Shown here piece after piece: positions 1-54,388 of a DNA stretch of 54,388 bases; within the stretch, counting starts at the first letter, position 1, and every line of letters starts with the position of its first letter. Both the position numbers and the translations under genes were made by a program. The notes under the pieces were generated by a model. That model was not told the DNA's origin. It was given only the letters and a program-made list of their open reading frames with translations, and did not search any database. This stretch comes from Catajapyx aquilonaris (Eukaryota): the NCBI GenBank assembly GCA_000934665.2, contig KZ538679.1:1-54388 (forward strand), read 5' to 3'.

Positions 1-173
1 GTCGCAGAAGAAAGGTTATATATACAGATCGAGCGTGCGTGTAACAAAAACAATGTGCCTACCCCTCTCCTGCCGCTTTACAGTAGTCCTCTAAAGAACC
101 CAACCTGCAAGAGACAAAAAGGAAAAAAAAACACACGTGGTATGAGTGCATACACAACAAAGAGGCCCCGTTC

Positions 174-476
174 TCAACAAATGCAAACAAACTCATATCC
201 GAGAGTGCTCCTAATTAAGTTCAGACGCAGTTTTGACTCCCCCAGACTGACTGACATGTGACACGAGAGTAGCGGTTTTGTCCCCAGCGGGAGGGTCCTT
301 CTCAGAGCTCCGGGGTCCTCCTTTCCCTCCAATCTCATCGCGGTAATGGAGAGAGCATTAGGAAGCGACGATGGGTGTCGACTCGTCGGCCTCCTCACCT
401 CCAGAAAACCAGTTAGGAGCACCGGATAATAGCGCCCAATGTCAGCACCCATGACCCCCCATTTCATTATGGGAGA
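174..476 (-). CDS. Possible terminal exon of the same gene (weak candidate)
   Basis: Pyrimidine-rich acceptor CTTCTCACCCTTCTGGTGCAG| at 477/476 is phase 0 and opens a 100-codon frame (SPIMKWGVMG...YEFVCIC*). No recognisable domain or clear tail anchor; the true exon may lie outside the window. Confidence 0.2.
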   Translation of the reverse strand, partial: SPIMKWGVMGADIGRYYPVLLTGFLEVRRPTSRHPSSLPNALSITAMRLEGKEDPGALRRTLPLGTKPLLSCHMSVSLGESKLRLNLIRSTLGYEFVCIC

Positions 477-1834
477 CTGCACCAGAAGGGTGAGAAGTCC
501 GTCTTTTCTTTACAACCTCTATTAAACGGCACCGCGCAGCGGCAGCCCCCAGGAAAAATCCGGGAAGGGGGGGAACTTTTCTTAATCTTGTTACCATCCA
601 AAATGTGCTCCGACTCTTGAAGCACCCGGATTCCCCATAAGGCCGACTCCCATTATTGTCTAACGAGGCGTTTTACGATAAATAATTTATCTGCCCATAA
701 ACCGTCCATCTGACTCACCTCTTCGGGACTGTCCATCGGAAGGCAGCCCACTGATCAACTCGTTAGCCCATAAGCACAGCAATAATGCAAGAGGCGGCGG
801 TGTCCGGTCAGCCCNGCCCCCCCCCCCCTCCCCTCCAAACCCTCGGGGAGCATAATTCATCAATAATGGGCGCCCGTACAGAAGTGTGTATTATAGGCAA
901 CAGTAATTCGCGGGAGTCGGTCCCGGGGAAGCTACCCAATCTCGACGGGGACGGCGGCGCGCACAAAAGAATTGCCCTCGGAATGGGTGTCATCACTTGC
1001 AGCCAATATACCTTTTTATTGCCCGCAGACTGGGCCATCGCCAGTATCGGGCCTACCGGATTCATCTCCTCCCTGGCACATTGATCACTTTGATTCCGGT
1101 TCGAGGACTCCCCCAATTTCCGCCAAAAACTCCATTAATTTTTTTTGTGTGTGTGTGTGTCGCACCGTGCACTATCTTAGCACCGGGGACTGGCCGTCCG
1201 TCACCCGGTAATCATCATTTGCATGCAAATCCATCACCTCCCCCCCGACTGATTAAATTTATGCACATGCCCGGCCAATGTTCCGCACTAAATATCCATG
1301 TACACTGACATGTGAACAAGACAAACTAGTTTGCGTCAACGTGTTATGACGCATGGTCCGCGCAATAAATCGGCGGGCCCAGATTACCTGCCGGTACTTG
1401 ACAAAAGGAGTCCTAGTGATTACGGTGGAAGTGACAGGCATCGTGTTTGTGTTATGTTGCGGAGACGGTCTCATTAGCGAAGAGCAGTGACACGTGCGGG
1501 ACGCCACTGCCAAAAAGGGTTGTCCCTCTGTCATACCCGGGGTTGAGAGCGAGAAGAAGAAAAAAAATAAAAATTGGTTCCTCCGAAGCCCCCGAGGCCT
1601 GCTAATTATGATCCCTAGCGCCCCCAGCCCAACCCAAGTCTCCCCCTATTGTTTCGCGGCTTGCAGTCGACGGGGGGTCCCAAGGAGTAATTGTCGTGCC
1701 CCGGGGGAGGAAACCTCTTTTGTTGGATGTCGTCGCCTTTGCCTCCGAGCCTCGGTGTCGCATCTCCTTTTGTCCGCGGATCGATTGGGGGAAATGAGGG
1801 GGCTGGTGGTTGCACACGCTGCATGCACACGTAC

Positions 1835-2256
1835 CTGCACGGCGAACCAGTCGGCAACACGTCGCAGGTCGCAGCCGACCATGGCCCACTCCTCTTGTGG
1901 CAGCGTCATTTGAACCGGGGCGGCGGGAGGGTCCGGGCTGGTAGATGGCAGCACGGTGCGGTGTTGGGGCTCGGCCTCAGGGCGAACTCGGACGGTGCTG
2001 CCGCCCGCCTCGGCCGCGGCCCTCAGTCGCACTTGCTCCAGGTGGTACAGCCGCAGCCTCAGCTCCTCCTCACCCACCTGTCGAGGTGCAGCATGGCCCG
2101 CCCTGGGGTCGGACCAGGGGCAGGTGGTCACCTCCTCGGGCTCCGCCAACTGGTGGTGCTGCACCGGCGGCGAGGGGAAAGTAGCGCTCTGTACCAGGTC
2201 CGGGAGTGGCAACGGGCCTCGACGTCGACGTCGTCGCCGCCGACGTGGCGCCGCTA
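1835..2256 (-). CDS. Coding exon B: poly-Arg, Pro/Ala-rich linker and C-terminal BH3-like motif (candidate BH3-only module)
   Basis: GC-rich stretch within the longest ORF of the window (1646..2344). Encodes AAPRRRRRRRRRGPLPLPDLVQ...MTLPQEEWAMVGCDLRRVADWFAVQ and ends at donor GTGCAG|GTACGT (phase 0). LRRVADWF fits the BH3 core L-x-x-x-[GA]-D-x-F. Confidence 0.72.
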
Positions 2257-2805
2257 CTGTAACGACACCGCAAGACATATTTAGCCAACAGTCCATTTTT
2301 TTTGTTCCCGACTGTACCGCCCCGCCAAAAACAAACCGTAACAATATCCGATCTCACAAGGGTCCGTTTCTTTTCCCCCCATGTTGCCCNCCCCCCCTCC
2401 AGTTTCTTCCCCCTCTGGGTGAAGGGTCTGGTGCCCCTGTTATCTGGCGATGAGCAGGTTCAAAACAATACTGGTGCCCCCGGGGCAACCCCCACAGCTG
2501 CTGCCTGGAGAAGGTCAAGGAGGTGCATCCAGGCAGCAGACTTCTCATATTTTTATTTTTTTTTGTACACATCATGCAACGCAATCCCACTCGTAATAAA
2601 CAGACTGATTACGCGCTGTCAACCTCGTCTGAAATGACTTAATAAACGCGCGCTCAATTTGCCCTGGGCCGCATCCCACGCAAGACCCCCGGATGATTAG
2701 TCACATGGTTGGCAGTTACGCTACCGGTGTACAGTATTTAATTGTGTGGCCCGGTGTGGCCGTACAACAAACTTTGGCGCCCAGCTGATTTCCCCGCCTG
2801 AAGAC

Positions 2806-2845
2806 ACACAAGTCGAAACATGTTTGTCCTTGGCCCGACTTGTAC
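2806..2845. promoter_or_regulatory. Candidate p53-family response element: four contiguous decamer half-sites
   Basis: ACACAAGTCG AAACATGTTT GTCCTTGGCC CGACTTGTAC. All four keep the CWWG core at exact 10-bp spacing with zero spacer, and the second is a perfect RRRCWWGYYY. Confidence 0.6.
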
Positions 2846-3049
2846 ATTTGGGAGGCGCCACGTTGAACCCCCGCCACTCGCACGACCTTGAGAGTAAGTT
2901 GGGGCCCACGCACATCTAGTTACCCCGGTAGTTGTTGCATCAGACCACAGCTGTGCGAGAGTAACGACCTGACGAGGTCGCTGACTCACAGTGCAGGTGC
3001 ATCGCGGCCTTGACACCCTGCCTATAACTAGGTCACTTTACGCGCACTG

Positions 3050-3062
3050 AGGTCACTGACAC
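3050..3062. promoter_or_regulatory. Candidate ecdysone/nuclear-receptor IR1 element
   Basis: AGGTCA-C-TGACAC (imperfect IR1), with another AGGTCA at 3030-3035; lies just inside the intron next to the donor. Confidence 0.3.
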
Positions 3063-3072
3063 CGGTACTTAC

Positions 3073-3349
3073 CCACAGCTCGTCTCCGATGTAGTATCGC
3101 CCTGGCCAGCTCATACAATATGTCCCGCCAGTTGTCCCTCAAAAAGCGGCATATGACCTGCAGCAAATCATGCACCGGCACCACGTTGTCTTCTTCCGGA
3201 TATATGGGCACGGCGCCGGCCACGCCGATCACCAGCTGTACCGACACCATACCTCCAGTCAGTAGGCCGCACCACAGCCGAATGAACCACTCTGCTCTGT
3301 GTTTCCAAACTACAAGTCCAAGCAGGCCGCCTCGTGCTGTGGCCTGCAT
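3073..3349 (-). CDS. Coding exon A of a candidate pro-apoptotic gene: hydrophobic leader, internal IBM-like AVPIYPEE and amphipathic helices (alternative ATG at 3250)
   Basis: Open frame from ATG 3349 (in-frame TGA at 3386-3388 upstream): MQATARGGLLGLVVWKHRAEWFIRLWCGLLTGGMVSVQLVIGVAG-AVPIYPEEDNVVPVHDLLQVICRFLRDNWRDILYELARAILHRRRAV. It ends at a perfect donor GTGG|GTAAGT (intron starts 3072), phase 1, matching the phase of the acceptor at 2256. Confidence 0.6.
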
Positions 3350-3600
3350 CACCCATGGCCCTGTACTGAGCAACACTCCAGCCAATCACAGCACAGGATG
3401 ACGGGGCCTCGCAGCATGTGCTGCTCCATGTGTTTTGTAAACATACGTGGTGGGGGTTGCTAGGGAGGGAGATGACCTCCAGTGGTTAAAAAAGTAACCG
3501 GGCGCCAAACACTTTTCGGACCCGTTCGCGCGCCCGACTCGTTCCCGCCGGCGGGAAAAACACCCCCACCACACCCCAGCAGGTTGGGACATGCCACGTG
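3280..3600 (-). promoter_or_regulatory. Putative proximal promoter of the candidate apoptosis gene
   Basis: Inr-like TCATTC (3285-3280) and TCAGTA (3369-3364); CCAAT box AGCCAATCA 3380-3388; FOXO-type TGTAAACA 3436-3443; E2F-type GGCGCCAAA 3501-3509; palindromic TTCCCGCCGGCGGGAA 3542-3557; CpG-rich. Confidence 0.5.
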
Positions 3601-6600
3601 CGCGTACTGTCTTGCAGCATACCTACGACAGGTGTAATCCGATATTGATTCGCATAGATGACAAAACGTCTATGACATTATATTGATCCGCATACCGCAT
3701 ACATGTCGTATGAGGCTTATCGCATTCCACATGCTGGCTGAGTAGAAAGCCTGGCGCCGTTTGTGATATGAAAAGGAAAATAAAAAATAAGCAGATACTG
3801 GTAATCAATTACGCAGCACTTTTTGATGTAAGCATCTTACTGAAATAGCCTGCAAGAATAGGCAAGATCAGGAGGTCAAAGGTTCGATACGCGTTTGATG
3901 GTTCGATTCGCTAATTATAATAATTAAAATGTATAATTTGACACTCATTCACAGATGGGGAAAACACTACCGGTGAATCAACACTACACTTATTTGCATA
4001 TGAACCGTACTTCCAGGAACCTGACAATTGGAGCGGTATGGCCTGATACATCACCAAAAACATCCCCCTTTAAAAAAAAACCGTGACATACGACTCCTCG
4101 CACTTTCCCAACACCCTGATGAACCTAATGAGCACCGTCCATCAGAAGCCCCAAAATGGACCTCAATCCATCACACCCCATGAACAATAGGGACCAGAAA
4201 GACACGTTAACCCAACTCTAATTTATTTTCCCGCCTTATCCTACATAACCCAGTTATTATAGTCCAACTAGGATTGTATATATCTCCCCCCTCCCCCTTC
4301 CCTCCCTCCTATTTCCTAGATAAATGTCTTTTTGATGCGGTGACTTCCCGATCTGGCCACCACCACTATCTGTTGAGTCTTATTAAAAGGAGATACAAGA
4401 GGGACCTCCCTTTGACTGGTCCAAATCCGGGCGAGATGCTAATTACCCTAGGGGTGTAATTGTACGGAGGGCGACTAGGGAGCATCATTTAGCATCCAGC
4501 CTAGGTAATGAGATATGGCGGATAAAGTCTTCGGGGTTCTAAAGCCAGATGAATGAATAAAAGGTCTCGATTCGCACCCCATGCTTTCGTCTTCTACACT
4601 TTTTTTAAAGGAAAAAAAAATAGATGAGGGGGTTGGAACAGGATGATCTTGCCCAATCAGCCAAGTACAATGTAGGTATTAAAGAGGGTGGTAATTAGCT
4701 GGGAGTAATTAGAAAGAGAGATGATTCCATGGCTACTTCAAGGGGATTTGACGCTTTTCAGTAGGAAGAATGGTGAAGGGTGTGGGGATTGGCGGGTAGT
4801 GTGTCAATCTTTCATTAAGTTCAATAGTCATAAGCAGTGTAATTAATATGGCTACTGGGTCAGGTTCATGATGTCATTTTTTATCCATGGCCTATCAGTC
4901 ATTATCATGACCTGCCATGACCGTTTGTTGCACCTATTGACGCACTATGTGGCATAATGCACATGATAAAAAGTGATGAGTCGACCTTTTGACGCATGTC
5001 GCGACTGCACTTACGGATGACAATATCAATGGCCATCAGCAACGGTTCACGGCTACGGGGCGTTGTATTTTGGGAGCATTTTGAAAAGCTGTACAATCGT
5101 CTAGACCAGGAGACGTCTTTTGAGACTGACCCGAGGGGATTTCTGCCTCCTTTCATCACATTTTGAGTGGTTGTCAATATTGACGTACAGGGGCACCTAA
5201 GTACAGGTACGAGGTCAAGTGCTTGGACAAACTAACCTTGTTGCTACCTCTTGCATAATTCTATATAGCAGATCGATATAGCATGACTTCGATGTCATTT
5301 ACAACGGCTATAGGCTAATCTGGATATTTGATCATTAATCTAAGGTATAATCTTGACGCCTCCTCGTAACCCTTACTCTATTTTGCAAGTATATCCGCCC
5401 GAGTTCCATAATAATTTATGTTGTAGGTTTATGCATATTGACATCAAAACATCACATACGCCCCCCTTCACTAAACCTGCGCAAACATCATGCATGATTG
5501 AGATTCTGAGAAACGATCAGTCTAAATGATATTGAGTTCCAACCTGTGGCAGCATTCTTTTCAGATGTTTCACATGGAGAGCTCCCCCTGACTCGAAAAT
5601 TACTCTATACCTGGGAAGGTGTGACTCACCTTGTATGAATCACTGTCTACTACCCTGGAAGTGTTTGTGTAGCGGAATCCCAACTCATAATTGTGTCCAA
5701 ATGCATGCGACACACAATTTGCGAAATGGAATCGGTCTCATTTTTCACCTGTCCATCGTCAGAGTGTGTCTTAATCTCCCTAATCTTCCAAGAAGGTCCC
5801 GTAAGATCTGGAAGAACCATTTTTCATCCGTCTGCTACCAAGCCACGCATCCTATTACAATCCAAACTAATCAATCCTCCAGATTTGCACTCAACCGGCA
5901 GGTTTATGTAAGATATCTAGTAGATAGCGTGTAGCCTTTCCAGCCTTAAAAAAAAAACAACAACAACGGGAACAAAAGCCCGGTAGCCATCTAGCCATCC
6001 CCATCAACACATTAATTTTACGAGGCACTAAAGTAATGAAAGCTGCTTTTCCAGTGTTGCTACTAGGCAACACTGGATGATACTCGTATTTGGTCTTCTA
6101 AGAAATGACCAGGTCCAGGTACACACTTGTTGCTAAGGGGGGATTGAAAAGCTGAAGGAACGGACACTTGCTACCTAGTATACAAGGGACTGACCTCTGG
6201 GCCACCTGGGCCAAACAGCCTCGGGGGATACGGCACCGTAGGAACCCACCCCTCTTCAATTCCCTAAAGGCTTTTGTGGGTGAGTCATGCCCCGGTAAAG
6301 CAGGTGAGGGAGGGTCAACGGTCAGTCCAACAGTATTTACCACACAGGTGTGTCGAAATTCTGTTTTAAAAAATTGTATTCCAGATTTGTTACATAATGT
6401 CCACTTTTGAAAGTCAAGGTGTGTCAATACCTGTATTTACGCCATAAAGTGGTTTTTAATCAGAAAAAATATGGCTTTTCAAGGTCCTGCAAACAACAAA
6501 CTAGGAAGTTTGGTAAGGAGTGAGTCAGTCATGAAAGTCACGACCATGGCCACGAATTGTGAACGACCTGAGTATACTGTTTGGTCACTGAAGAAGGTGG

Positions 6601-7625
6601 GAGGGTGGGGTAGGGGGTGACTCAGAGCACAAACCCTGAGCTTCCTTTTCACCCGACTAAAATCCGTGAAAGACCCGGTTTTTTCCCCCCTTATTTTGGA
6701 ACCACGACCCGAACTAAATCCTGAACATCTGCACTCCCAACTTTTGGTACGTCCTCAAGGTTTTGCGCAACATTTCGTAAAAATCCCTGGGTTCTTATCT
6801 AGTCTGACCTTGACTTGTAACAACCCGTACTTTATCGTAACGGACCGCACTTGCTCTTTGCGGTTGTACATCAAGGATACACGTGTCACACATACACAAA
6901 AGTGGTCTTCCAAAATAGGATGTGGTACACTTGCCAATATTGAGATTCAACCGGTATTTTTGCAAACACTTGTAATTACTCTCAATTTTTACAGATAATT
7001 TGCACACGCGATACACACGTGTTTGGGCGAGTCCTGCAACAGGTCACCGTTTCATATCCATCAGGTGCTCTTTTTTTATCGACCCAGGGATAGCCTTGCG
7101 GCCAACGTTTGTTTACAACAAAGAGTAATGACCTTCACTAGCTTCAATTCGCGCCTTTGACGATTGGCAAAAAAAAAAAAAAAAACGGGTGATGAATCTA
7201 TAATGGTGTCCATTTAGAGGTCCCTGACCTACCAGGCTAATAGTGACACAGCTGCTAGTAACAATATTCCACAGAGCCAGTGGGGCATACCCTTCCTGAA
7301 CTTTTCTCTTCCAAAATGCACCTGTTGCCTTTAGAAACAATTGGCACCAGGACACCGTTGGTATGGGACAATCTTCCGGGTGCACGACCTGAACGTCTCA
7401 AACTGCTGGTCTTACTCAACTAGTAACAGCTTGCACCTTGACCTTCCTTCTGGTTACGCCATCACCTGTCTCTCAACGGTCCACTTACCACCCACCTGCA
7501 ATACCATTTGTGAGTGCCAGTCTTTCAATGAATTGGAGTAATCGGACCCATACACCGTGAAACACCTACCGGGTGAGTCAGTAAGTATTGCACATGGAGC
7601 AGGAATTTTTTTGAAACCACCGGTA

Positions 7626-7626
<1 letters not shown>

Positions 7627-7693
<67 letters not shown>

Positions 7694-7695
7694 TA
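7627..7695. repeat. (TAT)n microsatellite
   Basis: About 20 TAT units; the source of the poly-I and poly-N artefact ORFs. Confidence 0.95.
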
Positions 7696-10600
7696 ATTTT
7701 TTGAAACGACAGGCAGCCATATTTGGTACATCTCGACGGAAATGAGGTCCCCGGTTGCAGAGGATGCAGGTGTGGAACCATGTTAACATCACAAGTGATC
7801 TGAAGAAAACCCGGAGCGGAAGAAAGGGCGTGTCTCTTCTCTTTAAGATTTTCCTTCAGCTTTTGACTTGATCTGTCGGCAGCTGCTGCTGTCCGGTCTT
7901 TATGCACTTCTCTAGGGGTATATTCCGTAGCCGAGTTTCCCACGACCTAACACTACAGGACTGCTATATACCTTCCTGATCGCACAATAATCATAATCAT
8001 TCAGTGGTTGGGGAAGGGGCGGATGGATTCGGATCCCAAACGGCTCTTCTGCTCTTCATACACGTATTATGATGGTCGCCAGAAGGCAAGGAAAGAGTTA
8101 CCCTGGATGGTGCGTTATTATTATGATTATCAGCGTCATCTAGAGTATTGTTATTTCCATCATTATTATCATCAGCGTGTGGTGCTGTGCAATCTCACGG
8201 CTTATCATAGTCACCCAGGGGGGAAGTAGTAACCATCAAGTTTCATATACAGTACGCGACTATTAAATGCTCTGTTATGTGATGTACGAGCTACAGTTCA
8301 TGAGGGTGGTCTTGCTAGTGCTAACCAACCAATGGCGGACATTCAAACATGGGCGGTTTTAAAAGTAGGCCAAGTGAGACTGCCCAGGTTGGTGACAAGT
8401 TGATATGAGTCATTACTAGCACTGACTAAAAGTTATCGCAAGGTGCAGTTCAGGGTTATCTTAATAATAGAAACTATTGTATTTTTTTTTTACATATCCC
8501 GAACAATAAATTTCTAGACCAAAACAATAAAAATCGATCAATTTCTCATAGATACCAAGGGGTCGAGGTGAGACTCGGGAGACAAGCGACGACGATTTTG
8601 AAAAGTGTTCCCTGAGTGGCCCTTGGCGCCCTGTCTGTCTTTTTTTTTTTTTTTGTATGTTCCCTCCCTATGCATGTGCTCCCCCCCGTCCCATCCCCGC
8701 CTCACAGGCCACATAATGGGTGCATTGGGACGGGGATGGATCGGAGGGGACACAGGTGTTGGTTAGTAGGCAAGGGTGACCATGGAAGAAGGCCAGTCAG
8801 TCCCCCTTTTCGTGCCCACTCTCATCCATTATTCATCCCCGGGTCCTTCCTCCCCAAGGGGGGAGGAGGGGAAGATGGCAAGACCCAACCAAACACGGGT
8901 ACACAAAAAATAGGCCTACTCCGGAGGCACCATCACAACCGAACCTTATAATAATAAAAAACGTAGAACCAGAGGGGTGAGTTCCAAACAGGTGCGTCGG
9001 ATTTTCTTACACCCACGCCTGAATATGCCGCCATGTTTGGTCCAACCCGAATAAATCCTGCAACCTAATCTGGTACCAATAAATTGGAATGCAACCGGAT
9101 CCGGACTGGTGTCGTAGTGCTGCAAACTGCAGTGTCGAGAAGCCTTTTAGTGCATGGAGGCGACCGTGAGTGTAACGTTACATACACCATGCTGCATTAC
9201 CCAACTGCAATGCAAGCCCTAGTTTTCAATTGGAAACCCGATCGAGGCGAACCAGCACTTTACCGCTTCGCTCATTCCCTCTTTTCGCCCCAATTATTTT
9301 CCCCAGCCCATCATATACTACCGGGCTAATGGCTGGGGCTCATCTACCTCGACTATACATTACAAACTACCATTATTATGATTGCGGGTCATATGTATCG
9401 ATAGCTAAACTGGGAAGGGGTGAAATTTTAAAATGGTGGGTGAAATTGCAGAATATGGCGTAGATTCGGGCGGATGTTTGTGAAGATAGTAGACCTCAAC
9501 TTGGGATTATTTCCTGGTTTCCTCTCAGGTTAACCTCGTTTTTATATGGAATCATATACAGTGGGCATACTTAGCTGTAAATAACTCACAACCGTGGATT
9601 TCTTCTGTATGCATACGATATGCAACACAGGTTACATATCTGGCTAGGATAAGCTACGTTACGTAAATATGTACACAACTCGAGCGTATTTACCCCTCTG
9701 CAAAAACAAAAGAGCAAACTCGGATTACCACGCGCTTGTACTATACCCGCCGAGTCAAATACAGCACTGGTAATTGATTGTTATTGACATAATTTCACGC
9801 TTTCCACGCCTATGAACACTTGGACTCATATTCAATCAGCGTGTCCCTTATATATAGCGATTCCCATTTATTCCAACGCTCACAGAAGGGGGATTACAGC
9901 AAACAAATTAAAAGCTGACATGCGGACAACAAAGCCCGCGGCGTAGTGTACCTCGTACACATACCCCAGCATATAGTGACAGGTATACAGGGACCGAATG
10001 ACACCACCCATCTTTTGTCTTTTTTTTGTATCGCTTTTTGGAGGCTCATCTGTCACTGGAGCTGGTTTCATTTCTCGCCTGGTTACCCCCGTACCGGATT
10101 CACCCAACTCGGCCTTTTGTGTTGCTCGCGGGACTTTTTGGATTTGGTTTCGCCGGGGGTAATTATTTTTACCCTGAGGTGCAGGGGACCTACCCTGCAA
10201 TGGAGGGGGGTGCCCAGGGCGTCCATCAGCCACCAAAAAGTTACACCCCTGAGCAGTGTGGAAAATGTTCCTGAATCCAGAGCTTTTGTTTGCGCAGGTG
10301 CACTTCTCCACTTCTCGCCACTATTCTTCCTACCAGCCCCTATATGGCTGCCCTCTGTTACCTTCACAATTTTTTTTCCATGGTAGAGGGCGTCTTTGCC
10401 AACACAACAGGTCAATCATGGAGTCTGGGGGGTGTCAAGGTGTCTTCCTAGCCTGATTCGGTATTCATTCAGGGGGAGAACAGTTTGGAAATAATGGGAA
10501 TGGAGATTTGATTGGGATTATTAAATGCGTAATTAATATCGGGTGTATTTTTTATTATGAACCATAAAGTTTAAGCTATTGCTAACGTATCGTCCCTAAA

Positions 10601-11967
10601 TGCCCGTTGCAATAACTTTATGGCGGTGGATAAATTAGCGTATCATATAATGCACTGTAAACCGGAGTTTTGCGTCGTTTAGTTGTTACGTTCGTCACGT
10701 TTTTTTTTTGTATATTATGATGATGAGGTTGAAAATATCTGCTAACGTATTCACTCGCAGTTAGTAGTGGAGGAATAATAGTGTAGGGCTACTCACCAGT
10801 TACGATGGAAGTTGTTCTTTTGCACGATCACCTGCAACAAACCAAAAATGATTGTGCATAAGAAAGTGTCCACATGATGGCAAATAATAAAGATACAAGA
10901 TGGTTCCTTGCTACTGTCATGCTGTATAAGTCGATACATTTTTCTTGACGCCTGTTGTTTGGCCCAACTCGCAGATAAAAATGGAAAGCACATAAGTAAA
11001 TGACATAGGGAATTCCCTGTGTACCCTGCGCATTTGCACACACGATATAGAGTGGCATGGCCAGCCAGGCAGAGCACAAATCGGTACTCAGAGCATTGAA
11101 TCAAATCTGTTTTACACCAACGTACAAAACCACTGGCCTGCCCAATAATTCGTGTACTGCACACAGTGTACTGTCGATGGTCGCAGAATTGGGCGAGTCC
11201 AAGCAGAATGTGAAGTGCTAAAAAAAAATGAGTGCCCATGGATGTCGGCGATAATAATTTGCAGCTAGGCGGGCGTAGTTAAATAGTCCCCGGTGCTTGG
11301 TAAAGGCGAAACCGCATAATTTATTATGATTGGGCTACTCGTTTCGCCCTAACGCTTGATAATTACGCCACATTGTTGCCGCTCATTAGGGCTTTGTTCC
11401 GGCCCCGAATTAACTATTAGCACGCCCACCCAGTGCTTTTGGGACGTCACTACGTGACGTCACCAGGGAGCCGTCTTTTTCACGAGCAAACAAGAGACGT
11501 GATGATGATCCCTATACGATACAGCCAGTCGTCCGAGGGGTGTTGTATCGTCCCCTCCCCCAAACACAAGTGCTGGAGTCGTGCTATATACATTGGATAT
11601 CGCACTCCTGACAACACTAGGACAAAGCGGCTAATCACCAATATAGGGCTCTCCAGTACTGCCTGCATATGCTTCGGTTCATTACATGGAGCTACCCGTG
11701 CAATCATATTCATATCGCGTTCGTCAACCTTCGCATTCTCACTCAACAATGCTTGCCGCCAGGGCCTGCTATGGATTCCAATAAATTCCATGCTGCCAGT
11801 GTACAAATGATATGGGAACGTTGCAGCAGCCATTCGACTCACACAACGGTTTTGTTCGGGGATAATTATGCCTTCACTTGGCCTCTTACAATGCACATGC
11901 ATAATTAAAATGGGCAGTACGTTTATGTCCGACAATCATTATGGCCACTTGCTCTTAAGTACTGAGC

Positions 11968-11969
<2 letters not shown>

Positions 11970-12033
<64 letters not shown>
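11970..12033. repeat. (AAT)n microsatellite
   Basis: About 21 perfect AAT units. Confidence 0.95.
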
Positions 12034-12034
<1 letters not shown>

Positions 12035-13956
12035 CCATAAATTTTAATATTAATTGTGATGGAGATAGTTGTGGTATAGTTGTTATCATCACGAGCCTGT
12101 CAGTACAGTACAGCGTGTACTGTGCAGTATATTATTATAATTATTATTGTGTATTGTAGAACATCATGTATAGCATCATTGGCAAACACTACTGAAACGT
12201 GGCTGGCAATTTCGGTTGACAATGGGATTTGGCTGGTACCAATGCATACCTCCTGCCTACAGTGACAAGTGAGAGGGTGCCAACAATGTCACCACTTGCT
12301 TTTGTCATTCGCCGACGTGATGGTCGGTGCCCTATTTGCTTCGGACTAGAGCCATTCTACGTGTAATTATTATGCCGAAAACTAACGGGCTATAAAGTTG
12401 TGCTATAATCTGATGCTCAAACTTTTTATGTTGTACCATAAACAATATTATTACATCAGTGAGGTGATTCACAACATTACTTTTAATGACTGTAATGACC
12501 AAATGGGTCAAAACTGGAAGGTGACAGCGTTTAAAATAATGAGACAACGTTCGAATTTAATCAAATTAAATTTCTAAACACTTCGAAGCTGTCTCTTGTT
12601 ACACGTTGCAATTGCGAAAGCAGTGTCACGTGCTGCAAGGAACATATAATATTCTCTAAGTTATGGTCTTCAACACTTGGCTAAGAGTTATTAACAGGTC
12701 CTTTCTCACGTATTAGGCCCCTGTACTTCATTTAAATACAAATTCATTCTCACCTAATGTTGCAGTAGTCACACACAAATATTGTATGCATAATTTATGC
12801 CATTTAAACCACTAATGTAACGTACATGCACGAAGGTGTGTTTTGTATAACAATTAGGTCTTAGGCAATCTGAATTTCCGATGTAAAATCCATAGTTGGC
12901 GGCATAATCATCATAACATATGTAGCAACTGTCAGAATATAATACGAGGTCACCGCTCCAAAATGGGTCTGTTTTGCAGGCTTTAATTATACTAAACATT
13001 TGCACAACATATGAATGCACAAACACCGCTTTAAATAAGTTTAAAACGCACTGATTGACACCCTGCATAATCCAGCCGCCCATAATTTTATATTTCAAAC
13101 CTTCACATCCCCATCCCACTCCCTGCTCGATACCACAACTGTTTAAATATGGTCCCCTACACACTACACTCGACACATTTAATTTTGATATACCGCCCAC
13201 CATTGACACAATCTATGATAAGTTACTCAATATGTATCAACTAGTGAGGCGGAAAGGACCGTGCATCACGCATGCAACAAGGTGTATACATCCATATATC
13301 CTGATGGCACCCCTGCAGGCAAACACCAGCAAGAATACGTCACTGGTCAGCATTGTTGGCTTCCAGGCAGTGATCGGTGTGCGTGATTCGAATGAGTCCC
13401 TACGGAAAAAGTGTGGTGGGTCCCCCGCCACTCGTTATGAGCTGCAACGAGTGAATCTGTTGGAAAATCATGGCTATTAGGTGAGGCTAATGGAACAATA
13501 AATGCCATAGTAAATCTGCAAGCGACGCCAGGCCTTCATTTTCCGCCTCCCAATTGATACCCGCCATTAAGATGCGCTCCCATCAAGTGCTCCGACACTC
13601 AAAAAAAAAAATGCTTCCCAAATGTCATTAAGTGACGAAATGTCTGTCGCTCAAGGGGACGACGGGACGGATTCAGATAGATTGATGGGGACACCCGGAG
13701 AATAAAACGGCCACAAGAGGAGTCAAAAAAAGGGGGAGAGACGGTGCATGTATTATACTTTTAGGAATACTTTCAGAAGGTGTCGTTAAAAAAATGATGG
13801 CGGTCGTAAAGGAAGGGTAGTCAGTAACCGGAATCTTGTCTCCGATCAGGCGCACAAAGTAAATAGTCGCCGCATTATTTATACCTGCAACTATGTGCCT
13901 TTTCAACATGTTTCTGGCATTGAGAAAGGGATGGGAAGTACCACGCAGACTCGAAC

Positions 13957-14032
13957 GTGCATCCAATCAGAAGGGGCGACAGAATTTAAAATAAAGTGTA
14001 TCCAATCAGAAGGGGTGACAGAATTTAAAATA
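13957..14032. repeat. 39-bp tandem duplication
   Basis: GTGYATCCAATCAGAAGGGGYGACAGAATTTAAAATA present twice in tandem. Confidence 0.85.
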
Positions 14033-14321
14033 CCGTATGCATTGGGTCCAACGCTCTTCAATCTTTTGTCGCTGAAGGGTGGACATTTGTCTGAATGTCC
14101 ATCATGAAATGTTTTTAACATAATAATATTGTACAGTACAATTTTAACAAATTATGTATTTAATGGGATTTTTCTGTCAGAATAATTGTGCGATATTATT
14201 GAAAATATTTCTTGAAAAATTGTTAATTTTTCCATGTATTTCTTAAAAAATTGCTAATTTTTCCATATATTTCAAAGAAATGGAGATATTTAGGCCTATA
14301 TTGAATGTTTTGTGGATGTCC

Positions 14322-14408
14322 TGCCGAGGGCTGATCCGGGGGATTGAACTCGGTACCGGTACCTCAAAAGTGGAAAGCTGTGATTCTAACCACTACACTG
14401 CTTCCCTA
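14322..14408 (-). mobile_element. Degenerate tRNA-derived SINE head
   Basis: Minus strand reads GGGAAGCAGTGTAGTGGTTAGAATCACAGCTTTCCAC...GAGTTCAATCCCCCC, with A-box-like and B-box-like motifs but no intact cloverleaf. Confidence 0.45.
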
Positions 14409-15001
14409 TATTAAAATCAGTCATATTTGAAACATTTATCAACTTAATTATAAATCAGACACTCCGTGATGAAACCGTGGATTAATATCGTCAAGTGATT
14501 CAGTTAATAAGATGAAATCCCAGTGCAAGACAATGCATCGAAATAACCTCAAGACTATAATCCCAAGTTGGCATCAACGTAGATGAGAGATGCCAAAGCC
14601 CTGCTTTTCCAATCTGAATCCTTCATTTGTGCGGTTGTGAAGAAGTGGTGCGCCGCCTCCCGATGCGGGTCCTGCACCCAACCAAATCCGAGTGATAAAT
14701 TACCCCTAGGATTAGATTACGAGTCAGAGGTTAATTAGAACATAAGGCGGGGAGAAATATGGGCTGCTAGAAAAGAGGACCAGAACGTAGGAGTAGTCAG
14801 CTGCAAAGCATGGACGCTGATTCTGACACTAGAAATCTGATCCAGTTCAGTCCGATTTGGTTCAGACAAAACGAGAGCGAGAATTTTTAGCGTGAGTTGA
14901 CTTCTCGCTAACGCTTTTAACTCGTGAAATATTGCGTGTGATGCCCCCTTTGTTTTTCCGGATATTCTGTCGGGTCAACACGACATGTGACAAACAAAAG
15001 C

Positions 15002-15022
15002 GAGCTTGCCTGGGACATGGCC
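15002..15022. promoter_or_regulatory. Candidate distal p53 response element
   Basis: GAGCTTGCCT (perfect half-site), 1-bp spacer, GGACATGGCC (1 mismatch); a further CGACATGTGA at 14981-14990. Confidence 0.4.
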
Positions 15023-16349
15023 CCCGTATTTTTATGACGTATGGGTTACGCCCTGCAACATCACAGCTTAATAGAGCAATCAAAGTGAAAAAGAAGGCCC
15101 GGACTTTACTACATTAATTAGGGCCGGGCCTTCATAAAAACAGGCGTGAACACGTTGATGGCCCTAATTAATTGGGAAAAGGCCAACTAATCCCTGGGAT
15201 AACGAGCAATACGAGCATTCATTTAATTATCAAATCCTGCCAGAAAAAGGAATAAACCAAGTGTGGGGTTTACCACCCTGGCACACACAAAAGGAACGAC
15301 ACGGCGATTGCTATCTGAAATACTATTTCTGCCACAAAATCCCAGCCAGGACAGATGTCCGCACGCATTGTCGCAACCCTTCTCTATTATTACTATCGTG
15401 CAAAAAGTCACGACAGGAAACTAGTGACACTTGCGACACAAAAAGCAATCGGTCTTCAGCCAATCTATTGCTAATTCCTGTCTTTCCACAGGGTTAACAA
15501 TCTCAAATTGTTGCGTGTATACTTTTTTCTGGATAACAAATGACTAGTGGTGTGTATAGGGTTAAGGCGGTGCGGACATGTGAGTCTGGGTAAGAAGAAT
15601 GGATGCGACAGGGCGACTGATTAATTAGGGTTAGGGACAGGAAGTTGTGAATAATTCAAGAGAACCCGAGTCCGACAGATTTCCTTTTCGTGATGCTGTT
15701 CCTCAATTTAGATGATGGCTTTTATATCGTCTTATCCACTTATTCGGATCTCGATCTGAATTTATATACATCGCTTTTCACTTGATAGATTGTGGGGTTA
15801 GCTTTAGAGTGAGCCAATGCTTTCTAAAGGATTAGTATCACTCTCTTTTTTTGAGAACTATAGCTATAGTAATATTCTAACGCTATGATATCAGCACGTA
15901 ATTTGGCTCTTTCGAAATTATTGTCCCATTTCCAGAGTGACAAGTCACGAATGTCTCTAGGGATCGTTCTGGTTAATGACAATTCTTGGAACGAATTTCC
16001 ATTACGGATAGGGTAAGAAATTCTCGTTTCGTGAAGCAAGTTATTACATAATTTGACATTGCGCGTTGGGACGTACAAATTGTCAATTATAATTAAATTT
16101 GATTGCTTCTTGCCTATCCAGGTCGTTTTTACATTGAAACAATCCAACTGATACACTCTGGCTGCCATAATAAGACGAAGGTAATGACACGAGTGAATAG
16201 AGCAACTGGCATGTAAAACGTAGCCCATAGGGATCGAATAATGTATGATTGTTTGAAAGGCAGGTTTAGTGAAAAGGGTGGGTAGGCAAGTGCCTAATGG
16301 CTCGGGGTTTGTCGAATTGTCCCCAGGAGAGGTGGTGAGAGTGGCCACG

Positions 16350-16470
16350 GCCGCAAGATGGCTCCCTGGGCGCTGAGCCCAAATGCAGCCACCACCAATT
16401 AGCGCGCGTTGTTTTGGCGGGGAAAGAAGTAGTGGGAGATTTATGTCCGCGTAGATAAATATAAAGCGGG
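16350..16470 (+). promoter_or_regulatory. Promoter/enhancer-like CpG-rich segment
   Basis: YY1-like CAAGATGGC, CCAAT, E2F-like TTTTGGCGGGGAAA (16412-16425) and TATAAAG (16460-16466) clustered within about 120 bp. Confidence 0.3.
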
Positions 16471-17128
16471 GCGTGCGCCCTATCCCGTCGGCTTGACCGC
16501 TTCGTTATTATGACCCTCCGCCTCCCTTTTTACGAGGTCACTGCCTGTAATCAAACGGGTCGGGCGGGGGTGTGGCGGGGGGTACCCGGGGACGATTTGC
16601 TTGCTCCCGGATTACCACTTGATGACCCTTTTAACTACTGCCCCAAGTGTTGGCTGCCAATTGCCACTACTCGGACTTGAGCTCCCTCTACCCCCCCCCT
16701 CCAACCAGCAACCAATCATTCACACCCAACCCTGTCTATCCATCATCCAACCAACCTTTCAACTCATTCCTCATTTGCATGACTTTAGTCCGCAAAATTA
16801 AATTTATGGTCACCAAATAAGAAAAGCATGTGAAGATATGAAGTGCGGCAGCAATGGTCCTGATTGTGCTTAAGCCCTAGGTATAGCGTGTCACGATAAA
16901 GGCTTGGGGTATTCTTCTGGAGAAGAAGTGTTGGTGGCCATGCAGGGGGCTATTGGCTCCCAACCGGTTTTTGCAAGGTCTCCGGTTCTGTACGGGTCTA
17001 GCATAGAGATATACAGCTCGAAGGTAGGGGGTAGTGGAGCGTAACTCTTGTCCCTGGAGATGGATGCAAACAAGCAAGCAAAAGAGAGGCCTGGAAAAGC
17101 AAGCAAGCTCAGCTAGCAGCAGCAGGAA

Positions 17129-17141
17129 GGGTCAGTGCACT
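17129..17141. promoter_or_regulatory. hsp27-type ecdysone response element candidate
   Basis: GGGTCA-G-TGCACT, close to the classical GGTTCA-A-TGCACT IR1. Confidence 0.3.
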
Positions 17142-18347
17142 CTCATCATCGTCATCATCGTCATCATCTCATCTCAAGGTCTACGAGACCATGGATGGGT
17201 CAGGCAACACAAGGGGAAGAAGGAAGGCCTGTACCTGCTGCATCCTGTTTTGCAGCCTCTTAATAGTGTATAAAGATGGCTCTACAGTATACACCATAAT
17301 TATACACCCAGGTTCGGTCTGATCACAAAAAGGTTGTGAGCTTGACCCTATTTCTACACCAGAGGGAACTGATCCAGGCGGTTATCCCACGCACAAAAAT
17401 ATTACGAGTAATATTCGTTGTATCGGCTATTCAGCAATGTTGATCCCACTCAACCTAATACCAACAAACAATTTTCTTACTACCAGCCCCCAGATTAACC
17501 CCCTAGTTAGGACCCTCTGTCCCTAAGGACCTCCAAATGTGATTGTGTCCAGGTGCAAATAACGAGCCCTCTCTGGCTAATCTGGCAGGTAGGCCATTTC
17601 CCTAAGCAAAATGTGCGGATGAGAGAATAGTCTGCGCAATAACCTTAACCGAATTGACACGTCCTCCAATAAACCTAGGTCCGTGCTAGAGGTATATAAT
17701 CCCAGCATGAGCCAACCCCTCATGATACGAATCCGTCGTCTGAATAATAGATATGGCACAACTGTCCGGATTCCACGCCGGCATATGCGACCCAGCCCCA
17801 ACCTAAAAAAAAAAAAGAAAAAAAGGTGAGAGATTGTGACGCAGATAAGTTCTAACTAAATGTTTCAAAGCCAACAAGGACAATTTTTATCTATTGTCTA
17901 GGGATAATTCCTCACATGTGGCCTATTCGCGTGACGGACCAGACGCCATATTTTGAGGCAGCTCGAGCATGACAGTGAATCAGGCTTCCATAACTCTTCC
18001 GGATCCACACACTTTTTTGACCTAAGAGTTTCTTCCTATTGTTCTAACAATTGCATCGAGTTCGGGACATATGCAGATGGGGGGGTTGTGCAACATTGAT
18101 GTGGATGGTCAGCTGCGTTTGACACGATGATTTGCGGAACTCAATTATGCATATGCCCCCTACCTGCAAAGTGCGAGTGTGTAGTCAAGTCAATGCCCAT
18201 AAGTGACCATACGTCAATCAGGTTGACCCTCTGTGTCATTACGGGTCTGGTTTCATTTCCGATGTGTACTTGCGGTTTACGCATTGCGTATGGGGGTTTG
18301 CCATATGGTATGTGGAACATCTGAACGTCACAGGCTAATATATTCAC

Positions 18348-18527
18348 GTTGGCAACCGAACTTGGTTATGGAGTCCGACTGCTAAATCGGGAGGTCCTGG
18401 GTTTGATTCCCGGGGCCGGCGATTCCGAACGTGGTTTTCCATGGTCCCTCCCAGGATAATTCCGGGGTCGCTTCCGTATAATAGGCCACTGCCTCTCCCT
18501 TCCTTCCCTATCCTTGGCCCCACCCAT
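18348..18527 (+). mobile_element. tRNA-derived SINE family 1, diverged copy
   Basis: Shares CTGCTAA(A)TCGGGAGGTCCTGGGTT.GA.TCCCGGGGCCGGC...GTGGTTTTCCATGG...AATTCCGGGGTCGCTTCCGTA..ATAGGCCAC..CCTTCCCTATCC with the copies at 43.5, 47.2 and 51.5 kb. Confidence 0.85.
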
Positions 18528-21500
18528 GTGTGAAGAAAAATTTCAGAAAAATGTTGTAAAATGGTGGTATTCCACCCCCCTAATGGAGCGCCGATTCTCC
18601 CAATGGGGTATAACAACTAAATTAAATAATGAAATATATGCACGTTGGCCTTTAAAATGATAAAAATTACAGATATTTATTCCCAATGTGCCCAAAATGC
18701 AAAAAGCTGATATTTAGTCACAAAAATCATATTTTCACGAATAATCCTCGATTTTTTTGGATCCAGTCGTGTGCCTGATGATTGGTCAGTCCGATCACGT
18801 GCACAGATTCGGTGGAGCAGAACCGGAGCCTGGAACACGTGCAGGAAGAGGAGGTGACGAGCCCTCCCTTTTTTAAAAAAATGATAAAAAAAGGACAGGG
18901 TGTACGTAGTACGTTCGAGGCTTGTTCTGGCAAGTGGCCAGAACAGGAGCTAGTGGCAGAACGTGCAGCCAGCCTCAGCCCAGGACCACTGCCCGGGGAT
19001 CGCACAGAAACCACCAAAAAAAACCAGTCTTGATAACAAAAAAAAAGGGGGCAGCAGGCCCCAGTCCGTGTCTCAAAGTTAGCCAGAGCTTGGAACAGCT
19101 TAGGTTGTTTCTAAGATACAGCCAAGAAGGTGGTGGTGGCGGGAAGGGGGCTGGTGTCCTTGCAAGTGACCCTGGGGTCAGGTGGTGGCGCCGCGCTGGC
19201 TGCCGCTCCGTCGCCCAGATTGCCCTCGGGGGAGAAGCAGCAGAAGCCAACCCCCGGCCCGGCCACCCCCAACCCCCGGCCAAGAAGTTCTAGCATCAGG
19301 ATTGTTGTCGGTTGTTGATAATGGGCGGTACCCACGCACTGTATTCGCGTGGGACGGATCTGTATCGGTGGTTTTTGGAAGAGCGATACGACTCAGTGTC
19401 AGGCGATGCTATTGACACTGAGGACACAATCACGGACAGATTTGTAGATATTTTGTACACTCAATAGGGAATTCCCTAATGAAAAAAAATGGCGTAAGTT
19501 TAGCCATGCGTATCGCAATGAGTCGCAAGACATGTCGTCAACCACTGGAAAAAGGGTCACACACACGCACGCTTCAACATTTTTTATCCTACTCCACCTA
19601 TCAGTTTCCTCGCGTGGCCAACTCCTTCAAAATGTATCACTAACATACAAAAAAAAAACAACAACAAAAAACTAGGGACGTTGTAAATTCACAAGCTGTA
19701 CGTGTACGGTATGGAACATATGCTGTTGGAAAACTGGAAGTGATTCACGTCTATATAAATTACCAGTACATGAGTCATATATTATCCGGGGCGTTAGACG
19801 CTTCCTATACAATTCCGGTGTCATCTAGACCTATGCTAGTAATGTTGGTCATAGGTAAGTACAGGGAGGCGGGGTCAGGGTACAACTGGTTTCAAACGGA
19901 ATCTTTTCAACATGTCATCGTATGTAATGTACTGGTTGGGAAATTCCACTCTTGATTTTCCACATACGGCATATAGGATGAAGGGAAAAAATATAGAAGA
20001 AGCGGAGCAGAAAAAAATGTGGGAATGGCCACGGATGACCTATCCCAAGGCGGAATTCTTGGCTGGAGAGGGTTAAGGACGCAAGCAGTCATGTGAAACA
20101 CTATTGTGTCTGTATATGCAGTCGTGTGTCGCCCATAGGCTACATTCTGAAGAAAGTGAAGAAAGGGTCATTCCGGGGGTAAGGGTCAGTGCGAAAACTC
20201 GGCTGATATTTTAACTTGGCTAGAAATGGTCTTATATAGAACGCGAATCCTGATATGACCCAGTGAGGTCAAGGTTCGCCGGCTAGTTCGCATATTCAAA
20301 TATCCGGTATATTACTAGTTAATTGGCATTTAATAGTGGACTGGTATAGCCTGGAGCCGGGTGCTTATTTTTTTTCTGAGCCTTTCGTGACTAGTTTATT
20401 TCGCGCCTCTGGGCATTTACGTTATATACGCGATTCTAGTGCATATAGCAGTGTACGGCATAACTGGTTGTCTCAAGACCGCCGTGATATCACGCTATGG
20501 TACAATAACCTCATTATACTGTTTTCATTAGCAGGCTCTTACATCATTCGTGACATTATTTTTTTACACGCACGGTAGGCCTGCGTTACTATGCAAAAGT
20601 ACAGGTGATTCCACAGGTACTTATACACCCTTTCCATAACGCGATATAGTCCGATACACGATAAAAATGCAATAAAAACAGATTGCGTGACACAAAAGTT
20701 TCACACAAAATTGACCTGATGTAATACCCACTGGAATATTCGATGGACATGGAATCAAGTCATCACTGACTAAACTTCTTGCAAATTCCCTTCTTTTACT
20801 AAACTAACACTTTTTGATATAATTAGGCCAAAAACTTGTACCAGTTGCTATGTGATGTGAGTGGGTGGTGATAAGGGGATTTCCGCATGTTTTTGAGCTA
20901 TGTCAGTGGCAGGCGTGTGTCACCCATATAGTGATCGAAGTACAGAGTGTCACTGATGGTCTTCCATCAGCATATAGACTACACCCCAGACTAATTAGCC
21001 ACCTCCGGTGATGCGAATGTGGAGATATCCCCCCCTTCCCTCCCCCGCCTTCCCCCTCTCTAGCAACCCACTTCCTGAAACAAAGGCCGCAGATTTAGCG
21101 TGAAGCAAAGGCCGTAAATCATTTTAATGATTGGGAAGGGGTTGGGTTGGCTGCCTGGTTACTTGCCACCAAATCGCTGAATATTCATGCATTTCGACGT
21201 GAAGAAGTTACATTTGTCTGCCAAGTTTTTTGACTCCCTGCAAAACCCTCCCTCGAATTAAACTCCGTGCCTCTTAATTAAAGCACTGGATGCCATTAAT
21301 TACAGGCATTGTTGCATTCCCCATGCTTCATTACCTGCTTTGTGACTTACTCCCATCGCAGGTTGCTGGCTCTTGAATAATATCATGTCCGGCCACTATA
21401 ATGCAACTTGGTATCTGCATTATTTAAAATGTATGCCTATAAATAATAAAAAAATTAAATAATAATAGCATAAAATTACTGACGAAAGATTGTAATAAAA

Positions 21501-24500
21501 TATATTCCAGTAGTACATAATATTGATCTAAATGAAGTATAAATATTATTTAGGCACAAAAAGTGTAGCATATGCAAAGCAACTTTCGAGGACAGTGCTT
21601 GACTCAGCTAGTAACTAATAAACTGCTCTAATACACGGCGTTCATTAACCGGCTTATCAGTTATGGCCAGAAAAATAGTGTCTCTGACGATGGCGGCTGG
21701 TTTTGGACGTTTCCTCGTGACCTCAATTTATTTTGACCTCTGAAACAAAAAGCGTCCTTGTTTTATCAGCGTGGTTTTCCTCTGGAGACCCGGCAAACGG
21801 CGTCAAAGGTCAGCGCACAGTAAACAGTCAGAAGTCAAAGCCAGACAACAAACCCATTAAAAGTGGGTGGGAAAACTATCTCTCCCAAGTGCGCGGTCAA
21901 GATTTAATTGCAGAGTTAGGTACCATTTTCAATATCTGTCGGTCACTGGCCCAATCAAGGGTCAGAATTTTCCCTCGTATTTTTTAAATTATTGCGTTCT
22001 AATTGGACGGCGGTAAATATCCCGTTGCCAGCGGTACTGTAAACAAACTTTTATCGAAAAGGGGTGCGTAATCTGAAACCCCGACTTCTGGATAGGTTAC
22101 ACTTGTGTTTTCGTTGATGCTGCAGCTTATCAGTTATCTTATCTCGAACTGGGAAAAGCACCTCCACTTAAGTTTTGAAGAAAAAAAAAATGTTGGTTTA
22201 TATATAGCCGAGTTTCGTCATCATTGTTGTCATCTGGTTTTCACTCCTTCACGTAACCCTGCAAGTACATATCTTTACATCAATGATTGAACATCTGCTT
22301 GTGTAATATGAGCAGTGTATATGCCTGCGATAGGGGTTCATACAGTTCGCCTTCACATCACTTTCAAGGCTCTTCCTTCATCACAACCATCTCTACCTAT
22401 CAGCTTCCAAGCAGTTTGACCAGCTGCAGATGTATGCTGCTAAACACCCCTATAGTTTACACATGCTTGTTTATGAGAACAAAACGCTACCAAGATCGAT
22501 ACCATGTATTGTCCTACTTCAGGAACCTATGACCCTGTGACATCCCCCATTATTGCTTCTGCAATTGCTATTTTTTGTCCCAACATCAGTTCACTCCTAC
22601 AAGAACAATATGACTCACGACGACCACCGTAGAGACGAGTCGATTTTGTGGGACGGACAATACGTTGTTATGCAAGAGAAACACGAGAGGACGTCGTCGG
22701 TGGCTGCGACCCCCGCCGACACAAAAGGCTTCCATGCCCAGCATGCAAATAAACCTACCGCCTGCCAGTCAGCCCTCCACGTGGGAAAATGTGCTAAAAT
22801 ACAGGGCACGATGTCAGGGTGGGCCAAAGAGCCTTTCGATACGCTGGGTGGACCCCTTCATCGAATTATCCGCGCCTGCACCCAGATTGACGCATGTCAT
22901 CTCCGCTCATTTACCTATCTCAACAACTCAATATTTTGCGTTCAAAAAATTCCTACATTCTATGGAAAAAAAAATGATGATTCATATGGCTATAATTGCA
23001 GCGTTGTATACCATGGCTAAATGGATACTTGTGTGGTAGCAGTGAAAACCGCACTAATGAGCAGGGTAAAAAAAAGTGATGGGGGTGCAAAAAGCGTGTG
23101 AATGAGGACTCATTACTGGGTGGATCATGACGAGCTAACAGGAGATGGGCGGCTAGAAAGGATTTTTCGGAAGAAAGTGTGAAGAGGTTGGATGCCTAAT
23201 GAGCGGAGGAAACGGTTCTGGAATGCAAATGAGCCTCTTGTCGCTTGGATGCTGCCACCAACAAGTACTTCAGACTAAATGCGACTGATGCAGCGGGTCG
23301 CTTTGACTAGGAAGATGATGTCTAAAGCTCGATTTTGTGACTCCTAGAATTTGCTCAATTATGGCTGGTTTCTTCCAGTTTGGATAATGAAACGTGCTTC
23401 AAGAATTTGAGGAAATCGTGGTGCAACCTTGCATCATGGTGAATCATCGTCAGTCTGCTTTTTTAGTGTAACATACGGAGGCGACTCATCATCAGGTGAC
23501 TTGGTGGATTACCTAATCACTTTTTTTATTCTGCATTAAATGTCTCCCATCAGCTGAGGTCTGACCTCGAGAGGTCGACTCATCCAATAATACACAAGTT
23601 GACTGTTTATATAGCCATCTCCGAGGCCGTCTCACGACTCTCCTCCAAGTCCACCCATGCCATCTACCAACAAGCTTCTTACTATAGCAATGGTTCCCAA
23701 CCTGGGGGTCGCGCACCACTGTACTAAAGCCTAAGGAGGGTCAATTTGATATAATTTCGATTTCAGACCGACATGACTGCAGCCGGATTCGACAGCCATC
23801 TTAGTGGCCACTCTCTTGAAGAGCTTTTTTTCCCCTGAAGTGTCCTCTAACCCTGATGGCTAAGGGCGCATCATCCGTCAGGTGAGATGGTTCACAAGAG
23901 GTCATTTCTTTCTAATTGGTGTTTTGTGTTTGGAGGGGCGCCTTGTGAGAAACAGCCTGAAGCTACGACCATCTTGAGTGGCAGATCGATGCTGCTTCTC
24001 GCCTAATTTTTCCCATCTCTTCTGGTAGGCGCCATTGCAACAAGTGGCGCTGGCCAATTCGGGATGGCGTGCTGGCTGCAAGATTGCATCCTCTCCAAGC
24101 TTTTCTAGCTCCAAAAAGCGGGGGTGGCTATGGTAGGAAGAGGGGGTGAGAAACCTGTTGGTGACGCGGGTAGGCCCGGGCTTTCTATCCGGATTTTTTT
24201 TATATTTATACTACGATGGTGCAGCAGGAGTCTGCTGACTGGTAACGCTGCAGGCGGTCCTGGGTGGTTGACCCACAGAATAAAACAATGCAAGGCAGAG
24301 CAAATGATCCTTCCACTTCGTTTGGACTCAAGGGCCCTCGAAGGTAGTCAGCCAGAATTGTGGTGGTACCATTGATTTAATCAAATGTTGCAAGGGATCT
24401 CCACCCTGCCCTGAAGGTGCTGATCTTTTGCTTGCTCAAGACTCCTTTGTTGACCTTTGTTCGCCCGAAAGACCAAAGGACAGATCCCAAAGATGTTGCT

Positions 24501-26565
24501 GAACCAGGAAGGAAACTTGCTCACCACAGCACAAACTGTTTCCATAATATGTTGAAACTTACCAATCCATTAAGACAGGTACACCACTTGACATGTCACG
24601 GCAGTTTTCAGGTGGTGCTGGAGTTGGGTTGTTGAATTTGCATAAAGCTGTAGGCCGGGTGGGTTTAGGGTCCTTGGGGAGGCTTCCAGGCGGGGGTGGA
24701 CTGGTGCAGCCTGAGGGCATAGGCTGGAATCATAGCCCCCACGAAAAGAGCGGGAAGAGACGTGTTGTGGAAGAGGGGAAAGTAGTCAGGGTGCTGGGGG
24801 TGGTGGTAGGGGTTCCAGCTAGAAGAAAAGCTGGTCGGCAGGGGGGATGGAACTAGCTGCCATAGGGTGGTGGGGTGGACGAGGGTTGTTGGGCTCAGCT
24901 GAGCATCTGGGCTGAATCCGAAGTTCTGGTCCGACAAGTCGTACACGGTAGCTGCTAACCCAGTGACGTACTAGACGCATCATCATACGATACAATGTTT
25001 CATAACATATAGCTATACGTACCAACCACCATATTGCGCAGTACACACCGGTACAGTAATATCAGAATCTTCATTTAAAAATTGAGTACATTTTGAATCC
25101 ATTTTGAACTTGCGGCATTGAACTCCCTGGTATCGTTGATTCAGACGCGGCCCAGCAGCTGAGAGTACGCCTGTGTTACAAGAAGTGGAGGATTGGTTGG
25201 GATTATGGCTGGTAGTAGGTTCCGGGGTGGAGGTGGACTGGGAGGTGGGGAGACACGTAACGTTTCTGGGTCGCCTGGGGGGCTGAGTCCAGATTTAGCA
25301 CGCACTTGTCCCTCCAGATCAGTTCCCCGGGCAGAGGCAGCAACCAGAGAAGAGGAGGTTGGAGTGGGGGCGAGTGGGTGGGTGAGGACAACACCCCCTG
25401 GCCCCCTTGCACACCCATCCTATCCTCCTAGGTCTCAGGTGGCTGCCTTACGGGTTGTTGCTTTTTTCCCTCCTCTTTTTTGCCCTTTCTTCTTTTTTGA
25501 CCACGATGGTAGTAAGGGGGAACCCAAACAGTGTGGTACTGGGGGGGAAGAGAGAGGGGAGCAGGAGGGGTTGCCCAACTTCAAGGCCAGTTGGAGGTGG
25601 TGACCTCGGGTGGGGCAGGGAGGGTTGTTTGGGTCCATCATCATCATCCCTCTCTGGAAGTCATCTCCACTCCGATTGGTCACCACCTCTGGAAGCAACT
25701 CACCTGCAGAATTAAATTAATCCGAGCTATGCCCAGGCCAGAACCCGATCTGACTCTTGCTTCATTATCCGCGCAATGTATCATTATGCCGATTACATGT
25801 TACACATCTCTTCAACCTGAGCGTCATCCAGTTTTCTGGACACGGTCGGCCATGAACTCCCGGAGCTGAGGGACATTGTATTTTGACAGAGACCAGACCT
25901 ATTGACACAATGTCAAACGCAGAAAGATAAACAGGCTGGAGGCCAGAATTACCAACAGAAAAGGAGGTTAGAAGTACAGGGTACACACTCACATGAGAGA
26001 GAAGCTGGGTAATGAGTAGACTCAATATTGCAAGCGTTGTAATTAGAAAGAGGGCCAAAAAGGCGACCTGAATTAATGATGGAGGGAGGCCCAAACGCCC
26101 CAGGGATCTTCCTTCACTTGTCAACCTTCAGCAGCGCCAATTACTTGCCGTTGCCTGAATGCGTGTGTTTGTTCGCAGGTTGTGAACACACCTTCTGGCT
26201 AACCTTTCTGCATGGCTCAAGCCCTTTGGGATCCCATCACTTTTATACTTTCCCACCGCTTCTCTCTAATAAGCCGTCACCCGGGGAAGGGTGGGGGCGG
26301 AGGTTCAACTTCCAGACTTTTTCTTTTCACTCTCTTTTGACATACGGGACTGTTCACGAAAGCTAATGCAAATATTGGGACAAGAGCTTGCCGATGTGAT
26401 CGCTGACTTATATTCGGTGCCTAATTTGCCCCCCAACCTGCCCTAGGTTCAAGAACCCGAAACCATTTCATCCACCTGTGCATGTCACCCAGAGAGTGTT
26501 CATGAACAACTAAACAGCAGGGTGTTAAAAATGAACCAAACAGCAAGGTGATAAGAATTAACCAA

Positions 26566-27577
26566 ACATTAATCGAGGCATACTGCTAGCGACAATTTCC
26601 GTTACGGCAGACGTGCAAATCGTAGTGATAGAATGCGAACCGTGCGAGTAAGAAATGGTAGACCTTGGGTGACGTCACTGGCTGGGGACTAGCCTTTTCT
26701 CCATTGCTCCCCAGCTGGTGACGTCACTCAAGGCTTACCTCTTCTTATACTCGCACGGCTCACACACTCTAGGGCTATTCAACTGGCGGACCGCGACGCA
26801 ATTTTGTCCGGACCGCGACGATATACAGGACAGTTTGAAATAGCATTAGAAGTTACTAATTCATGATTTTTGGGGGGGAAAAGTGCTTCAAATCTCTTTG
26901 AACCCCCACAAAAAATATCGCCTGCGGCGGGCTGGCTCCCTTCCCTTTACGGCTTGTTCCCCTTGTGCTTATGAAATCGGCGCCCCTCCGAAAAAATTTC
27001 TGTACAGGACTTCATAAAGGGCGAAAATGTCTTAATAGGCCCTTCTACCCTTGCTGCACATATGTTTCTATTTTCAAAAATGAACCCTGTGGTACCATAT
27101 AAAATCCATATCCCGGGGGGGGGGGGGGTGTCCGGACTTTCAATGGCCCAGGAAAGGTAAATACCTTGTCATAAACTAGTTGAATACCCCTGGTCTATAC
27201 AGCAGAAATAAATATTCTATACTTTCACAATCAATGCCGCAGACGCGCCGAATCTTCCGAGGCTATAAGTAGGCAGTAAACTCCCGTGATCGTCATTGAT
27301 CTTAAATTAATCTGAACAAATTTTAAAATTTAAAAAAATATAATTATAAAATATCATATTAACCAAACTAATCACTGATTAGTGTGTCTGTGTCATGGAC
27401 ATACAAATCAGTGATCAGTTTGATTAGTTTGGTTAATATGATATTTAAAAAGGATTTAATTTCCTCTATTATGATCAATGCCGATCACCCCTGTTTACTT
27501 CTTGCTTGTGGACTCGCAAGATTCTACGCGTCTACGGTAGTATAACAATGTCGTAAGCAGTATGACGCGATTAATGT
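26566..27577. mobile_element. Composite of nested palindromic MITE-like elements
   Basis: Outer ~45-bp imperfect inverted repeats (ACATTAATCG..CATACTGCT..CGACA / TGTCG..AGCAGTATG..CGATTAATGT); inner fold-back 26630-26771; hAT-like ends TAGGGCTATTCAAC (26770) / GTTGAATACCCCTG (27192), TSD not confirmed; 27193-27535 is a diverged reverse-complement copy of 37842-38246. Confidence 0.75.
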
Positions 27578-30500
27578 CCAACACTGTACACCCTATATTC
27601 GTGGTTGCATAGGTTCAAGGATGACTGCAATGCATTTTAATTATCGCATTATCAGCATTCTTATCTCATATTTCACACGATTAAGTGCGCAATTACTAAC
27701 CCATTTTTGTATAACAAGCCACAACAAAGAAAGAGATCCACCCCTTTTATTAAGCGCGTTTTTACCTAAACATTTTTATAAAAATCCATTTTGAAAGGGG
27801 GGGAGGCAGGACAGTTTTCCGGCTCTTTGGTTCTTTCCTCTCTTCGTGCTCATATCTGCCGATCTATCACAGATTGTCATCTTTCCGGACCTGTTGACAT
27901 TCGACACTGGCGCTTTTAATATCCGGGCCGAAGGCGGGCGCACGTTTTCACGTCCATCGCTTCTCGCCCTTAATTAATCAGCGCATTAAAAAGAGATAAA
28001 AGTCGAGGGAGAAGAAAAGCCTTGTGTACTGTACGGCAACGATTCATCGACGCCCTTGGCTTCCCGCACACGACACGATCATGTTTCTCATGACTTCATG
28101 TGACAAAGATTATATTATCGCGCTCTAAGTACATAATTATCTCTCAAGCTTTTATCCGGAACTTTTATAGCTTTATCAGGTGTGAGAGGCGTTGTCTGAA
28201 ATAAACTAGGTGGGTTAGGCATTGTCAACAACTATTCCAAAATCATAACTGCAAAAATTAGATTTACAGTGATACAGGATGAACAAAAATAAATCTTCTA
28301 GACTGATTCTTGAGTCTGATAGTAACTGTTGTCCACAACCCTGTCCCTCTCCCGACCGTCAGTAACTTCAAGAGGAAATTCGATATACTGAATGCCCAGC
28401 TATTTTGGCCCCAGTTTGCAGTAATGTAATGCGTTTCCACCACATTCGGGGCCCGAAATTGCACGATTATATCACGTTGGTGCTATAGGTGCAACGTAAT
28501 CTAGTCAGTCCACAAACGTCGTAAAATAAACACGACCAAAAGTGAATTATTAAGTTTCACCATTCCACGCCAGACAGGTTTTGGGTACAATACAGTATAC
28601 TGCACATATTCATTGCCCCCAACCTGTCTGGCATACACCCCGTTGAACAACTAAAGCGAACATATTGACATTAATATCATGATGAAATCATCTGTTCAAG
28701 GGCACTCACTCACTCTCGACGAAGCGTCAGATTAGTTTATCCCATTACTAAAAGCATTGCAGTACAGTATATTTGCAGTGCACATTACCACACACGGCCC
28801 ATAATCAACTCCATATGCGTATCATTGTTTTTGTCTATTGTAAAAAAATTATTGTGCAATACCTGAATTCAAAATTTCACACACATGTATTTTATGTATG
28901 CTGCAGGAGTGGATACACATACGACTCCGCGTATTTGATTGAACTTATCTGGGGCTTATGTAGTAAGCTTATAACCCCATTATCTATTACATCATTACGA
29001 GAGGGGGAATCTAGTCTGATTATAACTTATGACAGGGAGGAGTGGTAGTTTCTTGATGTCGCCTATTTTTACGATTACCTGCATTAAACTTTTCGCAAAT
29101 GTACGGTACAAAAAGTATGACCATTATGGCGTTTGGTGAATCCTTGTGTGATAACAGTGATAATAATTTTAAATGCGCATTCAAATATGTTGTTATCGCA
29201 ATTGCCTTCAGTCACATGGCCACTACATGTAACAATCTACATAAATCATACTTTGCAACACTTTCTCACCGGCCAAACTCCACCCTCGCAAAACCCCTTG
29301 ATAATAGCTACATCTTCATCTCCCTCAGCTTGATTTGCAAATGGAAATGAATCCCCCTCCATGATGATGACATCATGGACTAGTGCTTTCGCCCTACCAC
29401 AATGATCTTTTATCAGGGATTTAAATCCTGAATGCGGAGAAGAGAATCGATCCCCATATTGTGCACGCTGGTTTCATATTTTTTTTGGAACCACATGCAT
29501 GGTCTAATATAGGTCCACATAGAGGGCAGCACGTCCCCTCGTATTTCTCCCCTATGCAGCTAGGGCGACCCCTTTTGACCCCTGGAAACAATCACCGTGT
29601 TCACGTTGTGGAAGCAATCAAAAGGACTGCTCGCATATAAGCAGCATGGGAGGGGAAAAAGTTGGAGAGAGACTAGGGGGGGTAGGTGGGTAGGTAGAGT
29701 GAGGGGAGGTCGGCTAACAATGGACCACTTGGCGGGGATTATGAGGCTGTTATGAAATTTGGGACCGAATTTCCCTCTGATTGATTCCCTTCGGGATTTG
29801 TCCCCACTGCACTGACTGGATGTCGTCTTCGGCGCCTCCAGGCTTGAAAACCCCCATACTCTAATCACCGACTACTGGCCCTTCCCCCCTACTGCCATTC
29901 AATTACTATGTTAATATTTGATCATGAACTCTGCCACTTTTTACCTTTTACTATATACACCGGAGGTAAAAATGAGTTTGCATACACTGCTGAGAAGATA
30001 ATTCTGGGGTTTCCCTCAAAACGATCTTCTGAGAGATTTCTGGCCTCTTCTGTACAAATTAAATGGGCTCGCCTGGGGAGCCTTCATTAATACCCAGGCC
30101 GCCGTTAATTTTGATGAGCACCCTCCACCCTCTCTTCTTCTTCTTGGCTATCCTTTGTGCCACACTAAAAGTGCGGACTGTCATTTAGTGTCTTCCTCTG
30201 GGTGTTTGTACCTCGTCATCTCCAACTTTATTTGCATTTTACACCGTGAATAATTCTGTTTACGGCCAGACTTGGCGCCTGGGGGAAAAGCATGTGCCTG
30301 CACTTACTCCACATCACTGTTTTAGTCTATAGACCCCCATCTCTAAGGAGCTGCTGGCCATCACTCAGTAGAGAGTCGCACAGACAATAGATTAGGAGCT
30401 CATAATTGAATTAACGGCACGCGGATCTAAATGACTTGTCCCTTTCAGAGCCTCCCGCTCATTTACTTTTATCTGTAATGGAAAGCGAGTGATTTATTGA

Positions 30501-32250
30501 TGTCGTATAGAGGGGGACACCAGCGTCGTCTATAGGCTACTTTCTCCGATAGTTTATTTCATTTGAACCTGCTGTCACTTCACATCAGAGGACGTGCCTT
30601 CACACATGTTGACGTTATGGCGTCTATACATAGCGGGGGGTGATGGAGAAATCTACTGTCCAAAAAGCATGTTTCGTGATGACAGACAGAAAATCCTGGC
30701 TTGCTGCCTCATTATGAATATTTAGGATTGGACTTGACCAAGCGCCAAATATTGGACAGTAGATTTTCATTTGTATGCCGATGATATATGCTGTGGCGTC
30801 ACTTTTATGCAGCTGCTTGGAAGAAGGTCCTATCATAGTGTGTGCTATAATGTGAGTCCGGGTTGAGTCCGGGTTCCCGGATGATGACCGTTGGGAGTCC
30901 ATTTTCGCTGTGCCGCCCGATTGCTTTAAACGCGATAAGGCACAGTAGGAAGCCAGTATTATGGCGTCTGTCCACCAGCCTTTTCCCTTTCCATTTCCAG
31001 CAACTCGACCGGACAACAACTCTATAACCTCTCTTCATCTCGCGGCTATAAATCACATCTGCTGGCTCGAGGGAGTAGTTCCGCAGGGTCCTTTTCACCT
31101 TTATGTACCACCGAGGGACAATGAGCCAGTAATTTTGATCATATCTATATGAAAGTACATGCTTCGGAATAAGTTGATTTTTATTAGGTCATATACGATA
31201 CATCGTAATGTAGTACTCTACGAACGATAGTAAAATTCAAAAGTTGCATTTCCTATTGTGTACATCTGGTCTTAAAACTCCAGAACTAACAATTTGTTGT
31301 GGTTATTTTAAATTCATTTATTTATTTGTAACCTTATAAACTATCGCTAATTTTTCATAAGCTATACCTGTAATATTTCCTGTTATTTAATATTATTTTG
31401 TGAATGCCTGCCTGTCTGTTCTCAATGCAAATCAACATGGAGCACTAGAAATGTCCAAGGGTTAACAGAGAAGGTCAACCTCCGAGGTTATCTGAGGTCG
31501 CAGGAGCACCGAATGAGGCCAGAATTTGTGAACAATGGTCGCAGAGCCTCAAAGCTAGTGGAGATATTAATTTTGTAAAGTTCAAAAGTGTTTGTTGACC
31601 CCGAAAATGGGGGTACGGGTGACATCATATTTGGCCTCAGAGATCATCTGAGGTCACAACCAAGTGGTCACCAACAAACTGTAAGTGCTTTATTTCATGG
31701 GCAACGCCTGGTATCCTTCTAGTGTTATGATATGACAAAACAGAAGGTGGAAAGACGATGAAATTTTATTGGCGCGCCTGGAAATAATGGCCCGCGCTCT
31801 AACTTGACTGCATTTGTTCATTGGTCAAGAACCTAGACCGCTGATGCAAATTTAGAACACATAGTCCTTTTTCAGAACTACCGTATGTAAGTAAATATTG
31901 CAATAAAGAAAATGTTTCAAAAACAATATACCGTATAATCATACATGACATCTAATCTTGTTAGGACTTTAATACTGCTAAGCAGATTTGAATTCACAAA
32001 TATTTTCAGCTACAGTCCTGCTCGAGAGCATCCTTCAAATGATCCAGGAGTGCCCTTGAAATCATACCACCTGAAGCATCTGATATTGCCGCAATCACAA
32101 ATATATGTTATCAATCGAAGACAAGGGTGGACTACTTCTGTGTCATTCGTGAATATATTGCGGCATTCAGCAGCCCAATGTCAGGTAGTTGATGAAACAC
32201 GCTCAGTCTCTTTCCGGTCCTAATCAATTCCATTTACTGTATTTCCATAG

Positions 32251-32408
32251 AATCTGAGGATCCTTGATCTTGATCAACTTAGCGTGAGGGACAATTGCCT
32301 CGCATCCGTGCTTCCAGCGTTCCCGCATTTGGAGAAGTGCCTTACAAACGCTTTGAACATCACTGATGACCTCCTAACCGCAGTTGGGGATAACCTGCAT
32401 GATATCAG
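32251..32408 (+). pseudogene. Best-preserved LRR exon of the pseudogene
   Basis: Acceptor TTTCCATAG| and donor AG|GTATAG; uninterrupted 52 codons with two LRR-type units (NLRILDL, PHLEKCL..ITDDLL); preceded by a 66-bp intron 32185-32250. Confidence 0.75.
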
Positions 32409-32506
32409 GTATAGAAAAAACATTGGGCAGTCCAAAATAATTCCAGTGTATATAGGATAAGGTCCAACTATATATGGCAACTCCGCATGAAATCATTATG
32501 GACTTA

Positions 32507-32700
32507 GGGCTGCAAAATGAACGCCCGCCTGGAAAGTTGCAGCCGCCAAAGTGTTTACGTTACCTTGGTTACCTGCGGTTTGCGGGAGGGAGCGAAAACG
32601 AACACCCTTGCAGGCTGCAAGTCGGCCTGCAGATTGCAGACTTGCAGCTACAAGTTGCAGGCAGGTTGAGGGGTCCCGCAAGTGACTTGCAGTCGGTTTT
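32507..32700 (+). mobile_element. PIF/Harbinger-like MITE end (copy 1)
   Basis: TTA|GGGCTGCAAAATGAACGCCCGCCTG terminus; homologous to the inverted copy ending at 34819. Confidence 0.6.
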
Positions 32701-32981
32701 GTAGTGGGGAAATCTTCACTTGGACACTATACTGATCACTTTTGGTCCGGGTACATTTTCGGCGGGAGAGTTCTGAGCGACCACGGAAGTGTCTTCGAAC
32801 GCCCTACGCAGTTTGTTCGTCGGGGGGTACCTCTATTACGACGGTATACCTTTGGTGATATGAAAAGTGACCCACGAACTTGCAACACCCTGTATAACTA
32901 ATGTAATGTAATAGTATGGCTGATATAACCAATATAGCTAGTATGATTGCTATATTGGTTATAGCCAGTATGATGGATACA

Positions 32982-33196
32982 CAGGGTGTTCGAAATTCGT
33001 GGCTCGTTTTTATAACTGATATCGCCAGATACTAGTTATTATTTGTAGCTTGTGTGCCCCTAACCAGGTGCCCCATTCTATAGCAACTGCTATACTCGAC
33101 CCCCTGGGAGTAAAATGTAGCACAACAAGCCACAAAAATAACTACTATCGGGCGATATCAGTTATAAAAACTGACCCACGAATTACGAACACCCTG
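32982..33196. mobile_element. Tc1/mariner-type fold-back MITE (family B)
   Basis: CAGGGTGTTCG..ATTCGTGG.TC.TTTTTATAACTGATATCGCC ... GGCGATATCAGTTATAAAAACTGACCCACGAATTACGAACACCCTG|TA. Confidence 0.85.
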
Positions 33197-33240
33197 TATA
33201 TAAACCAAGAAACTAGTATGACAATATAACTGAGTTATAT

Positions 33241-33579
33241 TTTTTTATATTTTTTTTTTATTGATACCCCGTGCTCGAGCCTGAGGCTCGTTTAGGGGGG
33301 TGGGCTACCACCATCTGTGGTGAAACTAGTATACTGAAAGTATTTTAGTGTGTTTCACGGGTCGTTAGGAGGGGATGTGCAAAGTGCATGTGCGCTGTCG
33401 TTAATTGGTCATTTTGTGAACTCCCCCGGGTGGCTTAGTCTATCGGAAATTGCCACCCGAAACGAAGCCAGAGATGGCCCAACTCTGCACGAAAGAAGGT
33501 GGGAACCCCGGGTGGGGATCGAACCCGGGACCTTAACTTCCGTGGGCGCGCGCGTTACCGCGGCGCCACTCCGTCTCCC
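33241..33579 (-). mobile_element. Full-length tRNA-derived SINE family 2 with 16-bp TSD
   Basis: 5' GGGAGACGGAGTGGCGCCGCGG (A box) ... GGGTTCGATCCCC (B box); A-rich tail; TSD TATAACTGAGTTATAT at 33225-33240 and 33580-33595. Confidence 0.9.
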
Positions 33580-33860
33580 TATAACTGAGTTATATAACTG
33601 AGTTATATTGGTTATATGGTTATTATTATGGTAGTTATATGTTACGCACATTGGTTATAACTTATTGTATGATGTAACCAATGTAACCAGTATGTCTGGT
33701 ATAACCATTATAACAACAGTAGTATGACCAACTATGACAGTCATATTAGTTATAACTAATATAACTGATGTAACTATGGTAGTATGATAGCAATATATTG
33801 GTTATAACTATAGTATGTGTGATGTAACCAATATAACTACTATGGAATAACTGATATCAC
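33580..33860. repeat. Degenerate AT-rich tandem repeat (TATAAC/GTTATA/AGTATG units), also at 32895-32975
   Basis: Recurring TATAAC(C/T)AATATAAC and TAGTATG motifs in both orientations. Confidence 0.7.
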
Positions 33861-34669
33861 AATGCAGTTTCGCACCAAATGTCAAGCAAGAAAATCTGGA
33901 GCTTGTTCCTATCTGTTATTATAGCTACCTCTAAATATACCGTCTGCCAAAATAGCCGCGTTAAAACTCGCGGCCCGGGTCTGAATAATCCCATATTGTT
34001 ATAACTTGGTGAGACCAAATTTTATCAAAATATTGTGCTTTATCTTTGACTGGACGACTGACAATGGATGACGATGAAAAATTGTGACCATGTACAGTAC
34101 ATTATTGGGCTGCCATTGGATGGCGGGCGGCTCTGGATCGGTGGTGGTGGTGGTGGTGTTACACTGAACACCTATCCCTATAATGCTTACATCAAGTCAA
34201 GGTGGGGTGGAGGGCCCATATTCAAAGCTGAAAGATCTGTATATGAAGAATGCTGCAGAGATTATTAATTTCTGTGCTGCAGGTTCAGATAGCCACATTT
34301 AGAGCTTCTCTCTCACTCCAGCATGTTCCCCGAGACGATGGACCTGCACCGAACAGGCGTTAGTTATGGTTTAAAGTCTACCGCAAAAAATAATGATAAT
34401 TATCCGAGCACAATAAACCGCAATTGTAGGCATAAAACTACCCGCGTCCATGCAGCCCGCCGTATAAGCGGCAGGCAGGAGAGGTGAACATCTGTTGACA
34501 GCAGTGCCGCCTGGCGGTGCGGCGTTCGATTTTTTGGGAGGCTGAGCTTTTCCGTTGGAGGGACACCCGATCGGCATACTAGTTTATTCTAGGTACTATA
34601 ACAATGGGTACAACGTAGGTACAACAATCGTGACGTCATGATATGGCTTCCCTCCCGTCGATTTCCGTA

Positions 34670-34819
34670 TTTCCAAACCTGCCAACTTGCAGGCCGACCG
34701 CAACATTTGCAGCCGCACGAAAACGGTGTTCTTTTTAGCTCGCGCCGTAACCATGGCGACGGAACGCAGGTAACTTGTTTACTGCAAGTACTTGCAGGCG
34801 GGCGTTCATTTTACAGCCC
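34670..34819 (-). mobile_element. PIF/Harbinger-like MITE end (copy 2)
   Basis: CAGGCGGGCGTTCATTTTACAGCCC|TTA, the reverse complement of the terminus at 32507. Confidence 0.6.
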
Positions 34820-35512
34820 TTAATATTTTTGGCTGAACTATAACCTTCAGGCTACGAATATTCATGCACTATTTCAGCTTTTGCAGATCCTTGAACCTAC
34901 GTGGATCTAAGAAGACATCTCCTGACTTAGAGAAGGTGTCACTGGAAATATATGAGTGTCCTGACCATGGGTCCTGACTGACGACATGTTGAAAAGAATA
35001 TTTCCAGGCGAATCGCAGAGCCAAGCTGGAAGTACGAGTATGTGGAAATCAGGGGCTGCCATAACTTATCGCTTCCTCCTATCATCCGGCTCATGTCTCG
35101 GACAGTCCATAACATCAGCTTTGTGTGGGGCAACTGTCATCTCATCGGCCATCCGCAACTTCACGAGGTGGTCGCAATGATTAGAGAGGCACACCCTTGG
35201 AGGTTGAGACACTCAGAAGGCAGTGATTGACATGATTTTACAACACTCGCCTGCATTTGAAAACCAGGCAGAAATTTATTGTGTATTATGCAATCAACGG
35301 CACGAAGACCTACGAAGATCATCCCAATGAACGTTGACTTCACAGCGACAGTGAAGGGCGTTGATTGGTGGATTACAAGCGCCCAAATAATAGACGAACG
35401 ATGTCGTGTGTTCACACGGACGGTTACTTGTGTGATGTGCTGGTTGGAAACCAACAATTTACACAAGCTTTGCTGTGTAGCTGGTGACAATAATCAGTGG
35501 ATTTGAACTATA

Positions 35513-36083
35513 CAGGGTGTTTACGACCTAACTTTACAAACTTCTAGTGGTGATAGAGGGGACCAAGACAAACATTTTTGACATAGGAACCCGTGTCCGG
35601 AAACGCCATCTAGAGGGGGTTCATAGACAAGGAACGGGTGCGCTCAGACGCGTCACGCGAGAGGCGCTAGTCGAGCGGACTTTTTGTTGATAGATGGCGC
35701 TCGGATAGTAACCAACGATGCGATGTGCCATAACGTGGCAACAGCAGAGCCATCTAGCAACTAAAGTCCGCCTCCTAGGAGACGTGCGGATAGTCAACAG
35801 CGGTTCCAGGCGGTTCTGTTGTTGCCAGGTTATGGCGTATCGCGTTGTTGTTTACTTACAACGACGCGATACGCCATAACCTGGCAACAACTGCGCGCCA
35901 TCTATCAACAAAACAGTCCGCTCGACTTGCGCCTCTCGCGTGACGCGCCTGAGCGCACCCGTTCCTCGTCTATGAACCCCCTCTAGATGGCGTTTCCGGA
36001 CACGATTTCCTATGTCAAAAATGTTTGTCTTGGTCCCCTCTATTACCCTTGGAAGTTTGTAAAGTTAGGTCGTAAACACCCTG
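35513..36083. mobile_element. Young Tc1/mariner-type fold-back MITE (family A), TA TSD
   Basis: TA|CAGGGTGTTTACGACCTAACTTTACAAACTTC ... GAAGTTTGTAAAGTTAGGTCGTAAACACCCTG|TA; about 190-bp near-perfect inverted arms plus an internal palindrome at 35818-35891. Confidence 0.92.
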
Positions 36084-37542
36084 TATATAGGCCTACACAG
36101 GCCCAAGAAAAGCAATGACGTCCATACCCTGTGTACATGACAAAGCAATTTAAAATTCGCAAATTCTATCCTGAGCTATTAAAAAGCCTATACTACAAAT
36201 AGTTTGTCACTTGTTATATTATTTATTATTTGCGCATGTTCAAACAACTGGTTGATCGCATGAGTCTTCTATGATCTACTAGTTGCTTATTATTAATTTA
36301 ATGGCCTTTAAGTCATTTGAGTCAATTAGTCGCAATCCCACCAGATCGGAATCCTCCAAAGATGATGGGGTAGAGTCCCACATAGCTGGGTTTATACTAC
36401 AAGTATATTGTTACAAACGTAATTAGGGCACAGTAACATTACTGTCCCTTAACAGGACCATAAGTCATCTACATTTCAGGATATTTAAATATTTTTCAGA
36501 CCTGATGTTCCAAATTGGACCATACAAGACCTAAAAACCAAACCAATTATGAAAGCAGGTGTCGCTACTTGTCACTTCTTCCCCCCCTCCTTCCTTCCTC
36601 CCTTCCCCCTAGCTTTCTCCCAGTTTCTCATTGCGCCACAGCTTTAATCGGGATTATGCAAATGAGAAAGGCTTTTTCCCTTTACACCCTCACTAAAGAT
36701 CCCGGAGGCTGCTGGACCTCCTCCCATTTGATGCCTAATGACTACTGCTACTACACCATAAGAACCCTCTCCCTCCCACCCCCTACACAGAAAAGTCCAT
36801 CTGTTTTACGGCCAGCTCGCACTACCCGAATCAAACCTGTTTTATGGTGTTAAGTAGCGCCCCCTTTTCCACCCCATACCCACCCCCTCCGCTTCTGGCA
36901 ATCAGAAGGGTTATTATGATGGCAGCGGGTTCGATCCCCGGGCTATAACCGCCGAGGGGAACCGCTCTAATGAATGGCAATAAGGACCTACAGTACGAGG
37001 CACACACAACTATGCTTTTCAAGGCATGACATCTTCCCAAACTCGAATACCCCTGAACTTAACCTCCCTAATAATATAGTTCAGGCGTGTCAAGTGGGGG
37101 AAAACATAATATTGGATATGTTGCGATTGTTGTACATGAAGGTGAGGGTTGGTGACACTTTATAGACCCCCACGCACTCAGGCTGTAACGTGTCGTAAAA
37201 TGATTAAACGTGGACTTTTTAGCCCTTCTAATTAACTCAACTGCCCGATAACTACAAGAGTAATATGTTATGGCTCAAATATGGCCTTCGGACAATTGAC
37301 ATGCACATTTTGGTGCATGTATAACCAGGATGATACTTAACCACTGGGGATAATAGCATGTTACAAAATGAGTTGACTGCCTGTAGTGTCCACCATATAA
37401 GCTGATGACGTGTACTTTTAGGTATATCGCCAGTCACATTCAATTTCTGTTCGTTGCTCTGACTGTGAGTGATGGTCCGATCTGCTCATAGACATGTAGT
37501 CAACTTTGGTCAGTTAAAAAGTGGTAAGTGATTCGGACATTG

Positions 37543-38518
37543 TATAACTTGCTGGGAAATATGTCTACACATAGGTCGAAAGGGTGCATCTTTCGCCACT
37601 AATTAAAAAAACCGGTCCGGTCCTATACCAATGACTACAGGTCCCAAAACGTCACCGCAATTCAGCCCCGAAGAAACGCACCCACTGAACCTAATACCAG
37701 CAGCTAATATTTGATAACCATTAAAATAACGGTTTCAAATAACTGATTAATTACAAGCAGCTTATGACCAAAGATATCTAACCACTACACAATGCAGTTG
37801 GAACGCATTGTACAGTAGAGAGAACTATATAACTTACAGCTGTAGACACGTAGAATCTTGCAAGTCCACAAGCAGAAAGTAAACAGACGTGATCGTCATT
37901 GATCATAATAGAGGAAATTTAAATTTTTTTAAAAATATCATATTACCCAAACTAATCAAACTAATCCGCACTGATTAGTGTGTTTATGTCATAGACATAC
38001 AAATCAGTGATCAGTTTGATAATCAAAGTCTATAAGGAGACTATTATAGACACACTAATCAGTGATTAGTTTGATTGGTTTGGTTAATCGTTAATATGAT
38101 ATTTTTTAAAATTTTAATTTTTGCTATATCTGTAATAGATCAATGACGATCACGACAGTTTACTGCCTACTTATAGCCTCGGAAGATTCGTCGCGTCTGC
38201 GGCATTGATTGTGAAAGTATAGAATATTTATTTCTGCTGTATAGACTACAATGCTTTCCAACTGCATTGTGTAGTGGTTATCTATTTTTGGCCATAAGCT
38301 GCTTGTAATTAAGAAGTTATTTGAAACAGTTATTTTAATGGTTATCAAATATTAGCTGCTGGTATTAGGTTCACTGATGGGTGCGTTTATTCGGGGCTGA
38401 ATTGCTGTGACATTTTGGGACCTGTTGTCCTTGGTATAGGACCGGGTTTTTTTTTAAATTAGGGGCGAAAGATGCACCCTTACGACATATTTGTAGACAT
38501 AATTCCCAGCAAGTTATA
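37543..38518. mobile_element. ~1-kb fold-back MITE with ~270-bp inverted arms enclosing a second palindromic element
   Basis: TATAACTTGCTGGGAA.TATGTCTAC...CAATGCAGTTGGAA (37543-37812) is mirrored by 38247-38518; the core 37842-38246 is itself palindromic and repeated at 27193-27535. Confidence 0.9.
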
Positions 38519-39619
38519 TACAGATATGTCTGAAATATATATTGTACATTGCAACATACGTCTCCTAATTGTCATTTGACTGCCTTTGCTACTGTACTGT
38601 TCCTATAACCCTGACCAGTACTTGAACTCTCTCACAGCATGGTTTGAGACCATATGTGTCCCCAATTATAGATAGGGGTACACAAGTTCCCAACGGGGGA
38701 TTTCCAACAAGTGATTAAATAAATCCGAACTTTTTTTTTTAATTCTTCCAGGATTATGATGATTCTAGGGTAGGCTTTAACATGAGGGGTTGACTCACGT
38801 GCTGGGCGTTGAGTTTGAAAATGCCCGTTTTGTGGCCGTGCGTTGTATCGGAAGGAAACCCGTGGCCGATCCGGATTGCCCCCCTACCAACTTCCCTCAA
38901 AAAAAAGATAGGGGGAGAAAAAAAAATCATTGGGGGAGGACACCCTCTATATCTTTCCCCCCTTCCCCCACTTTTCTAACTCATTTAGCGCCACCAGAGG
39001 AGGCCTCCCCGAACCTGCACTTAAGCAAATTAGGAACCCAGATCTAAGGCATCATTTCCATATGGACCACTACATTTTTTTTTTTATCTAACCCCCTCTC
39101 TCATCTTTCGTATCAGAATTTTCTAGCCCCAACCTAATCCTCGAAAGTCAGGAGGAATGCTCTTGGGATTAGATTCCTTTTTTTTTTTTAACGTAAGGCT
39201 AAAAAAAAAAAAGTCCAATCCACTTGTTGTTGATTGCTTTGTGTTTTATGGAAATTTAATTTGAGACGTTGGGAGTTGGAAGGAAAAGCGGGAAGGAAAG
39301 CTTCTCTCACCTCTCATTTCCATCTTGTTAATGCTCGAGACTATAATGGATTCAGCCACTTCTTCCCTCACATTTTTCATGGGAGAAAATTGCCAAAATT
39401 TCGAGTTACACACTGTTTTATATGAACTTATCACGCTATTAGGCTCGTCTTATTTTTTAGCGTTAAAAATAATGAAAGGGGGGTGGGGAGATTAGTGCTT
39501 TAAATATGGCGATATTAAGTCCTACATAATTTTGAGGCAGTTGGTTTAGTGATATCAAAAGTATTAGCTGCTAATATTAGCCTATATAGCTTGATCAAAT
39601 GATCATATAATTATGAAAA

Positions 39620-39905
39620 CAATTAATTGTCAGTTTAATTTAACATTAATTTAATTTTGTAATTTAACAGTACATTAATTTAATGTTATAATTTAACAGC
39701 AGATTAATTTAATGTTATAATTTAACAGCAGATTAATTTAATTTTGTAATTCAGCAGCACATTAATTTCATTTTGAAATAAAACAGCATATTAATTTTAT
39801 AATTTAACATATTAATTTTATAATTTAACATATTAATTTATAATTTAACATATTAATTTATAATTTAACATATTAATTTAATTTTATAATTTAACATATT
39901 AATTA
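39620..39905. repeat. AT-rich minisatellite (TAATTTAACA..TTAATTT units)
   Basis: About 11 degenerate 20-30-bp units, e.g. TAATTTAACATATTAATTTA. Confidence 0.85.
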
Positions 39906-41118
39906 TGAATCTTTACAATCATATGTAAGTTAGTTGACAATAGTTCCAGTAGGCTATTCTCAATCGAAAATTCTTTGAAATTTAACTCGGTCTAATATTG
40001 GCAACTAATACTTTTTTATAAAAAAAAACATAATCAGCTAGTGGCAAAAATTTCTAACGACTAAAATCATTTGAATTGCAATACCCTGTTGTGCATATGA
40101 ATATACAGTGACCGGAATCAATCACAAATTTTTGAAAATGAAGCTTAAGCAGCATTTTGTGATCAATTATAAACGCATGGCAGGATGAAAACAGTGGTAC
40201 GCCCTCAGTTTCATCATTCATAACTCAATTTCACAGCTTTTACACTAGAATTGAATCAACGTCGTCATGCACGTGTGCAATTAGTTTTTGCAGTTGTACC
40301 CGCGGTTTTAATTTAATATACAATAATTGTGCGCATCAAAGATCAAAGCCGCCCCCCCCCCCATACTATCGATAGTATCCATAGCTTTTTCCAGTACCAC
40401 ACGCAATAATTGATACACGTACTACTCATAAGGGAGGAAAACCTCGTGACAGGTGGGGACAAAAGAAGAATAATAGTTAGGTCCCCCCCCAAAAAAACAA
40501 ATATTCGGCCGAGTTGTTCTGGATCCGCCCCCGTCACTCATGAATACAATTTGGATTTTTCCTCCTCCTTTTCTGTCCTCTTTCTCTTTTTTCCACCATC
40601 CATCCCCTACTGTACGTCCTTTATTAATCCGCAGTGGCCGAAAGCGACGTGAAAAATGTTCCCGGCGGTTTTCTCAACCGTGTTTAACTCAATTTCTCTC
40701 GTTGCAAGCTGGATGCACGAGGGATATGGGCTGCATGGCCGCTGCCCATATTTCCCCCTTGGATTCCCCCNTTTTTTCTCATTTTTTTGTCTTTTCTCCC
40801 CTTTTTTTTTGGATTCGCTCTCTCGCGCATCAAATTTGCGATCATTTAGAACCCATGCTCATAACCTGACCTGTCGTTGGAGGGTGCAGTATCCACACAC
40901 TCAGCGTCCTTCGAAGTTTCTAGGAACACACACAATCCATGATGATTCTTAGAAAAAGCAAGGCTATAAATTGCTAGAGGAAAGTTGGCCTGTTATAAGT
41001 GGTAGGCAACTACGCCCTTTCTGCAAGGTTGCAATGTGCTAAATAAGGCTACCTTATACGATACTTATTGTACACCTTGTCCTATTCACAACGTGAGGAA
41101 TAATGCAGGTGTCAACTA

Positions 41119-41315
41119 CAGGGTGTTCCGAGTTCGTATGTCGTTTTTATTCATCACTAATATCGCTCGCCAGTAGTATATTTATGCCCCGAGCCAGGTG
41201 TCATATTCCTATTATTATAGAATATGACACTTGGTTCGGGGCACAACAATTAAGTTACACAAAAATTACAATATTAGGGATGACTAAAAGCGACACACGA
41301 ACTTGTAACACCCTG
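41119..41315. mobile_element. Tc1/mariner-type MITE (family B)
   Basis: TA|CAGGGTGTTCCGAGTTCGTATGTCG ... CGACACACGAACTTGTAACACCCTG; similar to 32982-33196. Confidence 0.85.
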
Positions 41316-41331
41316 CAGTCGATACTACCTA

Positions 41332-41658
41332 CACTAATATCGCCCGAAGTAGTTATTTTTGTGTAGCTTGTTGTGCCCCGAGCCACGTGTCCTAGGACAC
41401 CTGCTTGGCCGGGTCTTTTTCCGCTTTTCACCCGCCATGCCGGGGCAGAATTGCACTCCCTACTCTGCCCAGGGCCAGGAGAAAAGGTCTGGTGTATTTC
41501 ACAAAGTCAGAAATGACTAAAAATTACAGCGCCCTCCTTTGGGAACCTCCCCTTCCTCCCTAAGAGTGCTCCGCCCTATCACGGGGTATTTAAATAATAA
41601 ATAAATAAAATAGGACACCTGGCTCAGGGCATAACTACTTCGGGCGAGATTAGTGATC
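41332..41658. mobile_element. Family-B MITE core interrupted by a retroposon
   Basis: CACTAATATCGCCCGAAGTAGTTAT...GCCCCGAGCCA.GTGTCCTA mirrored by TAGGACACCTGGCTCAGGGCATAACTACTTCGGGCGAGATTAGTG. Confidence 0.75.
41404..41610 (+). mobile_element. 5'-truncated retroposon (LINE or SINE 3' end) with (TAAA)n tail and 11-bp TSD
   Basis: TSD TAGGACACCTG at 41393-41403 and 41611-41621; ends CCCCTAAG...CACGGGGTATTTAAATAATAAATAAATAAAA. Confidence 0.8.
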
Positions 41659-41696
41659 CCTGCATAACATGGTAGAACATAATCAAATAATCTATA

Positions 41697-41889
41697 TAGG
41701 GTGGTCCAAGTTCATGTGTCGTTTTATAACGGCGATTAATAGCAGTGATTTTGCGATGACGTAGCAGCGACGCGTAAAATGTCCCACTTCGGCGCATCTT
41801 CGGGCAATTTTACACGTCGCTGCTACGTCATCGTTAAGCGCTTCTATTAATCGCCGTTATAAAACGACACTTGAACTTGGACCACCCTG
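41697..41889. mobile_element. Tc1/mariner-type fold-back MITE
   Basis: AGGGTGGTCCAAGTTCATGTGTCGTTTTATAACGGCGATTAATAG ... CTATTAATCGCCGTTATAAAACGACACTTGAACTTGGACCACCCTG|TA; almost entirely palindromic. Confidence 0.9.
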
Positions 41890-42174
41890 TATAAATAAAG
41901 CCGTTTGTGAGTCTGTCTGTCTGTCTGTCTGTCTGTCCGCCTGCCAACCGTCATTTGCCTGCCATCTGTGCTCCACCCCCAGGCCGGGAGAGGATGGAGG
42001 TGTAGGGGTTGACTACAGATGGCAGGCAAATGACGGTTGCCGTTATACAGGCGGGAGAGGTTGAAGGTGGAGTAGCACGACCACAGATGGCATTGACGGG
42101 GCTACAACTAGCAGGTGTTTTCCCTTCATTCACTTCTTCCCGGGCAACGCCGGATGCCGCAGCTAGTATAGAAT

Positions 42175-42269
42175 ACAGCTGGCTCGGGGCACAACAAGCT
42201 ACACAAAAATAACTACTTAGGGCGATATTAGTGATGATTAAAAACGACCCACGAACTTGGAACACCCCG
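42175..42269. mobile_element. Family-B MITE right-arm fragment
   Basis: CTGGCTCGGGGCACAACAAGCTACACAAAAATAACTACT...CGACCCACGAACTTGGAACACCCC matches family-B arms; another fragment ends at 32892. Confidence 0.75.
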
Positions 42270-43324
42270 GACAAAATACGCTTCATCACTTTGGCCCTGT
42301 CTATTTCAGCCTTGAGGGGATATAAAAGTGTCAAAACGAGCTTGGTATATAGGAGTGGCTCAAGTGGGTGGTGATGATGAATGGTCCTCACTTGCCTACC
42401 TCCCATACATGCCGAAACAAACGGACCCAATATTACGCAACCTTTCCAATTGTTAGTACAATATTGAGTTATGTCAGGTATTTGGTGCAAATATATGCAA
42501 TTTTCAATTCCCGAGACCTGCTGACTGGTATGTCTTGTGGGGATTGCACATACATTCCCTGGGTGGAAAACATCAGAAAAAAGGCAAATAAATGCGTGTC
42601 ACCCTGTCGCTGTGGGTTGCAGCTCAGGAGAGAAGCGGCGGCCCATTTCCGCAAATGGTCGCTTTACGGCGCCATAAAAAGCGCGGGCTAACAGCAGCCG
42701 CGGGACTTGGCAGCAGTAGAAAAGGAGGCAGAAAGAGGCCATTTTATTGCCCTTTCGCGTGCCCGCCTTCATTTGTTCCCGCCTGTTTATTGAGCCCCAA
42801 TTGATTAACGTGCCTTGTACCTCGTAGTGTTTCGAAGCACCCACCCCCCCCATCCACCCACCCTGTACAAAACACGTGCAACATGGGGTTGTACATATAC
42901 TTGCGTATTCAAGCCTAATCATATTTCAGCCGTCTCCATCTGTCACCGCCATCTTAATATTGCATCTGAAGACAGGCTGAGACCGGGATTTATTATTTGC
43001 ATTGATCCTGATGCCAGACGGACTAATGGGGCCTATCGATGCCGGCGTGACGACGATGATGATGACGGTACCCCGGGACCACCAGCTTGCCGCTTCTGCT
43101 ATATTTCATCACCCACCCACTGGGAAGACAAGTATTCACGCCACACTTCATTCCACACCTGGCCAGACAAACAAGGGCAGACCTAGCAATATGTTCGCCT
43201 CACTAATGGATGACATTTGTCTACATATAACCCATTCAAAAAATTTGCTCCTTATTTGAACCAAATTCACTCAAAAAAATCGCCCAAGATGAGTTTGAAA
43301 ATTTTGTGATTCAAATTAGTAGCC

Positions 43325-43864
43325 TAGTGTGAATTTTCCGAGTCACAAGCCACTTCGGATATAGTAGACCTTCTTAAGGCACACTTCGGATATAATAGAC
43401 CAGAGTCCCACGTCAGATGATTCCAAACGTTATTTTAACCTTTACGTTGATTTCACGTCAAACTATCGTCTCAATGGTACTTTATAATTGATATTAAGGA
43501 GGTTGGCCCAGCATTGCCTTTCAACCTCCAAGGATAGGGAAGGAAGGAAGTGGCTGTGGCCTATTATACGGAAGCGACCCCGGAATTATCCTAGAAAGAC
43601 CGTGGAAAACCACAGAAAACCACGGTCAGGGTTGCCGGCCCCGGGATTCGAACCCAGGACCTCCCGATTAGCAGTAGGACGCCCTATCCACTATGCCAAC
43701 CTGCTTCGGTCGTCTCAATGGCACTGTACAATAGTCGTTACACTTCTTCAGTGACGTGAAAGGTGAAATTGATGTTAAAAGTTGTTAAAATAACGTCAGA
43801 GATCATCTGGCGTGGGACTCTCTACTATATCCAAAGTGGCTTGGGACTACGAAAATTCACACTA
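43325..43864. mobile_element. Fold-back MITE interrupted centrally by a SINE
   Basis: TAGTGTGAATTTTC..AAGCCACTT.GGATATAGTAGA..GAGTCCCACG.CAGATGAT mirrored by ATCATCTGGCGTGGGACTCTCTACTATATCCAAAGTGGCTT..GAAAATTCACACTA. Confidence 0.85.
43482..43711 (-). mobile_element. tRNA-derived SINE family 1 with intact 5' end and TSD
   Basis: 5' GACCGAAGCAGGTTGGCATAGTGG (A box) ... GGGTTCGAATCCC (B box); TSD GTCTCAATGG(Y)ACT at 43468 and 43712. Confidence 0.9.
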
Positions 43865-44959
43865 TACTAAAATTGGGTTCCATTATTGCATATGGGGTTC
43901 AGGAAGTGTTCGGGAATTAATTTTTTTTAAATAATTTTATAAAAATGTAACAGTGCCTTCTGCGAGTGCAGCTGACTCCTCAGCAACAATGAGAGGTATT
44001 TATTAATTATCCGCGAACAATGGTGGGTGATACAGGCAAGTTGGGTGAATGGTAGGAAAGATATGATCAATCAGATTAGTAGGAGGGTTGGCTGGCTCGC
44101 AGTTGAAAAGCCGCAGCTTCCCCCGATTTGCATAAGCCCAAGCAGACAGGCATTTCCTTATCTGAGCCAGTTGCCACTATAGTCTACACCCGGATTCACT
44201 GATTTCTTCCCTCTGGTATAGCCAAGCTGGAGGTTCATTGCTTGCTCTGAATGCAAATCTGCACCCCCACCCCACTCTCTCCTATCCAAGATATAACACA
44301 TCTTTTTCCTTTCCGCCGCTTTATTCCCGCTTCCTTGCGATTGGCTTCATCCTCGCACTGATTAAAATACATCCGTCGGGGATGGATCCGCCTAATCACG
44401 TGAAAAGTGTAATTTGCAGACATGAGTCCCCAGTGGGTTCCTTCTCGACCACCTTCTTCCTCGGATGGGAAATCAGACCTATTATGTATACGGTTTAAGG
44501 TGCTGGAAAAGGAGAAAACGGCTAGATTCTGATTGGGCCTCCCGGAAAATGTGGTGCAAAACAAGAAGGTAAGCAGCCGACTCATTTCCTCCGGAATTAT
44601 TGCCCGTGTTTCTTATCCCCTCCCGATGTAGGAGACGTCTTGCCGCATGAATTATTCAACCGGGCCAAGACTTAGGGCTTATCGCGAGCTGCTCTTGCTC
44701 CTTATGAAATGTTTACTCCGCAAACGACTTCCTTGGGGAAACTCAATCTGCCTGCCTCTCAGCCTTTTCTCCACCTAATCTCCCCAGTTTCAATTACCTT
44801 CCGATGTGATTAACAGAAACAACGGGATTCTTGTCTTATTGTTTTGCATATTCAAGCCTGGTAAATAGCTTGCAATCTAGTGCCAATTCTACACTCAAAG
44901 CTCTACGTGAATACTAGGTGCATAAAATTAAGTATTTAAGTCGATAAAATTGGTGCGGC

Positions 44960-45935
44960 GTGAATAAAATCATTTAGAGCCACGAACAAAATTATTCAGT
45001 ACCGGTACAGCGAATAAAATTATTCAGTACAGTGAATAAAATTATTTAGTACGGTTAGTAAAATTATTCGGTAGCCCTACAGTGAACAAAGTTATTCAGT
45101 ACGACGAATAAAATTATTCAGTACGACGAATAAAATTACTCAGTACGACGAATAAAATTACTCAGTACGACGAATAAAATTACTCAGTACGACGAATAAA
45201 ATTATTCAGTCCAGTGAATAAGAGTAGCTACGGTTAGTAAAATTATTCGTGAGCCCTACAGCGAACAAAATTATTCAGTACGACGAACAAAATTATTCAG
45301 TACAGTGAATAAAATTAGTACGGTTAGTAAAATTATTCGTGAGCCCTACAGTGAACAAAATTATTCAGTATGACGAATAAAATTATTCAGTACCGGGTAC
45401 AGTGAATAAAATTAGTACGGTTAGTAAAATTATTCGTGAGCCCTACAGTGAACTAAATTATTCAGTATGACGAATAAAATTATTCAGTACGACGAATAAA
45501 ATTATTCAGTACGACGAATAAAATTACCATGTAGAGCGAATAAAATTATTCAGTACCGGGTACAGTGAATAAAATTAGTACGGTTAGTAAAATTATTCGT
45601 GAGCCCTACAGTGAACTAAATTATTCAGTAGTACGACGAATAAAATTACCATGTAGGGCGAATAAAATTATTCAGTACATTGAGTAAATTTAGTACGGTT
45701 AGTAAAATTATTCGTGAGCCCTACAGTGAACAAAATTATTCAGTACAACGAATAAAAATTAATTATCATGTACAGCGAATAAAATTATTCAGTACGATGA
45801 ATAAAATCATATTTTAGAATGGCGAATAAAAATATGTACAATAGTGAATAACGGTTTTAGTATGATGAATAAAATTTGGAATGGCGAATAAAATATTCTA
45901 GTGAATCGCTTCTCAATTGTGATGAATAAAATTAT
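44960..45935. repeat. 22-bp satellite array with higher-order structure
   Basis: Unit GTACGACGAATAAAATTAYTCA in tandem, interleaved with the recurring block GTACGGTTAGTAAAATTATTCGTGAGCCCTACAGTGAAC; edges are degenerate. Confidence 0.92.
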
Positions 45936-47183
45936 TTCGAATCTGGTTAAAATTATTTACAATATAATAATATTACGCTGGGTGCATGCCTGCATGTTTT
46001 CATACATGTTGAATTTTCAACGTGGATTACGCACATTGTTGTCGCTTAGTTTTTTGGGGGGTAAAAAGCTAGTAGCATGCGGTTTGCTTTTAAAATTTGC
46101 AGACATTCCATTTTGTGCGCAGTAATTCGATTTTCTGGCGAGCTGAATGGGGTTATAAACTCCATTCCCCTCCTGTGAAGAAGAGGGAGAAAAACTGCGA
46201 CTAGCGTAGAATTTCACTCGTGTTGGCAAATTTTCTCCCCAGGAAATTTAGCTTTTTAAAAACAGCCACAAAGGAGCGTTAATGGAGAGAGAATAAATAC
46301 ATTATATGGCTTTAAAAAAATGGCTTTCTTCCCTCGAGCACCCAAAATTGCATTTAAGCCATTGTCATTTCAGATCTCTTCCTCTCTTAACACTAGAAGG
46401 TTCGTAACAGATGGCAAACTTACTGTGACGCCATTATTTTTCTTCTTCTCAAATTTCATTCAAACTCTAACTTTCATCTGTTTCTAATCTGACTATTAAA
46501 TCCTAAGAATCGATCCAAAAGCCACTTCCAGCTGACGTTTTGTAACTCTTGTATTATTGTGGGGACCATCCAAAAAGATAAATCGCACTTAAAGCCAAAA
46601 CCCTTTGATGAATTCCGCATTGAAAGTAAGGGGGGAGGGAGTTACCTAAATGAGCGCAAAAGACAAATGACGGTCGTGATCCAGATCTTTTCCCCCGAAT
46701 CATTAAGTGACGGAGTTCATGTGGGTTGAAAAGGTGCAAATGGGGATTTACGCGCCTGCAGGCGAGGGTTGGGGAATTAATGGCCAATCTCAGCATAAGT
46801 CATTCCCTCCCCCCCTTGTTCCTCCTCCAACTCACCCCCCCCCCCTCTATACCCGAGGACTATAATCGCCTGGAGGCATATCTGCGACACGCGATTACGG
46901 CCATTAGACCTTCAAAGGATGCGTCCAAATGATATTTGTCTCCTGCTTTGTTTCAGAGCCCCGAGGAGGATTCCCGCAGTCACAGAAAGGGTTACTGGAC
47001 TGATTAGACCAGACCTAAATGACTCGGAGCCAAGATGCAGCTATCACAAATTTTTACGTCTCTTCTAATCTAATTGTGTGAATAAAAATCTAATTAGGAA
47101 AGAAAAACCAGTTCGGGAGGTAATAGACCGCGATATTATCTGCAGATAACATAGATTTGCATTGGGACGAACTGTTTGGTCTG

Positions 47184-47450
47184 GACCGAAGCAGGTTGGT
47201 GTAGGGGATAAGGAGCCCGCCTGCTAATCGGGAGGTCCTGGGTTCGAATCCCGGGGCCGGCGACCCGGACCATGGTTTTCTGTGGTTTTCCATGGTCTCC
47301 CCCAGGACAATTCCGGGGTCGTTTCCGTAAAAATAGGCCACAGCCACTTCCTTCCCTATCCCTAGTCCCATCCAATGGTGGTAATCCACCCCCCTAAGGG
47401 AGCCAAAGGCTCTACCACGGGGTATGATAAATAAATAAAATAAATAAATA
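47184..47450 (+). mobile_element. Full-length tRNA-derived SINE family 1 with (TAAA)n tail and 14-bp TSD
   Basis: GACCGAAGCAGGTTGGTGTAGGGG...GGGTTCGAATCCC; tail ATAAATAAATAAAATAAATAAAT; TSD AACTGTTTGGTCTG at 47170-47183 and 47451-47464. Confidence 0.93.
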
Positions 47451-48750
47451 AACTGTTTGGTCTGGTGCATGTGGCCCACCTGTACTCGCTTTAAAATTTA
47501 ATTTTGGCATACGACTAGAATCGTACCACAGGTCACGATCGCGGATGACGCCAAAACCACTGCGGTTGAATCGCAAAACCGCGACAGTGTGCACTGCTTA
47601 TTGATATGCAAGTGTGCGTTGCAAACCTGGCATGAATAAATCACGTACATCTGGGGTGGGGACGATGGGAGCCAAAAGACGAGGGTAAAATTGAGGGGGA
47701 GGGTCAAATATATATATATAAAAAAATTTCAAAAACTAAGTCCGGACCTGAGGTTTACCTCTTCCACCTGCTAATGATAGGGTTAATAGGTGACGCCCAC
47801 CTCCACGATCCTCCCAAGTCTTACACGAACCCATCATCAGGCTAAGAATCACCTCACGCACCAAGAGTTAATAATCAATCGCTTGTTTTTAGGGAGTTTG
47901 TGGGNNNNNNNNNNNGACCCGTTCTGTTTGGATCCTCCGGTATACTGACAGTGGTATACAGTGTGTGCTATCAGGTCCTAGAAATTCCTAGGTCATTAGC
48001 ACACTGATTTCACAAGCAACAAAAGGGTCACCCATTAAGTACGTCACGCTGGTAGGGGTGATAGCGTGACGGACCGTGACATGGAGCCAGTAGGGGGGGG
48101 GCTCAGTCAAGCGTGACGTTACGCTTAAAAGTCAGGCAGCGTTTAATATTTTTTTAAATAAATTTACTGTAACCGGATGAAAAGTATCACACTATTAAAA
48201 TTGCACCAATAGGCATCAAGGTACACACCATCAGAAGTGTGCAGATGGATGAATCTATAATGCAAGAGCAACAAATGGCCAGTCTCCCATTTGCTGATTT
48301 TGGTTCAGATAGCACCACTTCCCCCCCTCCTAGCCCCAGCATATACCTGCCTGCATGGGTCCTAATAAGCACTGACCCTCGCCCGTGACATTTGTGTCAA
48401 TCTGTGGGCAGGTTCTAGGACCCACTTGCAAATACAATATCCCCCCCCCCCCNNNNNNNNNNNNNNNATGCCTCTCTCTTATTTGGGGGGGGGGGGGTGG
48501 ACACACAATTATAGCTTTCTACGGCTCCGGGGTCAAAAGGAGTCACGTAGGCGGAAGGTATAATAATTACATGCTTAGTAAGGTCCAGGTTTATCTGGAA
48601 CCATATCAATAACGCGTGGAACCAGACTGATACAGGGTGGTCATTTAAAAAATGGCCAATATTATTTTGATTTTTATACGCCTTTGGGTGAAATATCTGT
48701 CAGCTGACTATCAGTTTTTGTCAGTCAAATCGACTTTTAAAAATAAAATT

Positions 48751-48875
48751 TTTATCCTCCTGAGACCCGGAGTACAGTATACTGTACCTTTGTTTTTTAC
48801 ACGTTTGAGTTAGTCAGAAGGTGCTGGAAAAAACAAAGGTACAGTATACTGTACCAGGGGTCTCAGGAGGATAAA
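48751..48875. mobile_element. Small palindromic MITE (possibly piggyBac-like ends)
   Basis: TTTATCCTCCTGAGACCC..GTACAGTATACTGTACCTTTGTTTTT ... AAAAACAAAGGTACAGTATACTGTAC..GGGTCTCAGGAGGATAAA. Confidence 0.8.
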
Positions 48876-51472
48876 ATTTTTGAGCATGATAGTCGCATAT
48901 TAGTAGCAAGTTCGGCTGTAGTTTTTTTCCAGCAAGGTCATAGCATGATAGACTTATCGACATGTTTTGCAACGCGCGACATTTTTTTTTGGTCTCATTA
49001 GTCTCTCTATCAATACACTACACATTTGAGCATTGTCGAGTCGTAGTGCAAACCACATCCATTTTAAAAACAGTTCCGCAATAATATCAGCGGATGTGAT
49101 AGTAAATACCCAACAGTTTGAATAATTCAGGTAGCACCAAACCCACAACCAGTTCTATAATCGAACCTTGGATGAAGTAGCAGAAATGGAACTGGCAATT
49201 GAGACTGGTCATGCTGTGAGTCATTCTAACTTTAACTCCGGTTTCACGATCAACCCCTGCCGTGACGCAACGAAGACTAATAGTCGGCAAATAGGCGCAA
49301 CTATAGGACCCCTATAGAAGCAGGTTTTAGTGGCAAGCTGGGCTTGATTGAGTGGAGGGCCAGAGTAATCACGGTCCCTTTTCAGCCTCCATTAGGCCCA
49401 TGTGTTTCCAGGCATCATAGGACCAGAATTTATTCATATCAAAATCGGTTTTATGCTCTTCCTTTCAACTCTCGTTGTCCTCGCAATTTGACATCCGTTG
49501 ACCTATTGCTAATCCACTTATGCTACGCATGTAAACTTAAAAGGCTCCATGCTATCACAATAGACAAATAACTGGAGAACAAGCATGGCTAATCAGCCAT
49601 TATTGAACTTCAGATCTACACTGCTATGAATAGCCACTGGGGGGGGGGGNGAAAAGTAACATTATTTTCATATCAGTCAGCAACTGCTTGAGTCGACATA
49701 GCCGCGTCTTGTTTCTCACCATTTATTTACAAAGCAGATCTTGAAACGACGAATTTTAATTAACCTTCCAGACATATTCAAGTGGCCTGCAACATGTCCC
49801 TCCACTTCCCCACACACATCTATTTAAAAAAAAAAAATCCGCAACATAAAAAGTCCGACCATTTTGAAGAGCTTCTTCCTTTCCCAGCCATTACTCTCCT
49901 CATAATTTGCAGATTAATAAACCACCCCTTTTTAATTACGACCTCAAATTAAGGCCCGGGCTTTTATTCATCCAAGGCACCTCATGAATTTTACATCTGG
50001 AACTTTGGAAAAGCTCAGCGGGAGAAGCCACTCTATGCTCTTCACTCTTCTTAGTCTGAGTCAAAAAAGACTGGCAGAGAGGCGGGTAAAGAATAAAAAA
50101 TGGCGGAAAAAAAATTTGGGATAATTTGCGAGGTGCCAAGTCTTTCATACCCCCTGAACTCAAAGACTCCTTTCATGCGCCATGAGGCTCAGCCAGCGAT
50201 AACATCTCCAACGATCTATTACTTCATTATTCAATTCTCGCCTTCACAGTCTTGTTATTTATAGGCTGCTCTACTTTGCCTTATTGGAGGTGTCGAAACT
50301 GTCAGGGCTTCACACTCAAACATGACTGAAAAAAAAATAACGTGAATATTTTTCAGTCGCGTTTAAAACCCTATTGTGGGTCTAATATTTTCAAACAATT
50401 TTTCATGCAGAATTTAGGGGTCATGTGACCAGCCCAAGAAACAGGCCTTTGAAGTGTACTGAGGACAATCCGGATTAGAATATTAGGGGAGAACAATGGT
50501 TCACAAGTGCCATGCTCATAATATGGAATGAATGGGGAAAGTCAAGAGCTAGCAGCATGATTGATGGCGAGATCAAACAGAAGGGAAATAGGAAACACAA
50601 TTGGAAGTTAGGGAGTTTCCCCCCCAATGGCTACCCCCGCAGCTCTTACTCTATATATTTGGGGAAGAAGAAGCAGCCACTTGGAATCTGAATAATGGAA
50701 GACTGAAGAGCTGCAATATTCCAAGCTAGGAACTGCTCATCTGACGAGACGGCTCAGCAGGACCTTTTGCACTACAAAAGACCCAAGAGGTCCTCCAGTG
50801 TATTGCAAACTGCACGTGGTGGTAGAGGCCACACATGCACACCAGGGCTGGTATATGCCAACACACTCATATCAGCAGATATTCATCTACGGTGGGCTTG
50901 TGGAAACGCGGCTTCAATCGACTCTGTCCCGCCAATAATAATTAATTCCCATTGTGCCAGTGGCTCCCCCGAGGCCTCACCTATTTCCAACCTTTTGTTT
51001 ACTCTTACACAATCGCCCTCATTTTTCACTAAATCACAACGCACTCGCAAACTGCACATGATCTATAGTTGCAGCGTGTCACATCGATGCTGATCATGAC
51101 AGTGTTTCTCGTTACAACTCTATCAAATAGGATTTTCAGATTTCCGGCATATATGCTCCCAGCCCACCTATGGATTGTGGGTGCGCCAGATAATTGCAAC
51201 ATGGTATCCACAACACTCGGGTCATTTTAGAGAGTAGGTACCCCATATGTGCGGTATAGCACAGGGTGTGCCACTGATGAAACCGGGCTAGCCAGCTAAT
51301 TTGTCCCGACGGACACGTACCAAATGTCAAAAAAAGGTTGTAAACAAATGTGTCCTGCGTCCATGTAACCTACAAGCATCATTACTCTACTGCCATTTTG
51401 TACGCTCGCAAATATTTTCAGTCAATTAAGTCAACTTCATATTCAATTTTAGATAATCACTAGTCAATCTGG

Positions 51473-51629
51473 TGTCCGACTGCTAATCGGGAGGTCCTGG
51501 GATCAGATCCCGAGGCCGGCAACTCTGATCGTGGTTTTCTGTGGTTTCCACGGTCCTTCCAGGGAAATTCCGGAGTTGCTTCCGTAATTAATAGGCCACA
51601 GCCGCTTCCTTCCGTCCCTATCCTATCCC
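51473..51629 (+). mobile_element. SINE family 1, truncated copy
   Basis: GTCCGACTGCTAATCGGGAGGTCCTGGGATCAGATCCCGAGGCCGGC...ATAGGCCACAGCCGCTTCCTTCC. Confidence 0.85.
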
Positions 51630-54388
51630 AAAGAGCACAGTAAAAATGAAAAGCAAAGAGTTCCAGGCAAAACTACTAAAGAGCCGATGGCTGATAACGG
51701 GGTATGAATTATAGTCAATCACGATTTTCATTGTCCGAAATTTTCTTTGGACTCTGGTAGCACCCTGTCCATAAATCAGCGTAAATGCCATCCGATTTGT
51801 CCGTCACCGCATCTTGAGCGAGGTCATTGGCAGAGGTTACCATCACCAACTCCTGTGTGGCTCATACATGACAATGAGTGCCGCAATCAGCATCTGCATA
51901 ACCGTAAAAGCGACGCATCATAGACTATGTGCATTAATACAGTTTAGCCCCCCCCCCCTCCTCCCATCATAATTGCAGGCCTATGAAAAAATAGAAAATA
52001 AAAAGCGACGGGAGCGAGATAAGTGCAGTCAATTAGCAGGGCTGGAGTATAATGAGGTCAGCCGGACCCCCTGAATAGTACATGTCATTGCAAGCTGGTC
52101 CTTTTGTTACGTCGCTTCCGGATCAATCCATGGAGAGATGAAAAAAAAAGAGGGGGAGGGGGGTGGAGGGGGAGTACAGAACGTGATGGTGCATAGAACC
52201 AGAGCAATTACACGCTAGAGCTCCATGCGTTGGCCAGGGTGGGGGAGGCCTATAGAGTAGGCTATTGGCGTCTATATGGAGTGGGCTGCTCTGGTTAGAT
52301 GGGGAAAGTAATTTAATTGGTCGGGATGAAAGGGGTTTGCAATGAAGCCTGGAGCTGCTCTGCTGGAATAGTTGCACCGCCTATAAACACTGTCATCAAG
52401 ATCCCCCCCTCCCCATCCCATACCCTCCCCCCTCTCCATTGCATTAGTACATCTCACGTACGGTGCACTGCATGCTATAGTGGGTTCCTCTTACTCAGCT
52501 GCATTATCCCGACCTACCCCACGTGGCTCACGTTCACTACCGGCTAATTACCATGGCGGACGTCAACTTGTGAGCGATGACATGTCCCTCCAGCTGTTGG
52601 GCCAAATATTATGGGGCATGGAATATTTTCGGAGATGCTTCTGGTGTATGTCAGGGTGATATTGTCAGTACGACGGGTTAAGAACTTTAGAACTGTATGA
52701 TTCATCATGGCTGGCAAATATTCCTGTACATATGAGCAGTTGCAGAACCTTGACCTTTACAGTACATTTACACTCTGATTGTTGCTTACGGCCATCGAAA
52801 CCGGTCCCCGTAACTTCCAATACACTGTAAAAAGTTGCTCAGTGACCATAAGAACTGAGCCTATAAGTGTCCTAAATCCATCAATTAATTCCGGGTGATA
52901 AACCATTTCAATTATGCGTTAATGCCTGACGTTCGTCAGATCCGAAGCACACGGTTTGTTTATGCTATTAAACAGCGTGTCACACTAGCGACACGTTTTG
53001 GAAAAGCGGGACGAAAGCGTCGGCGAGGATAACAGATGGAGATAAGTGCGTAGGTGTGTTTGCCACCTGCACTTTTTTGGGGCAATCAGATGAGGATCGT
53101 GGGGTCAGCACCATATGTCAGCCGACCCCGTGATCAAGTCAGCGGGGGGGCCGACCCCTTGACTGTACATGCTGCCCTATTCCAGCCCCGACCTAAAACG
53201 GCGTCACTTATTAGCGCCAAACATCCGCCGATAAGCCACACGCACCTTATTCCTATACCGCACATTCCGTAGTTCCCAACCCACATATAAATTTCATGTT
53301 AATTCAACCTGTGCTCATACTGACCATCATCTGGACTCGGCCACACGCTGGACACACGTCATTTCCTCCACTTTGGCTAAATCACCCACCGATAAATTCA
53401 TCCATGGGAGGGGGGGGGGGATATATCAGCTACCGTGCCTAATTCCTCCTGGTCTGATAAGCGTCAACAGGCTTAAGCCCGCCAGGAAAATAAATCAGCG
53501 GTGGCGAACCCTGTTGGTTGACCCGCGACCAACACCAGATAGCCCGAATAAAGCTCATCCCAAAGATTTATCACATTGTGTTATCAAATCGCTAAGAACA
53601 ACAGGTGTCATATTACATATTAGCACCGATTTAACTGTATATTATATAAATATAGGGGCTGTTATTCGCAATGCTGTCGCCAAGCTCCAGAGCTTCGCGG
53701 TAAAATGGACTAGCACATTTTGTCAGCGTTCTATAGTGACAAAAGCTGGTTTTCCACAGAGCCCATAATTCTAGCTGTTATCTAGTAAAGCCATGTCTCA
53801 GACCAAGCTCAGTAGGTACCATCCGGCGAAGAAGATTTATCTCCTGGAAACTTCTCTTATTCGTTGCGGCCAGCAATTAATTCTCAACGCAACCTTGCTA
53901 AGTGCCCAGAAATCATGGCCATGATTCGTGCTGGTGCAGCCAACACTAAACCAACCTTCGGCTACCGTGTTACTTCATTAGACTTCTCCCTTCCCCCCAC
54001 TTTTTTTTTTTTGGGGGGGGGGGGGGGGAAGGTCCGCTCGTTTGAACCCCTTTGCTTTTTTTTATATATATGTTCTCGCACAAAGCAGAGCAAGTGAGCG
54101 GCCTTCGAATCTTTTCATGGGGAGGGTATCTATGTGTCAAAAGGTGACACTAGTATTGGGTGTGGCTACCTGGGGGTATTCATGCCAAACGACCATTTTA
54201 TACACCCCTCCTAACTTTTTATGCAGACAAAAACTGATTTCGAACCTGGTTAGCAACAAGCTATAAGACTGATGAGCCTTCGTTCTGACCCCGAACCTCC
54301 TCAGAAAGTGATCTCGTGCAGTGGTGTGACCTTCAACGTCCAATCCAGCCTGCAACTCTGCACCTTCCCCCCACCGCACCGGTCCTTC

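Follow-up and report, generated by a model that had tools for sequence, protein, structure and literature searches.

On balance, we favor the reading that the locus holds an unannotated, spliced gene for a BH3-only protein, pro-apoptotic and of the PUMA/Bmf/Bim kind, with a putative BH3 motif closest to that of PUMA (BBC3). In the window (the whole stretch of 54,388 nucleotides analyzed), two open reading frames (ORFs) on the minus strand join in frame at splice signals, a codon-position periodicity in GC content ends at these signals, and the second exon closes with a PUMA-type motif. A spliced BH3-only protein that promotes apoptosis is most likely what the locus encodes, and it is probably a divergent member of this known class that carries an odd hydrophobic N-terminal exon.

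Proposed splice join, gene model and coding signal

One minus-strand ORF covers 3053..3385, with 110 codons from stop to stop, and the other covers 1646..2353, with 235 codons. With a slash marking the splice point, the donor of exon A reads GTG G/GTAAGT (last exon base 3073, phase 1) and the acceptor of exon B reads TTACAG/TA (first exon base 2256), with CTAAAT as a branch-like site in intron 1; the 3' end of exon B reads CAG/GTACGT at 1835, in phase 0. Joining 3349..3073, which begins at the in-frame ATG of exon A (3349..3347), to 2256..1835 by script gave 699 nt, or 233 codons, without a stop. This is the in-frame join that the initial annotation had proposed, and the layout described there for a product of at least 233 amino acids was recovered in the same order, with AVPI at residues 46–49, nine arginines (R9) at 97–105 and LRRVAD at 223–228. 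The elements of the gene model are the following:

3073..3349, minus strand: exon A, 92 codons and the first base of a split codon
2257..3072, minus strand: intron 1, 816 nt, GTAAGT...CTAAAT...TTACAG, with flat codon-position GC
1835..2256, minus strand: exon B, the rest of the split codon followed by 140 full ones
399..476, minus strand: candidate exon C, of 26 codons, with both ends in phase 0 and the donor GTGAGG; putative
78..104, minus strand: candidate exon D, 8 codons and TAA, behind the region's best polypyrimidine/AG site; putative

We ranked splice sites with a rough splice matrix over 242 GT sites and 200 acceptor sites. The donors at 399, 1835 and 3073 came second, fourth and fifth, and the acceptors at 104, 476 and 2256 came first, third and twelfth, the last of these being only mediocre. 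Exons A, B, C and D agree in phase at all three junctions and the frame closes with a stop; use of these sites is predicted. The most likely gene model has four coding exons (3349..3073, 2256..1835, 476..399 and 104..78, minus strand) and 267 residues, with candidate exons C and D placed from splice signals only; its last 17 residues are hydrophobic (KD 1.43). Reading exon C through its donor to a stop at 177 is less likely because 398..177 is aperiodic (GC by codon position 0.50/0.53/0.58).

The length of these ORFs does not by itself exceed chance: both strands of the CpG-rich stretch 1–4000 carry ORFs that overlap. Exon A has codon-position GC values of 0.66/0.41/0.64 and exon B of 0.80/0.57/0.76; both introns and the upstream sequence are flat (0.51–0.56). 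For GC codon asymmetry, the exon A ORF ranked first among the 95 ORFs of at least 90 amino acids in the window (0.20 vs. a mean of 0.008, SD 0.065), and its codons 1–46 are periodic when taken alone (0.70/0.50/0.63), as are the first 70 codons of exon B (0.80/0.60/0.74). Directly upstream of the acceptor at 2256, GC content drops from 0.71 with periodicity to a flat 0.44–0.48, and past the donor at 1835 the periodicity is gone. Exons A and B look coding, with the GC periodicity ending at the proposed splice sites; taken by itself, exon A is probably coding.

The proposed BH3 motif and its nearest look-alikes

From its N-terminal side, exon B contains the R9 tract at 2245..2219, a stretch rich in Pro, a helix predicted with confidence and, at 1879..1844 on the minus strand, the BH3 core VGCDLRRVADWF; a phase-0 intron follows ten residues past the BH3 Leu. 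The core fits the pattern that defines BH3 motifs on an amphipathic helix, hydrophobic-x3-Leu-x2-hydrophobic-[Gly/Ala/Ser]-Asp-x-hydrophobic. We compared the six-frame translation of the window with 40 block shuffles and found loose BH3 patterns twice where 1.35 were expected, the strict form LRR[IVLM][GAS]D once where 0.15 were expected, and the strict form with a W 5–8 residues before it once in the window and in none of the 40 shuffles. AlphaFold2 placed a helix on exon B residues 120–139, which correspond to the BH3 motif, at low confidence (pLDDT about 48–58). Across exon B, pLDDT was below 50 in 47 of the 140 residues and between 50 and 70 in a further 64; the exon is predicted to be largely disordered, a trait of BH3-only proteins.

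Searched against 177,635 distinct PDB sequences, the last 40 residues of exon B matched exactly two at E ≤10, and both were BH3 peptides of PUMA/BBC3 (2vof_B and 2roc_B), identical to exon B in 10 of 19 aligned columns at E values of 1.1 and 1.3, which are not significant. In the ESM Atlas (recognition 2340), the matches listed for exon B were all BH3-bearing or BH3-like chordate clusters. The top one among them was a Bmf cluster (0.90, with 199 shared features), and the list also included Bim, a cluster in which 11% of members carry PUMA, Bak and PXT1; scores of 0.9 are reached by 4–10 in 100 shuffled proteins. Among the same matches, Bmf clusters ranked above the PUMA-bearing one. A comparison by eye of the exon B motif with zebrafish BH3 peptides (from PMC6148235) over 18 positions gave fewer shared positions than the two PDB peptides, with 6 for Bim, 6 for Bad, 4 for Puma and 4 for Bmf. 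The earlier proposal of a BH3-like motif at the end of exon B is supported by LRRVAD itself, by the two PUMA peptides and by the Bmf, Bim and PUMA clusters.

The profile and word-based searches yielded no significant relative. Pfam gave no family at E ≤10 for exon A, exon B or the extended exon B ORF, with the models of PUMA (PF15826), BMF (PF15185) and Bim included, and neither exon has a Bcl-2 family domain at that threshold. HMMER found no match to exon B at E ≤0.001 among 1.84 billion representatives, and whole exon B matched nothing in the PDB. Word-based searches yielded 259 candidates of near length for exon B (none at E ≤0.01), 2 of near length for exon A (none accepted) and 100 longer proteins for exon A (none accepted). 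Exon A had no usable match in the ESM Atlas (1570), and its PDB matches at E ≤10 were a proteasome beta subunit (E 0.14) and CDC4 (E 0.83), both insignificant and judged to be chance, with no Smac/DIABLO chain among them. A metagenome scan with exon B gave 595 pattern matches and one locus, L001, with 57% agreement over 28 Pro-rich residues; it was judged spurious, as it sits next to genes for membrane complexes in a bacterial contig of high GC content. The window has 168 ORFs that reach 75 amino acids, and the 145 starting at 4211 or later were scanned against Pfam, the other 23 lying in 1–3622; none of the 145 reached the cut-off as a recognizable neighbor gene, and one had a subthreshold match (PF04673, 19 bits vs. 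24.4).

The locus could be no gene at all, with chance ORFs in a CpG island and a BH3-like motif that also arose by chance. Such a reading would sit well with the lack of a homologue in the Pfam, word-based, HMMER and whole-exon PDB searches, with the many overlapping ORFs on both strands of this GC-rich region, with the count of loose BH3 patterns and with the rest of the window, where the ORFs scanned gave no recognizable gene. We nevertheless regard it as improbable: it leaves the restriction of periodicity to the proposed exons to coincidence, and likewise the top-ranked splice sites that stay in phase over three junctions, the PUMA-type motif whose upstream W was not reproduced by any shuffle, the PUMA peptides as sole PDB matches to the exon B end and the listed Atlas neighbors, BH3-bearing or BH3-like throughout.

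BH3-only genes are overlooked by annotation and BLAST surveys because they are short, disordered and fast-evolving. According to an evolutionary survey (PMC8998228), hagfish and lamprey apparently lack BH3-only genes and Puma makes its first appearance in gar; an axolotl study (PMC6124574) reports no Puma in axolotl and almost none in Xenopus. If the favored reading of a BH3-only gene is right, a divergent PUMA-like gene unseen by profile and database searches can be found from its motif, exon structure and promoter, and in a source lineage thought to lack PUMA the candidate would fill a gap.

Start codon, exon A and the AVPI tetrapeptide

Three elements bear on where translation of exon A may start:

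3354..3356, minus strand: out-of-frame ATG (gccATGg, a strong context) that lies upstream of the proposed start by 7 nt; 62-codon frame with its stop inside exon A
3248..3250, minus strand: alternative start at Met34, an in-frame ATG within exon A that has the strong context ggaggtATGg
3382..3386, plus strand: CCAAT box, which reads ATTGG on the gene strand and lies upstream of ATG 3349 by 33 nt

CCAAT boxes have a usual distance from the transcription start, and with this one only 33 nt upstream of ATG 3349, transcription may start downstream of that ATG. Exon A could be wholly or largely a 5' leader, with a later start (e.g., at Met34, ATG 3250) or with its frame serving as an upstream ORF, and the protein would have no hydrophobic leader. 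This reading also draws on the out-of-frame ATG 3356, which is met first and has a better context than ATG 3349, on the strong context of ATG 3250, on the failure of the ESM Atlas to recognize exon A and on human PUMA, described in PMC8197724 as having noncoding first exons and three coding exons. We find it rather doubtful, however, since exon B is periodic throughout and yet has its first in-frame ATG only at residue 117 of 140, so that an upstream phase-1 coding exon is needed, and exon A supplies one. The exon A periodicity, the strongest among the 95 ORFs, extends to codons 1–46, and a start at the in-frame ATG 2295 (MDCWLN...) was rejected on account of the AT-richer, aperiodic sequence in which it sits upstream of the acceptor (0.48/0.44/0.44).

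Read from ATG 3349, the predicted product of exon A has a basic N-terminal part, a hydrophobic stretch at residues 29–47, AVPI at 46–49 (3214..3203) and then two predicted amphipathic helices. The initial annotation had taken AVPI as an IAP-binding motif (IBM) and the locus as a candidate hybrid that joins it to a BH3-like motif. The tetrapeptide fits the IBM pattern Ala-(Val/Thr/Ile)-(Pro/Ala)-(Phe/Tyr/Ile/Val), but it lies inside the ORF, and an IBM works only as a free N-terminus. The hybrid reading accordingly has the 45-residue leader import the protein into mitochondria and be cut off before Ala46, exposing AVPI, so that one polypeptide would antagonize IAPs and engage Bcl-2 proteins through its BH3 motif. 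Cleavage after residue 45 is conjecture. Several features suit it: the leader before AVPI has 4 basic residues, 1 acidic residue and a transmembrane-like stretch (KD19 1.88 at 29–47); V at –3 and G at –1 would fit a signal-peptidase-type site; the layout would resemble that of the Smac/DIABLO precursor; AlphaFold2, at low confidence, ended the leader helix at residue 46 and modeled AVPIYPEEDNVV as a loop; and by our own estimate from residue frequencies, an exact AVPI in a 92-residue exon is expected about once in a thousand.

Over the window, on the other hand, AVPI occurs at the chance rate (one in the six-frame translation vs. 0.83 ± 0.97 expected from 40 block shuffles), as do looser IBM-like tetrapeptides (30 observed vs. 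28.2 expected). AVPI is itself hydrophobic, which raises its odds above the average where a hydrophobic segment ends. Neither the word-based searches nor the ESM Atlas produced a relative of exon A, and a proteasome subunit and CDC4, not Smac/DIABLO, were its sole PDB matches at E ≤10. The start codon is uncertain as well, and the two activities would call for opposite topologies: a protein imported into the intermembrane space would keep its BH3 motif out of reach of the cytosol-facing targets until the outer membrane is permeabilized. We consider the hybrid killer very improbable. The claim of an IAP-binding motif is not supported, given the internal position and chance frequency of AVPI and the missing Smac/DIABLO match of exon A; AVPI is most likely the mere end of the hydrophobic segment; exon A probably adds a lineage-specific hydrophobic N-terminal segment to the BH3-only protein.

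Nor is the architecture without precedent, as Reaper and Grim already join an IBM with a GH3 helix, the latter described in PMC3101595 and PMC3091752 as required for mitochondrial localization and killing. If the hybrid were nonetheless right, its logic would match that of Reaper and Grim, in which one small protein carries an IBM at its N-terminus and, apart from it, an amphipathic death helix (PMC3101595; PMC3091752). It would differ in that the IBM of Reaper, Hid and Grim stands directly at the N-terminus, whereas that of the candidate lies behind a long leader, and in that PMC3101595 and PMC3091752 describe GH3 as acting in mitochondrial localization and in association with itself or with Hid rather than in binding to the Bcl-2 groove. 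With Smac/DIABLO the candidate would share AVPI after a leader of about 45 residues with a basic start and a hydrophobic stretch, but the PDB search of exon A showed no similarity to any Smac chain, and a BH3-only protein follows instead of the Smac helical bundle. A distant prospect is that a BH3-only protein of vertebrate type gained a cleavable mitochondrial leader like that of Smac, with a mature protein starting at AVPI; one gene, induced by stress, would then yield both an IAP antagonist and a BH3 ligand resembling PUMA. The two arms of the mitochondrial death pathway would in that case be naturally fused, in convergence with insect Reaper and Grim and their IBM-plus-GH3 design. For a BH3-only protein, the hydrophobic N-terminal exon would be unusual, and cleavage before AVPI would place IAP and Bcl-2 antagonism in one molecule.

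Regulatory motifs and comparison with BH3-only families

Upstream of exon A and in intron 1, we found motifs of three kinds:

3502..3558, minus strand: two E2F-like sites in the promoter stretch, TTTGGCGC at 3502–3509 and TTTCCCGC at 3551–3558
3437..3443, minus strand: FOXO-like core TGTTTAC (gene strand), one of 15 such cores in the window
2806..2835, strand not assigned: p53-like element within intron 1, made up of a perfect half-site with an imperfect one on either side

The p53-like element has two mismatches, and nowhere else in the window does a zero-spacer full site stay within that limit; by chance, 1.35 such sites are expected per window, and 69 of 100 shuffles contained at least one. 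The E2F-like pattern TTTSSCGC occurs seven times in the window, the promoter pair included, against 5.43 expected, and 27 of 100 shuffles reached seven. The FOXO-like core is uninformative alone, given its 14 other copies. The earlier suggestion that these motifs fit a stress-inducible gene therefore holds as far as their presence in the promoter and intron 1 goes, while the p53 and E2F counts do not rise above those of shuffled sequence. PUMA is reported to be induced by p53, p73, E2F1 and FOXO3a (PMC3032554), and its regulators are described as binding around exon 1 and intron 1 (PMC8197724). By analogy, the placement of the E2F-, FOXO- and p53-like motifs would fit PUMA-type regulation. Judging from the family, stress would switch the gene on from its CpG-rich promoter with E2F-, FOXO- and p53-like sites, and the largely disordered protein would be kept at mitochondria by its hydrophobic end.

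The comparison with PUMA/BBC3 takes in motif, exon structure and predicted fold. The exon B motif and the mouse PUMA peptide have the core EEW-A...G..LRR-[IV]-AD in common; the BH3 motif stands at the very end of its exon, and a short hydrophobic C-terminal part comes after it, predicted for the candidate from the putative exons C and D and described for PUMA as a hydrophobic mitochondrial signal (PMC8197724). A GC-rich first exon and an intron 1 with p53-like and E2F-like sites also recall PUMA (PMC8197724), and outside the helices the candidate protein has a mostly low-confidence, disorder-like prediction. Unlike PUMA, it goes unmatched by the Pfam PUMA model, and its W and L stand closer together by one residue. 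Its first exon, moreover, is apparently coding and hydrophobic, whereas mammalian exon 1a is noncoding; mammalian PUMA is described as having a noncoding first exon and three coding exons (PMC8197724), against the four coding exons of the candidate model, C-terminal ones putative. The R9 tract is a further difference.

Bmf and Bim form the other close comparison. The candidate lacks a match to their Pfam models (BMF, PF15185; Bclx_interact, PF08945), the PDB BH3 peptides of Bmf and Bim were not matched at E ≤10 whereas those of PUMA were, and the T-Q-T dynein-light-chain motif does not occur in the translated exons. Their clusters are nevertheless the nearest to exon B among the ESM Atlas matches listed (0.90, 0.87, 0.86 and 0.83), and the candidate resembles Bmf and Bim in size, in disorder and in a BH3 motif near the C-terminus that is followed by a hydrophobic end.

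Proposed exon structure of the minus-strand locus

The proposed gene combines two open frames of the minus strand (exons A and B), and two further candidate exons lie downstream. The initial annotation's description of the open frames, their in-frame join and the encoded motifs was re-derived by a scripted join and was right in every checkable detail.

3053..3385, minus strand: open frame from the ORF listing of the window, containing exon A (3349..3073)
1646..2353, minus strand: open frame from the same listing, containing exon B (2256..1835)
476..399, minus strand: candidate exon C, 26 codons starting SPIMKWGVMG, donor GTGAGG; acceptor ranked 3 of 200, donor 2 of 242
104..78, minus strand: candidate exon D, VGFFRGLL followed by a stop; acceptor ranked 1 of 200

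Exon A begins with an in-frame ATG at 3349 and continues for 92 codons up to its donor (GTG G followed by GTAAGT; final exon base 3073, phase 1). The acceptor of exon B (TTACAG followed by TA) sets the first exon base at 2256, with a branch-like CTAAAT ∼27 nt upstream, and the exon ends at 1835 with CAG followed by GTACGT, in phase 0. Joining 3349..3073 to 2256..1835 gave 699 nt, or 233 codons, with zero stops; AVPI occupies residues 46–49, nine arginines residues 97–105, and LRRVAD residues 223–228.

A GC-rich island (GC 0.54 versus 0.34–0.52 elsewhere) crowded with overlapping ORFs spans the window's first 4 kb, and ORF length is therefore no proof of exons. GC at the three codon positions was 0.66/0.41/0.64 for exon A and 0.80/0.57/0.76 for exon B but flat (0.51–0.56) in both introns and upstream of the gene, and the asymmetry of the exon A ORF was the largest among the window's 95 ORFs of 90 aa or longer (0.20; mean 0.008, SD 0.065). 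The signal changes at the proposed splice boundaries, falling to 0.48/0.44/0.44 in the 32 codons of the exon B frame just upstream of its acceptor and to 0.65/0.63/0.52 in the 62 codons beyond the donor at 1835, which favors real exons. Using a rough splice matrix, we ranked the 242 GT and 200 AG sites on the minus strand of positions 1–3700: the donors at 3073 and 1835 were fifth and fourth and the acceptor at 2256 was 12th. Codon-position GC, its switch at the boundaries, and the splice-site ranks are thus three internal lines in favor of the exons. Moreover, exon B allows no translation start before its 117th codon yet is periodic throughout, and a phase-1 upstream coding exon is therefore needed; exon A supplies one.

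Downstream of 1835, we found six pyrimidine-rich AG sites, the two strongest of which keep the frame in phase 0. The resulting four-exon model has 267 residues, the last 17 of them hydrophobic (KD 1.43). Three junctions with top-ranked sites all agreeing in phase are unlikely to arise by chance, phase agreement alone having an estimated probability of 1 in 27. It is possible that exon C reads through its donor to a stop at 177, but the stretch so added is aperiodic. Splicing, conservation, orthology, and all functional properties of the locus are inferred.

A strong GT site lies within exon B (last exon base 2078, minus strand, rank 3 of 242) and two good AG sites within intron 1 (2504 and 2797, minus strand, ranks 2 and 4 of 200); they could give rise to alternative isoforms, which are known for mammalian PUMA (PMC8197724). 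The window contains 30 N characters, some within G homopolymer runs (e.g., at about 2390 and 814), which suggests that some base calls of the assembly are uncertain; the proposed exons are free of N characters.

The probable BH3 region of exon B

Exon B as a whole matched no Pfam family at E up to 10, no significant relative in a word-based homolog search, none of 1.84 billion representatives with HMMER, and no PDB chain; Pfam membership tests for the PUMA, Bmf, and Bim families were alike negative. Surveys are known to miss BH3-only genes (PMC8998228; PMC6124574), and such a lack of relatives is therefore weak evidence against the gene. A PDB search with the last 40 residues alone (E up to 10) matched exactly 2 of 177,635 distinct sequences, both of them BH3 peptides of PUMA (Bcl-2-binding component 3; 2vof_B and 2roc_B), with E values of 1.1 and 1.3 that are not significant alone. 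The alignment pairs qeewam.vgcdlrrvadwf with EEEWAReIGAQLRRIADDL, and the PDB also contains numerous Bim, Bad, Bmf, Bid, and Noxa peptides, none of which matched under the same threshold. Zebrafish BH3 peptides, taken from PMC6148235 and compared by eye over 18 columns, share fewer positions with the window's BH3 than the PDB PUMA peptides do (Bim 6, Bad 6, Puma 4, and Bmf 4). Across all six translated frames of the window, we counted one instance of the PUMA-type pattern LRR[IVLM][GAS]D (0.15 expected), and its combination with an upstream W, present here, was seen in none of 40 shuffles.

In the ESM Atlas, exon B had a recognition of 2340, the level of known families, and its nearest clusters among the matches listed were BH3-bearing or BH3-like chordate proteins. 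They included Bmf clusters at 0.90, 0.87, and 0.86, a further Bmf cluster at 0.83 in which 11% of members carry the PUMA family, and clusters of Bak, Bim, and PXT1. These neighbors agree with the PDB matches to PUMA but, because 4–10 in 100 shuffled proteins reach 0.9, they are a lead and not proof. Our conclusion is that exon B codes for a BH3-only protein of the PUMA/Bmf/Bim kind, its BH3 being closest to that of PUMA.

AlphaFold2 without an alignment modeled most of exon B at low confidence (mean pLDDT 59.5), with a helix across the BH3 (residues 120–139, pLDDT about 48–58). Confidence was high for a single element, an Arg/Leu-rich amphipathic helix, EEELRLRLYHLEQVRLRAAAE (exon B residues 62–82, window 2011–2071, minus strand, pLDDT 93–96), which lies well upstream of the BH3.

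The proposed N-terminal exon and the putative regulatory motifs

The N-terminal part of exon A is basic (four K/R and one D/E in 45 residues) and includes a transmembrane-like stretch, LLTGGMVSVQLVIGVAGAV (KD19 1.88), followed by AVPIYPEEDN and a strongly amphipathic region (hydrophobic moment 1.9); AlphaFold2 placed helices at residues 7–46, 59–72, and 74–88 (mean pLDDT 61). The initial annotation had read AVPI as an IAP-binding motif (IBM) on a polypeptide also carrying the BH3. For a 92-residue exon, an exact AVPI closing a leader would be expected roughly once in a thousand, the layout resembles the Smac precursor, and V at –3 and G at –1 suit a signal-peptidase-type cut. Across the six-frame translation of the window, however, AVPI occurs at the chance rate (1 versus 0.83 expected), as do looser IBM-like tetrapeptides (30 versus 28.2). 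An IBM functions only as a free N terminus, whereas this AVPI is internal and would need a conjectural cut after Gly45. Exon A had no relative in word-based and ESM Atlas searches, and a PDB search with an E limit of 10 returned no Smac chain for it. Its start codon is also insecure: a stronger, out-of-frame ATG opens a 62-codon frame at 3356, 7 nt upstream, a CCAAT box lies just 33 nt upstream of the ATG at 3349, and Met34 (ATG 3250) has a strong start context. Finally, if the IBM were exposed in the intermembrane space, the BH3 would be kept from the cytosol-facing pro-survival Bcl-2 proteins until after permeabilization. We thus consider a dual IBM/BH3 killer very improbable, and AVPI most likely does not act as an IAP-binding motif.

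Nor would such an architecture be undescribed: Reaper and Grim are reported to pair an N-terminal IBM with a GH3 helix required for mitochondrial localization and killing (PMC3101595), and silkworm Reaper is described likewise (PMC3091752). A natural protein with both an IBM and a BH3 was not described in the titles and abstract openings of the literature matches listed. Human PUMA reportedly has two noncoding first exons and three coding exons, and its protein carries a BH3 and, at the C terminus, a hydrophobic mitochondrial signal (PMC8197724); the coding first exon here is a real difference from mammalian PUMA if the gene model is right.

Motif scans placed the following elements around the first exon.

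3502–3509, gene strand: E2F-like site TTTGGCGC, just upstream of the gene
3551–3558, gene strand: E2F-like site TTTCCCGC, just upstream of the gene
2773: third E2F-like site, in intron 1
3437–3443: FOXO-like core
2806–2835: p53-like element with one perfect half-site, in intron 1

PUMA is reportedly induced by p53, p73, E2F1, and FOXO3a (PMC3032554), with regulators acting at exon 1 and intron 1 (PMC8197724), and the motifs are placed accordingly. The motifs claimed earlier do exist, but they add little statistically: a single zero-spacer p53 full site with at most two mismatches occurs in the 54 kb, against 1.35 expected and at least one in 69 of 100 shuffles, and E2F-like octamers number 7 in the window against 5.4 expected. 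Of the hybrid death gene, the BH3-only, PUMA-like part with a stress-type promoter is supported but the dual killing function is not. The locus is probably a new, divergent BH3-only PUMA-like gene with an unusual hydrophobic N-terminal exon.

The remainder of the window

The ∼50 kb upstream of the gene (4200–54388) contained no recognizable coding sequence, none of its 145 ORFs of 75 aa or longer reaching the Pfam cutoff, which suggests a gene-poor part of a large genome. A second GC-rich stretch at 24001–26000 (GC 0.52, GC skew +0.13) has several overlapping ORFs of 80–146 aa, none with a Pfam match, and may be another CpG-island promoter or the start of a noncoding RNA. ARAGORN detected two 72-nt tRNA-Ser(GCT)-like sequences, within 43480–43760 (minus strand) and 47135–47415 (plus strand), of which only the former met the Rfam tRNA threshold, at exactly 29 bits. 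Each forms the head of one of two copies of a single tRNA-derived SINE-like repeat; these copies align well over roughly 170 nt, about 100 nt of this beyond the tRNA part, with a mean column identity of 78% across the entire 327-column alignment. A (TTA)23 microsatellite at 7627–7695 gives rise to poly-Ile and poly-Asn ORFs.

Follow-up and report, generated by a model that had tools for sequence, protein, structure and literature searches.

A putative hid-like RHG homologue with a BH3-like block in a probable non-insect hexapod

The closest described systems to the locus studied here are the hid-like RHG genes of Hymenoptera, Dictyoptera, Hemiptera and Coleoptera (Friedrich 2021, PMC8620624). 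In the supplementary alignments examined, their products carry an IAP-binding motif (IBM) that is followed by acidic residues, then a helix, then LPDLV and finally W..G..LR.IA[DE].F, and are encoded by a small 5′ exon followed by a large, divergent middle exon. The tail of the family is recognized by a hydrophobic C-terminus, a Gly-Trp pair five to seven residues from the end and a terminal Arg. The insect rows seen begin with Met-Ala, and according to PMC13217685, exposure of the IBM requires removal of that Met. Friedrich 2021 records no RHG genes in apterygote hexapods; the family is there assumed to be restricted to Neoptera, with no origin stated. AVPI is the tetrapeptide of Smac. Smac/DIABLO and Jafrac2 both have an IBM behind a leader that needs cleavage; in Jafrac2 the motif begins only at residue 18 (PMC13217685), which gives an internal position a precedent.

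The second point of comparison is formed by vertebrate Puma (BBC3) and the other BH3-only proteins, which have in common with the locus a BH3 core, its hydrophobic spacing and a disordered context. In the standing view, Drosophila and possibly all insects use IAP antagonists rather than BH3-only proteins in apoptosis (Ikegawa 2023, PMC10107002). Sayonara (PMC10107002) is an arthropod BH3 protein which, like the product considered here, is proposed to act via Bcl-2-family proteins; it is a coiled-coil protein (family PTHR21974) with a BH3 of dipteran origin, and no resemblance to the gene at our locus was seen. In a literature search that covered mainly open-access papers, we found no report of a BH3 in Hid/RHG proteins and none of an RHG gene outside winged insects, and the term “BH3” has no occurrence in the main text of Friedrich 2021. 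The gene family is known, and a conserved BH3 within it appears to be unreported.

The locus lies on the minus strand near one end of a 54,388-nt stretch of DNA (the window), the start of a contig in a 286-Mb animal genome. It shares with the hid-like RHG proteins all four blocks, their order and a similar overall length, and it shares with their genes a small 5′ exon and a large middle exon. It differs from the rows available in an internal IBM behind a 12-residue leader, in an Arg run placed before LPDLV rather than after it as in bees, termites and bugs, and in a tail that is putative. Compared with Smac and Jafrac2, to which no homology is claimed, its leader spans 12 residues and the cleaving protease is putative. 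Drosophila Hid, presumably homologous through the insect series, has an IBM-type motif, a disordered body and a multi-exon gene in common with the locus; unlike the locus, it has a Met-Ala start, a clear tail anchor and, in the dipteran alignment as far as available, no L-x3-[GAS]-D block. Puma has no similarity to the locus outside the motif; the locus Trp lies one residue closer, and an IBM-like motif and RHG blocks are present. We consider it very probable that the locus is a homologue of the hid-like RHG genes. The first-pass annotation had read this DNA as a BH3-only gene like Puma or Bim. The BH3-like block stands; the gene is not a stand-alone BH3-only gene, and is better described as a hid-like RHG homologue with an upstream IBM exon.

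Gene model and RHG-like blocks

The 20-residue motif that had been placed directly before an exon boundary is reproduced by translation of positions 1894–1835 (minus strand), after which the DNA continues with GT. The donor at 1835 (CAG/GTACGT, phase 0) outscores 99.8% of the 3202 minus-strand GT sites of the window on a generic matrix. Upstream, a phase-1 donor at 3073 and an acceptor of equal phase at 2256 fit each other in the motif's reading frame (Table 1). This donor outscores 99.5% of GT sites on the generic matrix, and the acceptor is of moderate strength (92nd percentile). For exons A and B alike, the proposed frame is the best of six by codon usage, with exon A (3250–3074) outscoring each of 295 background open frames of its length and exon B (2257–1835) each of the 12 available at such a length; the codon-usage model was built from 1077 codons, taken at five further loci in this genome, and is in part driven by GC content. 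The 13 codons from an ATG at 2296 score as non-coding (69% of background as high), as does the 62-codon read-through past 1835 (15% as high), and because these flanking codons look non-coding, both splice sites of exon B are supported. Codon usage and phases combined support a predicted splice of exon A to exon B, which would yield a product of 200 residues before the donor at 1835 is reached. Exon A could be longer by 33 moderately coding-like codons if translation began at an in-frame ATG at 3349; from that start the leader would measure 45 residues. Exon B is a low-complexity middle exon rich in Pro, Arg, Glu and Ala (63% P/R/E/A/S/Q/G), and composition, the only basis here, suggests that the encoded stretch is largely unfolded.

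Table 1 Features of the locus (window coordinates).
Feature	Position	Strand	Remarks
Exon A, coding part	3073..3250	−	ATG 3250; 59 codons + 1 base; phase-1 donor G/GTAAGT; open frame
12-residue hydrophobic leader	3215..3250	−	Precedes IBM; absent from insect rows seen
IAP-binding motif AVPI + acidic stretch	3188..3214	−	Resembles hid-like RHG N-termini, but internal
Amphipathic helix ending in LYE..R.IL.R block	3086..3169	−	Block common to hemipteran, dictyopteran, hymenopteran and lepidopteran RHG proteins (rows available)
Exon B, 422 nt	1835..2256	−	Phase-1 acceptor 2256 (NAGNAG alternative 2253); phase-0 donor 1835
LPLPDLV block	2192..2212	−	Kept in hymenopteran, hemipteran and dictyopteran RHG proteins (rows available)
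BH3-like block W..[VI]G..LR.[IV]A[DE].F	1844..1888	−	Hydrophobic V, L, V, F; small G, A; Asp
Possible tail exon remnant or part	399..509	−	[GS]LL[ST].L[ILV] match 500–480; 78-nt phase 0-0 candidate 476–399
Candidate 3′ exon	1..104	−	Strongest acceptor scored in 1–6000 (99.9th percentile of window); candidate for this gene only

Each of the four blocks matches once in the six frames of the window, and the four matches fall on the minus strand, within 1.4 kb and in the order seen in insects. Expected counts per 54-kb window were taken from 60 order-3 Markov simulations. The pattern of IBM plus acidic stretch (3214–3188) is expected 0.017 times and LPD[LIV]V (2206–2192) 0.23 times per window; LY[ED]..R.IL.R (3118–3086) and the BH3-block pattern (1888–1844) were matched in none of the 60 simulated windows. 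Written as a DNA pattern, the BH3 block has a single match in the 286-Mb genome, at the locus, while the backwards control has none and the chance expectation is about 0.02 by hand estimate. The patterns were written after both sides had been seen, with Val allowed at one position that is Ile in the insects, and likeness to the insect proteins was judged by eye and with short patterns rather than by a scored alignment. On this footing, the sequence of IBM, helix, LPDLV and pre-tail helix is the RHG order of the rows available. Hydrophobic moment peaks at 3169–3125, and ten consecutive residues around LPDLV are the same, by eye, as in the hymenopteran row Obir_HY_XP_011342863 of the available alignment. 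The first two exons also fit the RHG three-exon layout (small, large, small), for which the third exon is represented by candidates only.

The AVPI at 3214–3203 conforms to the IBM consensus A-[KTVI]-[PAE]-[FEISY]. It does not directly follow an initiator Met: 12 codons separate ATG 3250 from the Ala codon, and neither an ATG nor an AG acceptor directly precedes that codon. By codon usage the leader ranks within the top 0.1% of 5674 background frames. Since the IBM needs a free N-terminal Ala, it is latent or a relic unless the 12-residue leader is cut off; we infer that the IAP-binding arm would be latent in this gene and would work if the leader is cleaved, or else is a relic. The locus thereby fails one defining RHG feature, the N-terminal IBM, and for this reason we class it as a variant homologue and not as an RHG member.

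Database searches returned little. Against 5.8 billion proteins, the open frame of exon B gave no match at E ≤ 0.01 among 414 candidates and none at E ≤ 10 among 8000 scored, and against 1.84 billion representatives it gave none at E ≤ 0.001. These blanks say little, because the clear Bcl-2 domain of a second gene in this genome (L008, below) likewise returned nothing. Pfam assigned exon B to no family and exon A only to a weak JHBP match (E 0.3), and the same scan of the two exons found no other BH domain. No second copy of either exon was found in the 286-Mb genome; the best other match to exon B has E 0.52, and that to exon A has E 0.47 and belongs to a MATH-BTB gene.

Several smaller features accompany the gene model. 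On the minus strand, a reverse CCAAT box (3386) together with TCATTC, an Inr-like sequence (3285), would make ATG 3250 the first start, by consensus matching only. An ATG at 3356 (minus strand) is out of frame in a strong context. Running off exon A without splicing (3250–3053, minus strand) gives 65 residues that resemble a lepidopteran short RHG isoform and may represent a short isoform here. A second possible isoform would use a strong acceptor at 2504 (minus strand): entered in phase 1, it opens a short tail at 2504–2440 with hydrophobic residues and an Arg at its end, the codons of which score as non-coding. Single Ns stand within C runs in both introns (815 and 2390) and may stand for gaps hiding sequence.

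Tail exon and contig end

The tail anchor that the first-pass annotation proposed to seek in a missing 3′ exon was not found with confidence in 1–1834: this region holds no intact exon for an insect-like anchor and no phase-0 continuation that would give one. Two candidates were considered (Table 1). The acceptor at 104 gives, in phase 0, eight residues and a stop, with Gly and Phe seven and six residues from the stop; in phase 1, which requires an unseen intervening exon, it gives W-V-L and a stop. By codon usage, 17% of background frames score as high as this exon. The pre-tail motif [GS]LL[ST].L[ILV] has one match in the window at 500–480, where 1.3 are expected, and no phase-0 acceptor lies upstream of it in its frame. 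Codons at 509–477 score as coding (1% of background as high) and those at 476–399 as non-coding (47%). As an insect tail, 509–399 was rejected, since it lacks an acceptor and could be read through only with additional changes of frame.

Exon B lies 1.8 kb from the downstream end of the contig, and a gap may be concealed by the single N at 815; the assembly can therefore lack the tail exon. No contig overlapping window positions 1–520 was found in the genome. Two very strong donor-like sites lie within 1.8 kb below exon B, at 719 and 399 (minus strand; 99.9th and 99.8th percentile). On the other side of the gene, no Pfam family passed its cut-off in 3400–54388 (149 of the 168 open frames of at least 75 residues in the whole window were scanned, a length at which short exons are missed); upstream of the gene, these approximately 50 kb look like a gene desert that may have a regulatory role. 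A tRNA-like element at 43633–43704 (minus strand) sits exactly at the Rfam gathering score of 29 bits.

Probable BH3 character of the fourth block

The core of the fourth block agrees with the minimal BH3 definition L-X3-[GAS]-D, as quoted in Ikegawa 2023 (PMC10107002), and the alignment of hydrophobic positions, small residues and Asp with known BH3 sequences proposed in the first-pass annotation is borne out. A 27-residue query against 177,635 PDB sequences gave three matches at E ≤ 10; Puma BH3 peptides take the top two places, at E values (0.33 and 0.36) that on their own are not significant. The earlier suggestion that the upstream Trp also resembles Puma did not survive: the alignment needs a one-residue gap, as the Trp lies three residues before the first hydrophobic position at the locus and four in Puma, and it stands instead in register with the insect hid-like proteins of the rows available. 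Within the genome itself, the block is identical at 8 of 12 positions to the BH3 of the Bax-like gene described below. A generic BH3 regular expression produced two strict matches, the locus motif among them, and three loose ones in the six frames of the window; such an expression is not specific, and the BH3 motif alone is weak evidence. The other strict match, at 53197–53232 (minus strand), has no other support and is taken as chance. The Pfam models PUMA (PF15826) and Bclx_interact (PF08945) do not match the locus; in genome searches, which ran without a positive control, PUMA gave no candidate, and a sub-threshold Bim-model match elsewhere (L011) looks like chance and was set aside. p53-like sites are not above chance.

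Conservation of the Leu and the Asp, on which the BH3 proposal had been made to depend, holds in many homologues. By eye, the L-x3-[GAS]-D core is found in 23 of 82 insect RHG rows in the available parts of supplements S3–S9 (S2 was left out of the count). It is kept in 18 of 20 hymenopteran rows, with Gly for Asp in the other two, and in 3/3 Dictyoptera and 2/15 Coleoptera; three more beetle rows have it in part and ten have lost it. Glu replaces Asp in seven of the eight non-aphid Hemiptera. The core is absent from all aphid (10/10), lepidopteran (13/13) and dipteran (13/13) rows seen, Hid included, and most of the lepidopteran ones retain a Trp...Ala-Asp remnant without the Leu. Flanking sequence in these alignments is mostly not alignable between insect orders. 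No lead emerged on a joint loss of Bcl-2 genes in aphids; the term “Bcl” does not occur in the aphid paper.

Candidate partner genes, host and competing readings

All three of the genome's scored Bcl-2-family candidates lie above the cut-off. The first, L008 (1270–2208, minus strand), is Bcl-2-like: its closest PDB entry is Bcl-xL, its BH1 contains W-G-R, a long acidic extension precedes the domain at the N-terminus, and a second exon from 1087 onward encodes a tail anchor. In solved complexes, the Arg of the BH1 W-G-R pairs with the BH3 Asp. L010 (1393–1950, minus strand) is closest to Bax in the PDB; it lacks the usual W-G-R in BH1, and its BH3 has Ala-Asp. The third, L009, we take to be Bok-like from its sequence features. 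By these assignments, the genome has plausible Bcl-2-family partners for a BH3 in the form of Bcl-2-like, Bax-like and Bok-like genes. Of 32 candidates scored for BIR domains, 22 matched; their spread over at least 13 contigs suggests an expanded IAP family.

The host can be placed from other loci. The mitochondrial contig has the order COX1, a tRNA with anticodon UAA, and COX2, and COX1-tRNA-COX2 is the pancrustacean arrangement. Odorant-binding proteins are represented by three clustered matches, which suggest a hexapod. The odorant-receptor family gave only two weak matches among 15 candidates, the better of them a gustatory receptor, in an assembly that may be incomplete. According to Brand 2018, odorant receptors are present in all insect genomes and absent from Collembola and Diplura. 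Their near-absence here therefore makes the host probably a non-insect hexapod, outside the published range of the RHG family.

How the fourth block is to be read was weighed against four other explanations. It might be a chance string in GC-rich non-coding DNA, as generic BH3 patterns do match by chance in the window and no database homologue was found; set against the genome-unique match, the three further collinear blocks and the codon periodicity, we hold this to be extremely improbable. Scarcely more credible is a stand-alone gene of the Puma/Bim type, unrelated to RHG and starting at ATG 2296. That ATG lies in frame and has a purine at −3, and Puma peptides are the top PDB matches, but the codons from it score as non-coding, the LPDLV block typical of RHG proteins is itself in exon B while two further blocks lie in phase in exon A, the Trp keeps the RHG rather than the Puma register, and the Pfam PUMA and Bim models miss the locus. 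A decaying or non-functional hid homologue, having lost its start Met and its tail exon, would account for the lack of a Met before the IBM and of an intact tail-anchor exon in 1–1834. We judge it quite unlikely, given that both exons are open with coding-like codon use, leader included, that the donors are strong and that no second copy was found; the nearby contig end and the N at 815 also mean that the assembly may omit the tail exon.

The remaining alternative accepts the hid homologue and makes of the block an amphipathic helix for another partner (the IAP RING domain, Bruce, self-association or the membrane), with its BH3 look incidental. Several of the insect rows available do have Glu or Gly in place of the Asp, sequence-based prediction of BH3 motifs is unreliable according to Ikegawa 2023 (PMC10107002), and an AlphaFold3 study models Hid helix 2 (302–320), similarly placed before the tail, against the DIAP1 RING (PMC13217685; model only). 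The sequence of that Hid helix differs, however, from the block at our locus in the portion seen. Across orders, conservation in the available rows falls on the BH3 positions, small residues and polar-face acid included, and the identity to the genome's own Bax-like BH3 points the same way. This explanation is unlikely, though not negligibly so. The data fit best with a hid homologue that would kill via binding to a Bcl-2 groove and would hold a latent IAP arm, a reading we favour with some confidence on sequence grounds.

In the mechanism proposed for this two-armed homologue, the BH3 block would fold as a helix in the groove of the pro-survival Bcl-2-like protein L008, its V, L, V and F occupying four groove pockets. 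Binding of the groove would free the Bax-like and Bok-like proteins and lead to caspase activation. The IBM would be a second arm, conditional on leader cleavage as for Smac and Jafrac2. Extended to the family, we offer tentatively, at slightly less than even confidence, that the RHG protein of the hexapod ancestor could trigger death through two arms, an IBM and a true BH3. Both would persist in bees, in termites and in some bugs and beetles, flies, moths and aphids would have lost the BH3, and in the present gene, from an early-branching hexapod, the IAP arm would in addition be gated by a cleavable leader in the manner of Smac. If such an ancestor existed, loss of the BH3 would explain why the Drosophila model seems to be without a classical BH3-only protein.

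A conserved BH3-type helix in a relative of hid hints that fly-style and worm/mammal-style death switches once shared one protein. Should the BH3 work, both death switches, the IAP-blocking and the Bcl-2-blocking, would reside in one protein family, the RHG family would predate winged insects, and the fly state would be a secondary loss. The claim is open to cheap testing in honey bee, Nasonia, cockroach or termite.

A further feature touches the partner gene. The tetrapeptide T-Q-T-P resembles the site by which Bim and Bmf bind the dynein light chain LC8, and we take S-T-Q-T in the acidic extension of the Bcl-2-like protein L008 to be a possible LC8 site. Dipteran Hid-like proteins, in the part of PMC8620624 S3 available, have T-Q-T-P near the N-terminus, with V-Q-T-P in two mosquito rows.

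Follow-up and report, generated by a model that had tools for sequence, protein, structure and literature searches.

A hid-like RHG gene with a candidate cleavable leader upstream of its IBM

The locus described here raises the question of how an IBM might be exposed when no Met stands before its alanine. The RHG proteins, which rely on Met removal and transcriptional control, and Smac/Omi, which rely on cleavage and mitochondrial release, are regarded as two distinct ways of antagonising IAPs, and AVPI is the tetrapeptide of Smac. On the minus strand of the window, i.e. the whole stretch of 54,388 nucleotides that was analysed, codons for AVPI lie at 3214-3203 and are followed directly by YPEE, all within a 98-codon ORF that begins at ATG 3349 and holds a second in-frame ATG at 3250 (Table 1). 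The initial annotation proposed leaders of 45 or 12 residues from these two codons, and both indeed run in frame to the IBM without a stop. Equally well founded was its observation that neither a Met nor a splice acceptor precedes AVPI: the codon before the alanine is GGC, three substitutions away from ATG; the leader holds 11 ATG or near-cognate codons, of which not one stands directly before the alanine; and the stretch 3400-3180 has 15 AG dinucleotides, of which not one falls at the IBM, the closest one upstream lying 7 codons off the alanine with an acceptor score of -2.3 on a generic splice matrix. A 60-nt intron from 3252 was rejected, its acceptor being poor and its excision removing the IBM. 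Two alternative IBMs, AVPF (exact) at 535 and AIPF at 7498, were discarded as well, since both lack a preceding Met.

Table 1. Features of the locus. Rates per shuffled window derive from 100 block-shuffled windows, with motifs picked after the target was seen and thresholds set at the target's own mismatch counts; splice sites are predicted.
Feature	Position	Strand	Remark
Long candidate leader, 45 codons from ATG 3349	3215..3349	-	net charge +3 over residues 1-24; the following 21 uncharged
Short candidate leader, 12 codons from ATG 3250	3215..3250	-	favoured start; G at -3 and +4
Out-of-frame ORF, 62 codons	3168..3356	-	ATG in gccATGg context, 7 nt upstream of ATG 3349
uORF, 31 codons	3349..3444	-	stop overlaps ATG 3349 (TGATG)
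Initiator-like TCATTC	3280..3285	-	about 33 nt before ATG 3250
Mature part of coding exon 1	3073..3214	-	phase-1 donor GTAAGT at 3072
Amphipathic helix LYELARAILHR (GH3-like region)	3086..3118	-	1 mismatch in 9 specified positions; 0.03 per shuffled window
Three contiguous p53-type half-sites, intron 1	2806-2835		middle one perfect
Coding exon 2	1835..2256	-	weak phase-1 acceptor; phase-0 donor at 1834
LPDLVQS	2186..2206	-	exact match to insect motif; 0.01 per shuffled window
W-x-x-V-G-x-x-L-R-x-V-A-D helix, BH3-like	1844..1888	-	2 mismatches in 10; no occurrence in 100 shuffled windows
Possible in-frame cassette exon, 26 codons	399..476	-	acceptor 1.8, donor 5.6; speculative
Probable last coding exon, 8 codons and stop	78..104	-	acceptor score 10.2, the strongest of the region

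The tetrapeptide conforms to the IBM consensus A-[KTVI]-[PAE]-[FEISY] (PMC8620624). Taken alone it is within chance, with about 91 one-mismatch IBM-like tetrapeptides per shuffled window, and it is regarded as a real IBM because it heads a gene homologous to the RHG genes. In the supplementary alignments of Friedrich (2021, PMC8620624), insect hid-like RHG proteins display, in order, M-A-x-x-F; LY-[DE]-x-x-R-x-IL-x-R; LPDLV-x-S; W-x-x-[VIM]-G-x-x-L-R-x-I-A-x-x-F; and a hydrophobic GW tail, of which the fourth is found in hymenopteran and dictyopteran rows, in most hemipterans other than aphids and in a few beetles, is missing in aphids, and is not evident in dipteran or lepidopteran rows. The first four of these motifs occur in the same order on one strand of the window, where AVPI holds the position of the insect M-A-x-x-F start and the LYELARAILHR helix reaches a hydrophobic moment of 0.75; the helix, LPDLV and W-x-x-VG motifs found no match in 23 control loci or in the remainder of the window. 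Jointly, these short motifs argue strongly for hid-like RHG homology, and the locus is very probably a real hid-like RHG gene with an unusual N-terminus.

Searches for more extended similarity were negative within their respective scopes. No Pfam family matched the exon-2 frame below E 0.1; no protein homologue of this frame was found at E up to 1 among 2392 candidates, and HMMER returned no match of exon 2 among 1.84 billion representatives. The exon-1 region, compared with longer proteins, gave 7 candidates and no homologue, and the short exon-1 ORF gave no candidate at all. The ESM Atlas held no usable match, and scans of metagenomes gave 0 of 509 stretches and, in a second pass, 1 of at least 596, which was discarded because it reads antisense to a small gene of a bacterial NADH-dehydrogenase region. 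The exon-1 ORF found 3 unrelated structures in the PDB, none of them significant, and its single-sequence AlphaFold model has a pLDDT of 59. The lack of a Pfam family below E 0.1 and of a database homologue could be taken to mean that the locus is a chance ORF or a decayed copy and no functional gene; this is hardly credible given that the frames are open, the splice sites match in phase, the codon scores are specific to the frame, and three rare motifs follow the order seen in insects. Smac_DIABLO (PF09057) gave no match to the locus at E up to 10, and a genome search for the same family, run without a positive control, gave 0 candidates. The arrangement like a Smac precursor put forward in the initial annotation is only partly supported, given the lack of a Smac_DIABLO match in the locus and the favoured 12-residue start and marginal helix described below: the predicted gene is one that would work like an IAP antagonist homologous to hid, and is not a Smac.

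The simplest model of this gene comprises three coding exons whose predicted splice sites fit one another, the phase-1 donor at 3072 with the acceptor at 2256 and the donor at 1834 with the very strong acceptor at 104. The donor of exon 1 (score 5.3) is the sole one over threshold between 2200 and 3100, and the codon score of exon 2 is positive in its own frame only. The predicted product has 208 residues from ATG 3250, 196 of which follow the leader, and so displays the roughly three exons (splice sites predicted) and fewer than 300 residues of the family. The genome, searched three times with protein and once with DNA, indicates a single-copy gene, and hence no Met-Ala paralogue was found to carry its function. 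A further acceptor within intron 1 (2504-2443, minus strand; score 6.2) is in phase with the donor of exon 1, and its use would shorten the protein to an isoform that ends hydrophobically with a terminal Arg; read-through of exon 1 also yields a short form, comparable to the lepidopteran S isoform.

It is by comparison with the insect N-termini that the leader becomes anomalous, because all 82 rows compared from the supplement of PMC8620624 (15 beetle, 20 hymenopteran, 8 non-aphid hemipteran, 10 aphid, 3 dictyopteran, 13 dipteran and 13 lepidopteran, with culicomorph N-termini left out) begin Met-Ala, and all carry Phe at IBM position 4. The Hid start AVPFYLPE quoted in the initial annotation agrees with the Dmel_hid row of that supplement. 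The present gene does not place its IBM at residue 2, to be freed by removal of the initiator Met, and is therefore classed as an unusual variant and not as a plain member of the hid family. The uniformity of the 82 supplement rows also speaks in favour of an ordinary Met-Ala hid-like gene whose start codon is wrong in the assembly or the allele, or whose mRNA supplies the ATG by an unseen route, and the fragmented assembly (285.6 Mb in 20,583 contigs) and the 30 N bases in the contig are in keeping with it. However, such an explanation would need three substitutions or the exact loss of 3 nt, no N occurs from 2391 to 40770, no acceptor is at hand, and every transcript that includes the strong in-frame ATG 3250 would have its IBM masked; an error or unseen start is decidedly unlikely.

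DPP8/9 prefer Pro or Ala, and this preference counts against another alternative, translation from GTG 3223, where the dipeptide to be removed would end in Gly. This in-frame GTG, flanked by G at -3 and +4, would yield Met-Ala-Gly-AVPI, from which loss of the Met and then of the dipeptide would expose the IBM, much as the IBM of AK2 is described to be unmasked by DPP8/9 (PMC12895372). A GTG start is nonetheless very unlikely, as ATG 3250 lies upstream of it in good context and the coding-like codons 34-42 would be left unexplained.

The composition of the upstream frame bears on whether the leader is translated. In post hoc statistics based on 12-21 codons, residues 25-45 are more hydrophobic than shuffles of their own bases (p 0.0004 for mononucleotide and 0.0023 for dinucleotide shuffles), as are residues 34-45, i.e. 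the 12-codon leader (p 0.0011 and 0.0067, respectively). Among 35,100 stop-free 21-codon stretches of non-coding DNA of the contig, 1.0% are as hydrophobic and 0.44% are uncharged as well; the uncharged segment of 21 residues upstream of AVPI is as the initial annotation had it. Codons 34-45 have a GC3 of 11/12 and a GC content by codon position of 0.75/0.33/0.92, resembling coding exons, and under a codon model drawn from 2487 codons of this genome the 45 leader codons exceed 97% of GC-rich stop-free stretches. No frame-specific coding signal is displayed by codons 1-24 (hydrophobicity p ~0.10; GC3 12/24). The 12 codons preceding ATG 3349 are mildly hydrophobic too (p 0.04-0.05), and local composition may contribute to the hydrophobicity of the leader. 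An in-frame, stop-free ATG is expected by chance at 25% of positions within 45 codons and at 15% within 12. The reading that the upstream frame looks like translated hydrophobic sequence is supported by these compositional features, the signal being strongest in the 12 codons that follow ATG 3250.

The start at ATG 3250, with its 12-residue leader, is favoured over the 45-residue start, because ATG 3349 sits behind a strong out-of-frame ATG, in a moderate context of its own, and is overlapped by a uORF; the ORF from ATG 3356 continues beyond the IBM. The two in-frame ATGs of the initial annotation stand, while the gccATGg ATG at 3356, the uORF ending on ATG 3349 and the A-G-A|V site discussed below had been overlooked. 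The initiator-like TCATTC is weak as evidence, being 1 of 2 strict matches in 3214-4600 against a background of 1.5 per kb. A 45-residue form could be made at a low level.

The distinction matters for the targeting of the product, as a leader of 12 residues has no room for a bipartite mitochondrial presequence and is short as a signal peptide. In the long form, a charge of +3 precedes the hydrophobic segment and acidic residues follow it, from which we infer, by the positive-inside rule, a stop-transfer or signal-peptide topology that would place the IBM in the intermembrane space or the ER lumen. As a membrane helix, the hydrophobic segment scores marginally (KD19 1.88; unweighted Hessa sum +2.7; rich in Gly), and the basic part of the long leader is weakly amphipathic (moment 0.14-0.36). 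The initial annotation had pointed to V at -3 and G at -1 as fitting cleavage of the signal-peptidase or IMP type. The site V-A-G|A does agree with the -3/-1 rule, but it is one of 7 sites to do so between residues 31 and 46, and it fails the Imp1 motif [IV][HDFM]N|[DE] (PMC8835746) apart from the hydrophobic residue at -3. The sole Ala-x-Ala site (A-G-A|V) lies one residue later and cuts after the IBM alanine, so that cleavage there would remove this alanine and destroy the motif. Caspases are excluded as the leader protease because the leader contains no Asp, and none of the proteolytic routes is singled out for this leader.

At the other end of the protein, insect homologues carry a hydrophobic anchor that has been linked to mitochondrial localisation (PMC8620624). 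The predicted tail of the present gene is weakly hydrophobic (KD19 0.73, or 1.14 with the cassette exon at 476-399), and the short last exon of the simplest model contains VGF but neither GW nor a terminal Arg. The contig itself ends 77 nt past the predicted stop, and a different last exon may exist. If this weak tail holds, membrane targeting may have passed to the leader, a role that would explain its hydrophobicity whether it is cleaved or not. When the last exon is read in phase 1 (104-87, minus strand), Gly-Trp appears near the stop, much like the GW motif of insects; this phase could come from donors at 718 and 398, and no convincing upstream exon was found for it.

Within exon 2, the helix LRRVAD agrees with the minimal BH3 motif L-X3-[GAS]-D as defined in PMC10107002, and the top 2 of its 3 matches in the PDB are PUMA BH3 peptides, at non-significant E values of 0.38 and 0.42. 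The W-x-x-VG-x-x-LR-x-IADxF helix of hymenopteran, dictyopteran and hemipteran hid-like proteins is likewise BH3-like, a likeness that goes unremarked in the accessible parts of PMC8620624. The p53-type array lies 240-270 nt into the intron, and arrays of three half-sites occurred in 2.5% of 200 shuffles. Together with 3 matches to the Bcl-2 family in the genome, these features favour a further explanation, in which the IBM is a relic: the ancestral Met-Ala would have been lost, an upstream start would be used, AVPI would never be exposed, and the amphipathic and BH3-like membrane-bound helices would act, if at all, on the Bcl-2 family. The departure of position 4 from the Phe of 82/82 supplement rows and the want of a clean protease motif in the leader speak for it as well. 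Against it, AVPI is a perfect consensus, so the loss must be recent, whereas the coding-like leader suggests selection over a longer time, and a relic IBM is rather unlikely. One of the three Bcl-2 family matches has a BH3-type helix of its own and a C-terminal hydrophobic tail.

The host genome would provide partners for an exposed IBM. BIR domains are represented by at least 22 matches among 32 scored, and one of them is close to BIR2 of DIAP1 (1jd4, E 2.4e-30). Twelve loci on eight contigs comprise an expanded family of two-BIR IAPs, with several near-identical copies, one of them carrying a stop inside its BIR match, and a probable three-BIR gene on one of these contigs. Several observations bear on the nature of the host. 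A search for odorant receptors, run without a positive control and giving counts that are lower bounds, found 1 match among 15 candidates, and this one belongs to the gustatory receptors (E 5e-19 for 7tm_7, 2e-7 for 7tm_6); odorant receptors are reported in all insect genomes and as absent from earlier hexapod lineages (PMC6080948). Odorant-binding proteins are represented by one weak match. An intact mitochondrial-type locus in a nuclear assembly contig contains cox1, a tRNA-like stretch (TAA anticodon, by eye tRNA-Leu), cox2, atp8 and atp6, in what we take to be the pancrustacean order, and ARAGORN found no tRNA in the mitochondrial-type loci; a separate locus with a frameshifted cox1 is a nuclear copy. 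The 18S fragment has 63% GC, and the rRNA of Diplura and Protura has shifted towards GC. Shifts in rRNA base composition have been reported for both of these groups (PMC2695459). The weak odorant-binding-protein match and the GC content of the 18S fragment would both suit an entognathan hexapod. The host is probably a non-insect pancrustacean and a basal hexapod.

The remainder of the contig is poor in recognisable genes, with a Pfam match for none of 43 other long ORFs (47 ORFs of at least 110 codons less 3 with N and the exon-2 frame). The roughly 50 kb upstream of the gene (4600-54388) are without a Pfam-matching long ORF, and gene-poor regulatory regions similarly surround the RHG genes of flies. 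A complex AT-rich tandem array with a 22-nt unit, about 36 copies and higher-order periods occupies 44984-45835.

The preferred reading, to which we assign a probability of about 0.42, is that of a hid-like RHG gene with a translated leader and an IBM that would be exposed by cleavage. Translation would begin at an upstream ATG, 3250 being more likely than 3349; all steps after this are ones that we infer. The IBM of the first product would be masked by the hydrophobic leader, which would double as a membrane-targeting segment, a role assigned to it because the gene model has at best a weak tail anchor of the insect type. Cleavage by a protease would then occur at Gly|Ala and free AVPI, which would bind the BIR domains of the host and relieve caspase inhibition. 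The routes to such a cut may be weighted about evenly between mitochondrial stop-transfer with cleavage of the PARL/IMP type, which would require the 45-residue form, ER signal peptidase (cf. Jafrac2), and cytosolic or membrane trimming. The retention of a full consensus IBM in AVPI suggests that its exposure has been selected for. Counting against cleavage gating is the Ile at IBM position 4 in place of the Phe common to the 82 supplement rows, a difference that could be drift. Of the reading given in the initial annotation, a genuine IBM position, a hydrophobic leader that looks translated and the lack of a Met-removal route in the assembled DNA are upheld; the gene itself belongs with the Hid/RHG family and not with Smac. 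A more elaborate version, in which a hid-like RHG protein of a basal hexapod is a Smac-style precursor whose leader replaces the tail anchor and hides a dual IBM and BH3 killer until an organellar Gly|Ala cut, is unlikely.

A hid homologue with a cleavable leader would, if true, link the RHG and Smac/Omi solutions; it would be the first RHG-family protein governed by organellar cleavage and release, not by transcription and Met removal, and would imply that two modes of IBM exposure interconvert within one gene family. Leaving the leader aside, RHG homologues were not found in Palaeoptera, apterygotes or crustaceans and were confined to Neoptera in the accessible text of Friedrich (2021, PMC8620624), a published restriction that a hid-like gene in a non-insect pancrustacean contradicts. 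A literature search covering mostly titles and the opening of abstracts, with few subscription journals, turned up neither an RHG homologue carrying a leader nor one from outside Neoptera. The BH3-like helix, displayed by many insect homologues, hints that the RHG genes may be of BH3-only ancestry. Were the IBM merely masked, the gene would represent a natural loss of the defining motif of its family; were the sequence in error, the range extension alone would survive.

Among known systems, the neopteran hid-like RHG proteins (PMC8620624) are the most directly comparable, sharing with the present gene an IBM-type tetrapeptide followed by P and acidic residues, the LY-x-x-x-R-x-IL helix, LPDLV-x-S, an Arg-rich stretch and the W-x-x-V-G-x-x-L-R helix, as well as three coding exons, about 200 residues and a single copy. 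The present gene differs from them in having no Met adjoining its IBM and Ile, not Phe, at IBM position 4, in a simplest model without a clear C-terminal GW anchor or terminal Arg, and in a host that is apparently outside Neoptera. The bipartite stop-transfer presequence of Smac is cut by IMP or PARL (PMC12895372), and in its 45-residue form the present leader resembles that of Smac/DIABLO, to which Omi/HtrA2 is comparable, in presenting AVPI behind a basic and then hydrophobic stretch; unlike Smac/DIABLO, the locus has no Smac_DIABLO match, its mature part is RHG-like and largely disordered, its presequence is weakly amphipathic, and the 12-residue start is favoured. In Drosophila Jafrac2, the IBM is exposed by removal of a signal peptide of 17 residues (PMC13217685), a case of an insect IBM freed by loss of a short N-terminal peptide as is proposed here; Jafrac2 is, however, an ER peroxiredoxin, whereas the present gene would encode a dedicated RHG-type protein with an ambiguous best signal-peptidase site. 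With the BH3-only proteins, typified by PUMA and by Sayonara of the fly (PMC10107002), the gene shares an L-X3-A-D helix, a PUMA-like flank and p53-type sites in intron 1, but the similarity is not significant (E 0.38) and the present protein carries an IBM and RHG motifs.
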